Made by a program: the position numbers and the translations under genes
Shown: positions 1-64,000 of the stretch, one piece after another
How the letters are laid out: each line of letters starts with the position of its first letter
How positions within the stretch are numbered: the stretch's first letter is position 1
Source: a virus
IMG/VR virus record: IMGVR_UViG_3300035182_000826
Coordinates: 97,453 to 161,452 of that record
Length of the DNA: 64,000 nt
Strand: one strand, 5' to 3'
The notes under the pieces: generated by a model
Told to the model about the DNA's origin: nothing
Databases searched by the model: none
The model's input: the letters and a program-made list of their open reading frames with translations, nothing else

Positions 1-36
1 TTAGCTCATAAATAAGGCTGAATGAAAGGGAACGCT

Positions 37-1914
37 ATGGCTTCTGACGGATTAACTGAACTGACCACTCATGACCTTTGGATTGAGGCGCGTCAATTTT
101 CGCTCACAATTTCAAGACCATCTCCAACAACGATTGAACTGACTGTTGTCAGACCGTCATCTCTTGCGGTAGTTGATGGTGCTGTGTTGATTATGTCAAC
201 AACAAGCATCACACCTAATGATTACCCAATTGACGGAAAACAGTACGTTGGCAGCACCACATTTGGTGATCCAACTGCGTCGCTGATTGACAACTCACAA
301 GTGATTTCGTTCTGGAGCGAGATTCTTGGATCACCGTTCCCAACTTCAATCACTAACGCAGATGGCAATCTGCAATTTTCAGTGACTGTTACTGGAACTG
401 ACCCAAACACAATTTACTACGCGTCAGTTCACGCAAGCACTAATGTCTTGCAGTACTACCCAATTGGAGTTCAGTCATACCCACTTGAGGCCTCTCGTAT
501 TGAGAAGGACAGCTCAACGTATACTGGGTCGATTCCATCATTGCCATACGCCCCAGTGTCGCCAACACCAGGCATGGTGTACCATGACCAACAGCTGAAT
601 ATTGTCCAGTACTGGGATGCAGCGAATGGTGTTTGGATTCCAACTCGCACTGACAGTATCATGTCAGGTGAGTACAACCCAGGGGTGCTTGGCCAAACGT
701 ACATTCTTGCTGGATCAACACTGAAGGTATTTGACGGTAAAAAGTGGGTTCAAGCAAGCAACTCTAATCTGACTTTCAAAGACAGCACATCAGCATGGGT
801 TCCACTTGGCAAGATCACCGCGTCTATGATCATTCCAACTGATCCAATTCCTGGTGATTTCCTGTACAACTACACGTCAAACAGACCAACTTACTGGGAT
901 GGTACTGATTGGGTTGTTGCAACAACGTCAAACACTCTGTTCAACACTGGTGCCACATGGGTACCAGCATTCAAGGCTCCCTTCACTCTTGAAGGTGAAG
1001 ACCTAATTAATCCTTACATTGGTCTGTTGTTCTACAACACACGTGCTCACATCCTGAATGTTTGGGATGGTTCCACATGGATTCAAGCTAACACTGATCA
1101 GCAAGGTACATCAACCACTGATAAGATCAGCATTGGTAATGATGGCTCATATGACGAGCGTCTTCGCTTGATCAAAGTGCTGAAAGCGCAGCTTGGTTGG
1201 CCAGCACGATGTGTTGAGCTTTCTGAAGAGCAGTTCAACGTGGCGATCGACAATGCCCTTGACACGTATCGTCAGTTGAGCGTTGGCGCATACGAACGTC
1301 GGTTCATGGTGTACCCACTGCTGCGTGATCAGCAAGTGTACTATTTGAACTCGCCAATCGACAGAACTGATTCAGTCGTCAGCGTGATCAAGATTCACAG
1401 ATTGAATGTGTTCGGTGTTACTGGTTCTGGCCCAGACAACACTTGGGGTCAAGCATTCATCCAACAGTTCTACAACTTCGCAGGTGGCGGTGCTGATTTG
1501 CTAAGCACACATCTTGTTCACTCATGGTCTGAAGAATTCTCTCGTATCTTTGCGGCAGATTTGCCTTACGTCTGGAACGAGGCAAGACGTGAGCTGTACA
1601 TCATGCGCGCAATCAGAGCGAATGAAAAGGTTGTCATGGAGGTAGAGATTGAACGGTCAGAGCAAGAGCTTCTGCTTGATCGTTACTGCAAGCAGTTCAT
1701 TCAGAACTGGGCTTTGGCTGAGTGTAAAGAATACCTCGGTGTCATTCGTTCTAAGTACACATCTGGTTCACCTGGTGCATCGGGAAACATTACACTGAAC
1801 GGTGAAACCTTGTTGAATGAGGCCCGCCAAGATTTTACAGAGCTGAAAGAGGCTCTGCTGAATTATGAGTACCAAAATGGTGAGCACGGGAACTTCTCAT
1901 TCATGATTGGCTGA
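37..1914 (+). CDS. Neck/head-tail adaptor protein (T4 gp13-like C-terminal domain) with a long N-terminal repeat-containing extension
   Basis: C-terminal LKAQLGWPARCVELSEEQFNVAIDNALD...ITLNGETLLNEA resembles gp13; several PxPGxxYxx...WDG repeats upstream; TAAATA at 9-14; sits before gp14/gp15-like genes. Start could be 22 or 37. Confidence 0.8.
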   Translation: MASDGLTELTTHDLWIEARQFSLTISRPSPTTIELTVVRPSSLAVVDGAVLIMSTTSITPNDYPIDGKQYVGSTTFGDPTASLIDNSQVISFWSEILGSPFPTSITNADGNLQFSVTVTGTDPNTIYYASVHASTNVLQYYPIGVQSYPLEASRIEKDSSTYTGSIPSLPYAPVSPTPGMVYHDQQLNIVQYWDAANGVWIPTRTDSIMSGEYNPGVLGQTYILAGSTLKVFDGKKWVQASNSNLTFKDSTSAWVPLGKITASMIIPTDPIPGDFLYNYTSNRPTYWDGTDWVVATTSNTLFNTGATWVPAFKAPFTLEGEDLINPYIGLLFYNTRAHILNVWDGSTWIQANTDQQGTSTTDKISIGNDGSYDERLRLIKVLKAQLGWPARCVELSEEQFNVAIDNALDTYRQLSVGAYERRFMVYPLLRDQQVYYLNSPIDRTDSVVSVIKIHRLNVFGVTGSGPDNTWGQAFIQQFYNFAGGGADLLSTHLVHSWSEEFSRIFAADLPYVWNEARRELYIMRAIRANEKVVMEVEIERSEQELLLDRYCKQFIQNWALAECKEYLGVIRSKYTSGSPGASGNITLNGETLLNEARQDFTELKEALLNYEYQNGEHGNFSFMIG

Positions 1915-1988
1915 TTGTGTATGTGGACATTTGTGAGATGGTATCATGCCATGCGGCAGAATAAATAGAAAAACTCTTTCGGACGGCT

Positions 1989-3803
1989 ATGTCAACTTGT
2001 CCAGATCAAGCGGGTTCTTTAAACAACCCAAACAACACAGATAACATCTCGACCATCAACGGAACAACAGTTACCAAGTATGTTCCTACTGATGTCTGCA
2101 TTGGCGAGGATGATCTTACTGCCACAGGTGATTCGGCTCTGCAAGAATCATACGCGGCAGAGAATCTGAACCTATCAGGTGCCCCTTTGAATGTGTTCAA
2201 ACTCTTAGGTGTACATGAGCAAGGTAAGCTTGTTGACGTCACTGGAAATGGAACACCATTGAACGGTAGCGGTGAGGTGTTCAACGATGATGCTACTTCA
2301 TGGGTGTCTCCACAGGTAGGATTAGCTGTTCTCCAATCAGCATGGATTGGCTATGACTTTGGCACAATCAAGACCAGCTATGGTCAAGAGGCCTATGCGC
2401 CCGGTGAGCCGTTTCTTCAGCCTGTCTCAAGCTTGAAGATTTGTCAGCCAACTGATAACAGACGCGCGCTACAGGTCAGGATTGACAGTTCAGACGGTGG
2501 ATTCTCAGCTGGAACACCAACGATCACTGGTAGCGGCACTATTGCGATCCAGTTCACAGCAGGGCCAGAGTCTAAGTCTGGTACCTTCATGTTGTCATTT
2601 ACGTCAGCCACAACATTTCAGGTGTACTTTGTTGGGCAGAGCACCGCCCTCGTTGGCCTCGGTGCCCTCGGCGCACGCGTAAACAGCATGTTTGGATCCT
2701 TTACACCGACCGGTTCCGGATTCAACCCGGGTGATCTCGTGTCGTTTCCAATTGAGTTAGACTGGAAGCGAGTTGACGTTGTGAATCTGCCAAATGACTC
2801 GAACGTGAACTTTGTCCGCTTCCGCGATTCGGCGCCTAGACGCTTCTGGAGAATTGTGCCGCTGTCATTTAGCGGTGTGTCAACTAATGATCCTTGGGAA
2901 GTTCAAAGCCTTGAACTGTTCGACTACAAACAAACACGTTTAGATGACATCCAGGACCAGTTGTTCATGGAGAATCGTGATCGTGATTATGACAAGAAGG
3001 CCGTTCAGATCAAAATCGCTTACTCAACATTTGATGCTATCTCAGATCTGACAAAGTTCGGCTTCACGATTTCAGACACTTACAACATGACCACTACCTT
3101 TACCACAATGGTAAAGGCGCTTGGGCGCCCTTTGGTTGTTGGTGATGTTCTTGAATTACCAAGTGAAGTCCAGTACGATCACAATCTAAAACCAATCAGA
3201 AAGTTCCTAGAGGTCACTGACACTTCATGGGCTGCAGATGGATTCACGACTGAATGGAAGCCAGTGATTTTCAGATTCCAAGCATCTAAGCTAATCGTTG
3301 GCCAAGAACACCGAGACCTCTTTGGTAGTGTTCTAACACAGAAGTACACAGTGGATGATGGGTCATTCTTTGATGGCATCGAGATGCTGAACACTGGGGA
3401 CTTGACCGCAACTGAAGTGAACGCCGCTGAAGCCCAAATGGCTTCACCTGAAAAGGGTGCGAACAATAGAGAGATTGCGTCAGGAACAAATCGCTTTAGA
3501 ACTCCTGGGTCCTATGATGGTGTTGATCTTTACGTAGAGGATGGACTACCTCCTGATGGCCAGCCATATACTGAAGGGTTCAAGTTGCCTGATGTTGCCA
3601 CGGCTGTTGACGGGGCGTTCTTCAGATTGAACTATGACCCTGCATTAAACATCCCATCAAGACTTTACCAGTACCGTGCTGACAAGGCACACTGGCTTTA
3701 TGTTGAAACCGATCGCCGTGGGCAGAACAACTCTCTTCGCCCTTCACAGCAGCTGATTATGGGAATGCAACCTGTTCCTTTGAACAGTAAGGACCTAGGA
3801 TGA
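1989..3803 (+). CDS. Neck/head-closure protein (T4 gp14-like) with inserted discoidin-like and beta-sandwich domains
   Basis: IQDQLFMENRDRDY, DLTKFG and GRPLVVGDVLELP motifs; synteny gp13-gp14-gp15; TAAATA at 1962-1967. Confidence 0.7.
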   Translation: MSTCPDQAGSLNNPNNTDNISTINGTTVTKYVPTDVCIGEDDLTATGDSALQESYAAENLNLSGAPLNVFKLLGVHEQGKLVDVTGNGTPLNGSGEVFNDDATSWVSPQVGLAVLQSAWIGYDFGTIKTSYGQEAYAPGEPFLQPVSSLKICQPTDNRRALQVRIDSSDGGFSAGTPTITGSGTIAIQFTAGPESKSGTFMLSFTSATTFQVYFVGQSTALVGLGALGARVNSMFGSFTPTGSGFNPGDLVSFPIELDWKRVDVVNLPNDSNVNFVRFRDSAPRRFWRIVPLSFSGVSTNDPWEVQSLELFDYKQTRLDDIQDQLFMENRDRDYDKKAVQIKIAYSTFDAISDLTKFGFTISDTYNMTTTFTTMVKALGRPLVVGDVLELPSEVQYDHNLKPIRKFLEVTDTSWAADGFTTEWKPVIFRFQASKLIVGQEHRDLFGSVLTQKYTVDDGSFFDGIEMLNTGDLTATEVNAAEAQMASPEKGANNREIASGTNRFRTPGSYDGVDLYVEDGLPPDGQPYTEGFKLPDVATAVDGAFFRLNYDPALNIPSRLYQYRADKAHWLYVETDRRGQNNSLRPSQQLIMGMQPVPLNSKDLG

Positions 3804-4744
3804 TTAAAAACTATTGGTACTCAGAGCAGCTGAGAAGCTACATGCGCCAGTTCATGGCGATCTTTAATGGGCTCTCAGTTCAAACCGGTGTTGGTGAGTG
3901 CGGAGTTGAAGACTTAGTCCCAGTCACATGTGTCGTTGGTACACGTGATCGCGTTGTGGCTGCAATCACTAATGGAAACACTCAGAACAAACTCATGGCT
4001 CTTCCACTGATGGCTGTTCACTTACAGTCAATTCAGCTGGCACCAGAGAGACGCAAAGTTCAAGCATTCGTTGATCAACGAACTGCTATGCGCACAGGCG
4101 GAACATTTCCCGATGACTTGACTGTTGTGAAACGTGCTATGCCTGTTCCTTACAACGTGGTTCTTGAGCTATCGATCTATGCGTCCAACACACAGCAAAT
4201 GCATCAGATCTTAGAGCAAGTGCTAGTGATGTTCAATCCAGACATTCAGATTCAGAAGAATGATGCGCCATATGACTGGACAAGATTGACAAGAGTTGAG
4301 CTCACTGACATCACGAATGAAGAGAATTACCCAAGTGGCGCAGATCGCCGAATGGTGATCTGGACTCTCACTTTTTCGATGCCAATCTATTTGACTATCC
4401 CAATGGCTGTCAAGGATGATTTGGTCAGACGCGTCATTATTCAGATTGGCCTTGCAGATTCAATGAACTTTAGGGAAGTAGACCAGAATGGTGAAATCCT
4501 TCCGTTTGGTGACCCAGTAGGTGTGATTGACATTGACAGTCGCCCAGTACCAACAGAAGATGAGTGCAAGTACGTCGGTCCTGTTGCCCCAACCACAAAC
4601 CTTGAGTTTGACGATACTTGGTTCAACACACAGACTGGTTTCGCAATGAGATGGAATGGTATTGAATGGTACAAGATTGAACAGAAGATGCCAACGCCAA
4701 AGGGCCCAGATGATGACTCTCCTTCTGTTGAGGTAACTCCATGA
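3800..4744 (+). CDS. Tail sheath stabiliser / tail terminator (T4 gp15-like)
   Basis: YWYSEQLRSYMRQFMAIF start; PVPYNVVLELSIY...QILEQVLVMFNP; IWTLTF motif. Confidence 0.8.
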   Translation: MIKNYWYSEQLRSYMRQFMAIFNGLSVQTGVGECGVEDLVPVTCVVGTRDRVVAAITNGNTQNKLMALPLMAVHLQSIQLAPERRKVQAFVDQRTAMRTGGTFPDDLTVVKRAMPVPYNVVLELSIYASNTQQMHQILEQVLVMFNPDIQIQKNDAPYDWTRLTRVELTDITNEENYPSGADRRMVIWTLTFSMPIYLTIPMAVKDDLVRRVIIQIGLADSMNFREVDQNGEILPFGDPVGVIDIDSRPVPTEDECKYVGPVAPTTNLEFDDTWFNTQTGFAMRWNGIEWYKIEQKMPTPKGPDDDSPSVEVTP

Positions 4745-5922
4745 AACTAGTAAAGCTACAAGAACTGGCGATCAAGCCTGCAAAAATCGATCGTGCGATT
4801 GTGTCATCATCAAATGTTGATGCATTAGTTGGTTTTGAGGTTGAACTTTACGTGCCTTCAGATTCAGCGTTCTATGACGAGCCACCGTCAGAACAAGAGC
4901 TCAAAAAGATCAGCTCACCAGAAGAGCTTGAATCTGTTTTAGAGGACTCTCAAGCTACTGAAAAGAAGTTGAAGACATTGAGCAGACACTACTCGAACTG
5001 GGTAGGTGAGCGCATTGAAGAATGGGTTGATGAGAACTGGCGAGACTTTGATGATGGAGATCAGGAAGAAGCTAGAGCTGACGCTGAACATCACATCCCA
5101 GAGAGTGAATACAGCTTTCAGGCATGGATCAAGCAAGAGTTTAATTCACTCGGTGAGATGCTTGACCACTATGGATTAGTGTTCAAGGTCAGCGGCACGG
5201 GACAAGAGGTACTTGATAACATCAGAGATGAAATCTCACGCTTTCTCAAAGTAAAGTTCGTGATGCATGGTGACGCTAGTGGAAGTACATGGGCCATTAC
5301 CAATGACGATTCAGTGAAGGACGATGAGGGTAATGAGACTGATAGTGGTGAGCATGGCTTCAATGTTGAAATCATCTCACCTCCGCTCAGCCCCGTGGAT
5401 GCGCTGAGTTATCTGCAAAAGGTGTTCAGATTTGCGAACACGTATCGCCTTCGTGCCAATCAGTCAACAGGTTTGCACATCAACATTTCATTTCCTAAGG
5501 AAATGATGTCTAAACTAGACGTTGTGAAGCTTGCACTGTTCTCTGGGGATGACTATCAGTTAAGACGATTTGGGCGTGAGCTCAGCAGGTACGCCTGGTC
5601 ACAGAAAAAGTACTTGGAAAAAGAGTTCAGTGAAGCTGATCTTAGCACATTGGCATCATCTGCGTCTATGCAGGCTGCAGCCAAAAAGATCATGGACCGA
5701 ACTGGAAAATACTTCAGCTTCAATTTGAATAAGCTGCAGTATGGATACCTGGAATTTAGAACCGCTGGTGGTGTTGATTACATCAACCGGTTCAGTGACA
5801 TCAGAGACACGGTTGGCAGATACCTACACGCAATGAAAATTTCAATGGACCCTGCAGCCGCTCGCAAAGAGTACCTGAAGAAACTTGGTGCACTGGTGCT
5901 GAAGGCAAAATCTGAAAAGTGA
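4741..5922 (+). CDS. Putative amidoligase (Amidoligase_2 / COOH-NH2 ligase family)
   Basis: GFEVE, VEIISPPL, NQSTGLHINI, KYFSFN and LEFR motifs in the family order. Confidence 0.75.
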   Translation: MKLVKLQELAIKPAKIDRAIVSSSNVDALVGFEVELYVPSDSAFYDEPPSEQELKKISSPEELESVLEDSQATEKKLKTLSRHYSNWVGERIEEWVDENWRDFDDGDQEEARADAEHHIPESEYSFQAWIKQEFNSLGEMLDHYGLVFKVSGTGQEVLDNIRDEISRFLKVKFVMHGDASGSTWAITNDDSVKDDEGNETDSGEHGFNVEIISPPLSPVDALSYLQKVFRFANTYRLRANQSTGLHINISFPKEMMSKLDVVKLALFSGDDYQLRRFGRELSRYAWSQKKYLEKEFSEADLSTLASSASMQAAAKKIMDRTGKYFSFNLNKLQYGYLEFRTAGGVDYINRFSDIRDTVGRYLHAMKISMDPAAARKEYLKKLGALVLKAKSEK

Positions 5923-6008
5923 CCAAATACTGTACGAGTTTTGTGACATACTCATAAATACAGTACCATAACCAAAGCCCGGCATTCTGCCGTTAAAGGA
6001 GAACATCC

Positions 6009-7865
6009 ATGGCATCACTAGTTTCTGCAGGCGTTTCAGTCTCAGTAACAGACAGCTCGCTGTACTTTTCTACTTCAGCACCAACTGTTCCGCTGATTTT
6101 CATCGCTACCCGCTCAGGCAAATTGCAGGCTGATGGTGTTACTTCCGCCGCCGGCACACTTGAGGCTGGCGTCATTCGTGAAGTAACTTCAGTTGCTGAA
6201 TCTCTCGAACTTTACGGTATCCCATACTTCTGGAAAGATGCTTCTGGAAATGAATTCCATGGTGATGCACGTAACGAGTACGGTCTGTTGGCACTGAATC
6301 AATTCCTAGGATTAGGCAATCGCGCTTACGTCATTCGCGCTGACATCGACACAACTGATGAGTCTGAGACTTTCATCAGCCTCGGTGTTCCAGCTGTTGT
6401 TCCAGGCACCGTTGAGTACAACGGTGATGGTGACGGGGTGCTGATGAACATCACTGCCGTTGATAACACTGTCAAGCCACAAACCATCACGATCACCTTC
6501 ACAACAAGCACTACATTTGCCGTAACTGGTTCTGTGTCAGGTTACATTGGATCTGGTGTGGTTGGAACACCATTCACCTCAACCAAAGTGAACTTCACCA
6601 TCAATGCTGGTTCAACGCACTTTGCTGCTGATGACGCGTTCTCCTTTGTTCTAGCATATCATCCAATTGCTGGCGTTGGTAACATCGGCAATGGCACAAT
6701 GTCGAGCCTGAAGGTTGATACGCTGGCTGTGCCTGAAACCATCACTATTACATTCACATCTGGAACTGCGTTCAATGTGTCAGGTACAGTGTCTGGCGTG
6801 TCGGCCCCAGGTGTCGTTGGTTCCCCATATGACAATAACCGCGTGAACTTCACTATCGTTGCTGGCACAACCCCATTTAATGCTGGTGATGAGTTCACAA
6901 TCAATGTTGCCTCCGTGACAATTGATACTCCACTAGGTGCTAATGACGCAGCTAAGCGCGTTGCAATTGTGACGGCTCTCCAAGCTGCCATCAACAGCAA
7001 TCAAGAAATCAGATCAGAACTTTACGAGTTCAATCTGATTCTGTGCCCTGGCTATTACGAGTGTGCTGATGAAATGGTTGCTCTTGCGGCCGATGTGAAG
7101 TACGAGGCTTTCGTAATTGCTGACACTCCAGTGAATAAGACTCCAGCTCAGGTTTCTGAATGGGCGCTGACTTCTTCACGTACATCAAGCACAAGCGTTG
7201 CTTACTACTACCCATGGGGCTTGTGCTCAAACTACGATGGTAGAAATGTCGTGTGCGCTCCTTCTGGAATTGCGCTCCGCACCTATGCAAACAGCGACAA
7301 CCAATCTTACGTTTGGTTTGCACCAGCTGGTGTTGCTCGTGGCTCAGTCACTGGTATCACGTCAGTTGGTTATGTTTCTGGAACTCTTGGAACCGCAACC
7401 ACCTTTGTTGAGACTAATCTGAACCAAGGACAGCGTGATTCTCTGTATGAGTCATTTAAGAACATCAATCCTATCGTGTACTTCCCTGGTCAGGGAATCA
7501 TTGTTTGGGGGCAGAAGACTTCAGCAGCTGCTTCATCAGCTCTTGACCGCGTGAATGTGGTCCGTCTGCTTTGCTACTTGCGTAAGGCGCTTCGCGAAGG
7601 TGCATTCCCATTTACCTTCGAGCCAAATGATGCCATTACTCGTGCAAACCTTAAGGCCGCGGCAGATGACATTTTGAACAACATTCTGTCACTACGCGGC
7701 ATCTATGAGTTTGCAACCAAGTGCGATGAGTCAAACAACACACCAACGAGAATTGATAACGGTGAAATGTGGTTGGACGTTGCAATTAAGCCAACAAAAG
7801 CGGCTGAATTCATCTACATCCCAATCAACGTTGTCAGCACTGGTGACAACATTACTGGAAACTGA
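6009..7865 (+). CDS. Contractile tail sheath protein (gp18-like)
   Basis: LVSAGVSVSVTD start; VWFAPAGVARG, INPI, WGQKT, LDRVNVVRL, FEPND and KPTKAAEFIYI motifs; TAAATA at 5955-5960. Confidence 0.95.
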   Translation: MASLVSAGVSVSVTDSSLYFSTSAPTVPLIFIATRSGKLQADGVTSAAGTLEAGVIREVTSVAESLELYGIPYFWKDASGNEFHGDARNEYGLLALNQFLGLGNRAYVIRADIDTTDESETFISLGVPAVVPGTVEYNGDGDGVLMNITAVDNTVKPQTITITFTTSTTFAVTGSVSGYIGSGVVGTPFTSTKVNFTINAGSTHFAADDAFSFVLAYHPIAGVGNIGNGTMSSLKVDTLAVPETITITFTSGTAFNVSGTVSGVSAPGVVGSPYDNNRVNFTIVAGTTPFNAGDEFTINVASVTIDTPLGANDAAKRVAIVTALQAAINSNQEIRSELYEFNLILCPGYYECADEMVALAADVKYEAFVIADTPVNKTPAQVSEWALTSSRTSSTSVAYYYPWGLCSNYDGRNVVCAPSGIALRTYANSDNQSYVWFAPAGVARGSVTGITSVGYVSGTLGTATTFVETNLNQGQRDSLYESFKNINPIVYFPGQGIIVWGQKTSAAASSALDRVNVVRLLCYLRKALREGAFPFTFEPNDAITRANLKAAADDILNNILSLRGIYEFATKCDESNNTPTRIDNGEMWLDVAIKPTKAAEFIYIPINVVSTGDNITGN

Positions 7866-7879
7866 TAATCTAATCAGCT

Positions 7880-7912
7880 AAAATAAGGGCGCCATTGGCG
7901 CCCTTATTTTTT
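7880..7912. terminator. Bidirectional intrinsic terminator
   Basis: AAAATAAGGGCGCC-ATT-GGCGCCCTTATTTT between convergent genes. Confidence 0.8.
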
Positions 7913-9265
7913 GAATATCCAATTCCCATAGTTCAAGACTTTTTCAAACCCAAGTGATGTCATTATCTGATCTTCAGTCATATCCATGTCAAACTCTGGA
8001 TATTGCTGAAGCAGTTTTTGCTTTTGTGTTTCGCCGCGTGACAACACAATGTTTCCGCGTTTCCACACGTAGCCTGGCTTAGTCTTACCAACTAAAGTAA
8101 AACCAGCTCTATGATAAATTGTGTCTGTTGGATCTGGTGACCATCTAGCGTCACAGTAAGTGATGCATTCCTGTACATTAAAGTGTGAAAAGCATTTTTG
8201 AAATCCACCAATAATAGTGATTCCTGGCTTCACACACCATCGATAGATTTCTAGCACTTTGTCTTTGCCAAATCTGCTTTTGCCAACAGTCATCACAGCT
8301 AGAACCTGCCCATTAAGGGTCAAGCAGATGCTAGTGCCTCTGACATAGCCTTGTGTATGGTACTTTGTCAAAAATTCATGAGCTACCAAAGATGCAGTGG
8401 TGCCAAGAAGAACTGAACACTTTCTGGCATAGATCCTCTCTTTTTTCATCAACAGTGACTGCACCCGAGATAACACCGCCTGCTCATTTGTAATCAACTC
8501 AACGTCTTGAATTGTGACTACCTTGATGCCATTCACTTTGGCATCTTGGATTTTGTCTAAATCTCGCGTTTGATCTTGATGCCAGTGTGAGCCGTTTACC
8601 TCAAAGCCAATGTTAGCTTTAGGAGAAAAAATATCTATTTCTCTCCTGTCATTAAGTCCTTGACGATAATTTGAAATCACTGTATCGTCTACTTCTTGAG
8701 CTGCCTTAAAAACCAACCCCTGAATATTTGATACTGAGCATTTTGGACAAGCTATGTATTTTGTTTTTTGGAATGGGCGTTCAAATTCAACACCACAAAT
8801 GTGCTTCCACTTAACAATATCACTGGCTTTAGTTGGTGCTTCTGTTATCAATATGAATCCACGGCTTTTTGCTTCTTCAATTTTCCTACTAAGCGCCTTA
8901 GCTGTTTTTGACTTGGCCATTTTTTCAGAAACAGCTCGTCTGAAATCCTCGTTAGACCACAAATTATCTGTTCCATATTTCCGCTCAAGTGTTTCTTTTC
9001 TTTTTGAGATTGTCACACTTGAGGATTGCCCACAAGACTTAGAACAATTTGATCTATATCCATGGGTAAAATCCCAATACTTGGTTAGATTTCCGCATGC
9101 GCATAGTGGGCGTGTGTGAAATAAATTCCAGATCTTCTCTGACACGCTACTTCCACTAAGCTCAGACAACCATGGTGCCTTATTGGCATTCCATCTTGCC
9201 TTCCTAGAATCAAATGTGCCGTTTGTGAAAAACAGTTCTTCTGCGAGGTTTTTGTAGGATTTCAT
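7904..9265 (-). mobile_element. Free-standing Hef-like homing endonuclease gene (PD-(D/E)XK/Vsr-like domain with Zn-binding motifs)
   Basis: EIDIF...IGFEVNGSHWH nuclease motif; Cys clusters; C-terminal H.QG...YCDARWS domain; AT-richer; antisense between sheath and tube genes. Confidence 0.7.
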
Positions 9266-9313
9266 GGGTACTCTCTAAATAGCTAAAGCCAAATTCTAAC
9301 ATGGAGAATATTT

Positions 9314-9910
9314 ATGGCAAACCTAAGTAATTTTGGCATTCCGGGCGGCGGCAATGGTATCTTTGCACCAAGGCTGTCCCACAGATGGCGCGTCACTTTC
9401 CAGAATATTGGTCGTCTAGTGTCAGGCGTGAACTCACGTGACTTGACAATGCAAGCAATTCAGGTTGAACGCCCAAACATTGAATGGGACGAAGCCGAAC
9501 AGCATCGCTACAACTCAACAGCGTATGTGGCAACGAAACACCACTTCAATGAAATGCCAATGACCGTTGAAGATGACATCACAGGTCTTGCATCAGCAGT
9601 TATCACTGCACAGCTTGAGACACAACAACGCCTGATTGGTGTTGATCTAGATGGCCGTTGGCTGAATGCTGCGGCTACCGGTTCAGACTACAAGTTCGGT
9701 TTGATCCTTGAGCTACTTGATGGTGACGAGGGTGTTGTTGAGACATGGTACATTGAAGGTGCTTGGATTAAGAGCGCCCAATTCGGTGAGATGTCTTATG
9801 ACAACAGTGAAGTTATGAAGATTCAAATGTCAATCCGTTATGATCATGCCCACAAGGTTGACAACGGTAAGGGCTATGGCACTTCTCTAGGTGGCGCGCT
9901 GACACAGTAA
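9314..9910 (+). CDS. Tail tube protein (gp19-like)
   Basis: 198 aa after the sheath; HRWRVTF, VERPNI, ETWYIEGAW and SIRYDHA motifs; TAAATA at 9276-9281. Confidence 0.85.
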   Translation: MANLSNFGIPGGGNGIFAPRLSHRWRVTFQNIGRLVSGVNSRDLTMQAIQVERPNIEWDEAEQHRYNSTAYVATKHHFNEMPMTVEDDITGLASAVITAQLETQQRLIGVDLDGRWLNAAATGSDYKFGLILELLDGDEGVVETWYIEGAWIKSAQFGEMSYDNSEVMKIQMSIRYDHAHKVDNGKGYGTSLGGALTQ

Positions 9911-9917
9911 ATAGGCA

Positions 9918-9947
9918 AAAAATGGCGAGAGAAATCTCGCCATTTTT
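9918..9947 (+). terminator. Intrinsic terminator
   Basis: AAAAATGGCGAGA-GAAA-TCTCGCCATTTTT. Confidence 0.75.
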
Positions 9948-9970
9948 CAGCATTAAGAAAACACAGAACT

Positions 9971-11539
9971 ATGAACTTCTTAGAATATCTCATTGAAGCG
10001 CAATTCAGTGAAGCTGACCTTGAGCGTATCATCAAAGTCTTTGAGCGCAGAGCGCCAAAGCTACTTGGTGGTCCGATTTACCGTTATGGTGGTAAGAAGG
10101 GCGTAGAACAACTTCCAGGCGCCTCAGTCGGCTATCTGTTTTTCTTTGCCACGAACAGAGCATTTCGGATTAGAGCGCGTGCCGGTAAGATTCTTGGGAT
10201 TGATGTCTGGACGAATTACCACCCATTCAATGGCCCTAACTTCGTGATTCATGTTGAGGAACTTGCAGCTGAGGATGTGATCGGTGCAATCAAGGAGATT
10301 GCAAGCATGATCAAGAATCCAAAGGTTGGTAAGATCGAGGTGAAGACAGCAGCGGTCACAGAAGGCATTGAACAACTTGATGAAATGGCCAAGCGTGTTG
10401 ACGCTGACTCATTCTATCAGATGATGGTTAAGTCTGTTGGTAAGGCCGACGCAGAGTCTGCTACATGGGACCAGATCAAGTCAGTGGCCAATGAAAACGA
10501 TGTGCTGATTCCAGCATACATTCGTGATCAGAAGATTGGCCGTGGTAAGTGGAACACCAAGCCAGGCTCAGTTCAGGATATCAGTTCAGGAAAAGAAACT
10601 GAATCTGACGTCAATGATGCGGCGTCAAAGAAGAAAGCGCCAATCATGTACATCAAGGTCACCGCGCAAGACCCTGATACGAAGAAGTTCATTTCTGCTG
10701 ACACACCTGAAGCACAAGCCTTGTACAAGCAGCTTCAAACAACTCTGAAGGCGCCTCCTTCAGAGGAAGAGCTGCGTGACCCTGAAACACTGTACGGCCA
10801 CATGGCTCAGCTAGTTCAGATGGCTTGCAAGGGCTCACTTCGCTCACTGCTGATTTACGGTGGCCCAGGTACTGGTAAGACCTTCACGATCATGAATGTG
10901 GTCAATGATGCCGGGCTCAGCAAGGGAAGCGATTACGTGAAGTTGTCTGGTAAGGCAACGGCGGCTGAAATCTACAAGACGCTGTTCATGTACCGTAAGA
11001 ACGGCCTGGTGATCTTTGATGACTTGGACAGCATGTGGGGTAACCAAGACGCTACCAACATTTTGAAGGCTGCGCTAGACACATCAGACGTTCGTGAAAT
11101 TGCATGGGCTTCACGCGATACCGTGAACGTGTCACGCATGTCTGACAAAGAACGTGAAGAGTTCAATGATAAGGTTGACGCCGAAATTGAAGAGAACCCA
11201 GCTAACGCTAGATACCCATCAATGTTTGACTTCACTGGCCGAGTGATCTTCATCTCAAACCTCCGCAAGGATCAGTTCGACACCGCAATCATGTCACGTT
11301 CAGCTAAGATCAACATGGACTTGACGCCAGCTGAAATTCTGCAACGTATGAGAAACATCCTCCCAACACTTGGTGGTAACGATGTTTCACTTGACAAGAA
11401 ACAGGCACTGCTTGATCACTTGCTAGAGATGCACGGTAAGGGTGAAATCACTGCTGTCACAATGCGTGAATTCATCAAGGGGTTGAACATTGTTCGTTCA
11501 GGTGTACCAAACTGGAAGGAACTCATCCAGTACGCTTGA
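9971..11539 (+). CDS. AAA+ ATPase with N-terminal extension (probable virion protein)
   Basis: Walker A GGPGTGKT, Walker B VIFDD, FTGRVIFISN, SR finger; TAAATA at 9908-9913. Confidence 0.8.
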   Translation: MNFLEYLIEAQFSEADLERIIKVFERRAPKLLGGPIYRYGGKKGVEQLPGASVGYLFFFATNRAFRIRARAGKILGIDVWTNYHPFNGPNFVIHVEELAAEDVIGAIKEIASMIKNPKVGKIEVKTAAVTEGIEQLDEMAKRVDADSFYQMMVKSVGKADAESATWDQIKSVANENDVLIPAYIRDQKIGRGKWNTKPGSVQDISSGKETESDVNDAASKKKAPIMYIKVTAQDPDTKKFISADTPEAQALYKQLQTTLKAPPSEEELRDPETLYGHMAQLVQMACKGSLRSLLIYGGPGTGKTFTIMNVVNDAGLSKGSDYVKLSGKATAAEIYKTLFMYRKNGLVIFDDLDSMWGNQDATNILKAALDTSDVREIAWASRDTVNVSRMSDKEREEFNDKVDAEIEENPANARYPSMFDFTGRVIFISNLRKDQFDTAIMSRSAKINMDLTPAEILQRMRNILPTLGGNDVSLDKKQALLDHLLEMHGKGEITAVTMREFIKGLNIVRSGVPNWKELIQYA

Positions 11540-11573
11540 CGCGTGGTGAATACAAAAAGAGCGACACGAAATG

Positions 11574-11601
11574 ACACGAGGGGCCCTAGGGCCCCTCGTG
11601 T
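11574..11601. repeat. 28-bp perfect palindrome (CCCTAGGG-centred); related copies at 17870-17895 and 62884-62905
   Basis: ACACGAGGGGCCCTAGGGCCCCTCGTGT. Confidence 0.9.
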
Positions 11602-11636
11602 GTTATGCTCTGCAGTTTATTTGTTCGGTGCGCACT

Positions 11637-11665
11637 CGGCCTCACCGGTGTCGCCGAGGCTGTGC
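11637..11665 (-). repeat. Solo copy of repeat module A
   Basis: Reverse complement contains GCACAGCCTCGGCGACACCGGTGAGG, identical to the copy at about 24896-24921. Confidence 0.85.
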
Positions 11666-11841
11666 TTTTGTGCACCTAAAGGACGCACAAAGCCGGGAAT
11701 GTTGTTGTCCTGGTTTCGTTCACATGAACGCACGAATTGTCTGACCCTGAGCTGTGATGGGAACATCACGCGACCATCGGTTTGAATGGCAGACCTCTTT
11801 GAACATCCATAAATACAGAATAAGGGTTCAAGGGAAAGCCA

Positions 11842-13125
11842 ATGGCTGACATTTCAAATCTTCTCAAATCAGCCGGTATCAACGCTGAGCAAACCGCAAC
11901 AACTATCTTTGGCCAGGCCGTGCAAGACTTTGCCGGTAATCCAATTGCAAGTGCTATTGGAAACATCGGGAACTCGTCAACGAAGGTAAACAGAAACGAT
12001 GGGACGTGGCACGCCACCTCTTATGCGGCTTCAGCGGTGAACTCCCAGTTCAGAGGCAAGTTCAAGTTTCTCTTCAGGGTTGAGTTCTTGTTCAAGCAGA
12101 CACCAGACGTGCAACACTTTCTGACAGCAAACAAGATTGATCGGAACTTCGTCTTCATGGTGAAGCAGGTCGACCGTCCAAAGGTCGACTTTGAATATGA
12201 AGAAGTGAACATGTACAACCAAAAGACAAGGGTGCTGAAGTCAATCAAACACAAGGAATTGAACTTGACATTTATTGATGACGTTGGGAACAACGTGTAT
12301 GAGTTCTTCCGTTTCATGATGATGGTGCACTCGCCAATCACAAGAAGATCTGCGAATGCCGGATTTAACATTTCTGAGGCATATGCAGCTTACACATCTG
12401 GTAATGGTATGGTGTTCACCGACAGCATTGCTTCAGCTAACGTTGCACAGGACTTTGCATCACGTGGTGTGATAAACACTGACGTTGGTAACATCATCCA
12501 AGCGATCAAGATTTCACAGGTGTTCGTGAACCCTGCGCAAACTGGTCTTGGGAACGCCGTTAAGGAAGTCGCGTTCTTCTTCATCAATCCACGCGTGGTG
12601 TCTTTTGATCTTGATGAAATGTCTCATGACTCAAGTGACATGAACGTCTTCACCATGTCGTTTGACTATGACTTCATGGCAATGACACCAGCGCGGAACA
12701 TGCAGGCCATTGATGATGCAAAGAAGATGCCGACATGGAAGGATGCGCCTGGTGATTTGGCACCATCGTCAAACACTGGTGCTTCATCAGGTAATGCAAA
12801 TCCATATACCCAATTGATTTCGAATTCAGCAGCTCGTGCTGCTCAGAAGATCGTGAGCTCAACAGTTGGAAGGTATGTTAAACAGGTGCCTGGATTAGGA
12901 ATTGTAGCCGATACGCTTTCTGGGAAGGTAGAGCAAATCACTAGGGCTTCAGTTGGGAACCTGGCATCATCAACAGTCTCTTCTATTTCACAGGCATTTG
13001 CAAGACCATCTCGCGCGCTCGTAACTGATGACACTACTCAGCAGAATGCGAATGCATTGCAAGCGACGTACACCTCATCAACTGGTACGTACGGAACTGA
13101 TCAACCATCTATTGAGGAATCATAA
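11842..13125 (+). CDS. Tail-tube-fold baseplate/tube initiator protein
   Basis: FLFRVEF...VKQVDRPKVDFEYEEVNMYN...LTFIDD...FTMSFDYD resembles the gp19/gp54 fold; TAAATA at 11810-11815. Confidence 0.6.
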   Translation: MADISNLLKSAGINAEQTATTIFGQAVQDFAGNPIASAIGNIGNSSTKVNRNDGTWHATSYAASAVNSQFRGKFKFLFRVEFLFKQTPDVQHFLTANKIDRNFVFMVKQVDRPKVDFEYEEVNMYNQKTRVLKSIKHKELNLTFIDDVGNNVYEFFRFMMMVHSPITRRSANAGFNISEAYAAYTSGNGMVFTDSIASANVAQDFASRGVINTDVGNIIQAIKISQVFVNPAQTGLGNAVKEVAFFFINPRVVSFDLDEMSHDSSDMNVFTMSFDYDFMAMTPARNMQAIDDAKKMPTWKDAPGDLAPSSNTGASSGNANPYTQLISNSAARAAQKIVSSTVGRYVKQVPGLGIVADTLSGKVEQITRASVGNLASSTVSSISQAFARPSRALVTDDTTQQNANALQATYTSSTGTYGTDQPSIEES

Positions 13126-13580
13126 TGGCTAAGACAAATGGTAATGCCAGACCACGATCAACAATGAAGGGGCGGTTCATTCCAAAACACCCAGAGAAGT
13201 ACATCGGCGATCCATCAAAGATCTATGGCAGGTCAAGTTGGGAGTTCACCCTGTTCAAGTACTTTGACACAACTCCAGCTGTACTCCGTTGGGCCAGTGA
13301 AGAGTTCTCAATTCCGTACTTGTCACCATTGGATAACAAGGTCCATCAGTACTATCCAGATGCGTTCGTGGTTTATCGTGACAAAAGTGGTGGGGTCAAA
13401 AAGGAAATCATCGAAATCAAGCCATACAAAGAAACCGTATTGACACCAAAAGCTAGTGATCAAGACAAGTTAGCATTGCTGGTGAATACGGCAAAATGGA
13501 AGGCAGCTTCAGATTTTGCCCAGAGTAATGGCTTCACTTTCCGTGTCATTACAGAGCGGACTCTCTTTAAAACCCGGTGA
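13125..13580 (+). CDS. Head completion nuclease (T4 gp4-like, TnsA-type)
   Basis: GRFIPKHPEKYIGD, RSSWE, WASEE, IPY, YYPD, EIKP and N.AKW.AA motifs. Confidence 0.9.
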   Translation: MAKTNGNARPRSTMKGRFIPKHPEKYIGDPSKIYGRSSWEFTLFKYFDTTPAVLRWASEEFSIPYLSPLDNKVHQYYPDAFVVYRDKSGGVKKEIIEIKPYKETVLTPKASDQDKLALLVNTAKWKAASDFAQSNGFTFRVITERTLFKTR

Positions 13581-13732
13581 ATGTGAAACATAACCCTGTG
13601 TTTCATGTGCCGCTAAATAGTCGATACTTTCTAGAGTCAAAAATGCTACGTGAATCCTAAAGAACCAAACCGACGTAGAAACGATTGGCAAGGAAAAACT
13701 AGCTGCTGCTAAGAAACACATTGGAGACTAGC

Positions 13733-14188
13733 ATGTCAAACTTTGTAAAACCACTTGATGAAGTGTTCAACATTGAATCAGAGCACAATGGTTTTGATGA
13801 CTATGAGATGGTGCCAGAGTCAGCATTGCCTGCAACAACGCCACAAGAGCCTGCACCATACGTCCGTGATGAAGACGACATCGAAACTGATCGAAAGCTT
13901 GATGAAGTCTATAACGAAGCCAAAAAGACCTTTCAGAATCAAATGTCTTACACCGAAATCATTGAGCCTCGATATGCAGCTAGAAACGCTGAAGTTGCGG
14001 CTACGTTCTTGAACATTGCATTGGCCGCCGCAACGTCAAAGGCGCGAGTAAAGACCGATCGCAAGCGCGCAAACACATTCATTCCAGGCATGGGATCCAC
14101 AAAGATCACTAACAACACAGTTGTTGCGACAAGAGAAGAGATCTTGAGGATGATTGACGTTGATGGAACTAAGAAAGAAATCAAGTAA
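13733..14188 (+). CDS. Probable terminase small subunit (gp16-like)
   Basis: EPRYAARNAEVAATFL helix and ITNNTVVATREEIL tail; about 1.3 kb upstream of TerL; GGAG RBS before the ATG at 13733. Confidence 0.55.
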   Translation: MSNFVKPLDEVFNIESEHNGFDDYEMVPESALPATTPQEPAPYVRDEDDIETDRKLDEVYNEAKKTFQNQMSYTEIIEPRYAARNAEVAATFLNIALAAATSKARVKTDRKRANTFIPGMGSTKITNNTVVATREEILRMIDVDGTKKEIK

Positions 14189-14214
14189 ATAGGTCTATGA
14201 CCTTAGGATAGATA

Positions 14215-14655
14215 ATGACTAAATTCACGACCCTGTGCTCTTTGATTGAGGCTAAAGAGCTAACGCGCCCAATGTCAAAGAAGCACTTGACACAGCGCGC
14301 TTCAGTTGCGGCTGATGATGAAAAGGAGCTTGATCTTGGCGTGGTTGATATGAAGATCAAGCAAAAGAGACCGCACGGTGATACATCGAAAGTTGATCAT
14401 AAGCTGGCTGAAAGCATTTCTGATGACGCACGCAAGATTGCAGCAGAGCTACTTGGCACCACTGTTGACAAGATGGTACCTGTTTCTCATGATCAAGAAG
14501 AACAGGTCCTTGACACCGGAAGAGAGCTGCATAAGGAGTTTCTTGACTCTGCAGCTGGTAAGTGGGTTATCAGACTGTTCAGAGCCATCGGTCGTCGGTT
14601 CGTCAGAATCGAAATGAACGATCAGAATGAGACATACACGACACTGGGGCCATGA
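14215..14655 (+). CDS. Hypothetical late protein
   Basis: ORF with RBS; TAAATA at 14186-14191. Confidence 0.6.
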   Translation: MTKFTTLCSLIEAKELTRPMSKKHLTQRASVAADDEKELDLGVVDMKIKQKRPHGDTSKVDHKLAESISDDARKIAAELLGTTVDKMVPVSHDQEEQVLDTGRELHKEFLDSAAGKWVIRLFRAIGRRFVRIEMNDQNETYTTLGP

Positions 14656-14746
14656 TGACACTGGACAAGTTTACAACAACCCAAAGTCTCTTGACTATCA
14701 TGATGAAGTTGATACTGCAAGCCTAAATAGCTTAGGAGACTAAATC

Positions 14747-15277
14747 ATGCCAACACCTCTAATTAAGAGCCTTGCTAAAAAATCTGGTAAATCAATTCCA
14801 CGAGCTGAAAAGATGTGGCGCAAGGCAAAGGACATCGTTGCTAAAGAGTATGGTGAAGAGAATTATGCGCTTGTCGCAGGCATCACGAAAAAGATGCTTG
14901 GTCTGAAGGAAAGCATTCAGGACGATGAGATCAATGAACTGCTAGCCATGTTGTTCAAGGCGCGTGATGTAACTCACAAGTTACATTGGGGGACAAAGTC
15001 ATTCTCTGTTCATATGGCGCTCGGTGATCTGTACGAAACACTCATTGACCTAGCAGATGAACTCGCCGAGATGTACATGGGAAAGTACGGTGATCTGAAG
15101 GTTCCTGAATCCACTATTCAGTTCACAATGAACCCTGAGCAATTCATCATTGAACTCAGCCGTTCATTAGAGGCATTCAAATCACACATGGTTCAGGATG
15201 GCTGGTTTATCAACAAGTATGAAGAGCTTCAGGGTGAAGTTCAGCGCGTTGCTTACAAAATCAAGAATCTGAGATGA
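14747..15277 (+). CDS. Ferritin/Dps-like four-helix protein with basic N-terminal domain
   Basis: HKLHWGTKSFSVHMALGDLYE...DELAEMYMG...Y pattern; TAAATA at 14724-14729. Confidence 0.7.
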   Translation: MPTPLIKSLAKKSGKSIPRAEKMWRKAKDIVAKEYGEENYALVAGITKKMLGLKESIQDDEINELLAMLFKARDVTHKLHWGTKSFSVHMALGDLYETLIDLADELAEMYMGKYGDLKVPESTIQFTMNPEQFIIELSRSLEAFKSHMVQDGWFINKYEELQGEVQRVAYKIKNLR

Positions 15278-15495
15278 GCTCCCCATCTGCATTCAAAAAG
15301 TCTTCAGTGAAGTTCACTAGGCTATCCCCAATGCCTAAAAATAGACCTTACACAATTCCTGAGATTGAAAAGGCCTTGAAAGCACTTCACAAAATGGTTC
15401 ATGACCAGGCCGAAAGGTACGGTGGTGAGCACTCTGAGCTAGTGAAAGCTGGTATTGCTGAAAGTCTGTTAAAGGAGATAAACAGCAAAACGTAA
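15274..15495 (+). CDS. Hypothetical protein
   Basis: ORF translationally coupled to the upstream gene (ATGA overlap). Confidence 0.55.
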   Translation: MSSPSAFKKSSVKFTRLSPMPKNRPYTIPEIEKALKALHKMVHDQAERYGGEHSELVKAGIAESLLKEINSKT

Positions 15496-15507
15496 CATGG
15501 AGCTGTA

Positions 15508-17052
15508 ATGGCTAGAAATCCAAACTTGAAAAGAGCGCACGACACGTGCGAATACGACCTTGAAAAGGTGCAAGAGTTACAGAAGTGCACACAAGACCCA
15601 ATCTACTTCATGACGAAGTACGTCAAGGTTCAGCACCCTACTAAGGGTGCTGTTCCATTTGATCTGTACGAGTATCAGATAGAAATGGTTCGTGCAATTC
15701 ATGAAAACAAAGACACATTGCTATTGTGTTCACGCCAGATGGGTAAAACAACCGTGGCGGCAATGTACATTCTTTGGTTCGCGCTGTTCCACAAGGCAAA
15801 GCGCTGTGTGATTGCTTCTAAGGCAATGTCACATGCAGTTGAAATTCAATCACGTATCAAGTTCGCTTATGAAGAACTACCAATGTGGTTGAAAGCTGGT
15901 TGCACGTTCTACAATCGCACGTCAATTGAATTTGACAACAAATCAGTCATCATTTGTGAAGCAACGTCTGATAAAACTGGTCGTGGTAGCTCTCCAGCTA
16001 TCATCTTCCTAGACGAAATTGCGTTCATTCCACGCCGCATTCAGGATGAAATGTGGGGGTCACTGACACCTGCACTCTCAACTGGTGGTAAGTTCATCAT
16101 TTCATCGACTCCAAATGGCGACTCAGATCTGTTTGCTCAGTTATGGCGTGCTGCAAATTCGAAACAGAACAACTTTGTTCCATTGAGATTCTTGTGGTGG
16201 CAACACCCGGATCGCGGAGAAGCGTACTACAAGGAAATGGTTGGCAAGCTTGGTGAGCTTCGCGCGCGTCAAGAGCTAGACTGTGAGTTCTTGTCAAGTG
16301 ACGCACTGTTGGTTTCCTCAATTGTTCTACAAAGTCTCCGTTGGAAGCCACCAATCTTCGCGTCAATGGGTTTCAAGTTCTGGTGGCCTGAAGAGCTGCT
16401 ATGCGGTCCTAACAACATCTTCATGGTGGCAATGGATCCAGCGTCAGGAACTGGCAAAGACTTCTCCGTGATTGAGATTTTCGAGTTCAACACCATGGAG
16501 CAGGTTGGAGAATTCAGATCGAACGAAATCAACATTCCATTGCTATACGCGAAGCTACAGTGGGTATTGAAGTTCTTAGCAAGAAAGACTGTTGGCGGTA
16601 GTGCTGAGATTCTGTGGACCTTTGAACGCAACGGGCTTGGTGAGGCAATTGCAGCTCTGTACTGCAACGATGACAAGCGTGTTGACGAGGCTGAGTTGCT
16701 AAGTGATCACCCAATGAAGTTTGGTTTGTACACAACCGGCAAACAGAAGGTGCTCTCATGTCTGCAGCTAAAAACGCTTGTTGAGAAGACAACAAGTGGC
16801 TTTAAACTGAACTCAGAGGACTTGATCGCAGAGCTCAAGGAATTCGTTTCAAAGGGTGGTGGGTACGAAGCAAAGTCTGGTGCAACTGACGACTGCGTCA
16901 TGGCGACGGTTGGTATCACTCGCCTGTTGAAGCGGCTAAGTGAGTACAACGACAAGGCGTTCAGAACAGTGAACGAGTATCTTGATCCGGAACAGGATCA
17001 ACTTGTTCCGATGGATGAGTCTAGCTTGCCAGTTCCATTCTCAATATCCTGA
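15508..17052 (+). CDS. Terminase large subunit (gp17-like)
   Basis: LYEYQ, SRQMGKTT Walker A, IFLDE Walker B, SSTPNG, QELDCEF, MDPASG.GKD and DDCVMA RNase H motifs. Confidence 0.95.
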   Translation: MARNPNLKRAHDTCEYDLEKVQELQKCTQDPIYFMTKYVKVQHPTKGAVPFDLYEYQIEMVRAIHENKDTLLLCSRQMGKTTVAAMYILWFALFHKAKRCVIASKAMSHAVEIQSRIKFAYEELPMWLKAGCTFYNRTSIEFDNKSVIICEATSDKTGRGSSPAIIFLDEIAFIPRRIQDEMWGSLTPALSTGGKFIISSTPNGDSDLFAQLWRAANSKQNNFVPLRFLWWQHPDRGEAYYKEMVGKLGELRARQELDCEFLSSDALLVSSIVLQSLRWKPPIFASMGFKFWWPEELLCGPNNIFMVAMDPASGTGKDFSVIEIFEFNTMEQVGEFRSNEINIPLLYAKLQWVLKFLARKTVGGSAEILWTFERNGLGEAIAALYCNDDKRVDEAELLSDHPMKFGLYTTGKQKVLSCLQLKTLVEKTTSGFKLNSEDLIAELKEFVSKGGGYEAKSGATDDCVMATVGITRLLKRLSEYNDKAFRTVNEYLDPEQDQLVPMDESSLPVPFSIS

Positions 17053-17103
17053 ACCCCAAAATTGCGATTTTGGGTTCATGTTTAAGGCATACAATGCCAC
17101 ATC

Positions 17104-17346
17104 ATGGACAAAATCGCAATTTTTTGGTGTTCTCCTGAAGGGGCACCCCACGTAAGCTTCCTACCAGAGTCTGAATTGCTTCAGACGTTGGACATCATCA
17201 AGCAACTGAAACAAGACGGCATGCTTCACGTGACACAGTCGTTTGAACCGTCTGGTATGGTGGGGGCGTCAACTTTCGGTGCTGTTGAAAATGGCAAGCT
17301 GCCGAACGGCGACACCTATGACTGGATGAAGCGGAGACGAGCATGA
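17104..17346 (+). CDS. Hypothetical protein
   Basis: ORF after a TACAAT -10-like site. Confidence 0.6.
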   Translation: MDKIAIFWCSPEGAPHVSFLPESELLQTLDIIKQLKQDGMLHVTQSFEPSGMVGASTFGAVENGKLPNGDTYDWMKRRRA

Positions 17347-17448
17347 GCTACGCGCTGTTCTCAAACGGGCGTGAATTGAACATGATCTTCACCGCGTTTC
17401 AGCAATCAAGCTGAACTCGTCACTTTCCTCAAAGAACAATTCAAGTAA

Positions 17449-17658
17449 ATGCAAATTCAAGTTGGTATGGCTGTCGATGCCGAGTTTCTCGGCAAGCGTG
17501 AGCGTTGTGGCAAGATCGCCACAATCACCAAAACACAACGTGTCAAAACTGATCTTGGTGTGAATTTTCGTTTCGTCCCAGGCGACAATGTCTGGATCAC
17601 CCAGAAGGGGCAGCGCCTAGTGTCTGCCCAGAGCGAGGAACTCCTCAATGCGGCGTAG
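17449..17658 (+). CDS. Hypothetical protein
   Basis: ORF in a small-gene cluster. Confidence 0.55.
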   Translation: MQIQVGMAVDAEFLGKRERCGKIATITKTQRVKTDLGVNFRFVPGDNVWITQKGQRLVSAQSEELLNAA

Positions 17659-17869
17659 TCAAATATCTGATAACGCAGCTGTAGCAGACTACTGTTTGCT
17701 ACTCTTATCACACAGGTGGACATTTGACAATCGAGATGCCAAGCGGCACGCGAAGTTGATTTCGCCAGGTGGTAAAAAATATCCGGTGCCATCCGCGCCT
17801 GATAACAGAGGTGGATTAAATTTCATCTCTCACGTGAAGCGAGATCCGCACGCCGTGCCACCGAAATGA
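17648..17869 (+). CDS. Small protein, possibly HicA-like
   Basis: W....KRHAKLISPGG...VPSAP pattern. Confidence 0.4.
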   Translation: MRRSQISDNAAVADYCLLLLSHRWTFDNRDAKRHAKLISPGGKKYPVPSAPDNRGGLNFISHVKRDPHAVPPK

Positions 17870-17895
17870 AGAGAGGGACCCTAGGGTCCCTCTCT
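17870..17895. terminator. Palindromic bidirectional terminator
   Basis: AGAGAGGGACCCTAGGGTCCCTCTCT between convergent genes. Confidence 0.7.
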
Positions 17896-17939
17896 CGTTT
17901 TGCCTTACACCGTTTTACGTTTGGTGCAACCGGGGTGTG

Positions 17940-18677
17940 TTAGGCGGCACGGCGAACTACTCGTTCATCTGGACCATCGAGATGCAGCAGAATCGTCTTC
18001 ACGATTTCTGAACGCTGAACGTCACTGGTCATGAATTGAACTACGTTGATCTTGTTTGACTTCCCAGCCAAACGTCTCACGATGTAGTCTAAGCCGTTCT
18101 CTTGGACTCGAATCAGATCACTCTGAGATGAGTCACCATTGATCACGAACTGTGAGTACTCGCCGATACGAGTGACAAACAGCTTGATCTGTTCAACTGT
18201 TGTGTTTTGGGCTTCATCAAGAATCACAAAACTGTTGTTGAACGTTCTACCCCGCATGTAGGCCAGCGGCGCGAACTCAACCAACCCACCATCAAGCATC
18301 TTCTTTGTCATGGTAGGACCGATTAAGTCTTCCATGGCGTCAAGCAAAGGTTTGAGGTAAGGGGCAATCTTCTCTTCGAAGGTGCCTGGGAGAAAACCAA
18401 GACTTTCTCCAGCCTCACACACTGGGCGTGTGATAACAATCTTTGACACTTCTTTGCTCAACAGCTTTTCAAGTGCCACTGCCATGGCCAGGAATGATTT
18501 TCCTGTACCAGCGGGACCGACACCGATTGTGAGTGGCTGCTCACGCAGTGACTCTAGATACTGTGACTGTGCAAAGGTCTTTGCTTGAGGTTTGAATTTC
18601 AGCTTGATGACTTTTTCTCCTTCAGGATTAATTGGTTGAGGATACTTTTGCGCTGTGTTTGCGAGCCTTCTACCCAT
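17940..18677 (-). CDS. phoH: PhoH-family ATPase
   Basis: GPAGTGKS, ITRP, LGFLPG, YMRGRTF, LDEAQN and GDSSQSD motifs. Confidence 0.95.
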   Translation of the reverse strand: MGRRLANTAQKYPQPINPEGEKVIKLKFKPQAKTFAQSQYLESLREQPLTIGVGPAGTGKSFLAMAVALEKLLSKEVSKIVITRPVCEAGESLGFLPGTFEEKIAPYLKPLLDAMEDLIGPTMTKKMLDGGLVEFAPLAYMRGRTFNNSFVILDEAQNTTVEQIKLFVTRIGEYSQFVINGDSSQSDLIRVQENGLDYIVRRLAGKSNKINVVQFMTSDVQRSEIVKTILLHLDGPDERVVRRAA

Positions 18678-18847
18678 GTGATTCTCCTACAGAATGGGTG
18701 TTGCAAAGATGCGTTTGAAAACGCACGACCTGGCAGCGGGGCCGTAGTGCTGTGTTGTGCAACCAATTTGTTGACACCGTATTGTAGGAGTAGGCCCATA
18801 CCAGTTTCAAGAACAGCGTTGCGAACCAACAGCAACGCTGGAGAACC

Positions 18848-19231
18848 TTAGTCTTGCTTTTGAAGCACGAAGCGGATCCATTCCGCCGTGTTGTTGCAAG
18901 AGTGGTGAAGCATTGATTCACCAGCAGCAATGCAGTCTAGCAAATATTGCGCCAGGCGTGCTTGCTCAGGACCTGATAGAGCTTCGATTGCAGCTCTTGA
19001 TGCTTCTGTAGTGCTCTCGTCACCGTACGTGACAGGACCATTCAGATTCAGATCTGCGCTCTTTAGCCCATTTTTGAAAAACCCAGCTACTCGTGCAATT
19101 GCTAGTATCTGGTAGTTGTTAGTTACCCCACCAGCATCAACAACCTCTTTGAGGGTTAGATCAAGCAACATGTTTGTATGCGTTGGTGCACCAAACGTAA
19201 CTTCATTTTCGATTAGCTGTAGTAGTTTCAT
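18848..19231 (-). CDS. Hypothetical late protein
   Basis: MKLLQLIE start; TAAATA on the minus strand at 19260-19265. Confidence 0.65.
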   Translation of the reverse strand: MKLLQLIENEVTFGAPTHTNMLLDLTLKEVVDAGGVTNNYQILAIARVAGFFKNGLKSADLNLNGPVTYGDESTTEASRAAIEALSGPEQARLAQYLLDCIAAGESMLHHSCNNTAEWIRFVLQKQD

Positions 19232-19308
19232 TTTGGGCTACTGAGTTGTTGTATGTTTTTATTTACAACCGTGCGTTGTAGATACAGTAAGACAACTTGG
19301 AAATCACA

Positions 19309-19527
19309 ATGACCACAACTTGGGTTGACACAGAGACATCAGCAATTCCACCACATTCAACATGGGCTGCACTTGACGACATGGCGCTTCTGAAAGTCAA
19401 GGCCGCCTTGATGAACAGGCTTTACATCGCTGGGGCGAATCAAATGTATGCAATTCCGCTGAGACATGGAATTGCTGAGATCGAGGCCATTCTGATGGAT
19501 CGACTAAATAAGCCTGCTGGATCTTGA
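19309..19527 (+). CDS. Hypothetical protein
   Basis: ORF from the track; ATG start chosen. Confidence 0.5.
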   Translation: MTTTWVDTETSAIPPHSTWAALDDMALLKVKAALMNRLYIAGANQMYAIPLRHGIAEIEAILMDRLNKPAGS

Positions 19528-19571
19528 TAGCTAGCACCAGCAATTGTTTCAGCTAGCGGAACGGAGAACTC

Positions 19572-21647
19572 ATGGCTTATACTCTTTCTTGGACCTCACC
19601 GGGCCTTCCATACATTCAGAAGCAGAACAGCATCACAGTGCCAACTGCTGGAACTGTGTCAAATGCAGCTTCTATCAGCTTGACGGGCCGCGGCGCCCCA
19701 AACTACGGTGTCGTGCAGCAGCAAAACCTTTTGAAGCTGCTTGAAAACTTTGCAGGCCCATCATCACCAAGCTATCCAACTGTTGGTCAACTGTGGTATG
19801 ACACTGATGCCAAGGTCCTGAAGCTTTGCACAGACACACCAACTGCGACTTCAACTGATACGATCTGGAAGGGAATGAGCTTCGTACAAGTTGGAAGCAC
19901 CGCGCCAACTTCACCAGCAATTGGCGACCTCTGGTTCAATGTCACTGGCACGAACTCTGGAATCATGTACGTGTACACAGGTCTTGGTCGCTTTCCAGAG
20001 CAGACATGGACGAGCACTGGGTATTACCCAACAGCAGTTAGCACTACACTAGCCGTGAAGAACAACTATGATAGCTTCACAAACATGAATCCAGGTGAAG
20101 GATATTTGCACGGGTTCAGCGCTGGTGTTTCCGCTGACGTTGATGGAAGTGTACTAATCAACGGAACAGCTGTCACAATTCCACGTGGTATTCTGTACAG
20201 CTCTTATCCTGTTTCGAATGGAATACTTGTTTACAGCGCAAACGGCTTCTCAATCGGAGCTGGAACAGTTAATGTTGTGATCGCATATGAGTTGGCAGAC
20301 GGTACGTGGCTGTACGACAACAACGCTGGCTTTGTCACATTCACTCCAGACAACACAATGTATGCCATTGGGCTTGCAACAGTAACGAGTGTTGACCCGG
20401 CCACATCCGGCAGCACGTCTTACGGACTATCATCAACTACAGTATGGCCATCTGGCATCAGCCTTTCAAAGATCCATCAATTCTCTGAATCGTCTATTGC
20501 AAATGGCAAGATTGGTGGATGGGAGCAGCTGTACCCTACACCAAATGTTGTTGGCGGTCGTGATGAGTATAACTACATCTTTGACATGGTGTACTCATTC
20601 ATTGGAAGCCCAACTCTGGAAGGTGGCGCGGGTGGCGCGAACGCCATTGGCAAGAACATTACGTACCTGTCACCACTGAAGTCTCTGACTGCGTCACTTG
20701 AAACCGTCGCATCAACAATCACTGACTCGAATGTGTTTGTGAATGGAGCATATGGTGATTTGACAGTTCAACCAACGTCATATGATTGGGATCGTCTATT
20801 GGCTGCTGCTAGATATGCTCTGGCACGTCTTGAGCTTCCATCTTCACTTGTGTCAAGCATCTCAAACACTCCATTTGTGTCAGACAAGCAAGCTGTTGAC
20901 ACAACAATCAACTTGCCAAGCGCAAGGTATGCGAACAACACGCTGTCAACTGCAACAATGCTTCGCACCTATCAAGAAACAGCGAACGCGCTGCAATCAG
21001 CACTCCAGAACAGGTATGTGCTGAAGGGCATGCTTGGCGCTTCAGGCACGAACACCACATTCAACAGTGAAGTGTCAGTTGTTCAGCAAGCGGCGTTTAA
21101 CGCCGCTGTGACAGGCTCACAACTAGCCTCTTCAGTCACACATGGTCTCTCGTTCAGGTTCAATGTCTTGAATCCAGAGGCAAAGAACTTCTTCACCGCG
21201 GGTCAGGCAATTGAGATCTTGCTAGCTCACTCTGGAACATCAACTGCTGCTGACACCGCGCTGCGGAACTTGCTGTCATCTTACGGTCGCTTTAGACTCA
21301 CAATGGATGAGCTATTTGTGATGACCCCATCAACAACTCCAAGCCTTTCAGTTGAACCTGTCTCTGGTGGTTTTGAGTCACTGTCAACGTCAAGCACGAC
21401 TTTGTTCAGCATCTCAGTTGGTACAGCAGCAATCACTGTTCGTGGTCTCATCTCATCTGCTAGCAATCTTCCATATGTGCAGCTATTTGTTGACGTGACT
21501 GCTGGCGGTTTAACGACTGGAACATTGAACGTGACGTGGAACACCATTGTTGATAACACGCAGTATGGCTCGCCGGCCACTTACGTCTTCCCGCGTCCAC
21601 TAACATACACGGCCACCGACAAATTGGGTTCTAGCATTTTTGTGTAA
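19572..21647 (+). CDS. Virion structural / tail-fibre-associated protein
   Basis: L.GRG..NYG...QQNLLKLLENFA...P..P..GQLWYDT motif; Ser/Thr-rich; TAAATA at 19505-19510. Confidence 0.75.
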   Translation: MAYTLSWTSPGLPYIQKQNSITVPTAGTVSNAASISLTGRGAPNYGVVQQQNLLKLLENFAGPSSPSYPTVGQLWYDTDAKVLKLCTDTPTATSTDTIWKGMSFVQVGSTAPTSPAIGDLWFNVTGTNSGIMYVYTGLGRFPEQTWTSTGYYPTAVSTTLAVKNNYDSFTNMNPGEGYLHGFSAGVSADVDGSVLINGTAVTIPRGILYSSYPVSNGILVYSANGFSIGAGTVNVVIAYELADGTWLYDNNAGFVTFTPDNTMYAIGLATVTSVDPATSGSTSYGLSSTTVWPSGISLSKIHQFSESSIANGKIGGWEQLYPTPNVVGGRDEYNYIFDMVYSFIGSPTLEGGAGGANAIGKNITYLSPLKSLTASLETVASTITDSNVFVNGAYGDLTVQPTSYDWDRLLAAARYALARLELPSSLVSSISNTPFVSDKQAVDTTINLPSARYANNTLSTATMLRTYQETANALQSALQNRYVLKGMLGASGTNTTFNSEVSVVQQAAFNAAVTGSQLASSVTHGLSFRFNVLNPEAKNFFTAGQAIEILLAHSGTSTAADTALRNLLSSYGRFRLTMDELFVMTPSTTPSLSVEPVSGGFESLSTSSTTLFSISVGTAAITVRGLISSASNLPYVQLFVDVTAGGLTTGTLNVTWNTIVDNTQYGSPATYVFPRPLTYTATDKLGSSIFV

Positions 21648-21734
21648 CCCGAACGAACACAAAAATTGTGTTGTACAGGACTATAACTTCGGCCTAAAAT
21701 CGCCTCAACAAATACAAACGCGAGGAGTGATACG

Positions 21735-22028
21735 GTGGCGAGAAGTCCTATTGTGTCGGTCGGTCAAGTGTATCTACATGGTGCACTGAACGAGTATGCA
21801 GTGGTCACGAAGTCCTACCAGGGAGAAATTTTCTTTTCTGGTCCCGGGTTCAGTGGCAAGAATGAAGTCTCAGCGTTCTTGAGCAACTTCGGCCCGGTCG
21901 ACCCGGTCGATTTGACACCGCTCGAACAAGCGCAGCTCTTGCAGTTCATGCAATTGCTGCCGAATGCACCGTGCCTCAGCGTTGGCTGGGTTGGTGATTA
22001 CGACGATTCCTTCTTCGACGAAGAGTAA
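21735..22028 (+). CDS. Hypothetical protein
   Basis: GAGGAG RBS, GTG start, terminator after the stop. Confidence 0.65.
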   Translation: MARSPIVSVGQVYLHGALNEYAVVTKSYQGEIFFSGPGFSGKNEVSAFLSNFGPVDPVDLTPLEQAQLLQFMQLLPNAPCLSVGWVGDYDDSFFDEE

Positions 22029-22050
22029 TGGGGGCAATTGCCCCCATTTT
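22027..22050 (+). terminator. Intrinsic terminator
   Basis: AATGGGGGCAATTGCCCCCATT palindrome with T tail. Confidence 0.7.
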
Positions 22051-22123
22051 CGCATGAATCAAAAACACCAGCGAGCGTACCCGTGACCCGTGGCGTGTTG
22101 CCGACAAAATAAGGAGAAATGAC

Positions 22124-22372
22124 GTGTCAACAGTTCTTACCTCAAGACGTCAAATCGAACCGCCAAAGCGAAAAGACGTTGAACAGCTGCTTACCATCTA
22201 TCAGTCATTGGCAGAGGCAAGAGAATTTCTCGGTATGTCAATGCCCTACAATAGCGGTCGGATCATCAGCCCAGAATTAGAGCTGTCGGCCGACGATATC
22301 AGAGCGCTACTGAGAAACTTATCTTTTGAGTTCACCTCTTTCTTTCAGGAACTGAAAGCCACTAAGGCCTGA
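22124..22372 (+). CDS. Hypothetical protein
   Basis: TAAGGAG RBS upstream. Confidence 0.6.
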   Translation: MSTVLTSRRQIEPPKRKDVEQLLTIYQSLAEAREFLGMSMPYNSGRIISPELELSADDIRALLRNLSFEFTSFFQELKATKA

Positions 22373-22772
22373 CAAGAACAGCCTCGGCACCAAAGGTCGC
22401 AGTGTAATCACTGGCGACCTTTTTCTCCACCTGGTGTATCTCTTCTCTTGATAGGCCTGAGAAGAGAATCGTGAAGCACAACGTTATCCTCTTTGCGTTG
22501 CCAAGAATCTCCGGTGTGTAAAGCCTTGAGATTCCTACCTTTGTTGACACACGTGCTTGCTTCAGTGCAGACTTGTGCTTGCTCGCCCGTGTTGCAGGCG
22601 AGCGCGTCTGCCCAATGTACCAAAACACCTGTCCATCCACATCAATGGACAGCTCATAGACTGAGTAGGTGTTATCCTGGTGTTTTGAAAAATCAGTGAT
22701 CATGTCAATCAGTACTGTGCTTAGGTAGTCCTTGTACTGATCAGCAATCTCATCTAAAGAATACGTGATCAT
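22362..22772 (-). CDS. GIY-YIG nuclease-family protein
   Basis: SVYEL...WYIGQT...R...H and a conserved E; TAAATA on the minus strand at 22798-22803. Confidence 0.65.
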   Translation of the reverse strand: MITYSLDEIADQYKDYLSTVLIDMITDFSKHQDNTYSVYELSIDVDGQVFWYIGQTRSPATRASKHKSALKQARVSTKVGISRLYTPEILGNAKRITLCFTILFSGLSREEIHQVEKKVASDYTATFGAEAVLVRP

Positions 22773-22815
22773 GTGCCGCCAATAGTTTCGCGGCAAGTAT
22801 TTATTGTACTGAAAA

Positions 22816-22887
22816 TGTAACGACCGTGTTCGGCCTGATCAGGTCGTTACACTTTCTGGTGTTCACCAGAAAAAATCATGTTATAGT
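22816..22887 (+). promoter_or_regulatory. TGTAAC...GTTACA inverted motif plus extended -10 (TGnTATAGT)
   Basis: Same arrangement recurs at 28696, 40829, 45993 and 55711. Confidence 0.65.
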
Positions 22888-22920
22888 TCCAACATCAACA
22901 AACAACGCCAAATACTAGGA

Positions 22921-23952
22921 GTGTTCAACATGGCAGTTGCTCAAGTTTCTTGGAATCCGAGTCAAGCCCGCTGGGAAGCCACCTTTGGTGGCCGAGTGAT
23001 CGCTTCGAACCGGAACTTCTCTGGTGGCGTCGACTACCTCCGTCGTGTGATCGAAGGCGGCTTCAGCCAGAAGGCCAAGAACCTCGGTATCGACAAGATC
23101 GAAGTCCTGCAAGCGTCGACTGCGCTGTCGAACGTTGTGAACGGCACGATGAACTCCGATGATGAGTTGGCTCCGGAGCCACTGCGCAGTCTGGATGATG
23201 AATTCCCGATCAACGAGCGCTTCGCGATCATGACTGACTACGTCGAGATGGTCGCTGAAAAGCAACTCGCATCAACGATCGTGACCGGTGAAGGCGGTCT
23301 CGGCAAGTCATTCACGGTGATGCGCACGCTGCGAGCCTGCGGCCTGGAAGACACCGACAAGTACCTCGGTGCCAAGGAAATCGGCTCTTCGTTCGATGGC
23401 TTCCGCGGCTACAAGGTCATCAAGGGGTACTCCACCGCGAAGGGTCTGTACCGCACGCTGTACGAGTATCGGAACCAGATCGTTGTGTTTGACGACTGTG
23501 ACTCCATCTTGAAGGATGCGAACGCGGTGAACGTGCTCAAGGCTGCCCTTGACAGCTACGATGTTCGAATCGTGTCGTGGAATGCCGAATCGATGATGGG
23601 TGATGATGACCTGCCGCGCAGCTTCGAGTTCACTGGCGGCGTGATCTTCATCTCGAACCTTCCGAAGTACAAGGTGCCGCAAGCCATTCGCTCTCGTGCC
23701 ATGTGTGCCGATGTGAGCATGTCCCGCGATGAAGTCATCGAGCGCATGCAAGTCATCATTGAGTCTGACGAGTTCATGCCGAACTTCTCGATGGAGCATA
23801 AGCGTGAAGCCCTCCAGTTCGTGTCTGATCATCGTGATGATCCGCTGATCGCTGAACTGAACCTTCGCTCGCTGGTGAACGCGGTCAAGGCCCGTGAAGC
23901 CAAGCCGGACTCGTGGGAGCGTCTCGCCCTGTACTCCATGGCGAACTCCTAA
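22921..23952 (+). CDS. AAA+ ATPase, paralogue of 9971..11539
   Basis: GEGGLGKS, VVFDDCDS, NVLKAALD, FTGGVIFISN and AIRSR motifs; GC3-rich codons. Confidence 0.85.
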   Translation: MFNMAVAQVSWNPSQARWEATFGGRVIASNRNFSGGVDYLRRVIEGGFSQKAKNLGIDKIEVLQASTALSNVVNGTMNSDDELAPEPLRSLDDEFPINERFAIMTDYVEMVAEKQLASTIVTGEGGLGKSFTVMRTLRACGLEDTDKYLGAKEIGSSFDGFRGYKVIKGYSTAKGLYRTLYEYRNQIVVFDDCDSILKDANAVNVLKAALDSYDVRIVSWNAESMMGDDDLPRSFEFTGGVIFISNLPKYKVPQAIRSRAMCADVSMSRDEVIERMQVIIESDEFMPNFSMEHKREALQFVSDHRDDPLIAELNLRSLVNAVKAREAKPDSWERLALYSMANS

Positions 23953-24033
23953 TCCCCTTATCAAACTCAAGATTTTGAAAGGTTGATCTGAACTCCTAGT
24001 GCCTGACTCCTTTGCAGTTGCCAGGCCCTCTTA

Positions 24034-24069
24034 GGCCCTACAGCGAAAGTTGTAGGGCCATTTTTTATT
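24034..24069 (+). terminator. Intrinsic terminator
   Basis: GGCCCTACAGC-GAAA-GTTGTAGGGCC followed by a T run. Confidence 0.85.
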
Positions 24070-24071
24070 CT

Positions 24072-25005
24072 GCCTCGGCGACACCGGTGAGGCCCGGCTC
24101 ACACAGGCTCGCCAAGACATATATCTTTATTGGCCACTATTTTTAAGCGCACCGGCGTCGCCTCGTGTCGCCGGCTCACGTTGAACCCGCTATTCGTCGG
24201 CTAATGCGCTCTGTGTGCGCCTCACCACTATGAACACCACCTCACTCCAATGAGAACCTGAAGAACTGGTCACCTCGCTCCAATGAAGAACTTGTTGGAG
24301 AATCCGTTGAACCCGCTATCTGTCGGCTAATGCGCTCTATGGGCGCTCACGCCTCACTTAAACTTTTTGCTAATGATAATGTCAGCTCTTGAAGGTCCTT
24401 GACCGTGTCATAGAACCCATTGAACCCGCTATTCGTCGGCTAATGCGCTCTATGAGCGCACTGTGCACCTCACACAAAGAGCCCCTTCTAATTTGGCGCC
24501 TTTCTTAAGTGCAGTTCGCCATAAGCGATAGAGCACCACCTCGGCGACACCGGTGAGGTCCGGCTCACACCGGACCTCACCACCAATAAGTTATGCACAG
24601 CACTTGGCCGGTGTGAGCCGGCGTCGCCTCGTGTCGCCGGCTCACGTTGAACCCGCTATTCGTCGGCTAATGCGCTCTGTGTACGCACACTGTGAGCGAC
24701 TATGACCAATGAAAACTGATCACCTGCTCCAATGAAGAACTTGTTGGAGAACTTGTTGGAGAACTTGTTGGAGAGCCCATTGAACCTGCTATTCGTCGGC
24801 TAATGCGCTCTGTGTGCGCCTCACCACTAAGAACACTCTTCTAATTTGACACTTTCTTAAGTGCGGCACAAATGGCAGTTCGCCATAAGCAATGAGCACA
24901 GCCTCGGCGACACCGGTGAGGTCCGGTGTGAGCCGGACCTCACCGCCAATAAGTTATGCACAGCACTTGGCCGGTGTGAGCCGGCGTCGCCTCGTGTCGC
25001 CGAGG
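24072..25005 (+). repeat. Non-coding modular repeat cluster 1 (modules A-E; five copies of 32-bp repeat C)
   Basis: TTGAACCCGCTATTCGTCGGCTAATGCGCTCT (0-2 mismatches) at 24181, 24307, 24420, 24647 and 24780; CCTCGGCGACACCGGTGAGG at 24073, 24539 and 24902; CCGGCGTCGCCTCGTGTCGCCG three times; GAACTTGTTGGA x3; no ORF of 60 aa or more. Confidence 0.95.
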
Positions 25006-25053
25006 GTGACAGGCGTCAATAGAAGATAAATAGCCAATCATTATGGAGTTCAT

Positions 25054-25701
25054 ATGAAAGTCAAAGATCTATTACAAGAGCTCATTGGCATCAAGAAGTA
25101 CCAAGGCGTTGACTTGCTGCAGCTTCTCATGAAGCTCCAAAGTGAAAAGAAGATCAACGTGAAGAATGGGTCTTTCAGTGTCGTAATCATTCCTGAGAAT
25201 GAAGACTTTGTGTACAGAGTGTGGACACAGGATGGTGGTTGGTTAGATTATATGGAGTACTGCATTGACCACCAAGACAATCCACACATCTTGAAAATCA
25301 AGAGTCGTGCGAAGAAGATTCCATTCATTTTTCAGAGACCTGAGGGGTTTGAGACAACACTGTATGTTGTCAAGACTGAGAAACTACAACCTTTGATTTC
25401 CAACATTGATCTGTTTGATCAGGTCAGAGTGTTCAGTAATATCGTGCAAAGAGATTTTCCAACATATGCGATTGTGAATAAGAGAATCAAAGAGCAAACT
25501 GGAATCAAGACTGATTTTGATAAGAGCTTCTATGACACGGTCAAGGACCTTCAAGAGCACTCACCCTTTCTACTTGACATCTCAACTTCGAATGTGATGC
25601 TGCGTGGAACTACTCTGGTTCTCTCTGATCCAATTGCAGAAGTCGGAACTAAGGAATTCAAAACAGCTGCTGACATTATCATTAGCAAAAAGTTTAAGTG
25701 A
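25054..25701 (+). CDS. Protein-kinase-like protein (reminiscent of T7 gp0.7 kinase domain)
   Basis: NGSFSVV Gly-loop, NPHILKI, YVVKTEKL, LDISTSNVM catalytic loop, LSDP; TAAATA at 25027-25032. Confidence 0.6.
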   Translation: MKVKDLLQELIGIKKYQGVDLLQLLMKLQSEKKINVKNGSFSVVIIPENEDFVYRVWTQDGGWLDYMEYCIDHQDNPHILKIKSRAKKIPFIFQRPEGFETTLYVVKTEKLQPLISNIDLFDQVRVFSNIVQRDFPTYAIVNKRIKEQTGIKTDFDKSFYDTVKDLQEHSPFLLDISTSNVMLRGTTLVLSDPIAEVGTKEFKTAADIIISKKFK

Positions 25702-25747
25702 GGTGTGAGCGCCCGTTATACGCATTAGCCGACGAATAGCAGGTTCA
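25702..25747 (-). repeat. Solo inverted copy of repeat C directly after the kinase stop codon
   Basis: 25721-25747 is the exact reverse complement of 24781-24807. Confidence 0.9.
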
Positions 25748-25819
25748 CGATTTAACCCAAAAAGGGTTTTAGCAAATAAACCCATTAAGTTACATTTTCT
25801 GTACTTCTAAGGTCAGAAA

Positions 25820-27082
25820 ATGGAAAGAAAACTAGTAACAGTTAGACCGATCAGCGCGCTTCTGCCAATCCCTGGGGCTGATGCAATTGAAACTGCTGTC
25901 ATTGACGGGTGGACAGTGGTTGTGAAGAAGGGTGAATTTCAAGTAAATGACCTGTGTGTTTACTTTGAGATTGACAGCTTCCTTCCAGACGGCAACCCAG
26001 CATGGCAATTCTTGGTTGACAAACAGAGTCAAGAATTTGAGGGTGTCAGAGGACATCGACTACGCACCATTCGGCTTCGCAAGCAGTTGAGCCAAGGGCT
26101 GGCTCTGCCGCTTAGCGCGTTTCCACAAATTAAAGACTCTGTTCCGAAGTCGTTTGATGTTAAACCTGGCGCGATTCACCAGGTTTATGGTGAATATCTG
26201 TCTGACACGGACTTCGCTCCACTTCTAGATGTCAAGAAGTGGGAAGCTACTCTGCCAGCACAGCTAGCTGGCCAAGCTGAAGGTCTGTTCCCGTCATTCA
26301 TCGTGAAGACTGATCAAGAGCGCTGCCAAAACCTCTGTCGTCAAATCTTCGGTTATGATCCACAAGTTGTGCCGGTTGATTCTTCAAATATCCCCCAAGA
26401 CGAGATTGATCGACTGCTGAGCACTGGCGAGTTCGTGAAGAATGAGGATGGTAGCATTTCAAAATTGCTGCCAGCGCAAGCGTCGCGTAATGATTGGTAT
26501 GAAGTCACAATCAAGCTTGATGGTTCCTCAATGACTGTCTTCAATGATGGTGGGTACTATGTGAATGAAGACGGCACAGATCATGTTGGTGTCTGCAGTC
26601 GCAATCTAGAGCTCAAGGACAACGAAGAGAACGCCCAGAACGCGTTCGTGAAGATGTTCAATGAGAGCGGCCTGAAGGACGCGCTGAAGAAGACTGGACT
26701 TGCAGTCGCCGTTCAAGGTGAGCTGATGGGCCCGAACATTCAAGGCAATCGTGAAAACCTGAAGGTGCATCAGTTCTTCGTGTTTAACATTCAAGCGCTT
26801 GCGCCAGATGTTCAGCAATTCCTGCCTCCACTGCAGCGTCTTGCAGTGCTTGAAAAGCTCTACGACGCTGGTGTGTCAAGAGAGTTGGTCATGCATGCTC
26901 CGATCCTCTTCTCCAATACCACTCTTGAGGCCCTTGGCATTGAAGATATCCAATCGCTCTTGGACTTCGCGAATGGTCCTTCACTGAACAATCCTGTTCG
27001 CGAAGGCCTGGTTTTCAAGCGGCATGACGGGCTGTTCAGCTTCAAGGCCATCAGCAATCATTACCTGCTGCAGGAGAAGTGA
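25820..27082 (+). CDS. RNA ligase, DRB0094 family
   Basis: RKLVTVR.I....PIPGADAIE, VYFEIDS, KTDQER, motif I KLDGSS, QGEL, EGLVFK and SFKAISN. Confidence 0.9.
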   Translation: MERKLVTVRPISALLPIPGADAIETAVIDGWTVVVKKGEFQVNDLCVYFEIDSFLPDGNPAWQFLVDKQSQEFEGVRGHRLRTIRLRKQLSQGLALPLSAFPQIKDSVPKSFDVKPGAIHQVYGEYLSDTDFAPLLDVKKWEATLPAQLAGQAEGLFPSFIVKTDQERCQNLCRQIFGYDPQVVPVDSSNIPQDEIDRLLSTGEFVKNEDGSISKLLPAQASRNDWYEVTIKLDGSSMTVFNDGGYYVNEDGTDHVGVCSRNLELKDNEENAQNAFVKMFNESGLKDALKKTGLAVAVQGELMGPNIQGNRENLKVHQFFVFNIQALAPDVQQFLPPLQRLAVLEKLYDAGVSRELVMHAPILFSNTTLEALGIEDIQSLLDFANGPSLNNPVREGLVFKRHDGLFSFKAISNHYLLQEK

Positions 27083-27281
27083 TGGCATCATTCAAGTGCA
27101 CGAGTCCGTGCACTTGAAGAGTTCAGGAAGAGGAACCTTTTCTATCAGCTTTTTCACAAAAAGCCACATTGGGATAACTGCGTTAGCGCCCAGCGTTACT
27201 GGGCGAAAGAGTTCACCAATCTTGGCGGTGAATTTTCAATCACTGAGTCGTTCCTTCGGGACATTACTATAAGGACAAGCA

Positions 27282-27668
27282 ATGAGCTTTCGTGTAACTC
27301 TGAAACCTGACACCTATGTTGTTGGTGATCCACGACAACTTCTAGATCGCTCCACATGGGAAGAGATCAAGGAAGAGGACAATAGTGACATCATTGAATA
27401 TGATGGACATGAGTTGTGCTGGCTCGCCGTGAAGCCAGGCACGTTCTATGGCGATGAAGAAACTGAGCTTGATCTGATTTCAGGATCAGTGATCATCATG
27501 CCAGAAGAACTTGCAGTGAATTCGATTGCGCCATTGACGATTGTGGCAGATGATGGTCTTCGGGTCATCTTCAAAAATGATGTTCTTGAAGTTGGGAATG
27601 AGTCCTTTGACTTTGGCGACTCGTACTTTGATGATGAGGACGCAGACGATGAGTCATACGATTTCTGA
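27282..27668 (+). CDS. Hypothetical acidic protein
   Basis: ORF with AAGGA RBS. Confidence 0.65.
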   Translation: MSFRVTLKPDTYVVGDPRQLLDRSTWEEIKEEDNSDIIEYDGHELCWLAVKPGTFYGDEETELDLISGSVIIMPEELAVNSIAPLTIVADDGLRVIFKNDVLEVGNESFDFGDSYFDDEDADDESYDF

Positions 27669-27691
27669 CGAGTAAATAGTCCATAATCATC

Positions 27692-28111
27692 TTGGAGACG
27701 GTTGTGGACAGAAATACACTCATCAAAGAAGCGTGTGAAGCTGCTCTTGAAATCAATGAGCAGCTGAACTTTCTCTTAGACTCTTATGACATCTTCAGAG
27801 AAGGATTAATGACAACGCCAATCAGCACCTGCCATATCGTTGATGTAAACACTGCCATCAAAGAGATTACAGGGCTAACAAAGCTGATGTCGATTGTTCT
27901 TCAACAGTGGAAAAATGGAGTCTCTGAGTTTTCAGCCGCCGGTTTGGAGATCCATGTATTGAATGAGCTTCATGTTCAAATTTTGACACTGTTTAGATTC
28001 CTAGAGTTGATGAGTATTCACTCAAGCACTTTCGACTTGGCCCAGTTGAACGCGGCTGTTGAGAGATTCAGAATCGCAAATAGAGGCCTGAACAAGGTGA
28101 CGCATGATTAA
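27692..28111 (+). CDS. Hypothetical protein
   Basis: ORF; TAAATA at 27673-27678; start uncertain. Confidence 0.55.
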   Translation: METVVDRNTLIKEACEAALEINEQLNFLLDSYDIFREGLMTTPISTCHIVDVNTAIKEITGLTKLMSIVLQQWKNGVSEFSAAGLEIHVLNELHVQILTLFRFLELMSIHSSTFDLAQLNAAVERFRIANRGLNKVTHD

Positions 28112-28700
28112 GATTGTTGGGTTCTCAGGTGCGCAGGGCGCCGGCAAAAGTACCTTGCTAAATGCGCTAAGAGATGATTTTGTAGTTGACGACTTCAAAG
28201 TGTCCAGAGCCGTCCAAAAAGAACAAGGCTGCACGTTAGAGGATGCGGTTCAGTCTTGGGACAAAATGGTTGTGTTCCAAACAAGCATTCTTTACCAGAA
28301 GTATCTGCATGACTCAGAGTTGCTAAAGCAGCCAGGTGACAGCATCATTTTGGTCGAACGGACCTTTGCTGACATTTACGCTTACACGGCGCTCTGGTGT
28401 AAGCGCCTTGTTGCCAAGTCATTGGTAGAGCCAGAAGTGGCTGAGTCCTTCTTGACAGGTTATCTTGTGGCATGTCGCAAGTATCAAGACAAGCTTTACT
28501 CACTGCTGTTTGTGATTCCATTGATGGATCACATTCCACGAGAAGTAGACGCGCATCGCGCCGATTACGCCAGCGCGATGGAAGTGTATAACACCATTTC
28601 TACGTTCACCATCAAGGGAAATGTTCCATATGACACGATCACTGGAGTGACTGTCCAGGAACGAGCTGAGCGAGTCAAAGAGATCATTACACAATTGTAA
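28104..28700 (+). CDS. P-loop nucleoside/nucleotide kinase-like protein
   Basis: GAQGAGKST Walker A and LVERTFAD motif. Confidence 0.7.
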   Translation: MIKIVGFSGAQGAGKSTLLNALRDDFVVDDFKVSRAVQKEQGCTLEDAVQSWDKMVVFQTSILYQKYLHDSELLKQPGDSIILVERTFADIYAYTALWCKRLVAKSLVEPEVAESFLTGYLVACRKYQDKLYSLLFVIPLMDHIPREVDAHRADYASAMEVYNTISTFTIKGNVPYDTITGVTVQERAERVKEIITQL

Positions 28701-28750
28701 CGATTGTTACAAAAAAGATTAGCACGTTGAATGCAAAATGGTGTTATGAT
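28696..28750 (+). promoter_or_regulatory. TGTAAC-N4-GTTACA motif plus extended -10 (TGnTATGAT)
   Basis: Direct sequence reading. Confidence 0.6.
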
Positions 28751-28759
28751 TTCTCCATC

Positions 28760-28921
28760 ATGACACCATTTCAGAAACGCGAGCTCAGAAAGGTAAACAT
28801 CCGGCTGTTCAAGCTGGGCTGTGCCCTCGCGTTGAACAGCATTAAGATTTGGTGGTACTCGGGCTGGTGGGCGCCAATCACGGCAACCATCGTCGCGTTC
28901 GCCTTGAAAGAAGTGCTGTGA
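28760..28921 (+). CDS. Small membrane protein
   Basis: Hydrophobic ORF coupled to the next gene. Confidence 0.5.
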   Translation: MTPFQKRELRKVNIRLFKLGCALALNSIKIWWYSGWWAPITATIVAFALKEVL

Positions 28922-29565
28922 CAAAATTTCATGGTGGCTTCACACCGTCAGCAACTTCTGCGTACACGGACTACTCGTACCTTTTCCCGCCTCGGCCTAC
29001 AAACGCGATCGCACGATCAATGTTGTCGTTTTACGAAGCCCGTGGTTGGGTTGCGCAGAAGAAAAAGAATGGAACCTGTACCGTTGTCTTCGCGAACGGC
29101 GACGACGTGATCTTCAAGACACGGCACAACGACGACCACAAGATGTGGACGCCGAAACAAGATCACGTCAAGTTCTTTCAAGGGCGCCCTGGCTGGAATG
29201 TTTACGTCTGTGAACTCTTGCACTCGAAAGTGAAGGGCGGCCCAAAGGACGAGCTGTACATCTTTGATCAGATCGTGTGTGATTCATTCCAATTGATTGG
29301 GAGCACATTCGAACAACGGCAGAAGATGCTTGATCACCGGTTTCCTGGGAAGGACACTGGAGACGTTTATCGACTGGCAGACAGGGTGTCCCGTGCAAAG
29401 TTGATTTACGACTACTTCGATGAGGTCTTCGAGGAACTCGAGCCTGAAGATGAAGGGTTGGTTCTGAAGGATCCGAACGGTGTCTTGGAGCGCTGTACGA
29501 AGGATGGAATGAACACGGGATGGCAAGTCAAGTGCCGGCTTCCCACAAAGAACTACTCAGCATAA
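28918..29565 (+). CDS. Minimal ATP-dependent ligase / capping-type nucleotidyltransferase domain
   Basis: QKKKNG (motif I-like), CELL, YIFD, DEGLVLK and QVKCR; no OB domain; GTG start overlaps the upstream stop. Confidence 0.65.
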   Translation: MTKFHGGFTPSATSAYTDYSYLFPPRPTNAIARSMLSFYEARGWVAQKKKNGTCTVVFANGDDVIFKTRHNDDHKMWTPKQDHVKFFQGRPGWNVYVCELLHSKVKGGPKDELYIFDQIVCDSFQLIGSTFEQRQKMLDHRFPGKDTGDVYRLADRVSRAKLIYDYFDEVFEELEPEDEGLVLKDPNGVLERCTKDGMNTGWQVKCRLPTKNYSA

Positions 29566-29631
29566 CCCAGAAATAAGCCGTTTTTTAATCCGCTTTAGTG
29601 AATAATCAGGCCCTCAATAGAGGGCCTTTTT

Positions 29632-30735
29632 ATGCGCGAAATTTTTGATGCGCTCTTCTCAGAGTTCAAAGCCGGTGAATTGTGGAAAGCCATGGAAGAG
29701 ACTGTTGAAGACTCTCCTTGGCATCGTGAGGCAAATGTGGCTGTTCATACCCAAATGGTCATTGACCAAGTGGATGTGTCTCCGTTTGAACTCACTGAGC
29801 GTGAGCGATTTGTTGTGAAGCTGATTGCCATGTTCCATGATGTTGGCAAACCTGCCGCCCAGGAAGTGCTGTTTCGAGAAGATGGCACCAAGTACCGCAG
29901 ATATGCCGGTCACGAGCTGATTTCTGGTGTGCTGTTCATGGATGAGTACGTTGGCAGCGCTGCACTCCAACAGCATGTTGGCCTTACCACAGCAAGAGCC
30001 ATTCGCTGGGTCTTGGAGAACCATTTGCCTTATGGTCTCACGGACAAGCAAAAGGTGAATGGATTGATGCTCTCTGCGCATCAGCTGTTGGCCGATGCTG
30101 GCTTGTCAATGAATGTCTTTTGGGCTTCACTGTTGGCTGATTGCTGCGGGCGGATCAGTGATGATCACGCTGAAAAGATCCAAAAAGTCAAGGTCTGGAT
30201 CGAAGAGATGCAGAAATACTCGATCATGCCAATGCCTGGGCCTGCTGTCAAGCAAGTGATTTTGATGTGCGGCCCCTCTGGATCTGGAAAGACCACTTTC
30301 ATCAAACAGCACTTTTCACCGGAGGTGCCCGTGTACTCACGTGATGACTATATCATTGAGTACTACAAGGCGTCGCCGGTGTACAACGGTGAGACCAGGC
30401 AAGTGCTTTACGACAAAGCCTGGCAGTACGCTACCAGCAACGAGTTCGAAAAGGCATTCAAAGAGCGGCTTCATCACATGTTGAAATCCAACACATGCGT
30501 GATTGTTGACATGACGAATTGCTCCAAGAAGGCAAGAGGCAAAACCATCAATGTCGCTAGACAGTTTGGTTTCAGTGTGCATGCCATTGAATTTTGGGTG
30601 AGCTGGCAGATCATTGAGAGACGGAACAACACTCGTGAGCGGAAGATTCCACCGCTGGCACTGTTCAAGCAGTTCATGATGTGTTCTGTTGTGGCACCGT
30701 CAGAAGCTGATCACATCACTTCAATTATGGCGTGA
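29632..30735 (+). CDS. HD phosphoesterase-polynucleotide kinase fusion (HD-Pnk-like)
   Basis: WHRE..V..HT, FHDVGK, GHE, AD..GR; C-terminal GPSGSGKTT, SRDD and VDMTN. Confidence 0.8.
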   Translation: MREIFDALFSEFKAGELWKAMEETVEDSPWHREANVAVHTQMVIDQVDVSPFELTERERFVVKLIAMFHDVGKPAAQEVLFREDGTKYRRYAGHELISGVLFMDEYVGSAALQQHVGLTTARAIRWVLENHLPYGLTDKQKVNGLMLSAHQLLADAGLSMNVFWASLLADCCGRISDDHAEKIQKVKVWIEEMQKYSIMPMPGPAVKQVILMCGPSGSGKTTFIKQHFSPEVPVYSRDDYIIEYYKASPVYNGETRQVLYDKAWQYATSNEFEKAFKERLHHMLKSNTCVIVDMTNCSKKARGKTINVARQFGFSVHAIEFWVSWQIIERRNNTRERKIPPLALFKQFMMCSVVAPSEADHITSIMA

Positions 30736-30873
30736 AACCCAAGGGTGGGTTATCGCAAAGAACCCACCTCGTTACAATTTCTCCATGCTCATAAAATTGA
30801 GCTTTCTGCCGGAAACGCTAAATAGTAATGCCTATGGCGCGTTTCACAATGTTTTACTTTTGGAGATTTTTAT

Positions 30874-31734
30874 ATGTCACGTTCCCTTGCCGACCTCGCA
30901 GCAGCCTTTGCCGCAAAGAACAAGCCTTCCAACTCAAACCCTGATGCACACTGGAAGCAGTTTTTTCCATTCTGGAAGGCCCCAGTCGACAGCACGACGA
31001 TCTTTCGATTCCTTCGTGATGGCGATGAATCCAACCCCCTTGACTTCCTAGTCGAAAACTACACCCACGAACTCGTTGTGAACGGGAAGCGTGAGACTGT
31101 CGCATGCCTGCGCATGTATGACGAGGAATGCCCGATCTGCGCTCTGTCAGCTCACTTCTATGACAAGAAGAGCCCTGACTACAACGAAGACCTCGGCAAG
31201 CGCTTCTATCGCAAGCGTTCTTACATCGCTCAAGGTTTGGTTGTTGAAAGCCCAGTTGAGCATGATCATGAACAACTGGTGAAGCTTGTTGAATTTGGCC
31301 CTCAAATCTTCAAGCAGATTGAAGCTGCATTCAAGCGCAACGACTTTGACCGTTACCCATATGAGCTCAAGGGTGGATACAACTTCCGCTTCGAGAAGAC
31401 TCAGACTGGTCAAGGTCAAAACAGCTACACGACTTCGACCTTCCAAGGTCGTCCGTCTGACATCGCTGATGATGTGATTGAAAAGATCAAGCTGAACAAC
31501 CTGTCTGAAAAGCGTACGCCGAAGACAGATCGCGCTGCTATTGACGCCCTGTTGACTGCTGCACTGGCTTCGATGAGTGGTCCTGCTCCTGCACCGGCTC
31601 CTGCTGCTTCGCAAATGGCCGCGGCTGCGCCAGTTCAAGCTCCTGCAGCTCCTGCAGCTCCTGCAACTGGTGGTAGCTCGCTGTCTGACGCACTGCGCGA
31701 ACGCATTCGTCGTGCACAAGAACAGGCCGAGTAA
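30874..31734 (+). CDS. Single-stranded DNA-binding protein (gp32-like)
   Basis: FRFL.D, C...Y.E.CPIC, FG.QIF and GYNF motifs; Ala/Pro-rich tail; precedes uvsX. Confidence 0.8.
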   Translation: MSRSLADLAAAFAAKNKPSNSNPDAHWKQFFPFWKAPVDSTTIFRFLRDGDESNPLDFLVENYTHELVVNGKRETVACLRMYDEECPICALSAHFYDKKSPDYNEDLGKRFYRKRSYIAQGLVVESPVEHDHEQLVKLVEFGPQIFKQIEAAFKRNDFDRYPYELKGGYNFRFEKTQTGQGQNSYTTSTFQGRPSDIADDVIEKIKLNNLSEKRTPKTDRAAIDALLTAALASMSGPAPAPAPAASQMAAAAPVQAPAAPAAPATGGSSLSDALRERIRRAQEQAE

Positions 31735-31745
31735 TCTGCTTAGTG

Positions 31746-31770
31746 GGCCGGAGAATCTCCGGCCTTTTTT
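31746..31770 (+). terminator. Intrinsic terminator
   Basis: GGCCGGAGA-A-TCTCCGGCC followed by T6. Confidence 0.8.
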
Positions 31771-31793
31771 GGCTTCAAAAATGAGGTAACCAA

Positions 31794-32858
31794 ATGGCAC
31801 TAGCTTTCCTAAAGAACTTTAGAAAGAAGCTTGAGAAAATTCAAGACGTGACCACGTCCTTTGGCCCGCCGATGTTCTGGTACAGCACTGGGAATTACGC
31901 GGTTGATAAGGCAGTTTCTGGCTCTTTCTTGCATGGCATTCCACAAGGCCGCATCACCTGTCTTGCTGGTCCTTCTGGCTCAGGCAAGTCGTTCCTACTC
32001 TGCAACATCCTGAAGAACGCACAAGACCAAGGCGCCTTTGTGTTTGTTGTCGACTCTGAACATGCTCTTGACTCTGGGTTCATGTCACGGATCGGCATGA
32101 AGACAGATGATGAAAACTTCCAGTACGCTGGTGTGACGACATTCTCACACGTTGTGACTGTGGTTTCTGATTTCATCAACGAGTATGTGAGCGCATATGG
32201 GTATGATAACCCAGACGCACCAAAGGTGATCATTGCGCTTGACTCACTTGACATGCTGTTGACAGACACTGAAGATGTGAACTTTGACAAGGGTGAGCAG
32301 AAGGGCGACCAGGGTCAACGCGCGAAGCAGGCTAAGCACATGCTACGGACCCTTGTTTCTCGCATTAAGCGTCTACCAATGGCGTTCATTGTCACACACC
32401 AGGTTTACCCGAACACTGATCTGATGAATGGTCTTGGTATGTGGATCGTGAACAACGCAATCAAGTACTCTGCGTCTCAGATCTTCCTGATCACGAACAC
32501 TCGCCTGAAAGAAGAAGGTGAAGTGAAGGGTGTGAAGATGAAAGTAGAAACCTACAAGTCACGGTTTGCTAAGCTTGGCACTCAAGTGACAGTTGAGGTT
32601 CCTTACGACAAGGGCATGAACAAGTTCTCTGGCTTCCTAGACATGATGGAAGAGATGGGGATTGTGAAATCGGCCGGTGCTTGGAAGAAATTCGAGCTGC
32701 CAGGTCAGGAGCCAATCAGCTTCCAGTCAAAGAACCTCGATGACGAGTTGTTCAGGAAGATCATGACTCACCCGCTCATTGCAGAAGAGGAACGTGATCT
32801 GGCACAGTTGCTGCAATCAGAGGAAGTTCTGCATGAAGAAGCAGAAACGGTTGAGTAA
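31794..32858 (+). CDS. uvsX: RecA-like recombinase UvsX
   Basis: STGNY, GIPQGRIT.LAGPSGSGKS, DSEHA, LDSL and KSRF motifs. Confidence 0.9.
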   Translation: MALAFLKNFRKKLEKIQDVTTSFGPPMFWYSTGNYAVDKAVSGSFLHGIPQGRITCLAGPSGSGKSFLLCNILKNAQDQGAFVFVVDSEHALDSGFMSRIGMKTDDENFQYAGVTTFSHVVTVVSDFINEYVSAYGYDNPDAPKVIIALDSLDMLLTDTEDVNFDKGEQKGDQGQRAKQAKHMLRTLVSRIKRLPMAFIVTHQVYPNTDLMNGLGMWIVNNAIKYSASQIFLITNTRLKEEGEVKGVKMKVETYKSRFAKLGTQVTVEVPYDKGMNKFSGFLDMMEEMGIVKSAGAWKKFELPGQEPISFQSKNLDDELFRKIMTHPLIAEEERDLAQLLQSEEVLHEEAETVE

Positions 32859-32880
32859 CCCAGCACTCAAGTGCTAACGT

Positions 32881-32920
32881 AATGGGTGTTGTTACAATTT
32901 GGTTTGTAACAACACCCATT
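32881..32920. repeat. Perfect 17-bp inverted repeat containing GTTACA/TGTAAC
   Basis: AATGGGTGTTGTTACAA-TTTGGT-TTGTAACAACACCCATT. Confidence 0.85.
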
Positions 32921-32926
32921 TTCCAT

Positions 32927-33403
32927 ATGTCAAGAAAACTGAACTTATTTGCGCTCAGTTCTAATTTCGAAGAGATGTCAGCCGAAATTATGAACTACAT
33001 CGTTGATTGGATCAAAGACATCAACAATTCAGAGCCAATTTTTAACATTGAAGGCAAGCGGATTGAGCTGATTCTGCGTGATCTACCGCATCACCAAGTG
33101 TACTACTCTCAACGTGCAGTTGAGGCGAATTCCGTACTCAGTTGGTTGCGAAATATCAAGGCAAAGCGTGAGGCCATTGTGTTGAAGAACTACTTGAATA
33201 CACCGCGCGCCTTGAGTGTTAAGGAGCAAACTGTCCTATCACAGGGTGAACCGCAGATCGTTGAAATCAATCAGCTGATCGTTGAAGTTGAGTTCAGAAA
33301 GAACTCGCTCGAAGAGATCGTAGAGGCAATCAAACAGCTGGCATGGTCGATGAATTACGTGACGCGCATGCGTGTCGCTGAAATGGAAGACGCGGTGATC
33401 TAA
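32927..33403 (+). CDS. uvsY: Recombination mediator UvsY-like
   Basis: Helical protein of about 160 aa between uvsX and uvsW; C-terminal W.MN...MR.A. Confidence 0.6.
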   Translation: MSRKLNLFALSSNFEEMSAEIMNYIVDWIKDINNSEPIFNIEGKRIELILRDLPHHQVYYSQRAVEANSVLSWLRNIKAKREAIVLKNYLNTPRALSVKEQTVLSQGEPQIVEINQLIVEVEFRKNSLEEIVEAIKQLAWSMNYVTRMRVAEMEDAVI

Positions 33404-34803
33404 TGAAAGTTTGTGATGTTTGGGTAAAGGATGAGGTTTGGGCAGTGGTAACTGGGTTAAGCCCAGAGGATTTCGTGTCGTTGTGGAACCTGTTCGGCAT
33501 TGAGGTTGAAGGTTCATTCTTCATGCCAGCAAGAAAGTTGGGTCGCTGGGACGGCAAGATCAGGTTCTTTGACAAGCAGGGTAGGATTTTCCTACGCCTG
33601 CTACCTGAGATGGCGAATCACTTGGATCACTGGGGTTACACAGTGAACTTTCATGATGAGCGTCGCCCAGTTAAACCAATCAACATTCAAGTGAATGAGG
33701 ACTGGTTCGCTCATATTGAGACACCTAAGATCAAGCTTCGGCCATATCAAGTTTCAGCAGTGAATGCTGCAATCACAAATGGGTCAGGGTTCATTGTCGC
33801 TGCCACCGGTGCTGGCAAAACGATCATGATCAACGCGCTCTGTGACGCGTTCAACAAGTCTGGCATGACCACCCTGGTAATTGTGCCAAGCATTGATCTA
33901 GCTGAGCAGACTGCAGCTACTTTCAAGCTGACACAAACTCAGGTGTCAACTTACACTGGCGCATCCAAGGAAATTTCACAGAACACGATTGCCACTTGGC
34001 AATCACTCCAGAACAGAATGGATGTGATTTCCGAGTTTGATGTGGTAATCGTTGACGAGGCTCACGGTGCAACGGCCAAAACCATTGGAGATTTGATCAC
34101 CAATCATGGTAAGAACATTGCCTACCGGTATGGTTTCACTGGCACCATGCCAAAGCCTCTCACCGATCAGTACACACTCAGGGGGTCAATTGGAGAGGTT
34201 CTATTCTCAATTTCAGCTCGTGAACTTATTGACCTTGGGTACCTAGCAAAGCTTGAAATTGAGCCCATTCAGATTCAGGAGAATGTTGATGAGGACTTCC
34301 CTGATTATGGATCAGAGAAGTCCTTCGTGTCACGGTCTACTGACCGTCTTGATTTGATCGCCGATCTGATTATTGCAAAGGCTGCTCAATACGGGAACAC
34401 CCTAGTGCTAGTGCACTCAGTGAAGCAGGGAAGACAGTTGCAAGAACTGATTAAGGATTCGGTGTTCCTATATGGGGAAACAGAATCTGATGTGCGCGCT
34501 GAGTGGTACAGCACCTTCGAATCGCGAGATGATCTGATTGTCATTGCAACATCTGGCATTGCCTCAACCGGTATCTCAATTGACCGAGTGTTCAATCTAA
34601 TGCTAATTGACGCAGGTAAGTCCTTCGTGAAAGCAATTCAGTCAATTGGGCGCGGCCTCAGAAAGGGGCATGACAAAGAGGAGGTTCACGTGTGTGATGT
34701 GCACTCATCTCTCAAATGGGGGAAGAAGCATGCCAGAGAGAGAAAGCGTTATTACCAGGAGGCAGGCTACCCTGTTCTAAAGACCGTAAAGGTGAAACCG
34801 TGA
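33403..34803 (+). CDS. uvsW: SF2 helicase UvsW
   Basis: WDGKI, LRPYQ, ATGAGKT, DEAH, GFTGT and QSIGRGLR motifs. Confidence 0.92.
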   Translation: MKVCDVWVKDEVWAVVTGLSPEDFVSLWNLFGIEVEGSFFMPARKLGRWDGKIRFFDKQGRIFLRLLPEMANHLDHWGYTVNFHDERRPVKPINIQVNEDWFAHIETPKIKLRPYQVSAVNAAITNGSGFIVAATGAGKTIMINALCDAFNKSGMTTLVIVPSIDLAEQTAATFKLTQTQVSTYTGASKEISQNTIATWQSLQNRMDVISEFDVVIVDEAHGATAKTIGDLITNHGKNIAYRYGFTGTMPKPLTDQYTLRGSIGEVLFSISARELIDLGYLAKLEIEPIQIQENVDEDFPDYGSEKSFVSRSTDRLDLIADLIIAKAAQYGNTLVLVHSVKQGRQLQELIKDSVFLYGETESDVRAEWYSTFESRDDLIVIATSGIASTGISIDRVFNLMLIDAGKSFVKAIQSIGRGLRKGHDKEEVHVCDVHSSLKWGKKHARERKRYYQEAGYPVLKTVKVKP

Positions 34804-35207
34804 AGAAAACACTAATGTACGCGGATAAGCTATCAAAAACAGGTCATCTTTATCCAAGGGCTGAAGTTGAAAAGGCGCTTAGCAAGAGGTCTGAGTTCTT
34901 TGGACAGGTAGGTCCGTCCTATAACGGCATATTGGATATGTCTAACATCTCTCACCGCGTAACAAATCTTGAACTTCATCCTGATGGTCGTGTTACCGGG
35001 GACGTTGAGCTCTTGAGAACGCCAGCAGGTCTTTTTGCCGAGTCATTGATAGCGAATTATCTGGTTCGGCCAGAATCTATTGGAAGTATATTCACAGCAA
35101 CTGGCAGTAAACAAGAAGGTGAAGTCAAGGTAATGACGGGAATTACGTTCCTTAGCTTTAATCTCATTGAACCACAAAACAATACTTGGCCAGATCAGGA
35201 AGAATAA
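34800..35207 (+). CDS. Degenerate prohead-protease (gp21/S77)-like protein
   Basis: G.LYP, ISHRVTNL and G.VELL.TPAG resemble gp21; GELGHP and SSRG catalytic motifs not retained. Confidence 0.5.
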   Translation: MKKTLMYADKLSKTGHLYPRAEVEKALSKRSEFFGQVGPSYNGILDMSNISHRVTNLELHPDGRVTGDVELLRTPAGLFAESLIANYLVRPESIGSIFTATGSKQEGEVKVMTGITFLSFNLIEPQNNTWPDQEE

Positions 35208-35716
35208 TGATTACCCTCAGTGAAGCAAATCACCCTTACGTCATAGATTCCATCACTACCCCATTAGTTTTGCGGAATCATTGGTTCTTCAATGCCAAAG
35301 AAATGGATTTTTTCCTACAGGAAGTTGGTTACCTTGAGGAGTTTGTCGGCCCAACAATGAAGCTTCTTGTTGGGATTGATGAGATTGAGGTGCCAGCCTC
35401 TTGGACAATCATGATGGTTGACAGAGAAACATACACCGTTGACATGGTACCTGTCACTGCCGCTGGTGCATTTGAGCATGATGTGTTCGTGTTTTCACCA
35501 AGCGACTCAAAGCTGATTACTGAAAAGGTCAGAGTTATCGATTACAATCCTCAGGGCATCTTTGTTTATCCATCTCTTGAACGTACACAAGCGGTCATTC
35601 ATGCAATTGGCCCAGGTCAGCTACATGGAAAAGAAATTTCACGAGGCGTGTTGATCAGCCCAAATGATCTATGGAGACATATTTCGGGTTCAACAGTGGG
35701 TGATATTCTGAACTAA
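35207..35716 (+). CDS. Conserved hypothetical protein
   Basis: ORF coupled to upstream gene (TAATG). Confidence 0.65.
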   Translation: MITLSEANHPYVIDSITTPLVLRNHWFFNAKEMDFFLQEVGYLEEFVGPTMKLLVGIDEIEVPASWTIMMVDRETYTVDMVPVTAAGAFEHDVFVFSPSDSKLITEKVRVIDYNPQGIFVYPSLERTQAVIHAIGPGQLHGKEISRGVLISPNDLWRHISGSTVGDILN

Positions 35717-35735
35717 GCACCGCATAGCCGACACC

Positions 35736-35763
35736 GCCTCGGCGACACGAGGCGACACCGGTG
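35736..35763. repeat. Solo hybrid of repeat modules B and A
   Basis: GCCTCGGCGACACGAGGCGACACCGGTG; CCTCGGCGACACGAGGCGAC is the reverse complement of 24986-25005. Confidence 0.8.
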
Positions 35764-35895
35764 CCCTCAGAAAAAGGCGGGCGTATGAACTAACACAGGG
35801 GGCCTTAAAGGGCCCCTGTGTCTTTTCTGTGGCCCATTGGTGTTAACAAGATTTGATACGTACCCCATAAATATCTCTTTACGATGGAGATGTTT

Positions 35896-36483
35896 ATGGG
35901 GTACTCTGATACTTTCTTGAAAGCCCTAGCTCACGCAATGTTGTATGAAGTAGGCCCAAATTTCAACCCAGTTGATCCTGAAACAGCGGCTGGGTTGATT
36001 GCAACGGCAGCGCAACGAAAGAAGGTTGGTTATACAAACACACCAGGCGATAATGGCGGTGAGACCAAGTTCGGTGTCGCAAAGAACGCCAATCCAGCAA
36101 TTGATGTGACTAATCTTACGTACACTCAAGCCCAAGATGTGTATTTCTACAAGTATTGGTTGCCAAGTGGTTGCAACGCCATTGACCAGATCGGCATGTC
36201 AAAGCTTGCGATCTTACACTTTGATGGGTGTGTAAACATTGGCGTTGGTCGCGCGTCGCAGTTTCTTCAGGAAGTTCTTGGTGTAACTCAGGACGGAAAG
36301 ATTGGAAACGTCGCAATCACTGCGTTGAAATCAAGAGATGAAGCAGACGTCTGTTCAAAGCTTTGTGATAGACGCGCCGCATACTATCAGGCCATCGTTT
36401 CAAAAAATCCATCTCAGGCAAAGTTCCTAAATGGATGGTTACGCCGGATCCAAGAGGTACGGGACTACGTGATGAAAAAGTAA
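35896..36483 (+). CDS. Endolysin, glycoside hydrolase family 108 with PG-binding domain
   Basis: DNGGETKFGV, YW, FD.CVN.G, LQ..LG...DG.IG and KFLNGWLRR motifs; TAAATA at 35868-35873. Confidence 0.9.
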   Translation: MGYSDTFLKALAHAMLYEVGPNFNPVDPETAAGLIATAAQRKKVGYTNTPGDNGGETKFGVAKNANPAIDVTNLTYTQAQDVYFYKYWLPSGCNAIDQIGMSKLAILHFDGCVNIGVGRASQFLQEVLGVTQDGKIGNVAITALKSRDEADVCSKLCDRRAAYYQAIVSKNPSQAKFLNGWLRRIQEVRDYVMKK

Positions 36484-36557
36484 CCCCGTGCGTCTTATAA
36501 CCTAGGTCTTAGGTTATATCGAAAACCCAAAACTATACAATTAAAGAAATCTTCTCT

Positions 36558-38912
36558 ATGTCATCTGATATTGCAAACATGAATGTCATCAAAAGAAATG
36601 GATCAGTAGAACCATTCAACCTACTCAAGTGGCAACAACAAATCAGCAAGGTCTGTGAAGGCATCGCTGACGTGTCTCCTTCAATGATTGAAATTGGCGC
36701 CCAGGCCCAGTTCAAAGATGGGATGACCACCCGCGAGCTTGATCAAATTGCCCTTCAATCGATGGTGAATCTGATCGATGAGGAACTGAATCCTGACGTT
36801 GGGAATGTGAACTACCAATACGTTGCTGGTAAGCAAATGCTAACCATGCTACGCAAGGACGTTTACGGCAAGCACGAGCCGCCACGTCTTTATGAGATCG
36901 TCAAGAAGAACGTTGAGCTGAAGTTGTACACTGAAGAGCTGCTTCAGTGGTACACCGAGGAAGAGTGGGACTACCTAGAGAAACACATTGAGCACGAACG
37001 TGACGAGGAGCTTTCTTACGCGGCCATTGCGCAACTCATTGAGAAGTACCTGATTCGCAATCGAGCGACCAATCAAATCGTCGAAACCCCTCAAGTGCGA
37101 TACATGATTGCAGCCGCAACAATGTTCCACTGTGAAAAGAAGAACCGTCTGAAGTGGGTGAAGGAGTTCTACCTAGCTGCGTCTGATGGACAGTTCACAC
37201 TGGCAACTCCAGTGCTCGCCGGTCTTGGCACGAAGACTAAGCAGTTCAGCTCTTGTGTGCTGATTCGCACTGATGACACGCTGAAATCAATCTTTGCAAC
37301 TGGCCAAATCATGGCTGATTACGCCTCCAAGCGTGCAGGGATTGGTCTTGACATCGGGCGCATGCGCCCGCTAGGCGCAAGCATTCGTAACGGTGAGGTG
37401 ATGCACACTGGCATCATTCCGTTCCTAAAGAAGTGGTACGCAGACCTTCGGTCTTGCTCGCAAGGTGGTATCAGAAACGCATCGGCGACTGTGAATATGC
37501 CGATCTGGCACTACCAGATTGATGACTTCTTGGTGTTGAAGAACAACAAGGGCACTGAAGAAACCCGCATTCGTCAGCTTGACTATTGTGCGGTTGCATC
37601 AAAGTTCTTCTGGCGCTTGTACAAGAACGACGAAATGATGACGTTGTTCGACCCGAACGAAGTGCCAGACATGTACAAGGCGTTCTACGAGAACACTGGT
37701 GAGTTCGAGCGCTTATACAAGAAGTACTCAGCTGACACGACACTTCGCACGAAGAAGCTGCCTGCTAGAACTGTGATGGGTTGGTTCATTGACGAGCGTT
37801 CTGACATGGGCCGCATCTACTTGTTGAACATCGACAATGTGATGAACCAAGGACCGTTCATCGTCGAGGATTACCCAACTACTCAGACAAATCTCTGCAC
37901 TGAGATCATGTTGCCGACAGTGCCATTCCAATCAATTGAAGATCCTGATGGAATGATTGCGCTGTGCACGCTTGGTTCTACGAACTGGGGTAAGTTCCGT
38001 CACCCAACAGAGCTGCGGAACGCAATTCGCCTATTGCAGCGCGGTCTGCATAACCTGCTTGCAAACTACCAAGAATTCCTGAGCATTCACTCAGGAACTC
38101 ACAACAGGTTGTTCGAGCCGCTCGGCATTGGTATCACAAATCTTGCTTACTGGCACGCCAAGCGCAAGCTGAAGTACGGTGAACCAGAAGCACTGGCAGA
38201 AGTCAAGCGTTGGATTGAACACCAATCCTTCTATCTGACTGAGATGTCAGTTGACCTGGCGAAGGAGTTTGGCCCTTGTGAAGGGTGGAAGAGCACGTGG
38301 GCCAGCAAGGGAGTGTTCACGTGGGAGCGGCGCGCTGAAGGTTCGAATGAACTCACCGACTTTACCCCATCAGACGATTTGAATTGGGAAGGTCTGCGCA
38401 AGGACATGGTCGCTTACGGCATCCGAAACGCCACGACAGGGGCGATTGCACCAGTTGAAAGTTCAAGCGTTGTGTTGAACAGCACGAACGGCATCAACAT
38501 GGTGAAGTCACTGATCGTGACAAAGCGATCCAAGGCTGGTGACTTTGTTCAGGTAGTTCCTGAGTACAAGAAGCTCAAGAAGTACTACCAACTGATGTGG
38601 GATCAACCTGATTGTGTTGAGTACCTAAAGACTGCTGCAGTGCTTCAGGTCTATGTTGATCAGGGCATCTCTACAGACACGTTCTATTCACCACGGCATT
38701 TCAAGGATGGCAAGATCAGCAGAACCATGGTAGTGGGTAACCTAATGCGTGGGATTCACTGGGGGCTGAAATCGTTCTACTATCATCTTGTCGAAAAGCA
38801 GGCAACACTTGAGGTGAAGGAAGAACCAACAATTGAGCAAGTGAATGCGGAGCTTGCGGCCATCACCGAAGATACCAAGGAAGAAGAGTACTGCGAATCA
38901 TGTGTGCTATGA
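36558..38912 (+). CDS. nrdA: Ribonucleotide reductase class Ia alpha subunit
   Basis: ATP-cone VIKRNG, QFSSC, TNLCTEI, LKSFYY and C-terminal CESC. Confidence 0.97.
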   Translation: MSSDIANMNVIKRNGSVEPFNLLKWQQQISKVCEGIADVSPSMIEIGAQAQFKDGMTTRELDQIALQSMVNLIDEELNPDVGNVNYQYVAGKQMLTMLRKDVYGKHEPPRLYEIVKKNVELKLYTEELLQWYTEEEWDYLEKHIEHERDEELSYAAIAQLIEKYLIRNRATNQIVETPQVRYMIAAATMFHCEKKNRLKWVKEFYLAASDGQFTLATPVLAGLGTKTKQFSSCVLIRTDDTLKSIFATGQIMADYASKRAGIGLDIGRMRPLGASIRNGEVMHTGIIPFLKKWYADLRSCSQGGIRNASATVNMPIWHYQIDDFLVLKNNKGTEETRIRQLDYCAVASKFFWRLYKNDEMMTLFDPNEVPDMYKAFYENTGEFERLYKKYSADTTLRTKKLPARTVMGWFIDERSDMGRIYLLNIDNVMNQGPFIVEDYPTTQTNLCTEIMLPTVPFQSIEDPDGMIALCTLGSTNWGKFRHPTELRNAIRLLQRGLHNLLANYQEFLSIHSGTHNRLFEPLGIGITNLAYWHAKRKLKYGEPEALAEVKRWIEHQSFYLTEMSVDLAKEFGPCEGWKSTWASKGVFTWERRAEGSNELTDFTPSDDLNWEGLRKDMVAYGIRNATTGAIAPVESSSVVLNSTNGINMVKSLIVTKRSKAGDFVQVVPEYKKLKKYYQLMWDQPDCVEYLKTAAVLQVYVDQGISTDTFYSPRHFKDGKISRTMVVGNLMRGIHWGLKSFYYHLVEKQATLEVKEEPTIEQVNAELAAITEDTKEEEYCESCVL

Positions 38913-38990
38913 CAAATGAACTTTACCCAAATAGGGCAGCTGCTGACGACAGTGTTGAAGTTGTTGAAGTTGTTAAATTGGATGTGAAAA

Positions 38991-40145
38991 ATGATTGATT
39001 ACTCGAAACAAACGGACTACACAAAGCGCAAGATGTTCTTGGACCCTGCAGGGTCCGTGTCTATCCAGCGCTACGATGAGTGCGCATTCCCAAAGATCCA
39101 ACAATACACCAAGACGCAGCGTGGTAACTTCTGGATTCCTGATGAGGTGTCACTGACGAAGGACAAGATTGACTACTCAAAGGCAGATGAAGCAACGCGC
39201 TTCATCTTCACGAGTAATCTGCTTCGTCAGACAGCCCTTGACTCTATCCAGGGCCGATCACCCGTGCAGATCTTCACCCCTGTTTGCTCTGTTCCAGAAA
39301 TTGAGGCCTGGGTGCAATGGTGGTCTGCCTTTGAGCAGATTCACAGTGAATCATATTCACACATCATCCGAAACATCTATCAGATGCCGTCTGAGCAGTT
39401 CAACCAGATCCATGATACTGCAGCGATTGTTGACATGCTAAGCAACATCGACAAGTACTATCATGACCTGCATCAGATTAACTGTGCAAAAGAAACACTG
39501 GCAGAGCTGAAGGCGCTTGATAATGCCGAGTTCCACAGAGAGACGATCAATCGCCTTGAGACACTGGTTGCTGAAGATCGTCATGTAAAAGCGATCTATC
39601 TTGCAATGATTGCGTCATATGGGCTTGAGGCGATTCGCTTCATGGTATCGTTCGCCACGTCGTTCGGCATGGTCGAGAACAAGATCTTCATTGGCAACGG
39701 GAACATCATTAGCTTGATTGCTGCTGATGAGTTGTTGCACACGAGCGCCACGGCGTACATCATCCAGACTCTTGTGAAAACTGACGAACGATTCAGAGAT
39801 GCAGCGAATGAGCTTCGTGCTGAAGCGAACGACATGTGGGCTAGTGTGATCAGTGAAGAAAAGGCATGGGCGCACTACCAATTCCAGAAAGGCACTATCC
39901 TTGGGTTGAATGAAAAGATCATGTGTGCTCAAGTTGATTGGCGTGGTCAAGAGACTTCACGTGCGCTGCCATCCATCTGTGGTGTGAAGTATGAAGCTGG
40001 CGTCAAGAGCACACCGCTTCCTTGGATGAACAAGCACCTGAACACGAACAAGACACAAACAGCTCTTCAAGAAAATGAGTCTGTCACATATGTCCTGTCT
40101 TCAATGACACCAGAAACTGACTTCACCGCGCTTCCAAATCTATGA
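38991..40145 (+). CDS. nrdB: Ribonucleotide reductase class Ia beta subunit
   Basis: FW.PDEV, DSIQGR, EQIHSESY, EAIRF..SF and DELLH motifs. Confidence 0.95.
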   Translation: MIDYSKQTDYTKRKMFLDPAGSVSIQRYDECAFPKIQQYTKTQRGNFWIPDEVSLTKDKIDYSKADEATRFIFTSNLLRQTALDSIQGRSPVQIFTPVCSVPEIEAWVQWWSAFEQIHSESYSHIIRNIYQMPSEQFNQIHDTAAIVDMLSNIDKYYHDLHQINCAKETLAELKALDNAEFHRETINRLETLVAEDRHVKAIYLAMIASYGLEAIRFMVSFATSFGMVENKIFIGNGNIISLIAADELLHTSATAYIIQTLVKTDERFRDAANELRAEANDMWASVISEEKAWAHYQFQKGTILGLNEKIMCAQVDWRGQETSRALPSICGVKYEAGVKSTPLPWMNKHLNTNKTQTALQENESVTYVLSSMTPETDFTALPNL

Positions 40146-40585
40146 GCACAGAACCGCTTTTTCAGGCTGATCACCTTAGTGTCGGTCTTCCATCGTGTTA
40201 CTTGTTTGAGTACGATGACAAGAAGGATCCAGATGGCATTCAACGCGACTTTTTGAAAGTGGTGTTGAAGAGCCTCGTGGCTGCTAGAATGTCAGAGTTC
40301 TCTACAAAAGGCGCAGTCAGGAGCGTCTCAGTTGAGATTGATGTGAACACGACACTCTACCCAGCTGAGTTCTTTTTGGCGTTTCATGCGTTCATCAAGC
40401 AGCATCGCCAGTTTTTGACAACGATAGTCAAGAAGACTCAAATTGACGAAACATTGTCAGAACGCATTGAGCTTCCTAGATCGCAGTTCATCGCAATCAA
40501 ATTTCCACCACAACAACAAGCTGTTAGAACACTTGTGTTCCAAACTGACACAGCCATCTTTAAACTTGACAAGGACGAACAATGA
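40142..40585 (+). CDS. Hypothetical protein
   Basis: Coupled ORF in the nrd operon. Confidence 0.6.
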   Translation: MSTEPLFQADHLSVGLPSCYLFEYDDKKDPDGIQRDFLKVVLKSLVAARMSEFSTKGAVRSVSVEIDVNTTLYPAEFFLAFHAFIKQHRQFLTTIVKKTQIDETLSERIELPRSQFIAIKFPPQQQAVRTLVFQTDTAIFKLDKDEQ

Positions 40586-40827
40586 TTACCGTATTTTCTA
40601 AGCCGAACTGCCCGCAATGTGATCAAGCAAAGGCACTGTTAGACGCTAGAGGCGAGCCATACGGTGTTGTCATGCTGGATGTTGGTCAGGTCCGGTCACT
40701 TGAGGAAAAGTACATTACGCGTGAAGAACTTCTTGAGTTGATTCCATCGGCCAGGATGATGCCACAGATCATGATTGATGGCATTGCCATCGGTTCGCTG
40801 TCAGAGCTGAAGAAGTGGCTGGGGTAA
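40582..40827 (+). CDS. Glutaredoxin
   Basis: CPQC active site, MPQI cis-Pro motif, IG. Confidence 0.9.
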   Translation: MITVFSKPNCPQCDQAKALLDARGEPYGVVMLDVGQVRSLEEKYITREELLELIPSARMMPQIMIDGIAIGSLSELKKWLG

Positions 40828-40828
40828 T

Positions 40829-40891
40829 TGTAACGACCTAGCGGGACTGTTACACTTGGGCTATGTACACCCATTGTGCTTGGGCTATAAT
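40829..40891 (+). promoter_or_regulatory. TGTAAC-N14-GTTACA motif plus TATAAT
   Basis: Direct sequence reading. Confidence 0.65.
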
Positions 40892-40936
40892 TCACCTTAC
40901 CGACAAACCAACGGCAATTTGAAAAGGAGTCCCACC

Positions 40937-41236
40937 ATGTCGCAAGCTCAAGTCCAAGCCCAAGTGTCCAAGTCGCAACAAGCCATGGCCGGCCGCAACC
41001 GCTTCTCGTTCGGTCGTACCTTCCTGGCGAACCTGGTCAGCGGCCAAGGTCACCACGACACCCGCAAGCTGGGTGCCTTCCTGGTCGCCGCCGGCTACAC
41101 TAGCTTCGAGAAGGTCGACAAGATGGTCGGCACCGATGAAAAGGCCGCGCGCCAGGTCCTGAACGACGTCGCCGTCGGCGTCGTGACGATGACCCCGGTC
41201 GAACAGCTGCCGAAGAACCTGAACCTGGAAGACTGA
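40937..41236 (+). CDS. Hypothetical early protein
   Basis: AAGGAG RBS; GC3-rich codons; terminator at 41290-41312. Confidence 0.7.
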   Translation: MSQAQVQAQVSKSQQAMAGRNRFSFGRTFLANLVSGQGHHDTRKLGAFLVAAGYTSFEKVDKMVGTDEKAARQVLNDVAVGVVTMTPVEQLPKNLNLED

Positions 41237-41363
41237 TCATTCAGACCCCACCGCAATGAACGCCCTAGTGGCGTTCAGGGGGATTTAGGAGCCGCCCAAT
41301 GGGCGGCTTTTTCGTTTCCGGAATGAACCTGTTCCTAAATATGTAGATTACAGGAGCAACATC

Positions 41364-41714
41364 ATGGACACAATCACTTTCATTGGATACACCGCGCACG
41401 TCACCACCTGGTTGATCTTTGCTGCGCTTGTGTTTATCCTCTTCATGTTCTACAGAATTCAAAAGCAGGAAAAGCTAGACTTTACTGACATGATCACTAA
41501 CAACGGCCGAACTGTGTCACTTACAAAAGTGCTCCAGTTGATTGGTGGTGTCACCGCCACATGGGTCATGATCAAGCTAACTATTGCTGGTAATCTGAAT
41601 GACAGTCTGTTTGGTCTTTACTTGGCCTATGTTGGTGGTATTGAAGGCTACAGCAAGTACGTTGCAGCAAAGTACTCGTACACAGAAACATCTGTGCGTG
41701 ACGCAAAACAGTGA
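41364..41714 (+). CDS. Small multi-pass membrane protein (holin candidate)
   Basis: About three hydrophobic segments; TAAATA at 41336-41341. Confidence 0.5.
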   Translation: MDTITFIGYTAHVTTWLIFAALVFILFMFYRIQKQEKLDFTDMITNNGRTVSLTKVLQLIGGVTATWVMIKLTIAGNLNDSLFGLYLAYVGGIEGYSKYVAAKYSYTETSVRDAKQ

Positions 41715-41724
41715 AGGAAACAAC

Positions 41725-44358
41725 ATGCGCATCACCTTTAGACAAGGTCTCATCGCTTTTCAAAAAGACAATGGAGCTCCACAGTTCCTACAGGCCTCAT
41801 CGACTACTTCTTACGTGACACATGTGGTTTCACCAACCGCAACAGTGATCACATTTGCACATGGCAGCTCTGATTACCTGACGACATTTGACACTCAAGT
41901 AGAAACTGCTTGGGGTCCAGTTACTGCTGGTGTCACGAACTACCTATATTGGGATATGGATTTGCTAACTGGCGCCATTACGCGTGGTATCACACTGCAT
42001 CCTCCAATCTCATCACTGACGGCACCTTCATCTCCATCAAACGACCAGCACTGGTTTGATTTGAGTACAACCACAATGAAGGTCTGGAGCACTTCCAAGA
42101 ACAAATGGATGCCTAAGATCAGACTCTTTGCTGGTTATGTTTCTAATGGCAACACTTCACAAATCACAATGTACGGAGAAGGCTCTCAGGTAGGGCTAAC
42201 TACGGCGACACCGGTGGGCGCCGGCTACATTGTTCGTGACACGTTGTTGAACCCTATGAGAAAGAGTTCTGGTGAGTTCCTGACCACTGAGGATAAGACT
42301 CATGTTGACGCAACAGTTGGCACTTCAGGCGTCTTGGTCCAGCCAGTGAATCGTGTCTCAGTAGTCAGAGCTGGTGAGAACATTCCTGCAATGTCATTGG
42401 TTTACTTCTCAGGTGATGATGTTGTCAAGCTTGCAAGCTCAAATCCAGCCCTATCACCTGCTAGAGTTCCAGTTGGTATCATGCTGGAGGCTGTTGCTTC
42501 TGGTGATGTTGGTGTTCTATCTCCATTTGGTGAAATCTCCTATGACCAATGGGATTGGTCAGGCTTTGCTGGCAGTGCGCTTTACTGTGACACGAATGGC
42601 CAGCTGACAAGAACCCGCCCAGCAGGTCTGTTGGCTTATCGTGTCGGTTTCATCAAAAACCCAACTACGGTTCTACTAGATCTTGACGCCGAGACAAACC
42701 CTCAGGTTTACACCGCCGATGTGAACAGCTTGGTCATTTCTGGCATTTCTCCAGTAGTAACAACTGACACAATCAATGGACTTGGTGAACGGGTAGTAAC
42801 CATCGGGGTGCCAAATTCCACGCTGACATCAAGTGGGTTGATGAGTGCAGCTCAGGCCGTCCAGCTTGACTCATTTAACACTCGAATCACCGCAGCTGAA
42901 CAAGAGATTGTTGTTCTTGAAACTTCAAAATCTGATGTTGGCCACATGCACGCAATTGCTGATGTGACAAACCTTCAGACGACTATTGATGGCATCAACA
43001 CCGCTCTTAATGGGAAAGTGGATAAGGTGGTTGGTGTTATTGGGAACTTTCCAGCTTTTGGAGCAAGTGGTTCCATTGTTGACAGCACTTTTAGTGGCTC
43101 TTCTTTCGCGCTGGTAATTCACACGCACACAATCGCTGATGTGACTGGCTTGCAAAACGCACTAAATGGCAAGTCAAACCGCGTGCACTTTAACAGCTTC
43201 GCTGAAATCTATGAAACTGTTGACCGCACATCATCAGTTGATGTTGGATCTGGCAACACCCTTGTTACTGCGCTCGCGTTGAAGTCAAATGTCGGCCACA
43301 TGCACGCGATTAGTGATGTTTCAGGCTTACAAACTGAGTTGGATGGTAAGTCAAATGTTGGTCACTTGCACACGATTGCCGACGTTTCAGGCTTACAAAC
43401 TGAGTTGAACAACCGCGCATACGTTTCTCACTCGCACACTCCAGCCTCAATTACGGGCGGCACTGCAGGACAAGTGATTGTCTCAAATGGCACCGCTGGA
43501 ACGTGGAGCACTGTTTCGTTTGAAACTCCTGTTGCGCCAGGAACCGTCACGCAGTACTACCGTGGTGATAAGACATGGCAGACGCTGAATAAAACAGCTG
43601 TTGGTCTTGATCAGGTCGATAACACCACTGATCTGAACAAGCCAATCAGCACAGCTACTCAAGCGGCACTTGATTTGAAATCAAATGTAGGACACACCCA
43701 TGTGGCTGCAGACATTACTGATTTTGTATCAGCCACTGATACAGAAATCAATGCTCACCTTGCTGCAGGAGAGAACATCTCATTCAGTACAGTGGCTGGT
43801 CATTTGGTAATTTCTGGGCAGGGTGGCTATGTTTACAAGCCAGTTCATTTGGTCACCACTGAAAACATTGACTTGCAAACACCACCAACCACAATTGATG
43901 GCGTCGCTATTCCAAACCATGGTCGTGTTCTTGTGCAAGCACAAACAGTGCACTCAGAGAACGGAATTTACGTTTATCAAGAAGGTGCTCTTGTCAGATC
44001 AGCTGATATGCCAGTTGGTGCTTCATTAGTTTTTGGTTCATTGGTGTATGCGCTAAGTGGAACAGCATTTGGCGGGTCGCTATTCGCAGTAACGAGTGAT
44101 GATCAGATCGCATTGACTTCTATCGTTGTTGGCACCGATGGAATTGCATTTAAGCATGTTGCCTCAGGGGCCACCGGATCTTCACTAACAGTGCTAGACA
44201 CTGAGGCTGGTCTTAACGAAGATTTCCCAAGCACTGGAAGTGTTGAAACCCTCACATTTGGAAATGGTTTGAAGGTCTACACTGCAGCACCAAATAGTGT
44301 TGAAGTTATTTCCGTGATTAAGACACGGACACTGAACCTAAACATTGACAACGTATAA
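41725..44358 (+). CDS. Tail fibre protein with HxH repeats
   Basis: Repeated KSNVGHxH.IADV.GLQT.L; VGLDQVDNT.D.NKPIS motif; AAGGA RBS. Confidence 0.85.
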   Translation: MRITFRQGLIAFQKDNGAPQFLQASSTTSYVTHVVSPTATVITFAHGSSDYLTTFDTQVETAWGPVTAGVTNYLYWDMDLLTGAITRGITLHPPISSLTAPSSPSNDQHWFDLSTTTMKVWSTSKNKWMPKIRLFAGYVSNGNTSQITMYGEGSQVGLTTATPVGAGYIVRDTLLNPMRKSSGEFLTTEDKTHVDATVGTSGVLVQPVNRVSVVRAGENIPAMSLVYFSGDDVVKLASSNPALSPARVPVGIMLEAVASGDVGVLSPFGEISYDQWDWSGFAGSALYCDTNGQLTRTRPAGLLAYRVGFIKNPTTVLLDLDAETNPQVYTADVNSLVISGISPVVTTDTINGLGERVVTIGVPNSTLTSSGLMSAAQAVQLDSFNTRITAAEQEIVVLETSKSDVGHMHAIADVTNLQTTIDGINTALNGKVDKVVGVIGNFPAFGASGSIVDSTFSGSSFALVIHTHTIADVTGLQNALNGKSNRVHFNSFAEIYETVDRTSSVDVGSGNTLVTALALKSNVGHMHAISDVSGLQTELDGKSNVGHLHTIADVSGLQTELNNRAYVSHSHTPASITGGTAGQVIVSNGTAGTWSTVSFETPVAPGTVTQYYRGDKTWQTLNKTAVGLDQVDNTTDLNKPISTATQAALDLKSNVGHTHVAADITDFVSATDTEINAHLAAGENISFSTVAGHLVISGQGGYVYKPVHLVTTENIDLQTPPTTIDGVAIPNHGRVLVQAQTVHSENGIYVYQEGALVRSADMPVGASLVFGSLVYALSGTAFGGSLFAVTSDDQIALTSIVVGTDGIAFKHVASGATGSSLTVLDTEAGLNEDFPSTGSVETLTFGNGLKVYTAAPNSVEVISVIKTRTLNLNIDNV

Positions 44359-44367
44359 GGAACGATC

Positions 44368-45813
44368 ATGATTATTTTCTTCGATGACACATATGCGGGT
44401 GAGAGAGTTGTTCTTCCAACCACCACAGCTAATGTGCTGATCAATCTCCCAATTGGATTTAATGGGTATACCTTCATTGCTGAGTGCCAAGTTGGAGGAG
44501 ACATCACTGCCACCTTTGATCTAGCAGATCAGGCTAAAGACACTGGCATGACAATGACCCCATTGGTGTTAAGACACGGTGATTCAGCGCAGTTCTTCAG
44601 GACGGAAACAACTTGGGAATACAGAGTCACTAGGGCCGCGGCCTTCAGCCCAGAGCAAGGGCTGATTGGGTCTGGCAACGGAGTCGGCGATGGTAGTACC
44701 GTGACACTTGCTTGGAACTCATTGTTTACCCCAGCGGTGGAATATGTTTCATACAGTTCATTTGCTGGTGAGTTCACACTGCTTCATGGTGGAGTGTACG
44801 TGGTTGAAGTGCAAACATCGATTGACACCCATGGTAGCATTACCACAGAACCTTTCTCTTATGGAACACAGGTCTCGGTGTCATCAATGGAGGTGCTTGG
44901 ACCTTCTCGCACCTATCACTCTAGAAATGACGCCATGACAAGTGGAACAGTGTCATTCACTGATACGTTCGTAGTGCGCGGATTAGACGGTGTGCTTCAA
45001 ACATTTTCTGTTTTGCCTTGGTTGAGTAGTTCAAACTTTCAGACTGATACGCTTACTACAACTTCGGTGGTGAGAATCAGAAAGATCGCGGAATACGAGG
45101 CCCCACTGACAGTGGTTAATTTGTTAGCACTTAACAGCTTTACATCACCTAATCGAGGTCTTGCACTAACCACAGATGGAAATTGGTTTAAATTGACAGC
45201 CAGCACTAGTGAGTTGCTTGGAACTGGCACATCACTAGTTTGTGATGCCACTGCGGCAACTAGCACGAATGTAGATGACTTCTCATACTACACGACCCTA
45301 CAAACATCGCAAACCAATGCGAACTACACCGTGACTCTCGGCGTAAGTATGTTGGGCTTTGCTACGTATCACGACTTGGATCTTGCAATCTACATGCGGA
45401 TGTATCCAGGTGATCAAATTGAAACCAGCCGGGTGATTAAGTTCAACCTCCACCTTGGCAACTCTCCTACAACCTCATTTGCAACAGTTCAAGCTAAGAG
45501 CGAGAACGCAACAACATACGAGCATACCAGTAGTGAGTTCCATCAAGACTTCTCGTCAAATCTTGCAGATGGAACACACACATTGTCAGTTCAGCTTGTG
45601 AATGGTATTTTGAATGCCACGTGGGACAATAGCCTACCAATCATCACAGATCTAGATCTGAAGGTTGAGTTCACTGATGTGAACCCTGGAATCTTCTGGA
45701 GACCTGGAACAATTGGTATTGCTATGCGTGACGCTAGCGGTGTGACTCCAACTACGATTGGCACAACGCCCGGTACACAGATCGTTAGTTTGCATGCTGA
45801 TACCATCATCTGA
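44368..45813 (+). CDS. Putative tail-fibre tip / receptor-binding protein
   Basis: Thr/Ser-rich beta protein directly after the tail fibre gene. Confidence 0.55.
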   Translation: MIIFFDDTYAGERVVLPTTTANVLINLPIGFNGYTFIAECQVGGDITATFDLADQAKDTGMTMTPLVLRHGDSAQFFRTETTWEYRVTRAAAFSPEQGLIGSGNGVGDGSTVTLAWNSLFTPAVEYVSYSSFAGEFTLLHGGVYVVEVQTSIDTHGSITTEPFSYGTQVSVSSMEVLGPSRTYHSRNDAMTSGTVSFTDTFVVRGLDGVLQTFSVLPWLSSSNFQTDTLTTTSVVRIRKIAEYEAPLTVVNLLALNSFTSPNRGLALTTDGNWFKLTASTSELLGTGTSLVCDATAATSTNVDDFSYYTTLQTSQTNANYTVTLGVSMLGFATYHDLDLAIYMRMYPGDQIETSRVIKFNLHLGNSPTTSFATVQAKSENATTYEHTSSEFHQDFSSNLADGTHTLSVQLVNGILNATWDNSLPIITDLDLKVEFTDVNPGIFWRPGTIGIAMRDASGVTPTTIGTTPGTQIVSLHADTII

Positions 45814-45992
45814 TCTTACACAGTAGTTCTCACAACAGGAGCGGCATTGCTTGAGCGGTGCCGCTCTTCTGTTTCGGCAGCACTGCCACCAGGCGTACCG
45901 CACAACCCGTGACTCGCTCACTTCAATCGATGGTCACAAATACAATGACCAAATTGTTCAAATGGAACTGAGCTGAAGTCTCTCTGACCAAG

Positions 45993-46052
45993 TGTAACGG
46001 TTGAGCGCTTGTTACACTTTTCTTTTCCTTGATCCCAAATCTGTGCTAGAAT
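45993..46052 (+). promoter_or_regulatory. TGTAAC-N12-GTTACA motif plus extended -10 (TGnTAGAAT)
   Basis: Direct sequence reading. Confidence 0.65.
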
Positions 46053-46085
46053 AGCTTCAACGTCAACCAAACTGTGGAGTTCATC

Positions 46086-46757
46086 ATGGGAATGTTCAGC
46101 GGAAACAAGAAGCTCGAAACTGCCGGGCCTTCCAAGACGAAGAGGAAGACCGAGTACGAGATCAAGGGCATCCGTGACCTGGCGATCCTCGATGCGTTCA
46201 TCGACTCGCTGACCACCATGAAAGCGACGCTGGAATCCAACGTCAAGATCGCCGGCTTCTCCAAGTTCTTGACTCTGACTGGCGGCCCGCGCCTGACGAG
46301 CTTCGTTGGTGTGGAAGACGTCGGCCGCAGCTCCGTGGAAATGCGCAAGCGTACCTCGCGCAGCGTCCTCACCGAAGAGGAAGTCGAGGTTCTGGAAAAG
46401 AACGGGTACAAGGTCGAGCCCACTGTGATCCAGAAGAAGCTGTTCGCTGTGAACCCGGAATACATGAACGACATGGCGCTGCTCCGGCGCGTCGAGAAAG
46501 CGCTGGCCAAGGTCGTTCCGGAAGATTTCTTCCTCGTGCAAGAGGAAGTGACCGCCAAGCTCGTCTCTGACGAACACATGACGAAGGCCTTTGCTGAAGG
46601 TGCGCCGGCCGAAGTCTTCAACATCATCTCGACGATGGCGCTGAAGACCACGCTGTCCCCCGAGTACGACCAACGGAACCTGCGGGATGACGCGATGGAA
46701 ATCGCCTTCCCGACGAAGCCGGCAATCAAGCCCGCTCGCAAGGCCGCAGTGAAGTGA
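46086..46757 (+). CDS. Hypothetical early protein
   Basis: GGAG RBS; GC3-rich codons. Confidence 0.7.
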   Translation: MGMFSGNKKLETAGPSKTKRKTEYEIKGIRDLAILDAFIDSLTTMKATLESNVKIAGFSKFLTLTGGPRLTSFVGVEDVGRSSVEMRKRTSRSVLTEEEVEVLEKNGYKVEPTVIQKKLFAVNPEYMNDMALLRRVEKALAKVVPEDFFLVQEEVTAKLVSDEHMTKAFAEGAPAEVFNIISTMALKTTLSPEYDQRNLRDDAMEIAFPTKPAIKPARKAAVK

Positions 46758-46776
46758 TGAACTCTGAGGAGAAACT

Positions 46777-47109
46777 TTGATGATGATGCATGAGTTGCAG
46801 ATGAATCGACAGATCTTCGATCCGCGGATCGCTGAGCATGTCGAATCTCTGAAGACCTTTCTTCGCACTGGCAATTGGGGCGACGTCCAATTCCACTGTG
46901 AACTTCCCTTCAACAACGTACCAGCGTGCGTGATGTCCAAGATGCTGTGCATGCTGTTGGGCGTGGCGCCCGAGAAACTGGAAGAACGCATCGCACGGCT
47001 CCAGACCATGAAGCTGGAATCACCGGTCGCAGAGACTGCAGAGCAGAAGCAGCAACGACATGCACGTGCCCATGAACTCGTTCACGAGTTCATCGCTTCA
47101 ATCAGCTGA
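46777..47109 (+). CDS. Hypothetical protein
   Basis: GAGGAG RBS; terminator at 47130-47153. Confidence 0.7.
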   Translation: MMMMHELQMNRQIFDPRIAEHVESLKTFLRTGNWGDVQFHCELPFNNVPACVMSKMLCMLLGVAPEKLEERIARLQTMKLESPVAETAEQKQQRHARAHELVHEFIASIS

Positions 47110-47204
47110 TCACCCTCCGCCCCAAAATCAAGGCCTCTTCGGAGGCCTTTTTTGCGTCCCCGATTTAGGTTTGCGTTCTCAACGATGGGTTTTACAATAC
47201 CAAA

Positions 47205-47765
47205 ATGCGAGAACTTTGGGTGGAATTAAACAAGCGACTTTTGCGATTTGACGGGGTGTCCATTGTGGAACCGTCAGAACTTCCATGGCTGTTCAAAAAT
47301 AAAGTCAGCCCTAGTAAAATCAGAGTCCTTGACACATCTTCTGATGTTGATCAGTACAACACCCAAGTTTCTGAGGCTGAGCAATTAAGGTCAATCACGA
47401 ATGAACCTGTGCAATTGACCTTTGCCTGGGATATTCCAGAGAGCTTCAAAACACTAGATGTGGAAGCGCATGTCGTTGAGTGCCTCGCGAAACGAATACC
47501 AGAGCTCCAGTACGATGACGCTCTCATTGACAAAGCAACCCTTCGAATTGGCACCGAGCTAAGGCTGTTCAAAGATAACGGCCTGATGGATCTGCTAAGA
47601 ACCATCTGCTATGTGTTGGATGTCTTTGAAAAGAGGAACATTGTATGGGGTGTCGGGCGTGGATCATCATGCGCGTCTTACCTGTTGTTCATTATTGGGC
47701 TTCATGAAGTTGACCCAATTGTGAATGACATTGACATCACTGATTTCTTCCACACTGATGAATAA
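47205..47765 (+). CDS. DnaE (Pol III alpha)-like polymerase, N-terminal palm fragment
   Basis: RIGTEL...WGVGRGSSCASYLLFIIGLHEVDPI matches DnaE GPGRGS.AGSLVAY.L.IT..DP. Confidence 0.8.
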   Translation: MRELWVELNKRLLRFDGVSIVEPSELPWLFKNKVSPSKIRVLDTSSDVDQYNTQVSEAEQLRSITNEPVQLTFAWDIPESFKTLDVEAHVVECLAKRIPELQYDDALIDKATLRIGTELRLFKDNGLMDLLRTICYVLDVFEKRNIVWGVGRGSSCASYLLFIIGLHEVDPIVNDIDITDFFHTDE

Positions 47766-47806
47766 GCCGGCCGTGATAAATAGTGAACCACTACTAGGAG
47801 TCACAT

Positions 47807-47995
47807 ATGGCGCTAACACGTTCTTCAAGAGGCAATCTTGTTGATTTTGAATTGCTGAAGATCAAGTCCCAACTGGCCGCAAAGCCAGTTCCACGCGCCG
47901 TTGAAGATCGCAAACAAGTGATTGAGACGGCATCAACCAAGACGGCTGTCGTTGCAGAGCAACCTGCTGTTACTAAGTCACCAAAGAGAAAATAA
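47807..47995 (+). CDS. Small conserved late protein
   Basis: AGGAG RBS; TAAATA at 47777-47782. Confidence 0.6.
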   Translation: MALTRSSRGNLVDFELLKIKSQLAAKPVPRAVEDRKQVIETASTKTAVVAEQPAVTKSPKRK

Positions 47996-48321
47996 TGGCA
48001 TTTGACAAACTGCGCCCGTTGAAGAATGTTATCCTGTTTCAGTTCCTAGACGAAGCAGGCGGCCCGCAAGGAAAATTCCAAGAGCGTACTAATGGTCTCA
48101 TTGTTATTCCGAAACTCGACAGCAACCAAAAGTCACCTCGTTGGGGAAAGGTGGTTGCAGTTGGTCCTGATGTTTATGGTGTCAGTGAAAATGATTTCGT
48201 ACTGATCGAGGGTCTCCAATGGACTCGACACGAGGTATTTGAAGGAGAAAAGATTTGGATGACTAACGACACGAAGGTGTTGATGGTCACTGATGATGAG
48301 TCTCTAACGACATTTAGTTGA
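47995..48321 (+). CDS. groES: Co-chaperonin GroES-like
   Basis: LRPLKNVIL, GLIVIP and GKVVAVGP motifs. Confidence 0.85.
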   Translation: MAFDKLRPLKNVILFQFLDEAGGPQGKFQERTNGLIVIPKLDSNQKSPRWGKVVAVGPDVYGVSENDFVLIEGLQWTRHEVFEGEKIWMTNDTKVLMVTDDESLTTFS

Positions 48322-48348
48322 CAACAGGGGCCGAAGCCCCTGTTTGGA

Positions 48349-49467
48349 GTGTTTATGGTTTTCTTAACTTTCTTTTCAGCCTTCCTAATCGAAGGTCTTG
48401 GAACTGTAATTTCAGTTCTAGGAGCAATGGCTCTGTTTGGTGTGAACCCTATAATCACATCACTATTCGTTGGCCTTGACATTTGTAAGATGGTGGTGCT
48501 ATCGCTGCTTTACAAAAACTGGATTGGCTTCAATGGAATCATGAAGAGCTATGGGGTGATTGCAACCGTCATCATGATGACAATCACTAGTGCTGGCGCA
48601 GCTGGATACCTTACAGGCGCCTTTCAAACTGCCATCTTAGGGTCTCAAGAGGGATCACTTAAGGTCAGCACTCTCAAAGAGCAGCAAGCAAAGTATGAGG
48701 AACGAAAGAAGCAGATCGACGAACAGATTGCATCGCTTCCAGAAAAAACCTCTGTGAATCAGCGCATTCGAATGATGAACGCGTTCAAGACCGAGCAGGC
48801 TGACCTTCAATCCAAAATCAATGACATTGACAAAGAGCTGCCAGCACTACAGGTGAAACAGCTTGGGGTTGAAGCAAAGGCCGGGCCAATCTTATACTTG
48901 GCAAAGGCATTCAACATTAGTGTTGAAGAAGCCATCAAATACGTGATCATGATGATCATTGTTGTGTTTGACCCGCTTGCGGTGTACCTTGTGCTGGCTG
49001 GGAACTATCTCCTAGCTCAACGGAAGGTCGCCTCGGCGACGCCGGTGGAGCCGGTTGCACCACAGGTGACTGAGCCAACAGAACCTATTGAGACTGTTAA
49101 ACAGAGTGAGCACGTGTCACCTCGTGTCGCCGAGGCTGTTGCTCTTCCTGAGCCAGTTCCTGAGCCAGTTCCTGAGGTAGAACCTGAGGTCGTTCCTGAG
49201 CCAGTTCCTGAGGTCGTTCCTGAGGTCGTTCCTGAGGTCGTTCCTGAGGTCGTTCCTGAGGTCGTTCCTGAGGTAGAACTTGAACAGCCAGCGCAATCTG
49301 TTCAGCGCCCAGCATATGACTTGATTACCAAGGACATGCTTCTTGGGAAAAAGCGCCAGTCATCAAGCGAGTTTAGGTCCTCATTGAATGATGTTCAAGC
49401 TGACGCTTTGACACAAACTGATGGTGATCGCGCCGGCGTGAACCTAAATCTTTACACTGGTCAATAA
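48349..49467 (+). CDS. Membrane-anchored coiled-coil protein with Pro-Glu-Val repeat tail
   Basis: Three N-terminal TM segments, coiled coil, GP..YLA, IIVVFDPLAV.L, PEVV repeats. Confidence 0.75.
   Translation: MFMVFLTFFSAFLIEGLGTVISVLGAMALFGVNPIITSLFVGLDICKMVVLSLLYKNWIGFNGIMKSYGVIATVIMMTITSAGAAGYLTGAFQTAILGSQEGSLKVSTLKEQQAKYEERKKQIDEQIASLPEKTSVNQRIRMMNAFKTEQADLQSKINDIDKELPALQVKQLGVEAKAGPILYLAKAFNISVEEAIKYVIMMIIVVFDPLAVYLVLAGNYLLAQRKVASATPVEPVAPQVTEPTEPIETVKQSEHVSPRVAEAVALPEPVPEPVPEVEPEVVPEPVPEVVPEVVPEVVPEVVPEVVPEVELEQPAQSVQRPAYDLITKDMLLGKKRQSSSEFRSSLNDVQADALTQTDGDRAGVNLNLYTGQ
49146..49277 (+). repeat. In-frame 12-bp tandem repeat (CCTGAGGTCGTT and variants), about 11 units
   Basis: Encodes PEPV/PEVE/PEVV. 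Confidence 0.9.
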
Positions 49468-49536
49468 CCCGCAGCTGGGTTATTGTGAAACCTTGCCCTT
49501 CTTACAATTGTAAGTGGGTTAACTGCACTCAACAAA

Positions 49537-50442
49537 ATGTCACAAGTCAAGATTTGGGCTGAAAAATACAGACCTCAACACGTCAAGGATGTGCTCTTTA
49601 GGAATCCGAATGACGCACAGTACTTCAAGACGCTGGTTGAAACTAAAGACCTGCAGAACATGATGTTCATTGGAACTCGTGGGACAGGCAAATCATCCTT
49701 GTCCCAGGCATTGATCAATGATCTTGGTGTGTCACCTGATGACGTGATGACAGTGAACTGTTCAAAGGACAAGATTGACGCGATGCGCGACCGTGTGTCA
49801 GCCTTTGCGTACACCATGCCAGTCGGTGATTACAAGGTAATTCGTCTTGAGGAAATGGACTTTCTCTCGCATGACGCACAAGCCCTGCTTCGATCGTTAA
49901 TTGAGGAAGTCTCTTCTTTCTGCCGGTTCATTTGCACTGGAAATTACAAGCACCGAATCCTGCCAGAAGTTCAAGATCGGTTTCAGATCTTTGAATTCAA
50001 CACGCCGAATCTTGAAGATCTTGGCATGTTGGCTGCGGACATCCTGATGGCTGAAGGAGTTCAGTTCGAAATTGATGATGTGTTGACCATCGTTCAAGCC
50101 GGTTCTCCGTCTGTTCGAAAGATCATCCATCTTCTGCAACAAGGATCACAAAGTGGTAAGCTTCAGATTCTTGGAGAAAGCGGTGTCGCAGACTGGCGAG
50201 TGAAATTCTTGGAAGCGATCAAGACAGCTGACTTCAGAGTCGCCAGAAGTGTCGTCTGTCAAGAAGCACCGAAGGAAGAACTCATCGATGCGTACAGATT
50301 TTTGTTCCAGAACATTGATGTGTTCGGAAAGAAGGCAGATGATGCATTGTTGGTGATTGCAAGATACCAATACCAACATTCATTCGTGGCTGATCCAGAA
50401 ATTCAACTGGCAGCAATGTTCATTGAACTTGGAGCACTGTGA
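49537..50442 (+). CDS. Clamp loader large subunit (gp44/RFC-like)
   Basis: WAEKYRP, GTRGTGKS, LEEMD.LS.DAQ.LLR and RFI.T.NY motifs. Confidence 0.9.
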   Translation: MSQVKIWAEKYRPQHVKDVLFRNPNDAQYFKTLVETKDLQNMMFIGTRGTGKSSLSQALINDLGVSPDDVMTVNCSKDKIDAMRDRVSAFAYTMPVGDYKVIRLEEMDFLSHDAQALLRSLIEEVSSFCRFICTGNYKHRILPEVQDRFQIFEFNTPNLEDLGMLAADILMAEGVQFEIDDVLTIVQAGSPSVRKIIHLLQQGSQSGKLQILGESGVADWRVKFLEAIKTADFRVARSVVCQEAPKEELIDAYRFLFQNIDVFGKKADDALLVIARYQYQHSFVADPEIQLAAMFIELGAL

Positions 50443-50753
50443 TGGCTGATACAAAAGACCGTAGATCTGAAGGCAAGGCATGCAAAAGTGAATCTGCATT
50501 GGCAGGTCGAAAGTACAAGGCGCTAGGCATCTGTGTAAGGTGCCACAGCACTCCTGTCAAGAATCGATCAGTGTGTTATGCTTGCAGTGACAAGCAGCAA
50601 GAGTACACCAGGCTGTCTGGTTTCAGAAGGATTGTTCGTGAACAGAAAGTCGCCGGGCGCGGCGAGGAAATCATGAAGATTTGGGCATCTCCAAATTTGT
50701 CTACTGAGCAGAAGGAACTGTTGCTTCAATTGGCTTTACTGGTGAATCTATGA
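50439..50753 (+). CDS. Small zinc-finger protein
   Basis: CVRC...CYAC. Confidence 0.55.
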   Translation: MMADTKDRRSEGKACKSESALAGRKYKALGICVRCHSTPVKNRSVCYACSDKQQEYTRLSGFRRIVREQKVAGRGEEIMKIWASPNLSTEQKELLLQLALLVNL

Positions 50754-51196
50754 GTGGTGACGCACTGTTCAGCTTCCTTGCAAAGCTGAACGCCGGTGAT
50801 CTTGGCGCATATGAAAGCTTATCTGAGACAGATAAGAAGGCGATGCACCCATTAGTGATCATGCGTTGGATGAGTGGAACGCAAGATCCATTGCAAATCC
50901 TGAAGTTGAACACGCGTGTTAACCCTTTTGTGTTCAATCAGTCATTCAGCAAAGAGGTGCTGTTCAAACTGATTGCCTCTTGTGGTACTGGTCGAAAACG
51001 AGTTCAGTGGATTAAGGGACCAACCAACAAGCACCAAAATCTGGCCACAACTGTTCTGGCAGAAACTTACGGTTGCTCACCACGCGAAGCAGTTGAGTAT
51101 CTTCAATTTCTGGCAGATAGTGACTTGATGGACATGGCAGCTGAACTTGGATGGTCAAAGGAAGAGCTGAAGAAGCTCAGCCAGGAACTGAAGTGA
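50750..51196 (+). CDS. Probable clamp loader small subunit (gp62-like)
   Basis: P.VIMRWMS...N...WIK...Y.CS.REA.EY pattern; near gp44. Confidence 0.6.
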   Translation: MSGDALFSFLAKLNAGDLGAYESLSETDKKAMHPLVIMRWMSGTQDPLQILKLNTRVNPFVFNQSFSKEVLFKLIASCGTGRKRVQWIKGPTNKHQNLATTVLAETYGCSPREAVEYLQFLADSDLMDMAAELGWSKEELKKLSQELK

Positions 51197-51205
51197 TGCT
51201 TTACC

Positions 51206-51940
51206 ATGAATAGAGATGATCTGAAAAACGCAGCGAAAGATAGACGTACCGACGCGGCGATCGTCCAAGAGCGAAAGATCATCTGGCGATGCGAGTATTG
51301 TACTCGTGATTTCATGACAGAAAATGGGTTCATGAAGCATAAGTGCAAGGGACGAGAGCGTCTTGATGCGCTGAAGTCTGTTCAGGGATTTGCCGCCTAC
51401 GGGTGGTATGAAGAATGGATGAAACGCCAACGCCGCTCAGTGCCTTCCAGAGAGGTCTTTGCTTCTTCGCGGCAGTTCCTTGCATTCATGAACTTTGTTG
51501 ACTGGGTGAAGCGTGTCGCGATACCGCACCCAGAAATGTTCATTCAGCTCATGATCGACACTGGAACACCACCTGTCTTGTGGTGTCGAAACACAACCTA
51601 CGAGGCTTACCTTGAGTGGTATGACAAAGCGTACCCGCCAGAGGAGCAGTTCGTTTCATCCTGCGTATTTCTGAAGGGGCTGATCAAGGAAGCTAGCACT
51701 GAAAACATCTATCAAGAGCTTGGCGCGTCATTCATTGTGAACGCCGTAAAGAAACGAAAGCTGTCACCTTGGCTGTTGACGCTTTCACCAAAGTTCCTGA
51801 GTTGGGTCAGAACTCTAGACGAAAGCGAAAGACAGGCAATTGCTGAGGTCGTGAACTTCAGAGCCTTTGCGAACAAAATTTCTGAGCGGCCAGATCTCGC
51901 AGCCGCATTCAAACATGTCTGTGGAACTGAGAACTTTTAG
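51206..51940 (+). CDS. Hypothetical protein with N-terminal zinc finger
   Basis: CEYC...F...F..H.C. Confidence 0.65.
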   Translation: MNRDDLKNAAKDRRTDAAIVQERKIIWRCEYCTRDFMTENGFMKHKCKGRERLDALKSVQGFAAYGWYEEWMKRQRRSVPSREVFASSRQFLAFMNFVDWVKRVAIPHPEMFIQLMIDTGTPPVLWCRNTTYEAYLEWYDKAYPPEEQFVSSCVFLKGLIKEASTENIYQELGASFIVNAVKKRKLSPWLLTLSPKFLSWVRTLDESERQAIAEVVNFRAFANKISERPDLAAAFKHVCGTENF

Positions 51941-51951
51941 AGAGGTAAATT

Positions 51952-52248
51952 ATGCGATGCAAAACTGGTGATCTTGCAATGATTACAGGAGACAAATTGT
52001 TTCCAGAGAACAACGGGAGACTTGTTAACATCAAGGGTCCCGCCACTGCTGAGGCTTATGAAGACCCATTGCCGGGTGAATGGGACTGCGAACCACTACA
52101 GCCGGTTTATGGAATGCTAGATGGTGCTGTCTTCCTAGACATGGAAGACACTGCCTTTGAAGACCATGAGCTAACGCCAATCAGATATCGAGAAGGTGAT
52201 GATGAGACGCTAAGCTGGGCAAAGAGACCTGACCATGTCACTGGGTGA
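51952..52248 (+). CDS. Hypothetical phage protein
   Basis: GAGG RBS; coupled to the next gene. Confidence 0.65.
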   Translation: MRCKTGDLAMITGDKLFPENNGRLVNIKGPATAEAYEDPLPGEWDCEPLQPVYGMLDGAVFLDMEDTAFEDHELTPIRYREGDDETLSWAKRPDHVTG

Positions 52249-52813
52249 TATTGACATTGATACAGCGCCGTCGTTTTCGCCAAGCCAGTACTTCAGGTGG
52301 ACACAGGCGTCGCTGGTGAAAGATGGAGAATTGACACCACACCCATGTGGTGTCTATCCACAGTCAATTCCAGTCGATGAGCTCACGGGCCTAGCCGCAA
52401 TTCCATACACTGAAGCTGAAGAGCTTGGGTATATGAAAATTGACTTCCTGCACTTAGGGGTGTATCAACACTTCACTTCAAAGGCAGAAATTCGTGAGCT
52501 GTTGAAAAAAGAACCAGATTGGTCTCTATTGGCGTTGAATTCAACTTACCCAAAGCTGTTCCAACTAGCAAAGCATGCTGAGCTGGTTTCAACACTGCTG
52601 CCGCAATCAGTCCAGGAGCTGGCTGATGCGTTGGCATTGATTAGACCTGGCAAAAAACACCTAGTTCAGCTTTATCAGAAGAACAAAGCAGCTGCTAGAA
52701 AAGTGCTTTGGATGAAAGATGAGAGCGGGTACTCTTTCAAAAAGGCTCACGCGTTCTCATATGCCATGGTTCTAGTTCTTCAGCTTCATCTAATTTCACA
52801 AGGAAGACTGTAA
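52235..52813 (+). CDS. DnaE (Pol III alpha)-like polymerase, catalytic palm/fingers fragment
   Basis: DIDID, HPCGVY, GYMKIDFL, LFQL, ALIRPG and GYSFKKAHA.SYA motifs. Confidence 0.85.
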   Translation: MSLGDIDIDTAPSFSPSQYFRWTQASLVKDGELTPHPCGVYPQSIPVDELTGLAAIPYTEAEELGYMKIDFLHLGVYQHFTSKAEIRELLKKEPDWSLLALNSTYPKLFQLAKHAELVSTLLPQSVQELADALALIRPGKKHLVQLYQKNKAAARKVLWMKDESGYSFKKAHAFSYAMVLVLQLHLISQGRL

Positions 52814-53808
52814 TGTCACTGAAACACACGCCCCTTGCCACATTCGTTTATGGCTCCCATTTGTACGGGACAAATTCAGCAACATCAGATTATGACTACA
52901 AAACGATGTACTTGCCGTGCATCGATGATCTGTTGCTTGGTCATAAGATGAAGACGTACAAGGTGCGGCATGACGCAAATCACCAACCTATTCCTGATGA
53001 TGCGCCAATGCCGGCAGGCGGCACTGAGATTGAAAACATTCCAGTTCACAACTTTGTTGACCACTGGCTGTCTGGCCAGGCGTATGCCGTTGAGCTAGTG
53101 TTCTCGCGCAATTTCTCGCAGAACTACACCGATCATGGAAGTCAAGAGTTCAAGGCCCTGTTGGACTTTATGCTCAAGAACCCACATCGCAATGTGTACG
53201 GTATGCTTGGGTTTGCACAGAAACAGGTGATCGATTATGTCAGACGCGGTGAGCGTAAAGTAGCAGCTGAAAAGCTTGTACAAGCCATCAAACGCTGGCG
53301 CGCCATCAGCCCTGAAAAGCTACGTCTTGACACTGTTGTTAACGACGAGCGCATCATTGTTCACTTGGCAGCAGAGCTTGATCTTGAAACAGGGTTCACT
53401 CAGAACAACAATCGCACGTTCTTAACGCTGAAGCTGAACGGGCGAGAGTATCTTGAGACAACGACGCTCGAGCATCTCGAGAATGCTGTTCAAAAGCTGA
53501 TCGACGTCTATGGTGAGCGATCCGCAAAAGCAGCTGAGGAACAGGTTGATTGGAAGTCGCTGATGCACTCGAAGCGCGTCTTTGAGCAGGTCAAGGAGTA
53601 TCTGAGAACCGGCACCATGACGTTTCCCCGGCCAAATGTTGAAGAGCTGCTCAAGATCAAGCAGGGTCTTAGGCCTCTTGAAGACGTCAAGGCTGAATTG
53701 CTTGCGCTTGACAATGAAGTGCTGGCGCTTTGTGAAGCATCAACATTGCCTGACCCGAGGACGCTTCGCGAAAAGGCCAACGAGATGCTTCTGTCCTTCT
53801 TCATCTAA
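52813..53808 (+). CDS. Pol-beta superfamily nucleotidyltransferase (RlaP/YcgL-like)
   Basis: GSHLYGT...SDYDYK; DWKSLMH..R. Confidence 0.8.
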   Translation: MSLKHTPLATFVYGSHLYGTNSATSDYDYKTMYLPCIDDLLLGHKMKTYKVRHDANHQPIPDDAPMPAGGTEIENIPVHNFVDHWLSGQAYAVELVFSRNFSQNYTDHGSQEFKALLDFMLKNPHRNVYGMLGFAQKQVIDYVRRGERKVAAEKLVQAIKRWRAISPEKLRLDTVVNDERIIVHLAAELDLETGFTQNNNRTFLTLKLNGREYLETTTLEHLENAVQKLIDVYGERSAKAAEEQVDWKSLMHSKRVFEQVKEYLRTGTMTFPRPNVEELLKIKQGLRPLEDVKAELLALDNEVLALCEASTLPDPRTLREKANEMLLSFFI

Positions 53809-53966
53809 AAATTGTAACAGTCTTTCCGTGTTTGTCGTTCTGTGTATAATCTCATCATGACAAGCAAGAGCAAGACTGAACAATCGCGTGGGCAGTACGG
53901 CCGTCAACGTCGTGCTCCCACACCCCCGAAGGACAAGCGGCAATCGGCGCCGATGAAAGGTTAAGC

Positions 53967-54263
53967 ATGAATACTGTTACTGTTGTTGATGGTATGGAAT
54001 ATGTCATTCCACGGCCAAACCTGAAGACGAAGATCATCTTCTTCTACCAAGTGATTCGCTGCTTTATGAAGTACACCTTCGGAAAGACAAGCGAGTGCTT
54101 CACTGGTGCACCAAGCTGGGTGGTTGCCATCGTGGTTGACATCACACCGATGATCATGGAAGATGAGACCTATGATGAGCACTTCCAAAAGTCATGGACA
54201 CACTTCTGCCAAGGCGCCCGCATCGAACTTCGGTACCGTCAACGGAGGAATCATCATGCTTGA
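53967..54263 (+). CDS. Hypothetical protein
   Basis: ORF downstream of TATAAT at 53845-53850. Confidence 0.55.
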   Translation: MNTVTVVDGMEYVIPRPNLKTKIIFFYQVIRCFMKYTFGKTSECFTGAPSWVVAIVVDITPMIMEDETYDEHFQKSWTHFCQGARIELRYRQRRNHHA

Positions 54264-54447
54264 GTCTGATAAAAAGTGCGAGCTCTGCGAGAAGAAGGAC
54301 AACATCCTTGTCGACGGCCGAACCCGTTTCGGGTATTGGGCCTGGATGTGCAGGGGTTGTCACTCTCGCGTTGGCGTCGGTCTCGGAACTGGCTGTGGTC
54401 AGAAGTATAAGAACGAACATGGAACTTGGAAGAAGATCGAAGGCTAA
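54256..54447 (+). CDS. Small zinc-binding protein
   Basis: GGAGG RBS; CELC...WAWMCRGC...GLG.G.GQKY. Confidence 0.65.
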   Translation: MLESDKKCELCEKKDNILVDGRTRFGYWAWMCRGCHSRVGVGLGTGCGQKYKNEHGTWKKIEG

Positions 54448-54486
54448 TCTCTTCCATGAAATTGAAGGGGGCCAATGGCCCCTTTT

Positions 54487-54924
54487 TCATTTGAACTGAA
54501 TCACCACACCGCGTGGCTTGATTTCTACACAGCTTTGGATTACTGGTGCTCGACGCCTTCTTACCCTGATTGGTTCAAAGCTGTATTGGAACGCGTTTCC
54601 AACTAATCTGGTCACTGCCCCAACATTGAATGTCTTGTAGATCCGCTTTGTGATCCCGGATAAACCACGCTTACTGAACTCAAACGATATAGGATACAAA
54701 CAGCCTTGGTCACGCCACTCCAATGCAATGTCCATGAAGATTTTCAGGTCAATTCCCTCCTGTTGAGCTTCATCTAGGACGTAAGCGGTAACAGCCTCGT
54801 CTGTTATGTTGTCCACAATCACGAGGTACTTTTCTTTGGCGTGCTCAAGAACACAAAGCAAATGAAGATTGCCTTCATCTGAAATTTGCTCAATGATCAG
54901 TGTTGGTATTTTTCGTTTGGCCAT
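54487..54924 (-). CDS. Conserved hypothetical late protein
   Basis: TAAATA on the minus strand at 54942-54947; terminator at 54464-54487. Confidence 0.7.
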   Translation of the reverse strand: MAKRKIPTLIIEQISDEGNLHLLCVLEHAKEKYLVIVDNITDEAVTAYVLDEAQQEGIDLKIFMDIALEWRDQGCLYPISFEFSKRGLSGITKRIYKTFNVGAVTRLVGNAFQYSFEPIRVRRRRAPVIQSCVEIKPRGVVIQFK

Positions 54925-54949
54925 AGTTTACAAGTTTCAGGTATTTAAG

Positions 54950-55261
54950 ATGACCGGCAGCACAAATCAAGACCCAGACTTCCTGAACATCCTTCCGGCT
55001 TTCGGTGATGAAACGGGTCCAACGCCAACTCGCTTCGGTCTGAAAGTGACTGGCGCTACATTTGATCTGAATGACGCGCTGGCAATTTTGAAGCTAAAGC
55101 GAGTCAGACGAGTAGCGCTGCACGTGGACACGGCGTTCATGATGATGGACGTGAATCTGGCGAAGATGTTGCAGGATCCAAAAAAGATCCCATTGCTTGT
55201 TGTGCTGGCATCAAAGGTGCTGAAGGCAGCTGATGAAGCTGGATACAAGCCGACTGTGTGA
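54950..55261 (+). CDS. Hypothetical protein
   Basis: ORF coupled to the next gene. Confidence 0.55.
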   Translation: MTGSTNQDPDFLNILPAFGDETGPTPTRFGLKVTGATFDLNDALAILKLKRVRRVALHVDTAFMMMDVNLAKMLQDPKKIPLLVVLASKVLKAADEAGYKPTV

Positions 55262-55722
55262 TGACGCAATTCGACAAATTACCGCAAGTTCTTAAGGAAG
55301 GCATCACAAAGCGATGCCTTACGAGGATAGAGCGCCAGCGGCTTGGGTTTCCGGGTGCGACAGTGCTAATTGTTGGTGATCGCCCAGCACCATCAGCGCC
55401 TGACACTCCGACATTTCACTACACCCCATTTGCAACGATCAAGCACTCGTCGTTGTTCATCAATCTAGAGTTGGAAAACGCTGGAATTGATGAGCGTAAG
55501 TTGGCATGGGTGAATGCCGCTTCTTTCCATGATGAGAGAACCTCGAGTGCGGTTCTTGATCATGACTGGAAGCTCATCGTTGCACTTGGTGATGCAGCTC
55601 AGCGTTGGGTGAACACTGGCGGCAAAACATGCGTCAAGATCACGCATCCAGCCTATCACAAGCGATTCAAAAGCCGGGAAGTGTACCCGCTTGTGAGCAT
55701 TTTGAAAGAATGTAACGGTTAA
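55258..55722 (+). CDS. Uracil-DNA-glycosylase-superfamily-like protein
   Basis: LIVGDRP, W.N, IVALG..A and HPAY motifs. Confidence 0.6.
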   Translation: MMTQFDKLPQVLKEGITKRCLTRIERQRLGFPGATVLIVGDRPAPSAPDTPTFHYTPFATIKHSSLFINLELENAGIDERKLAWVNAASFHDERTSSAVLDHDWKLIVALGDAAQRWVNTGGKTCVKITHPAYHKRFKSREVYPLVSILKECNG

Positions 55723-55759
55723 GAACTGGTTACATTTGAACCCCGGATTGTGCTATAAT
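55711..55759 (+). promoter_or_regulatory. TGTAAC-N12-GTTACA motif plus extended -10 (TGnTATAAT)
   Basis: Direct sequence reading. Confidence 0.65.
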
Positions 55760-55786
55760 GCAACCATCAATTGAAGAGAGGGTGCA

Positions 55787-56389
55787 ATGAGAACACAACT
55801 CCGTGGGCACTGTCAGGCATGCGGCCGCCTTCAAGCAGTTCGCTCTGGCCAGGTCGCCTTGCATGGATATGAGGTGCAAGACGGGTTCTTCAACGGAACC
55901 TGCGCCGGTTCTCGACATGCCCCAGTTGAAGTCGAAAAGACGTTCACTGAAACCGTCATCAAGGGGTGTCTTGAACAGGCAGCGCAAAAAGATGAGGTGT
56001 ACAAGCAGATCGAAACCGGTGAACGAAACCCGGTTTCTGGCAGGAACTTGCGTTGCCAAATGGTGTCTTGGGACGAGCTCTCGCCGGCCGAGCAGACCCA
56101 CGCAAGAACTGCCACCTTGTACAAGTTGAAGCAGGCCGCGAAGTTCTTCAATGATCACGCGAAGTTCCTGACGGAGCTGATCGCTGAGTGTCATGAAAAA
56201 GAGCTCACCACTGTCAGCGTTCAAGCACCGCCGCCCGAGATCTTCAATGGTGAAAAGCGGCTGAATGCCAAAGGGAAAGTCCTTGTGGTGACCGGAACAA
56301 GTAGTGGGAAGGTGTCCTGGAAAGACGAACGCGGCTTCATTGGATCATGCTCCACGCGGATGTGGCGCACCTTCGCTATCATGGAATGA
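55787..56389 (+). CDS. Hypothetical protein with zinc-binding N-terminus
   Basis: GHCQACGR...HGY...GTC; GAGG RBS. Confidence 0.7.
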   Translation: MRTQLRGHCQACGRLQAVRSGQVALHGYEVQDGFFNGTCAGSRHAPVEVEKTFTETVIKGCLEQAAQKDEVYKQIETGERNPVSGRNLRCQMVSWDELSPAEQTHARTATLYKLKQAAKFFNDHAKFLTELIAECHEKELTTVSVQAPPPEIFNGEKRLNAKGKVLVVTGTSSGKVSWKDERGFIGSCSTRMWRTFAIME

Positions 56390-56574
56390 TGATGCTGTTC
56401 ATTATGCCCTTCATCCTGTTCGAGGCATTGAACTTCATTGTCTTGACTATTGGCATCGTCTTCATTTTCTTCAGTGCCTTGGTGATCATCGCGGTAGTGG
56501 CGTCAAGCTTGATGTTTCTGGCCGTCGCCTATGGAACGATCAGGAACTGGCTCAAAAGGAGAAAGTCATGGTGA
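56386..56574 (+). CDS. Small membrane protein
   Basis: Hydrophobic, coupled ORF. Confidence 0.55.
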   Translation: MMMLFIMPFILFEALNFIVLTIGIVFIFFSALVIIAVVASSLMFLAVAYGTIRNWLKRRKSW

Positions 56575-56822
56575 AAATGATCTACACGGGCGCCATCATG
56601 AGCATGGTGTTTGCCTTTACCAAGCGATATGAGGCACATCAAGACTGGCTCTTGATTGGTGGATTTGTCGGCTTGGTTCTTGGGCTGGTGGCGCAAATGC
56701 TCTCTGAACGCGAAGGGCAGATCGCGCTGGTAGGTCTCCTGATCATGAACTTCACCAAGGTCGTGATTTTTCTGATCGCCGCGGGGCTTGCTGCCTGGCA
56801 AGTGTTCTTTGTCTGGCATTGA
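56568..56822 (+). CDS. Small membrane protein
   Basis: AGGAG RBS; hydrophobic segments. Confidence 0.6.
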   Translation: MVKMIYTGAIMSMVFAFTKRYEAHQDWLLIGGFVGLVLGLVAQMLSEREGQIALVGLLIMNFTKVVIFLIAAGLAAWQVFFVWH

Positions 56823-56882
56823 GCCCGAATTTCCCCCGACGCTGACCATTACGAGGATACAATTTTCCTTTTGGGGAATTCA

Positions 56883-58250
56883 ATGAGCAAACTGACGTCT
56901 TTCGTTCAAGCAATCAAGACCTGTGAGTCCTTCACCGGCGCCGGCAAAAAGAAGGTCATTCAAGAGGCGTTGGCCAGTCTCGATGAAGTCGGTCGCAAGT
57001 TGGTGTTCTACGCAATGAATGCGTATTACACGTATGGTGTCAAGAAGTTCGAGCGCCCGTCGCTCTACTCTCAAGAGGATGGCGATCCTGATCTGATCTT
57101 CACTGTGCTCGATGAGCTCAGAAGCCGTGAAGCAACTGGAAACATCGCCAGGATGAACGTGACACTCCTGCTGTCAGCGTTCACGGCTGAGACCGCGTCC
57201 TACATCGAGCGTGTGATAGAGAAGGACCTCAAGGCTGGCTTCTCGATCGACACCTTCAACAAAGTCTGGCCGTCCGAGCCCATTCCAGATTTCAAGGTTA
57301 TGCTCGCAGACAAGTGCGAGACTGAGGAGCAGTATGAAGAGCTGCTGCAATCGCCGGTTCTTGGTGATTGGAAATATGACGGCGAGCGGAACATCACGCT
57401 GGTGCCGTCGCCTGACAAGATCAGCCACATCAGCCGATCTGGTCTTGAGGCGTTCCACTTGGACGGTCTGTTCGACGAAGAGCTCCGTGACATCTACATG
57501 TACACGAAGGAACATTGGGGTTGGGATGGATTCGTCCTCGACTCTGAGCGGTTCGCCAGAGACTGGAATGACACAGTGAACGCAAAGAAGTCTGGCAATC
57601 AGGACTCCAAGGCGCGGATGTTCTTGATGATGTTCTTCATCATGCCGTACAAGGACTGGGAGGCCCGTAGTTGCTCCATCACCATGATGGAGAATCGTGA
57701 CAACATCGCCGAGATTCTCGGCGCGCTGCAACACATTACCCGCCTCCGCATTTCCAGCACCAAGCTGCTGAAGTCCTATGCTGATGTCATTGATTACTGT
57801 GATGCGGTGACGATGCCTGGTTTTGATGGTCGCAAGAATGGGCATGAAGGGTTGATCCTCAAGCGGACTGATGCTGTGTATCGCTGGGATCGATCGCTTG
57901 ACTGGTGCAAGGTCAAGAAGTTCCACACGGCCGATGGCATCATTGTTAGCGTCAAGCCTGGGCGCGCCAAGTCCAAGTATGAGAACACTACTGGCCGGCT
58001 GAATGTCAAGGGTCGCCTGGAAAATGGTGAAGTGTTCGAATGCGGCGTTGGAAGTGGTCTCAAGGACTGGGAGCGTGATGCGATTCGCGATAACCCTGAG
58101 CAGTACCTGAATGGTGCTGTCACCGTTGAAATCAAGTACCAAGATACCTCAAAAATCAAGGGGCGTGAAACATTGTCCCTGCGGTTCCCGACTTTGCATC
58201 GTATTCGGACCCGCGATGACAAGATCATCAACCCAGCCGAAGTGGAGTAA
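56883..58250 (+). CDS. ATP-dependent DNA ligase (gp30-like)
   Basis: KDLKAG, MLA, KYDGER, LDSE, EGLILK, W.KVK, VGSG and SLRFP motifs. Confidence 0.92.
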   Translation: MSKLTSFVQAIKTCESFTGAGKKKVIQEALASLDEVGRKLVFYAMNAYYTYGVKKFERPSLYSQEDGDPDLIFTVLDELRSREATGNIARMNVTLLLSAFTAETASYIERVIEKDLKAGFSIDTFNKVWPSEPIPDFKVMLADKCETEEQYEELLQSPVLGDWKYDGERNITLVPSPDKISHISRSGLEAFHLDGLFDEELRDIYMYTKEHWGWDGFVLDSERFARDWNDTVNAKKSGNQDSKARMFLMMFFIMPYKDWEARSCSITMMENRDNIAEILGALQHITRLRISSTKLLKSYADVIDYCDAVTMPGFDGRKNGHEGLILKRTDAVYRWDRSLDWCKVKKFHTADGIIVSVKPGRAKSKYENTTGRLNVKGRLENGEVFECGVGSGLKDWERDAIRDNPEQYLNGAVTVEIKYQDTSKIKGRETLSLRFPTLHRIRTRDDKIINPAEVE

Positions 58251-58325
58251 GCAGTACCTTCTGACTGAGGTACTGGTCAACTTCCCTGAAAAGCTTCCTC
58301 ACTACTCACTGAAAGGTGAACTCAC

Positions 58326-58718
58326 ATGACCTGCATCTTCGTTGGAATGCCGACTGCAGGCTCGGTTCAGGATGGCAAGATCAAAGAGGACATTTTGCGT
58401 CTCATCGCAGACATGCACTCTGACGACGGCGTCACCGTCATCGCGCCCATGATCCAGGCCTACCAACTCCTGCCGTTCATGAACACGGACGCGTCCTACA
58501 AGGTCTGGGGCAGGCGCTGTGAAGACGTGCTGATCCGATCTGACATCGTTGCGATCATCCTGTGCGAAGGCTGGTCCGAGCCTACCACGAAAGAGTCCGA
58601 GAAGAACTACTCGACTGGTGTCAAGGCTGAAATCGCGACGGCGAAGAAGTACGGCAAGTCGATCTTCTTCGTGGATCCGGCTGTCCGGCCGATCGGCTTC
58701 CTCTTTCCGAAAGAGTGA
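58326..58718 (+). CDS. Nucleoside 2-deoxyribosyltransferase-like / DUF1937 protein
   Basis: IFVGMP, D.V....GW, STGVKAEI..A...GK.IF. Confidence 0.6.
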   Translation: MTCIFVGMPTAGSVQDGKIKEDILRLIADMHSDDGVTVIAPMIQAYQLLPFMNTDASYKVWGRRCEDVLIRSDIVAIILCEGWSEPTTKESEKNYSTGVKAEIATAKKYGKSIFFVDPAVRPIGFLFPKE

Positions 58719-58726
58719 CCACACAG

Positions 58727-59216
58727 GCACAGCCTCGGCGACACCGGTGAGGTCCGGCTCACTTCGAATTTAAGAGGCGTTAAGATATACACCAGGGCTC
58801 TTTCGTGAGCCCTGGGGCGTTTTAGGTGACACGAGAAAAGAATAGGTCCTCTTAGGTGCAGCGCGCACAGAGCGCATTAGCCGACAGATAGCGGGTTCAA
58901 TTGGTTCTTCAACAAGTTCTTCATTTGGAGAGAGTGGCCAGTTGCTCACACAGCGCGTGCCCATAGAGCGCATTAGCCGACAGATAGCGGGTTCAACATC
59001 ATCCGGCGACACGAGGCGACGCCGGCTCACACCGGCCAAGTGCTGTGCATAACTTATTGGCGGTGAGGTCCGGTGTGAGCCGGGCCTCACCGGTGTCGCC
59101 GAGGCTGTGCTCTATCGCTTATGGCGAACTGCACTTAAGAAAAGGCGTCAAATTAGAAGGTGGCCATTGTTACTCACAGTGCGTGCCCACAGAGCGCATT
59201 AGCCGACGAATAGCGG
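58727..59216 (-). repeat. Non-coding modular repeat cluster 2 (mostly an inverted copy of cluster 1 modules)
   Basis: Reverse-complement repeat C at 58869-58900, 58965-58996 and 59191-59216 (partial); modules B, A and E at about 59003-59159; forward module A at 58727-58762. Confidence 0.95.
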
Positions 59217-59279
59217 AAACATGTAAGTCTATCGTGTCAGAAAATAAATACCGTTGAAGTAGTTCGAAAGTAGGACGAT

Positions 59280-59462
59280 GTGAAGATCTACGACTTTTCA
59301 CTTTACGCAAAACGCAGGGCGTTGACAAAATCAGCAGCTCAGGTGAAAGAGTCGATGGAAAAAATCAATGAGCCAAACATGCCAAACACCCTGCGTGGCC
59401 ATGTTGAAACTTGGTTTTCACTTCATCAAGAAGTGCAGAACCTAATTAAAAAGGCTGGGTGA
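59280..59462 (+). CDS. Hypothetical late protein
   Basis: TAAATA at 59245-59250; AGGA RBS. Confidence 0.55.
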   Translation: MKIYDFSLYAKRRALTKSAAQVKESMEKINEPNMPNTLRGHVETWFSLHQEVQNLIKKAG

Positions 59463-59505
59463 CATTCGCAATTTGTACAATTAGGTCTCTTCACAGGAGA
59501 CTCAC

Positions 59506-60318
59506 ATGCAGCTCAGAATTGCGTCAGACCTACACATTGAGGGTAAGCCGTTATACGACAAATACCCAGATGATCCGTTGCTATTCAGTGGACACTTTCT
59601 TCCAGTCGCCCCTAATGAAGATCAGCAGACGTTGATCTTAGCAGGTGACATCACCTCAAAACTCGCGAATCTGGAATTGATCTTTGAACAGGCGTCAAAG
59701 CGGTTTAATCGCGTGATTTACGTCCCAGGTAATCATGAGCGTTATTGGCATGACTTTGATGAGTGGACTGTGCAGGCTGAAAATCTCAAGCTAAAGTTCC
59801 CAAACATCTTCGCTGCAATGGATGGTGTTGAGCGAATTGAGCTTGACGGTGTCAGATTCATTTACGGCACCCTTTGGACTCTTGGTGGCCGTGATCTAAC
59901 AGAATGTCAAAATGTCCAAGACTCGCTGAACGACTTTTACCTGATCAGATACAATGGTGGCGTTTTTTCAGTGAGCTCCATGATTGACAAGTGCAATAAG
60001 CAAATTGATCTGATTGACACTTACCTGGCAGAACCAACAGAGTGTCATACCACTGTGGTGGTCACTCACCACCTGCCGTCATTCAAATTCTGCGCTGCGC
60101 GATTTGGTGGGCGTATCGACGGTGGTTTCGCTTCTAATTTTGATGATGTGATCAAGACTCGGAAGCCAGATTACTGGGTGTTTGGGCATACGCATGACAC
60201 TATTCAGCGAAAGCTTTATGGCACCATGTTCATCTGCAATCCAGCTGGTTACCCTGGTGAATATCACACACAGCACAACCAGTACATTGCCAATGGTCCT
60301 TTGGTGGTGAGTGTCTGA
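59506..60318 (+). CDS. Calcineurin-like metallophosphoesterase
   Basis: SDLH, LAGD, PGNHE, THH and FGHTH motifs. Confidence 0.9.
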   Translation: MQLRIASDLHIEGKPLYDKYPDDPLLFSGHFLPVAPNEDQQTLILAGDITSKLANLELIFEQASKRFNRVIYVPGNHERYWHDFDEWTVQAENLKLKFPNIFAAMDGVERIELDGVRFIYGTLWTLGGRDLTECQNVQDSLNDFYLIRYNGGVFSVSSMIDKCNKQIDLIDTYLAEPTECHTTVVVTHHLPSFKFCAARFGGRIDGGFASNFDDVIKTRKPDYWVFGHTHDTIQRKLYGTMFICNPAGYPGEYHTQHNQYIANGPLVVSV

Positions 60319-60704
60319 TGGCTACGATCTATGAATTTACAGGGGCTCAGAAGATCCCATTTTCTGAGCGTGCGAATGTAGCCATCGCAAAGCTTGCAGA
60401 TGATTGGATCGACCATGTCAAGCAAGGCAAAACGCCGTTCTTTGCAGCAAAGTATCTTCAAGATGTTGATATTGGCTTCTCTGAGGACTTGAATCAAATT
60501 GCGCTCAGAGAGCGTAGCTTGAATTACTATCCAATCATCTATGGACCGCGAACAAAAACACCGGAGCAAAATGGATGGTTCATTCAGTTTTACATGAATG
60601 AGGAGCTTTTCACAATGCCAGAGATGCTAGGTGAAAGTAAAGCAAGAACGTTTGCGCTGATAGCATGGCTAACGTTGCGCTCATTGCTATCAAATGAACC
60701 ATAA
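60318..60704 (+). CDS. Hypothetical protein
   Basis: Coupled ORF. Confidence 0.6.
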   Translation: MATIYEFTGAQKIPFSERANVAIAKLADDWIDHVKQGKTPFFAAKYLQDVDIGFSEDLNQIALRERSLNYYPIIYGPRTKTPEQNGWFIQFYMNEELFTMPEMLGESKARTFALIAWLTLRSLLSNEP

Positions 60705-60739
60705 AAGAACCATAAAAGAACCATAAAAGAACCATAAAA
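60696..60739. repeat. 11-bp tandem repeat GAACCATAAAA x4
   Basis: Direct reading; spans the stop codon of 60318..60704. Confidence 0.9.
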
Positions 60740-60799
60740 AGAAACAATACTGTTGTCGGTTTGTGAGATAATGGAGACAACTCCATATGGTGCAAATCC

Positions 60800-61285
60800 A
60801 TGAAAAAACGATTCAAGTATCATGGTGTGATGTTTCTCAGGAGTCTTTCCCTTGAGGAAGGATTTTCGCTGGTGAATAGTGGTGAAGTCCTTATCAACGG
60901 GAAGGAATTCTCTCGTTGTAAGGGCTTTTCTCTTTTCAATCACTATCATGCCACAGGACGAGCAATCTTCTGCCCGTACTGTGAAGCGCATGCTAATCAG
61001 TGGGTGCTCACGCGACATAAGAATGACAAGGCGAACAGTCCTGTTCTTGAACTGTTCGGCGAAACTGCCGATGGACACCTGGTCATGATGACACGCGATC
61101 ATATCATCCCAAAGTCATTCTACGGCTATGATGTGATCGAGAACCTGCGTCCAATGTGTGAGCTCTGTAATCACTCACGCGGGAACCACATGGATCGTGA
61201 AGCAATCAGATTCATGCTGCTCAACCCAGGGCTTTATGACAGCAGGCGTTTTCTCACGGAGACAAACAATGAAAACGTTCAATGA
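60800..61285 (+). CDS. HNH endonuclease
   Basis: CPYC...TRDHIIPKS..G...NLRPMCELCN..RGN. Confidence 0.8.
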   Translation: MKKRFKYHGVMFLRSLSLEEGFSLVNSGEVLINGKEFSRCKGFSLFNHYHATGRAIFCPYCEAHANQWVLTRHKNDKANSPVLELFGETADGHLVMMTRDHIIPKSFYGYDVIENLRPMCELCNHSRGNHMDREAIRFMLLNPGLYDSRRFLTETNNENVQ

Positions 61286-61650
61286 GGAAGATGTTGCAGT
61301 TTATGTTCGACCTCAAGAGAACTGATGGCGCCGACATCCTTGATAAGCTACCGGCCAAGTTCAAGGTGTCCAGGATGGAAGCCGCTCGGTGATGTCGGTC
61401 CTAACTGCTGACAAGTTCTCACCAATCATCACTTGATGACAACGCCAAGGCGGCCATTACCAAGACCGCGCCGGTGGAAGCAGTTGAACCGAAGGTTCGC
61501 AAGGTTCGCAAGGTTCGTGATAGCAAGCTGCAACGCATGGCCGCTGCGTTCCGTGAACTGGTGACTAGCGACAACGAGAAGGGTCAACCGCGTACTTGGT
61601 CGAACATCATGAAGGATACTGAAACCAAGCGTTTCGCATTGTCTGTCTAA
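61282..61650 (+). pseudogene. Probable frameshifted small gene
   Basis: Three consecutive protein-like segments in different frames (MRKMLQF...MEAAR / MSVLTADKFSPII / LDDNAKAA...KVRKVRKVR...ALSV stop); the last has no start codon. Confidence 0.45.
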
Positions 61651-61670
61651 GCGATCCTCGCCTGCAAAAG

Positions 61671-61697
61671 AAAATGGGACCCATTGGGTCCCATTTT
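61671..61697. terminator. Bidirectional terminator
   Basis: AAAATGGGACCC-ATT-GGGTCCCATTTT. Confidence 0.8.
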
Positions 61698-61717
61698 GTT
61701 TCTCTCTACTTAGACAA

Positions 61718-62767
61718 TCACTTGTCTTTGTCTCGACGATCTTTAACTTCCTTGATCGCTGCGAGCAAGTTCTCAAGCCTATAGCTCTTTCTTAGACCGC
61801 GCTGTTTTTCGATTATTTCTGGAAGACCACGCCATCTTTCGACTAGTTCTGGAATGCCTTCGGAACCGACTGCAAGATTGATTGCCTGTGCAATCTTCTG
61901 CAAGTCATTTATCTTGGCGGTGATTTCAGCGAGTTCAGCATTCACATCAAACTTCATCTGCTTACCTTCAGCAGCCCCATCGAACATCGACACGACTTTC
62001 TCTTGAAGCTTCACGAGGACTTCAGAGATTTCGTCTTGCAGGATCTTGGCCACTTCATTTGCCTTGCTCTTCAAGTATTTCTTGTCTGCGGCGACCAAGT
62101 CGGCCCTCATTGAATCACGTCCCGAACGCTCTGCTGGCCTGTTAGCCAAGCGCTCTTTTCTTTTAGCTAAACGATTGGCATCAGGAGTGATACCGTAGAT
62201 TTCAATCGTGCTTTCTTTGAAGATGTTGTCTGCATTGACTTCGTTTTCATCATCCGACAATGCAAGAGCAATCGAATTTTGTAGACGCATAAGTAAAGTC
62301 GACATTGGCATGCCTTCTTGTTCATAAGTATATGAACTACGCTGTATGACTGTGTTGTAGCGACCGGTAGATGGGTTCTTTACCTTTTGGTAATAATACT
62401 TGGCACGGCGTTTCTGGATCTTAGACTTCTCACCATCGACGGCAACAATTGAGTATTCAGCACGTACGCCAGGCAAGTTCTTAGATTTGTAAATCAAAGC
62501 GAATGGTTGACCTTCAACCTTGACGAAAACAGCAACATACTCGTTTTCTTTCATTGCGTCGATGATAGTCGTACGGTACTTGCTGACACTATTAACTGGC
62601 GAAGCAAGCTCAACGATTTCGGAACCTTTGCCGCCGATGGCAAGGCTACCCTTGGCGACGACATTCATCCAAGTATCAGGAATTTCGGATAGATTACCCT
62701 TATCCTCTTCTAAGATCCCGTATAGATCATTCAGATTTTCTGCGAGTATGGATTTTAGTAATGACAT
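61718..62767 (-). CDS. Hypothetical late (probable virion) protein
   Basis: AAGGAG RBS; TAAATA on the minus strand at 62796-62801; MSLLKSILAE start. Confidence 0.75.
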   Translation of the reverse strand: MSLLKSILAENLNDLYGILEEDKGNLSEIPDTWMNVVAKGSLAIGGKGSEIVELASPVNSVSKYRTTIIDAMKENEYVAVFVKVEGQPFALIYKSKNLPGVRAEYSIVAVDGEKSKIQKRRAKYYYQKVKNPSTGRYNTVIQRSSYTYEQEGMPMSTLLMRLQNSIALALSDDENEVNADNIFKESTIEIYGITPDANRLAKRKERLANRPAERSGRDSMRADLVAADKKYLKSKANEVAKILQDEISEVLVKLQEKVVSMFDGAAEGKQMKFDVNAELAEITAKINDLQKIAQAINLAVGSEGIPELVERWRGLPEIIEKQRGLRKSYRLENLLAAIKEVKDRRDKDK

Positions 62768-63054
62768 AATGTCTCCTTTGCAGGCATAAGTGAACTATTT
62801 ATCTAAACAGACTATAAGGACGAGGAAAGACCCATGCCAGATCAATCCCAAATTACTCAGTCGCAGTTGTATGTCTCAATGTACGAGGGGCCCTAGGGCC
62901 CCTCGGAGGCGTCTGGTGTCGCCGACAATAGTGCTTTAGGACCACTGTTATACTGCCACCGTTCGTATAACCCGACAATGGGTTAGGTTGAAAAGGCGTA
63001 AAAACCTAAAATGAAGCTGAAAGACCAGCTGCCTTCGGAGTACTGACATGATTT

Positions 63055-63258
63055 ATGACGTATTGGTTGTATCGGTTCTTCTTCGACGGCAATAAGCGCA
63101 CGTCACGCTTCATGATGAATGGCGTGCTCATGGAACACCCAGCGCTGGGTACGAGACGTGGGTGTGACCCCGACCATCGCCAGCATGGCCTGGCCCCAGT
63201 GGCCACAGCCCAAGGAGCCGACGTGAAAGCCAGACGCCGGCCGTCGCCTCGCTGCTGA
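63055..63258 (+). pseudogene. Fragment carrying a Fic-domain active-site motif
   Basis: FFFDGNKRTSRFMMNGVLM resembles Fic HPFxDGNxRxxR; far too short for a full domain. Confidence 0.5.
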
Positions 63259-63329
63259 AGAAAGAAAGTGAATAACACCAGCACCTAGTAACGTGCCTAA
63301 CCCGCTCTCACTCAACCCCTAGGATCACC

Positions 63330-64000
63330 ATGACAGAAAAATCCATCACCTCATTCAAAGGCTTCGATGCCAATCTGAAGTGTCGAGGCTTCCAGTACGA
63401 AGTAGGGAAGAGCTACGAGCATGCTGGCGGCGTAGAAGTCTGCAAGAGCGGCTTTCATGCCTGCGAGTACCCGCTGAGCGTATTCCACTACTACCCACCA
63501 GCCGGCAGTCGATTCGCACTCGTTGAGCAATCCGGCTCGCTGAGTCGTCGAGGTGAGGACGGCAAAGTTGCCAGTCGCCATATCAGCGTGAAAGCCGAGC
63601 TAACCATCGCTGACCTGGTCAAAGCTGCGGTGGAGTACACAACCAGCCGCAGCAAACCTATAGACCCAGAATCCGCAGCATCCGCAACGGGCGACTACAG
63701 CACCGCATCCGCAACGGGCTACCAAGGAGCAGCGTCCTCCACGGGCTACCAAGGAGCAGCATCCGCAACGGGCGACTACGGCGCAGCATCCTCCACGGGC
63801 TACCAAGGAGCAGCATCCTCCACGGGCGACTACGGCGCAGCGTCCGCAACGGGCGACCGAGCCGCTGCATCCGCAACGGGCGACTACGGCGCAGCGTCCG
63901 CAACGGGCGACCGAGCCGCTGCATCCGCAACGGGCTACCAAGCCGCTGCGGCCGCGACTGGCGTATGCGGAGCAGTGTCCTCCACGGGCTACCAAGCCGC
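63330..64000 (+). CDS. Phage protein with N-terminal conserved domain and 9-aa Gly/Ala/Ser repeats (runs off the window; not in the ORF track)
   Basis: AGGA RBS; MTEKSITSFKGFDANLKCRGFQYEVGKSY...CKSGFHACEYPL...; then 27-bp repeats encoding AASATGDYG/AASSTGYQG from about 63676. Confidence 0.85.
   Translation, partial: MTEKSITSFKGFDANLKCRGFQYEVGKSYEHAGGVEVCKSGFHACEYPLSVFHYYPPAGSRFALVEQSGSLSRRGEDGKVASRHISVKAELTIADLVKAAVEYTTSRSKPIDPESAASATGDYSTASATGYQGAASSTGYQGAASATGDYGAASSTGYQGAASSTGDYGAASATGDRAAASATGDYGAASATGDRAAASATGYQAAAAATGVCGAVSSTGYQA

Follow-up and report, generated by a model that had tools for sequence, protein, structure and literature searches.

A two-piece inverted copy of part of a protein-kinase-like gene was found between two copies of repeat C in a non-coding array of a T4-like jumbo phage, and it is very probably a recent, one-off accident, namely a templated insertion produced by template switching. 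Moreover, the 18-bp core of this repeat (CTATYYGYCRVCTAATGC) is conserved and evenly spaced in the genomes of related uncultured jumbo phages, being apparently an undescribed, clade-wide genomic site. The window, i.e. the whole stretch of 64,000 nucleotides analysed, forms the end of a linear virus record of 161 kb, whose completeness is estimated at 45%, the remaining 55% of the genome being absent. The record was assigned to a T4-like jumbo phage on the basis of its capsid protein, which had 52% identity to that of Ralstonia phage RsoM2USA and 71-81% to those of several uncultured contigs of 290-350 kb. Furthermore, UvsX-like, SbcC/D-like (gp46/47), endonuclease VII and helicase genes were encoded in the record, constituting a T4-type recombination set. 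The features around the kinase-like gene are collected in Table 1.

Table 1. Features of the kinase-like gene neighbourhood and of the repeat C arrays in the window (positions from the first letter of the window).
Feature	Position	Strand	Remarks
AAA-type ATPase gene (PHROG 1250)	22930..23952	+	Upstream neighbour; near the kinase gene in relatives too
Terminator-like hairpin between ATPase gene and array	24034..24059	+	Consensus match only
Mosaic non-coding repeat region	24073..25005	+	Five repeat C copies, three 98-bp hairpins, shared linker modules
Repeat C copy 1	24181..24212	+	Holds the clade-wide 18-bp core
Repeat C copy 2	24307..24338	+	Opens the insert-bearing unit
Templated piece 1	24341..24386	+	Reverse complement of 25669-25714 (45/46), covering solo-site tail, stop codon and final codons
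Templated piece 2	24385..24415	+	Inverted copy of 25528-25558 (kinase codons 159-169), 31/31, BLAST E 3.5e-11
Repeat C copy 3	24420..24451	+	
98-bp hairpin element	24542..24639	.	Fold z = -6.1; 34-bp centre and inner 14-bp arm in both orientations among genome copies
Repeat C copy 4	24647..24678	+	
Repeat C copy 5	24780..24811	+	Single-base variant common only to copy 5 and the solo copy
98-bp hairpin element, inner arm flipped	24905..25002	.	
TAAATAG upstream of kinase gene	25027..25033	+	Presumably T4-late-promoter-like
Phage protein-kinase-like gene, 215 aa	25054..25701	+	Insert donor
Solo inverted repeat C	25717..25748	-	Points into the 3' end of the kinase gene
RNA ligase gene	25820..27082	+	Gene-order breakpoint relative to G001 between RNA ligase and kinase genes
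Second array	58727..59222	-	Same modules, three C copies, without gene-derived DNA

Both inverted matches reported by the initial annotation, one exact over 31 nt and the other covering the last codons, the stop codon and the 3' flank (45/46), were reproduced, together with their fusion at a 2-nt GC overlap, the omission of the 110 nt between them (25559-25668) and the presence of an inverted repeat C after the gene, which is the solo copy. As the 46-nt match starts with 13 nt copied from the non-coding tail of this solo site, about 60 nt of the insert come from coding sequence plus the stop codon. Copies 2 and 3 are separated by 81 nt, of which 75 matched the solo-site strand in order. The unit (24307-24419) opens with an array-type C and, from 24341 onwards, follows the solo-site strand through a 10-mer, then tail, stop codon and 30 bases of coding sequence; after a jump at GC to 25558 it runs to 25528, and four bases ahead of copy 3 it resumes the ending that is usual for the units. 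This 10-mer appeared directly after repeat C at two sites only, the insert unit and the solo site, and one base within the solo-derived stretch agreed with the array consensus instead. Moreover, the residues encoded by both pieces aligned by eye with the kinase of the related genome G001, which points to the kinase gene as the donor.

Gene-derived DNA was found in one of the 24 units, only the one described above, and the others could be tiled from pieces of 13-107 nt belonging to other units. Record-wide, the core of repeat C had 28 matches at six loci, consisting of four multi-copy arrays plus single or partial copies, in which the units run from C to C. The earlier observation that the DNA between C copies 2 and 3 is not unique was extended to the other inter-repeat segments, which were mosaics of shared modules with lengths of 62-230 nt. 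When the arrays were compared with the masked genome, the kinase insert was the only match to coding DNA beyond chance 13-20-mers. One other unit had a 36-nt segment for which no source was found in the available sequence (L007:4275-4310), which is possibly a second capture from the absent half of the genome, and an unexplained 22-mer in another array matched neither the unique DNA of this genome nor prokaryote genomes. Of the 12 hairpin copies, two had the centre reversed and two the inner arm, and short repeats stuttered immediately before C in the units. At L010:12866-13127 (minus strand), a 9-nt unit was repeated about 17 times just before a C copy, merging into the start of C as a stutter at the unit boundary. 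A contig from another assembly, 99.5% identical, carried the common base and not the variant at the solo site. Exact searches with the C and hairpin variants of this phage gave no match in viral contigs or prokaryote genomes, and a single 336-kb contig in metagenomes (apparently G001); the hairpin 22-mer was also absent from the prokaryote genome collection, and three viral matches to the hairpin left arm were chance similarities located in genes. In addition, isolated hairpin half-copies without repeat C were seen in the window at 11623-11666, 35740-35776, 42200-42226 and 49030-49144, and tandem repeats in coding DNA with periods of 12 nt and 27 nt at 49109-49307 and 63620-63997, respectively, the first of them adjoined by a hairpin-element fragment.

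Repeat C exchanges sequence and marks rearrangement points in this genome. The C loci coincided with gene-order breaks (4/7 vs. 14/111, p 0.01; 5/6 vs. 15/86, p 0.002), in a test that is biased because the intervals holding sites are longer. No such coincidence was found when G001 was compared with G004, both of them having single sites (breaks at 1/9 vs. 27/160).

Regarding the origin of the insert, a nascent strand within array copy 2 would have switched to the inverted solo site, which is homologous to that copy and lies 1.3 kb away, and there used the solo-site tail and then the 3' end of the kinase gene as template. At the 2-nt microhomology it would have slipped by 110 nt on this template, extended for a further 30 nt or so and rejoined the array directly before copy 3 through a microhomology that is short and rich in purines. 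Such a templated insertion would involve three jumps, the first guided by repeat homology and the last by microhomology, and one such process could yield the mosaic units, the flipped hairpin centres and the homogenised inverted pair. The matches, junctions, mosaicism, flips, shared variant, singularity of the insert and recombination genes were observed, and we infer the order of events and the enzymes involved. For the middle jump, the 2-nt junction is a weak indication; a hairpin was considered as the cause of the 110-nt skip and rejected, as none explains the jump. Template switching between inverted repeats yields arm homogenisation and spacer inversion (PMC8604942), so that the flips of hairpin centre and arm and the variant common to copy 5 and the solo copy correspond to described products. 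The same arm homogenisation, spacer inversion and multi-jump inserts are known from microhomology-mediated templated insertions, but these were reported in yeast and human DNA, whereas here the DNA is that of a T4-like phage and the first jump would rely on repeat homology (PMC8604942, PMC8421209). The near-perfect identity suggests that the insert is recent, its age and frequency being deduced from this identity alone because no array-bearing close relative was found. Although of little importance in itself, the insert illustrates clearly the trace that template switching would leave in a phage genome.

The kinase-like gene encodes a protein with a kinase-like fold, near clusters in which 11-32% of the members are labelled T7 kinase family (a lead). 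The residues E109, D175, N180 and D192, near-invariant among 119 homologues, were kept, so the kinase is perhaps active as judged from its sequence. A pseudokinase, considered for having R55 in place of K, was rejected, as R is present in 17% of the homologues and the catalytic residues are intact. Within the wider family, some proteins are fusions of three to five such domains, and an AT-rich phage had six tandem paralogues (L001:5830-9100, also L002). In G001, the kinase orthologue (44% identity) also has this ATPase gene nearby, and the position of the array is taken by three small genes; no C site was found near that kinase, nor any copy of the kinase gene >15 nt genome-wide. Overall, at about nine kinase homologue loci (six close and three weaker), no C site, array, insert or copy of gene DNA >14 nt was detected, all of the homologues being distant (<=44% identity) with no array-bearing close relative among them. 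What the initial annotation had set against its own proposal, a one-off inverted duplication lacking in relatives, agrees with the findings among these distant relatives, the array-bearing close relative being the part of that comparison that was not found.

One of the two readings offered earlier, that the array gives rise to repeat-bounded small RNAs antisense to the kinase mRNA and acting as guide or antitoxin, is extremely improbable. A plus-strand transcript of the insert is antisense to that mRNA, the duplicated words recur in four runs and the retained catalytic residues suggest that the kinase may be active, but the insert is confined to one unit and is not conserved beside kinase homologues. 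Moreover, among the families searched, neither Cas1 nor Cas12f/TnpB was found in this 45% complete record and five relatives, a Nop-domain (Tas) gene appeared in 0 of 6 genomes with a model that may miss distant Tas proteins, and IS110 was missing from this record and the near-complete relatives. No sigma-70 promoter match was found within the array, which is preceded by the terminator-like hairpin; the RNA of the insert unit folded no better than its shuffles (z -0.9); no Rfam family reached the threshold; and the insert targets the middle and 3' end of the gene, away from the ribosome-binding site and the start of translation. Among the public runs listed for the locus, none was of RNA, a result that weighs neither for nor against transcription. 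With relatives free of sites and copies, and no effector, promoter, fold or family match, this reading has no support beyond the antisense orientation. An assembly chimera, affecting the insert or its position beside the kinase gene, is likewise scarcely credible, even though the array is highly repetitive, the order of its units comes from one short-read assembly, one run joins them differently and, among the contigs listed, none spans the insert or the array. In four public runs (perhaps one campaign, one of them perhaps the source sample), contigs ended at 25528/25557-58 and 25669/25698 and depth went up over these words, as expected if the words occur twice in real DNA. Furthermore, the unit carries array-type bases absent from the solo site, and the longest stretch common to this array and other loci was 57 nt.

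The other earlier reading, a recombination or capture site, stood in that repeat C exchanges sequence and marks rearrangements; gene remnants were not kept systematically and no site-specific recombinase was found. In its stronger form, with repeat C as a dedicated capture or cassette recombinase site (integron-, pdif- or REP-like) and the array storing captured flanks, it is distinctly improbable. Each of the three solo C copies closely follows a stop codon and is oriented back into the gene before it, the kinase gene is flanked by inverted copies with its neighbours changed relative to G001, and adjacent core sites in relatives alternate their orientation somewhat above chance (33/50 neighbours, P 0.01). 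However, no tyrosine or serine recombinase, Y1 transposase, RT or gpA-type initiator was detected in this record or four near-complete relatives, and the core has neither inverted arms nor a dif consensus (two arms around a 6-bp spacer), a host enzyme acting at a non-dif site being compatible with these results. In addition, the junctions are microhomologies outside the repeat, the flanks of the other solo or terminal sites were not captured, and the sites in relatives are mostly not breakpoints. As the gene and array searches cover the 45% complete record, a dedicated enzyme or extra captures could sit in the absent 55%. The templated insertion by template switching is the reading retained for the insert.

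The core was found as single intergenic copies in G001 (9), G002 (8), G004 (11), G006 (11), G007 (9) and G008 (8); the reversed control gave no match, and the core was lacking in six genomes of more distant phages. RsoM2USA, XacN1 and Xoo-sp13, the cultured phages with the most similar capsid protein (45-52%), had no core either, and the repeats of this phage matched those of no cultured phage. The gaps between sites had means of 28-42 kb and a CV of 0.25-0.46, compared to 0.83-0.88 for random placement (P <0.0001 to 0.025), and the null confined to intergenic gaps gave P <=0.0005 in three genomes, although the spacing tests are not independent because the genomes are related. A blind k-mer scan again gave the core as the most evenly spaced motif in G001, G004 and G006. 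For seven of the nine G001 sites, a G004 site was located beside the orthologous gene, and in G004 the core lay mostly at a fixed 15 bp after the same hairpin arm as in this phage. The 80 intergenic core instances had no majority orientation with respect to neighbouring genes, which speaks for a DNA-level site rather than a gene promoter. In this phage, the six loci had a mean gap of 30 kb, the same density as in relatives, and tended to fall at gene-order breakpoints. No tandem array was found in the relatives examined; among these genomes, only this phage has amplified core sites into arrays. The core has an 11-bp internal period. Regarding a protein that would read it, a comparison of three genomes with the motif and two others gave 25 candidates, present in all of the former and in neither of the latter, and the ten scanned against Pfam had no DNA-binding family. 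GC skew did not change at 31 sites (p 0.82), this being a weak test if there are many origins. No literature on an evenly spaced core motif in jumbo phages was found in a search of incomplete coverage. Other dispersed motifs were seen in two genomes. The more distant jumbo phage G011 (L309-L326) had 24 copies of a 12-mer like the XerD arm of dif without the XerC arm (e.g. 30608, 194528-194546 and 292571-292590), often paired and adjoining promoter-like sequences. G012 (L327-L344) had its own intergenic 13-mer at 17 sites (e.g. 71233-71295, 131877-131939 and 330559-330621), frequently arranged in inverted pairs with about 60 bp between them and with fairly even spacing (CV about 0.5), which is possibly an analogue of repeat C.

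Concerning the role of the core, a replication-start or nick site is tentatively favoured because of the even spacing, the independence from transcription, the 11-bp period, the pairing with a long hairpin in two lineages and the amplification in units that start at a fixed point. An anchor for genome organisation or packaging seems somewhat unlikely, a site for a host recombinase unlikely and a phage-specific promoter more doubtful still. The reverse strand of the core resembles the SP6 promoter, but this resemblance was rejected along with those to Ter and dif, as no single-subunit T7/SP6-type RNA polymerase (0/15 genomes above the cut-off), no Tus gene (0/7 genomes) and no dif consensus were found. 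Taken at somewhat less than an even chance, the broader proposal is that an uncultured T4-like jumbo clade marks its genome about every 30 kb with a conserved, polar 18-bp site, which a protein would read at the DNA level as a sequence-defined multi-origin or genome-organising system, and that the arrays of this phage drive rearrangement and at times copy gene DNA. Replication start and DNA organisation in 300-kb T4-like phages are largely unknown, and a conserved, even motif offers a direct handle on them.

Baculovirus homologous regions are likewise dispersed sites with direct repeats or palindromes, associated with replication starts and local instability. In T4, the origins, including the oriE iterons, are dispersed sites with such repeats, tied to replication starts and local instability, but they share no motif (PMC3016281), whereas one 18-bp motif is present in all the sites here and the origin role is a prediction. 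One of the two closest likenesses was found in Campylobacter group II phages (CP21, CP220 and CPt10), where the regions RR1-RR4 are extragenic, 1-3 kb long and made of variable units around a short core, dividing the genome into modules of 28-55 kb; direct or inverted arms enclose genes, single cores lie elsewhere and the regions are linked to module rearrangement (PMC4546147). The arrays of this phage share with them the extragenic multi-unit organisation around a common core, the distances of tens of kb and the location at rearrangement points. However, the sequences are unrelated, the 13-bp core of that family differing from that of C; mosaic units containing 98-bp hairpins are found here; relatives keep the core as evenly spaced single sites; and no spliced inverted gene copy was seen in the parts consulted of that description (PMC4546147). 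By analogy, the arrays would work like the Campylobacter regions without being members of that family, and this genome suggests that single sites can expand into such gene-reshuffling repeat regions. The other, the PeSL cassettes of the T4-type phages RB49 and phi1, are repeated intergenic cassettes with stem-loops, and their recombination shuffles nearby genes, but they are sigma-70-like early promoters in hyperplastic regions, whereas C has no sigma-70 match, is evenly spread and is not oriented with genes, so that PeSL membership fails (PMC2839356).

With regard to the remaining systems, the array was not a member of any of those compared, whether CRISPR, TIGR, integron or REP, nor of the PeSL and Campylobacter groups. 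CRISPR mini-arrays, CreTA and TIGR arrays have a repeat of about 32 nt flanking a gene-matching piece; here, the spacers are neither unique nor uniform in length, in contrast to the near-constant unique spacers of CRISPR arrays, only one matches a gene, and no effector of the families searched, including the Nop-domain gene of TIGR-Tas, was found. The conserved pairing element of type I toxin-antitoxin systems was absent at the distant kinase homologue loci, and integrons and pdif modules differ in their tyrosine recombinase gene and dif-type site, neither of which was detected. REP/BIME/REPIN elements have in common with the array an intergenic mosaic structure made of palindromes and linker modules, but their Y1 (RAYT) transposase was not found.

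Some other features of the record were observed. An exonuclease gene distant from the arrays (L009:17800-18471) matched a Cas-associated PHROG family weakly (E 1.4e-6) and is probably a common solo Cas4-like phage nuclease. Moreover, a paralogous pair of about 440 aa (window 7904-9265 and L010:9300-10601) matched PHROG homing/HNH endonuclease families, with a C-terminus matching Mom-like families. Finally, small repeat proteins with a common leader formed a multicopy family (L007:18292-18906, L008:18317-18697 and L009:10224-10727, 15993-16532 and 16557-17261).

Follow-up and report, generated by a model that had tools for sequence, protein, structure and literature searches.

What is the role of a block of shuffled repeat modules lodged between two genes of a large phage? 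The block occupies positions 24072-25005 of the window analysed here, a 64,000-nucleotide stretch corresponding to bases 97453-161452 of a 161-kb IMG/VR record; positions without further label refer to this window, and those marked as genome positions refer to the record. The record is a fragment of a T4-like jumbo phage (completeness ~45% by CheckV), with a large terminase nearest to that of Ralstonia phage RsoM2USA (46% amino acid identity) and next to those of XacN1 and PA5oct, and the window encodes two RNA-repair enzymes, a DNA-ligase-like protein and T4-type gp32, UvsX and UvsW. A sequence-only reading had interpreted the block as an iteron-type replication origin, an array of structured non-coding RNAs or a recombination hub, an interpretation that our analysis partly supports. 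The chief interest lies outside the coordinates of that reading, in a 19-bp site that recurs at even spacing across the clade and that the array carries in amplified form.

Architecture of the array

Every module of the proposed order A-B-C-D-C-C-E-A-B-C-D-C-E-A-B was recovered in place, with A starting at 24073, 24539 and 24902, B at 24152, 24618 and 24981, C at 24181, 24307, 24420, 24647 and 24780, D at 24278 and 24727, and E at 24485 and 24838. The reported C spacings of 126, 113, 227 and 133 bp were exact, and the 32-mer C repeat occurs seven times in the window versus none in 100 shuffles. The array has a GC content of 54% and is indeed non-coding, with no ORF longer than 53 aa inside it.

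All parts lie on the plus strand. An intrinsic terminator at 24034-24069 (11-bp stem with 7 G-C pairs, followed by a T-run), recovered by a terminator scan as the proposed upstream bound, is followed by A-B unit 1 (24073-24173), a palindrome with outer arms CCTCGGCGACAC / GTGTCGCCG and a diverged interior, and by C copy 1 (24181-24212), a 32-mer that holds the clade-conserved 19-mer core at 24189-24207. Next come a D module (24278-24301), which is a hairpin-like CTCCAA...TTGGAG linker, C copy 2 (24307-24338) of the CTGT subtype, a captured fragment (24339-24419) that is the reverse complement of the 3′ end of the downstream gene ORF215, and C copy 3 (24420-24451), which precedes the best hairpin of the array (TGCGCTC-TAT-GAGCGCA). 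An E/F module (24485-24538), a type always found immediately 5′ of A, leads into A-B unit 2 (24539-24639), the canonical 98-bp palindrome, and then C copy 4 (24647-24678), an expanded D module built of a 12-bp tandem repeat (x3.2, 24727-24774), C copy 5 (24780-24811) and a long-form E/F module (24838-24901). A-B unit 3 (24902-25005) closes the array with a full terminal site, GTGTCGCCGAGG, and an inner hairpin loop that is flipped, reading TGTGAG instead of CTCACA. All C copies face ORF215 and the repair genes. The GCGC hairpin said to follow each C is good after copies 2 and 3 but not after the other copies of this array, and its varying 3′ arm had been thought to keep pairing; because the 5′ arm is the same in every copy, the pairing shows no true covariation, and across all 30 genomic copies the mean MFE (-5.6 kcal/mol) is barely better than that of shuffles (-4.5 kcal/mol).

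The downstream bound, a T4-type late promoter motif GATAAATAG at 25026-25032 that would serve ORF215, is borne out at the level of its motif class. Of 20 ATAAATA copies in the genome, 16 fall in intergenic sequence, which makes up 9.5% of the total, and 15, including the one at 25026, lie within 80 nt upstream of a gene start on the same strand, a distribution that points clearly to use of the motif in this phage. The terminator closes the upstream operon, which includes a 343-aa AAA+-like gene (22921-23952) whose product matches PHROG 1250 (unknown function) and has weak similarity to RFC subunit 5 and AAA+ proteins (E 0.006). ORF215 (25054-25701, plus strand), the source of the captured fragment, is a real gene of unassigned function with a homologue at 27% identity (E 1e-17) in a relative, G002; neither its product nor the 343-aa protein belongs to a family in Pfam or NCBIfam. 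A 522-aa paralogue of the 343-aa gene (9971-11539) is likewise trailed by a terminator and a solo A box.

The array is one member of a genome-wide repeat family

What had been described as a single local feature proved to belong to a family that spans the record. A, B and C modules fill the largest intergenic gaps at no fewer than six loci (at least six, with solo copies in addition), and an 11-nt core of C occurs 30 times in the 161 kb versus 0.07 expected. In genome order, modules are found at 8.6 kb (a solo C cassette, 8590-8735), at 22.6-24.5 kb (a 1.9-kb plus-strand array with 11 C copies), at 50.2-50.5 kb (with an inverted A-B copy at 50.2 kb), at 69.5 kb and at 92.4-93.6 kb (a minus-strand array). 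Those in the window comprise a solo A box beside a terminator at 11640-11659 (minus strand, genome 109.1 kb), the present array (plus strand, genome 121.5-122.5 kb), a minus-strand solo C at 25715-25748 (genome 123.2 kb) composed of GTGAACCT, the 19-mer, G and TATAAC, a minus-strand solo B site, CCTCGTGTCGCCGAGG, at 35740-35761, flanked by a gene stop and a terminator (genome 133.2 kb), a diverged 105-nt A-B element lying in frame within a membrane-protein gene at 49031-49135 (plus strand, genome 146.5 kb), and a second array of order C, E/F, A-B, C, C, inverted A at 58733-59222 (minus strand, genome 156.2-156.7 kb). The solo C at 25715-25748 is preceded by a hairpin (25754-25770) and aims into the 3′ end of ORF215. 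Array orientation is independent of the strand of the flanking genes, and the array at 92-93.6 kb faces away from any gene.

Throughout the family, near-invariant blocks of 20 nt (A), 22 nt (B) and 32 nt (C) are held at fixed distances in nearly all units (79 nt from A to B, 29 nt from B to C), whereas the sequence between them drifts, is replaced, flips or expands, and the linkers before C consist of slippage-prone 9-13-mers in up to 13 copies. A and B, for which the site sequence is GCACAGCCTCGGCGACACC, form the arms of a 98-bp GC-rich palindrome. In the membrane-protein gene (48349-49467), the N-terminal half is 65% identical to its G002 counterpart and homology stops exactly where the A-B-like element starts; after the element, a 12-bp repeat in 10.8 tandem copies (49145-49274) encodes PEPV/PEVV.

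Several further observations concern genes and repeats near these loci. The record's two RNA ligase genes (25820-27082 and G000:C1:7305-8507), of the PHA02142-OB/RNA_ligase type and the T4 Rnl1 type, each directly adjoin a solo C cassette (25715-25748 and genome 8590-8735, respectively), and the first has changed position relative to G002 and a second relative, G001. The idea that the neighbours of solo C sites are paralogues was rejected. A 2893-aa ORF (G000:C1:24593-33274) with no clear Pfam domain lies directly downstream of the largest array and has repeated segments in common with three large ORFs (26-3196, 41835-44144 and 139051-141810). A multicopy family of small proteins (G000:C1:38292-38906, 58317-58697, 70224-70976 and 75993-77261) has ~26-aa internal repeats and paralogues that are 50-83% identical, with one copy beside the 69.5-kb repeat locus. 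At 63674-64000, a 27/81-bp tandem repeat of 60% GC in ~10 copies runs past the end of the window and contig.

The C core is conserved and evenly spaced in relatives

Self-comparison of G002 (332 kb; RNA ligase 51% identical) yielded a dispersed motif that aligns with the C core, the 19-mer GCTATYYGYCRSCTAATGC, which is thus seen as solo sites in distant relatives. In degenerate form this box occurs 11 times in G002 and eight times in G001, with none for a reversed-pattern control and none in G004 and G005; its CACC variant was found once each in 48 IMG/VR stretches, representing 40 distinct solo sites. The extended solo consensus reads ..aaC, box, CT(G/C)TA(T/A)(T/A), so that a TA-rich, -10-like hexamer follows the box at a fixed distance, and a GC-rich terminator hairpin often precedes it. 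Solo sites occur in either orientation. Some lie just before an RBS and ATG, and about half converge on gene 3′ ends or are intragenic and antisense. One of the latter, within a gene of the virion block, occupies identical codon positions (..I.WQIA..) in G002 and here, despite only 35% identity between the two proteins.

The sites are also regularly placed. Mean spacing is 28.5 kb in G002 (CV 0.25, P=6e-5) and 42.3 kb in G001 (CV 0.27, P=0.002); in this phage it is 29.5 kb for the C-bearing loci (CV 0.31, P=0.02), and all ten repeat loci taken together give a CV of 0.33 (P ~5e-4). The spacing could also mirror the size of gene modules. Several loci appear to correspond between genomes, namely the 22.6-kb array and G002 286.4 kb, the in-gene site, the 156-kb array and G002 82.6 kb, and the neighbourhood of ORF215. 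The A/B end motif forms a few solo sites in G002, beside terminators or upstream of late promoters, and both it and the C box are kept in phages with ~50% protein identity at partly syntenic places. Taking conservation, even spacing and retention within a gene together, we read C as an old, functional, positioned cis element.

The arrays themselves were found only in this phage: none was present in any relative examined, and the whole array has almost no BLAST match in the relatives. The exact 32-mer of C is absent from IMG/VR, neither the array region nor a 61-nt solo-site query matched any GenBank phage, and among 185,579 bacterial species genomes the C core had one chance-level match, which rules out a CRISPR or host-repeat source. 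Several other candidate matches were set aside. Seventeen single matches to a C 17-mer in metagenome contigs are due to chance because their flanks share no similarity; matches to CCTCGTGTCGCCGAGG in IMG/VR are chance or coding, with the exception of L060, a near-identical piece of this genome; and a B-like doublet upstream of the G002 homologue of ORF215 is part of a small GDTGDT-encoding ORF and may have arisen by chance from the coding sequence.

Within this phage, the -10-like part distinguishes two kinds of copy. The three solo C copies carry GTATAAC or GTATTAT after the box, whereas array copies keep a perfect box but have CTCTATGAG, CTCTGTGTG or CTCTGCGCA in the -10-like position; array copies with such degraded hexamers may be inactive as start sites. 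Separately, G002 contains a second motif family (GTTACA ... GGATGTAGTACAAT with a conserved leader, at 46527, 82636, 87373, 123356, 286520, 306804 and 330531) that always lies upstream of an RBS and ATG and probably represents the early promoters of that phage, as well as a tRNA/tmRNA-like 3′ end (GGGGGTTCGACTCCCCC ... CACCTCCACCA) in an intergenic gap (L089, G002:C1:109780-109850).

Repeat loci are sites of recombination

Of the earlier proposals, that of a recombination hub fared best. The captured fragment between C copies 2 and 3 (24339-24419, 81 bp) aligns with the minus strand of 25470-25745 with an internal deletion of ~110 nt, and the homology extends into C copy 2, which matches the solo C after ORF215. 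Exchange between arrays is equally evident: for 10 of the 12 full units the closest relative sits in a different array, and unit 2 of the present array and a unit ~98 kb from it are 95% identical. In the A-B palindrome, the small loop and a 34-bp core each occur in both orientations, and the right arm of the inner hairpin of A has been replaced in four copies; such arm replacements and loop flips are DNA-level events.

Larger rearrangements have their ends at the same loci. Relative to G002, the 24.6-50.1 kb block of the genome (25.7 kb) is inverted and is flanked by the plus-strand array at 22.6-24.5 kb and the inverted A-B copy at 50.2 kb, and synteny is broken at 7 of the 10 gene junctions that hold repeats versus 12 of the 71 that are repeat-free (Fisher P=0.001). 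In G001 and G002 no more than ~1 kb separates the 343-aa gene from the homologue of 27692-28111, and it is here that the array, ORF215, the RNA ligase gene and two small ORFs are intercalated in this phage, the ligase gene lying elsewhere in both relatives. Repeated homologous recombination at the repeat loci is thus directly visible.

Known systems and alternative explanations

The closest published counterparts are the promoter-early stem-loop cassettes (PeSLs) of T4-type phages (PMC2839356, PMC4122927). Like these, the repeats are composites of an intergenic stem-loop and a promoter-like motif dispersed over a T4-like genome, with ~100 bp of homology through which homologous recombination reshuffles gene modules; hairpins stand before many solo boxes, A-B stands before C in the arrays, and recombining copies have caused rearrangements. 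The locus nevertheless fails two defining PeSL features. PeSLs have strong sigma-70 -35/-10 promoters, whereas here the 19-bp box replaces the -35, there is no consensus sigma-70 site within 24072-25005, and a sigma-70 reading of C fits neither strand on inspection (of 22 strong sigma-70-like sites in the genome, only 2 lie between genes). PeSLs also lie directly before ORFans with SD and ATG, whereas here arrays with as many as 11 copies contain no ORF, each array copy is followed by more repeats, and ORF215 has its own late promoter. Further, PeSLs are neither tandem nor evenly spaced and have not been reported within genes.

These likenesses give substance to the strongest alternative, in which the repeats are regulatory cassettes of PeSL kind only, C being a phage-specific (middle-type) promoter, the hairpins and palindromes terminators or insulators, and the arrays by-products of recombination with no part in replication. 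The solo layout of terminator hairpin, box and -10-like hexamer, in several cases just before an RBS and ATG, is what such cassettes would look like, modules are shuffled by cassette recombination as for PeSLs (PMC2839356), and every C of this array does face ORF215 and the repair genes. Yet C has no sigma-70 -35/-10 match, about half of the sites converge on gene 3′ ends or lie antisense within genes, the array at 92-93.6 kb faces away from any gene, the array copies retain the box while losing the -10-like part, and gene regulation alone does not predict an even spacing of ~30 kb. We regard this explanation as unlikely, though it must be taken seriously.

Bacterial BIME/REP mosaics and Rickettsia palindromic elements are mosaic arrays of palindromic units with alternative linkers. 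The present arrays share this make-up, their position after genes and the single in-frame copy, which raises the prospect that A-B is a selfish or neutral element of MITE/RPE or BIME type that spreads together with slippage-prone satellites and brings the phage no benefit. Perfect 12-bp terminal inverted repeats bounding a ~103-bp unit, units in different arrays that are up to 95% identical at a distance of 100 kb, microsatellites of 9-13-mers expanded to 13 copies and the lack of arrays in any relative examined would all suit such an element. BIME/REP mosaics are bacterial, however, whereas the C core is absent from the bacterial genomes searched save for its one chance-level match; inspection of the flanks of solo and end copies revealed no target-site duplications; and the box stays invariant while adjacent bases drift, with the C box and A/B end motif conserved at ~50% protein identity. 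Spread without benefit is accordingly a poor bet.

It is similarly improbable that a factor bound at the boxes establishes topological or condensation domains (e.g. a topoisomerase or condensin-like protein) or aids packaging, with transcription incidental. Spacing that is even and independent of orientation in three genomes, conservation of a site within a gene and clustering of boxes with fixed internal phasing would be expected of chromosome-organising sites. The -10-like hexamer at a fixed distance points instead to RNA polymerase, no candidate protein was found, and to our knowledge T4-type headful packaging requires no organising sites of such kind.

The earlier proposal of structured non-coding RNAs, in which each C with its hairpin or each A-B palindrome would be one RNA unit, is very improbable: the A-B region folds far beyond shuffles (z -5.2 as RNA, -6.8 as DNA) and the upstream terminator insulates the array, but A-B stems are either invariant or broken (covariation term -0.47), the replaced right arms of A and the flipped loops fit DNA-level events, the post-C hairpin overall does no better than shuffles, searches of the region with Rfam (in E-value and gathering modes) and a tRNA scan returned no matches, and neither promoters by consensus nor terminators were found inside the array.

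Other comparisons delimit what the locus is. Clustered direct repeats in a T4-type genome, syntenic in relatives, recall T4 oriE and plasmid iterons (PMC3016281), but iterons are 12-22 nt long and regularly phased, whereas C copies lie 113-227 bp apart with variable linkers in DNA of 54% GC, and the neighbours are the AAA+-like gene and an ORF of no family rather than a Rep gene; with no A+T-rich unwinding element seen either, the iteron part of the origin proposal was not borne out, and the array is not a plasmid-type iteron origin. Spacers of ~80-195 nt that share modules set it apart from CRISPR arrays. Most similar in architecture are the homologous regions (hrs) of baculoviruses, which are likewise large dsDNA viruses: groups of 3-8 repeats, every repeat containing an imperfect palindrome, are scattered over several places and work as enhancers and origins (e.g. 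PMC4535591); hrs belong to a eukaryotic virus, are unrelated in sequence and have a known binding protein, so the analogy is one of architecture only. The locus is a real and non-trivial variant that combines promoter/terminator cassettes with hr-like repeat regions.

A promoter-like site and possible replication origin

Our preferred account, to which we assign a probability of roughly 0.4, is that an ancestral intergenic cassette, in which C is the key cis-acting DNA site and possibly an origin promoter, was amplified in tandem in this lineage to give the array. The ancestral cassette would have consisted of the 19-bp box and, as in solo copies, a TA-rich -10-like hexamer, often with a terminator hairpin in front; in this phage the site would then have expanded, together with the 98-bp GC-rich A-B palindrome and slippage-prone linkers, into at least six homologous regions; the present array has five boxes. 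On the best reading, the array thus resembles a baculovirus-hr-type cluster of a conserved cis site that doubles as a recombination hot spot.

How such a site might act is suggested by its layout. The box ends ~4 nt before the -10-like hexamer, which is how factor-dependent promoters, T4 middle promoters among them, are laid out, and a phage factor could bind the box and direct host RNA polymerase to it, as MotA does at T4 middle promoters. We invoke the host enzyme because no phage RNA polymerase was found; a search for a T7-like RNA polymerase, run without a positive control, returned none, and the genome has a weak gp55-like sigma match. A search for MotA homologues or the MotA C-terminal domain, likewise lacking a positive control, also returned none.

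Transcripts started at these sites may, in turn, prime replication. In T4, the origins oriF and oriG join a factor box at -30 to a -10 hexamer and an unwinding element and give rise to transcripts that prime replication; recombination hot spots are found at T4 origins (PMC3016281). The C site resembles oriF/ori(uvsY) and oriG/ori(34) in its putative factor box at about -30 and -10-like hexamer, in the T4-type replication and recombination genes that accompany it and in its overlap with rearrangement hot spots; it differs in that T4 origins are not tandemly amplified and have no motif in common (PMC3016281), and in that neither a MotA homologue nor an A+T-rich DUE was detected here. Even spacing and in-gene retention would be expected of origins rather than of gene promoters. 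The T4 origin ori(34) itself sits within a late gene. The arrays, by analogy with baculovirus hrs, would serve as reinforced, multi-copy binding clusters.

Clade-wide conservation, even spacing and the T4-ori-like promoter architecture of the C core provide indirect backing for reading the C site as an origin promoter, and the lack of an A+T-rich element, of a skew switch and of a MotA homologue, together with the decayed hexamers of the arrays, weakens it. Specifically, no A+T-rich unwinding element lies downstream of solo sites, where GC at +10..+60 is 0.54 against a background of 0.54 in G002 and 0.39 versus 0.41 upstream in G001; no GC-skew switch occurs at the array; and the weak difference in oriented skew around the G002 sites (z ~-2.4) is confounded by gene strand. 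The would-be non-template strand downstream of array C copies is C-rich, so R-loops are not favoured there. On this evidence, reading the C site as an origin promoter is tentative.

Whichever way the site acts, the arrays show such sites turning into rearrangement engines in T4-like phages, and they extend the PeSL idea to another promoter class and to tandem, ORF-less homologous regions. Taken further, the comparison would have this clade mark multiple replication starts with a 19-bp box and -10 element every ~30-40 kb, with hr-like arrays driving rearrangement in this phage, a proposal that we hold to be doubtful as a whole. If true, this would be the first case of a phage with multiple origins defined by sequence. 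For the question of how jumbo phages, with genomes of 300 kb, organise replication and transcription, a conserved site that is defined by its sequence and recurs at even intervals offers a directly testable handle.

Follow-up and report, generated by a model that had tools for sequence, protein, structure and literature searches.

A palindrome with two core orientations in a repeat family of an uncultured jumbo phage

The genome fragment and its repeat arrays

The window is the whole stretch of DNA analysed here. It comprises 64,000 nucleotides, bases 97453-161452 of a linear IMG/VR record of 161,452 bp with a CheckV completeness of 45%. The record encodes a tail sheath with 57% identity to that of the Ralstonia jumbo phage RsoM2USA, a tail tube, a large terminase and a DnaB-type helicase. 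Ribonucleotide reductase, DNA ligase and RNA ligase are also encoded. Given this gene content, the record is a fragment of the genome of an uncultured jumbo myophage. A tRNA search returned none.

In the window, the intrinsic terminator of an upstream phrog_1250 gene (24034-24069, + strand) is directly followed by an array of repeats that contains no ORFs. Modules of about 104 nt are interleaved in such arrays with short tandem repeats and with copies of a 30-nt repeat called boxA, which occurs 28 times in the record. Five boxA copies (GAACCCGCTATTCGTCGGCTAATGCGCTCT) alternate with modules on the + strand between 24183 and 24811, starting at 24183, 24309, 24422, 24649 and 24782. Three more lie on the - strand in an inverted cluster, E, at 58869-59220 (starts 58869, 58965 and 59191). 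Rfam gave sub-threshold matches only, namely SdsR_RyeB, with 27 bits against a gathering score of 38 and lying over the terminator, and mir-9198.

Variants of boxA are also found. One with the end GCGTATA in place of GCGCTCT lies at window 25717-25746 (- strand) and at G000:C1:8705-8734; the window copy is inverted, just past a gene for a 215-aa protein, and Logan contigs of two runs break nearby. Tandem expansions occur immediately upstream of boxA at G000:C1:92890-93010, at G000:C1:24035-24120 and at window 24737-24772. Their units are about 14 copies of the 9-nt ATTGAATCC, six copies of a 13-nt repeat and three copies of the 12-nt GAACTTGTTGGA, and they resemble products of slippage in the 5' part of boxA.

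At least 12 full copies of the module, plus half-units, are present in the 161-kb record. The full copies are located in five ORF-less arrays, at genome 22.6-24.5, 50.1-50.5, 92.4-93.6, 121.5-122.5 (the one studied here) and 156.2-156.7 kb; a single copy stands alone at 69.5 kb. Arrays A and D run in the direction of their flanking genes, C and E run opposite to them, and B lies between convergent genes. This independence from gene direction argues against a simple promoter role.

The module is GC-rich, intergenic and quasi-palindromic. It begins with CCTCGGCGACAC and CGGTGAGGT, followed by a segment X (CCGGCTCACACCGG) and a 34-nt centre that contains CAATAAGTTATGCA. After the centre come X' (CCGGTGTGAGCCGG), CGTCGCCTC and GTGTCGCCG(G/AGG). 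The left arm and the reverse-complemented right arm are variants of each other, which makes the whole module a quasi-palindrome. Within it, a smaller palindrome forms the inner hairpin of the left arm, so that this palindrome is not a free-standing element.

Four copies lie in the window. Copy c12 (24539-24640, + strand) is full and consists of CCTCGGCGACAC, CGGTGAGGT, X (CCGGCTCACACCGG), the 34-nt centre, X' (CCGGTGTGAGCCGG) and CGTCGCCTCGTGTCGCCGG. Copy c13 (24902-25005, + strand) is also full, with a perfect 12-bp outer stem (CCTCGGCGACAC / GTGTCGCCGAGG), as is c14 (59003-59104, - strand). Copy c11 (24073-24174, + strand) is diverged. Its left arm carries CTCACA, the right palindrome arm is missing, and its centre is diverged and apparently inverted.

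Two orientations of the palindrome core

The palindrome of c12 (24552-24581, + strand) has 12-nt arms and reads GGTGAGGTCCGG-CTCACA-CCGGACCTCACC, a state called flop. The palindrome of c13 (24914-24945, + strand) has 13-nt arms and reads CGGTGAGGTCCGG-TGTGAG-CCGGACCTCACCG, with the reverse-complemented core; this state is called flip. The two sites are mutual reverse complements over 31 nt (100%), and both lie within direct repeats of 109 nt that are 92% identical. At 59061-59092 the + strand reads CGGTGAGGTCCGG-TGTGAG-CCGGGCCTCACCG; because the c14 module lies on the - strand, this copy has CTCACA in the frame of its module, with a single arm mismatch. The original prediction had read all three cores in this way, and the sequence confirms it.

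With the 6-nt core left free, the arm pattern has three occurrences in the window and none in 100 shuffles. All six core positions have changed in an exact reverse-complement manner, so independent substitutions fail as an explanation. The palindrome and its core flip are real, beyond chance. When the whole record was surveyed for perfect inverted repeats whose flanks are homologous and whose spacers are flipped, this palindrome was the sole case.

The core orientation changes what the module can pair with. In c12, the X' 14-mer (24608-24621, + strand) is the exact complement of 24560-24573, as had been claimed. In c13, the corresponding 14-mer (24971-24984, + strand) has become, after the flip, a direct rather than an inverted repeat of 24923-24936. 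As single-stranded DNA, the CTCACA module is predicted to form a long rod through X/X' pairing (-36.2 kcal/mol, z = -6.9). For the TGTGAG module the prediction is a three-way junction that the 12-bp outer stem closes (-38.6 kcal/mol, z = -6.6), one branch of which is the local hairpin with 13 arm pairs and a T-G pair. Predicted RNA folds agree with those of DNA, at -62.3 kcal/mol for CTCACA and -67.3 kcal/mol for TGTGAG. The folds of both forms thus bear out the claim that the flip abolishes the alternative 14-bp pairing: the CTCACA form favours it and the TGTGAG form is unable to make it.

Flipped cores are found in two of the 12 paralogues, c13 and c2 (genome 22958), with no consistent place within the arrays; the other ten are flop. 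These two are among the least alike copies of the family, matching at 51/70 positions of the leader and 27/34 of the centre. The nearest relative of each is unflipped: c9 for c2 (leader 65/70, centre 31/34) and c14 for c13 (centre 34/34). At present c2 has no 12-nt right arm, and its core is flanked by CCGG arms of 4 bp only.

A second inversion is nested with the first. Here it is the 34-nt centre, flanked by the 14-nt X/X' arms, that is inverted: in c7, in c10 and, as it seems, in the diverged c11. The centres of c7 and c10 match those of other copies at 25-32 of 34 positions when reverse-complemented and at 4-8 of 34 in the forward sense. The closest forward centre is that of c8 for c7 (32/34) and that of c4 for c10 (31/34). 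Since the two are nearest to different forward copies, the comparison suggests that they arose by separate events; the margins are small.

The arms vary as well. The right palindrome arm is found in five copies only (c3, c5, c12, c13 and c14) and is absent in seven of 12 (c2, c4, c7, c8, c9, c10 and c11). It exactly complements the left flank over 12 nt in c12, 13 nt in c13 and c14, and 15 nt in c5; in c3 there are two arm mismatches. Copies without the arm have ACAGTGCGG or ACAGTTCAG at this place, compared with ACCTCACC(G)(GT), which is a clustered multi-base difference. X' perfectly complements X in seven copies and imperfectly in c4, c8 and c9, its variants being CGAGG.. and CCGGT... The leaders, centres and tails of the family are mosaic, which points to exchange between module copies.

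The sequence of the neighbouring 215-aa protein was used in an exact-match search for near-identical genomes, which returned contigs of three other samples with 99.4-99.8% identity to the window. At the c13 orthologue, 139 nt upstream of the gene start, the core is TGTGAG in the window and in contig L026 (sample 3300037010), and CTCACA in contigs L025 (3300035180) and L027 (3300035181). A fixed orientation in relatives, which the original prediction had named as evidence against itself, is therefore not what is found, as two c13 orthologues are flip and two are flop. The c12 and c11 orthologues have CTCACA in all contigs that cover them. Further look-ups gave no additional c13 sequences, and at cluster E the contigs of other samples end before reaching the palindrome at 59061-59092.

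Over 22350-26230, three SNPs and the 6-nt flip are the only differences between the window and L025. A C>T difference at 24905, in the outer stem, is common to the flop contigs, so that in these four sequences each core state is linked to one SNP. This linkage, together with only three other SNPs, fits one recent event at c13. In the simplest history, the core flipped once, recently, on one branch, and the other branch acquired one SNP. With only four sequences, a stable allele would fit as well as a frequent switch.

Some further differences between the contigs can be noted. Positions 1-90 of L026 join sequence like window 24265-24350 straight to about 24645 (24600-24690 was also compared); either the c12 unit is absent, through a deletion between boxA repeats, or the assembly has collapsed. 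Window 22061-22340, upstream of the phrog_1250 gene, differs from L025 by 15 substitutions and a 2-nt gap clustered in 280 nt of otherwise near-identical genomes, and is a local hypervariable or exchanged patch. A contig of 7.4 kb (L021, IMGVR_UViG_3300035180_000442) is the same as window ~35.6-35.9 kb around an arm motif that is found there. It follows that at least four JGI/SRA samples contain this phage (3300035180, 3300035181, 3300037010, SRR11727985, SRR11723144).

Possible origins of the inversions

The core flip is probably the result of recurrent template-switch inversion of the spacer, accompanied by homogenisation of the arms, at inverted repeats. This is a known type of mutation, and both arm homogenisation and spacer inversion by polymerase template switching at inverted repeats have been documented (PMC8604942; also PMC5453318, PMC8794818). 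During replication, the nascent strand would switch template across the perfect arms of 12-15 nt and then switch back. The loop would be copied as its reverse complement, with arms and flanks left unaltered. The process would have acted repeatedly on the module family, flipping the core in two unrelated copies, inverting the X/X'-flanked 34-nt centre in others, and homogenising and extending the arms in the same error-prone way. The flip at 24914 would then be a recent polymorphism among co-occurring near-identical phage genomes. We infer both this mechanism and the lack of a programmed function.

Several observations support template switching, which the original prediction had named as a possible source of the flip. 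The spacer is an exact reverse complement, the arms and flanks are unchanged, the arms are homogenised, and the inversion breakpoints coincide with the ends of the perfect inverted arms. The criterion taken from PMC8604942 is a short spacer between perfect arms of at least about 9 bp; here a 6-nt spacer is flanked by arms of 12, 13 or 15 nt, and the 34-nt spacer by arms of 14 nt. Inversions recur on different backgrounds, as in c2 and c13 or in c7 and c10, and the orthologous c13 site is polymorphic.

Some points count against template switching. The present CCGG arms of c2, at 4 bp, are short for it and an exception to the arm-length criterion; since the module family is mosaic, c2 may rather be a product of recombination among its members. 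In addition, at least four inversions in a family of 12 copies is a high density.

The closest known process is quasi-palindrome mutagenesis (Ripley 1982 model; PMC8604942, PMC5453318, PMC8794818). It shares with the present case perfect arms of more than 9 bp, a spacer turned into its exact reverse complement, clustered multi-base changes that perfect the arms, recurrence and reversibility. Unlike known cases, the phage repeats combine two nested scales (6 nt and 34 nt) in a multicopy non-coding element, with differences both between paralogues and between near-identical genomes; the mechanism here is inferred.

A second parallel comes from plastids, in whose non-coding DNA minute hairpin-loop inversions were reportedly described by Kelchner & Wendel (1996) and Kim & Lee (2005). 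These inversions also involve small loops on perfect stems in non-coding spacers, with recurrent, homoplasious flips. They differ in replicon and replication machinery, and the phage hairpin belongs to a larger repeat in which other pairings compete.

An unlikely alternative to template switching within one molecule is ectopic short-patch gene conversion. In this case an oppositely oriented module would pair through the palindromic arms and donate its core or centre reversed, the exchange being performed by the phage machinery for recombination-dependent replication. Modules are indeed present in both genomic orientations, with clusters C and E inverted relative to A and D, and the mosaic leaders, centres and tails are a sign of exchange between copies. 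T4-type phages are known to recombine on short patches of homology (PMC2839356). However, the homology available on each side would be no more than 12-14 bp, and gene conversion leaves unexplained why arms have been extended to exact complements of their local left flank (12, 13 and 15 nt). Its outcome cannot be told apart from that of intramolecular template switching.

The original prediction also proposed a two-state structural switch. In the form that needs no recombinase, the states would be heritable, and selection would keep the rod and three-way-junction isomers for differing functions, for example in protein binding, termination or initiation. The structural part of this proposal stands: the predicted minimum-energy fold changes from rod to three-way junction at similar stability, and both states coexist among near-identical phages of related samples. 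Against the functional part, no function is known for either form. It also counts against it that flipped copies occupy no particular place in the arrays, that flop is the state of 10 of 12 paralogues, and that the flip, like a stable allele, is linked to a SNP. Selection for two isomers is improbable. If the isomers did differ in function, the module would be a very small enzyme-free genetic switch; nothing here shows such a difference.

If anything still less probable is a conserved cis-element whose activity depends on its fold, both isomers of which would be kept in the population because the core and the 34-nt centre often flip without any enzyme. Were this so, the module would be a recombinase-free phase-variation device in a virus. 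Active or frequent switching within a population may nevertheless take place.

That the core is a site for a tyrosine recombinase, protelomerase or HUH nuclease, as first proposed, is highly improbable. The geometry resembles that of dif, lox (loxP) and FRT, in which arms likewise surround an asymmetric 6-bp spacer, the inverted arms here being 12/13 nt long. Unlike those sites, the palindrome has arms that are not conserved across copies, with the right one missing in 7 of 12 and c2 flipped with nothing but CCGG. The nested inversion of 34 nt lies between other arms, the 14-nt X/X', and a site-specific enzyme would leave this unexplained. Such recombinases and nucleases exchange flanks and do not flip a spacer in place, and a 6-bp spacer between 12-bp arms should not be invertible by duplex recombination between its own arms. 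No exchange of flanks is seen: the DNA between oppositely oriented sites is collinear with other arrays, and the assemblies contain collinear arrangements only.

Genes for such enzymes, a search for which had been proposed as a check, are also absent from the available DNA. Profiles for Phage_integrase (PF00589), Resolvase, Y1_Tnp (PF01797) and ResT/TelK (PF16684) had no match in the 161-kb record, which is about 45% complete. The integrase, resolvase and Y1_Tnp searches did find matches in many genomes used as controls. More than half of the genome is missing and could encode a recombinase or nuclease, so the null search is weak on its own. The missing arms, the armless c2, the separate arms of the second inversion and the collinearity weigh more against a recombinase than the gene search does.

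Hairpins with two isomers are also known from the termini of parvovirus and poxvirus genomes, where a hairpin segment is likewise reverse-complemented. Those hairpins are terminal and arise by hairpin transfer. By contrast, the module hairpins are internal, at five loci or more, and no Rep-type nickase was found in the record. In a comparison with REP/BIME-RAYT systems, the Y1 HUH transposase (PF01797) is absent from the incomplete (~45%) record.

An assembly or library artefact at the palindrome is scarcely credible: the region is repetitive and contigs of other samples break within the arrays, but two independent assemblies lie behind each state, and any k-mer of at least 21 that extends from the flank through the arm into the core tells the states apart, so that a flipped assembly should require reads that carry the flip.

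The role of the module and the meaning of the flip

Promoter/terminator cassettes called PeSL, found in T4-type phages (PMC2839356, PMC4122927), resemble the module in several ways. They too are multicopy, intergenic, mosaic and recombinogenic, contain a stable GC-rich stem-loop and belong to large myophages. They differ in that the module has no sigma-70 consensus promoter and no T-run after its stem, that its ORF-less arrays do not flank ORFans, and that its orientation is not tied to gene direction. The module stems have strong predicted folds (z about -7). A scan of 23800-25200 for sigma-70 promoters gave one promoter-like match, on the - strand, against 0.6 expected. A promoter or terminator function of the palindrome finds little support, as a consensus promoter and a following T-run are both lacking. 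A reading of CTCACA-17-TAAGTT as a promoter was rejected, with only 7 of 12 positions matching.

Half-units that consist of a single arm provide a different clue. Each has a gene end on one side and an intrinsic terminator on the other; in the window they are found at 11640, 35737 and 58733, and elsewhere in the genome at 8591 and 22639. A stand-alone left-arm half-unit at 58733-58762 (+ strand) lies just past a gene end and is followed by a terminator-like hairpin. Another, at 11640-11659 (- strand), adjoins a palindromic terminator at 11580-11595. An arm of a further type, called R' (CCTCGGCGACACGAGGCGACACCGG), stands alone at 35737-35761 (+ strand), between a gene end and a terminator. R'-type arms (CTCGGCGACACGAGGYGAC) contain two GTCGCC hexamers spaced 10 bp apart (GTCGCC-N4-GTCGCC).

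Similar terminators recur next to such arms. A palindromic terminator core, GGGGCCCTAGGGCCCC, is common to 11580-11595 and 62887-62902, both beside arm half-units, and a near-identical core (GAGGGCCCCTAGGGGCCCTC) follows the arm motif in a related phage record of 343 kb (L023). At window 49031-49135 there is a module-like inverted pair, CCTCGGCGACGCCGGTGGAGCCGG ... GTGTCACCTCGTGTCGCCGAGG, of about 100 nt end to end. As it lies inside a 372-aa ORF (48349-49467), the arm motif also occurs in coding sequence.

The R'-type arm is the only part of the module found in related jumbo phages. It is present in IMG/VR records of 331,776 and 342,591 bp, in both cases likewise near gene ends and terminators. 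Exact-pattern scans for the palindrome and module gave no match in viral_contigs, metagenome_contigs or genome_contigs, and one more scan of viral_contigs gave chance matches only, in high-GC coding DNA. Megablast against phages found no match either. Modules were not found in distant loci of 43-60% amino-acid identity, fetched via RNA ligase and a giant virion gene, nor was the boxA core found in five related records.

Since the R'-type arm alone is found outside this phage, and the palindrome and full module in none of the collections searched, the module can be read as a lineage-specific elaboration of what may be an older protein-binding or structured half-site. The module is probably a protein-bound or structured cis-element; in this phage as in its relatives, the conserved half-site is placed between gene ends and terminators.

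The family also carries a warning. A palindrome with the layout arms-spacer-arms and a flipped core need not be a recombinase site. If template switching is the cause, the modules would provide a clean natural example of this kind of mutagenesis at two nested scales in one repeat family. They would show how repeats can gain longer perfect hairpins, and a new fold, without point mutations.
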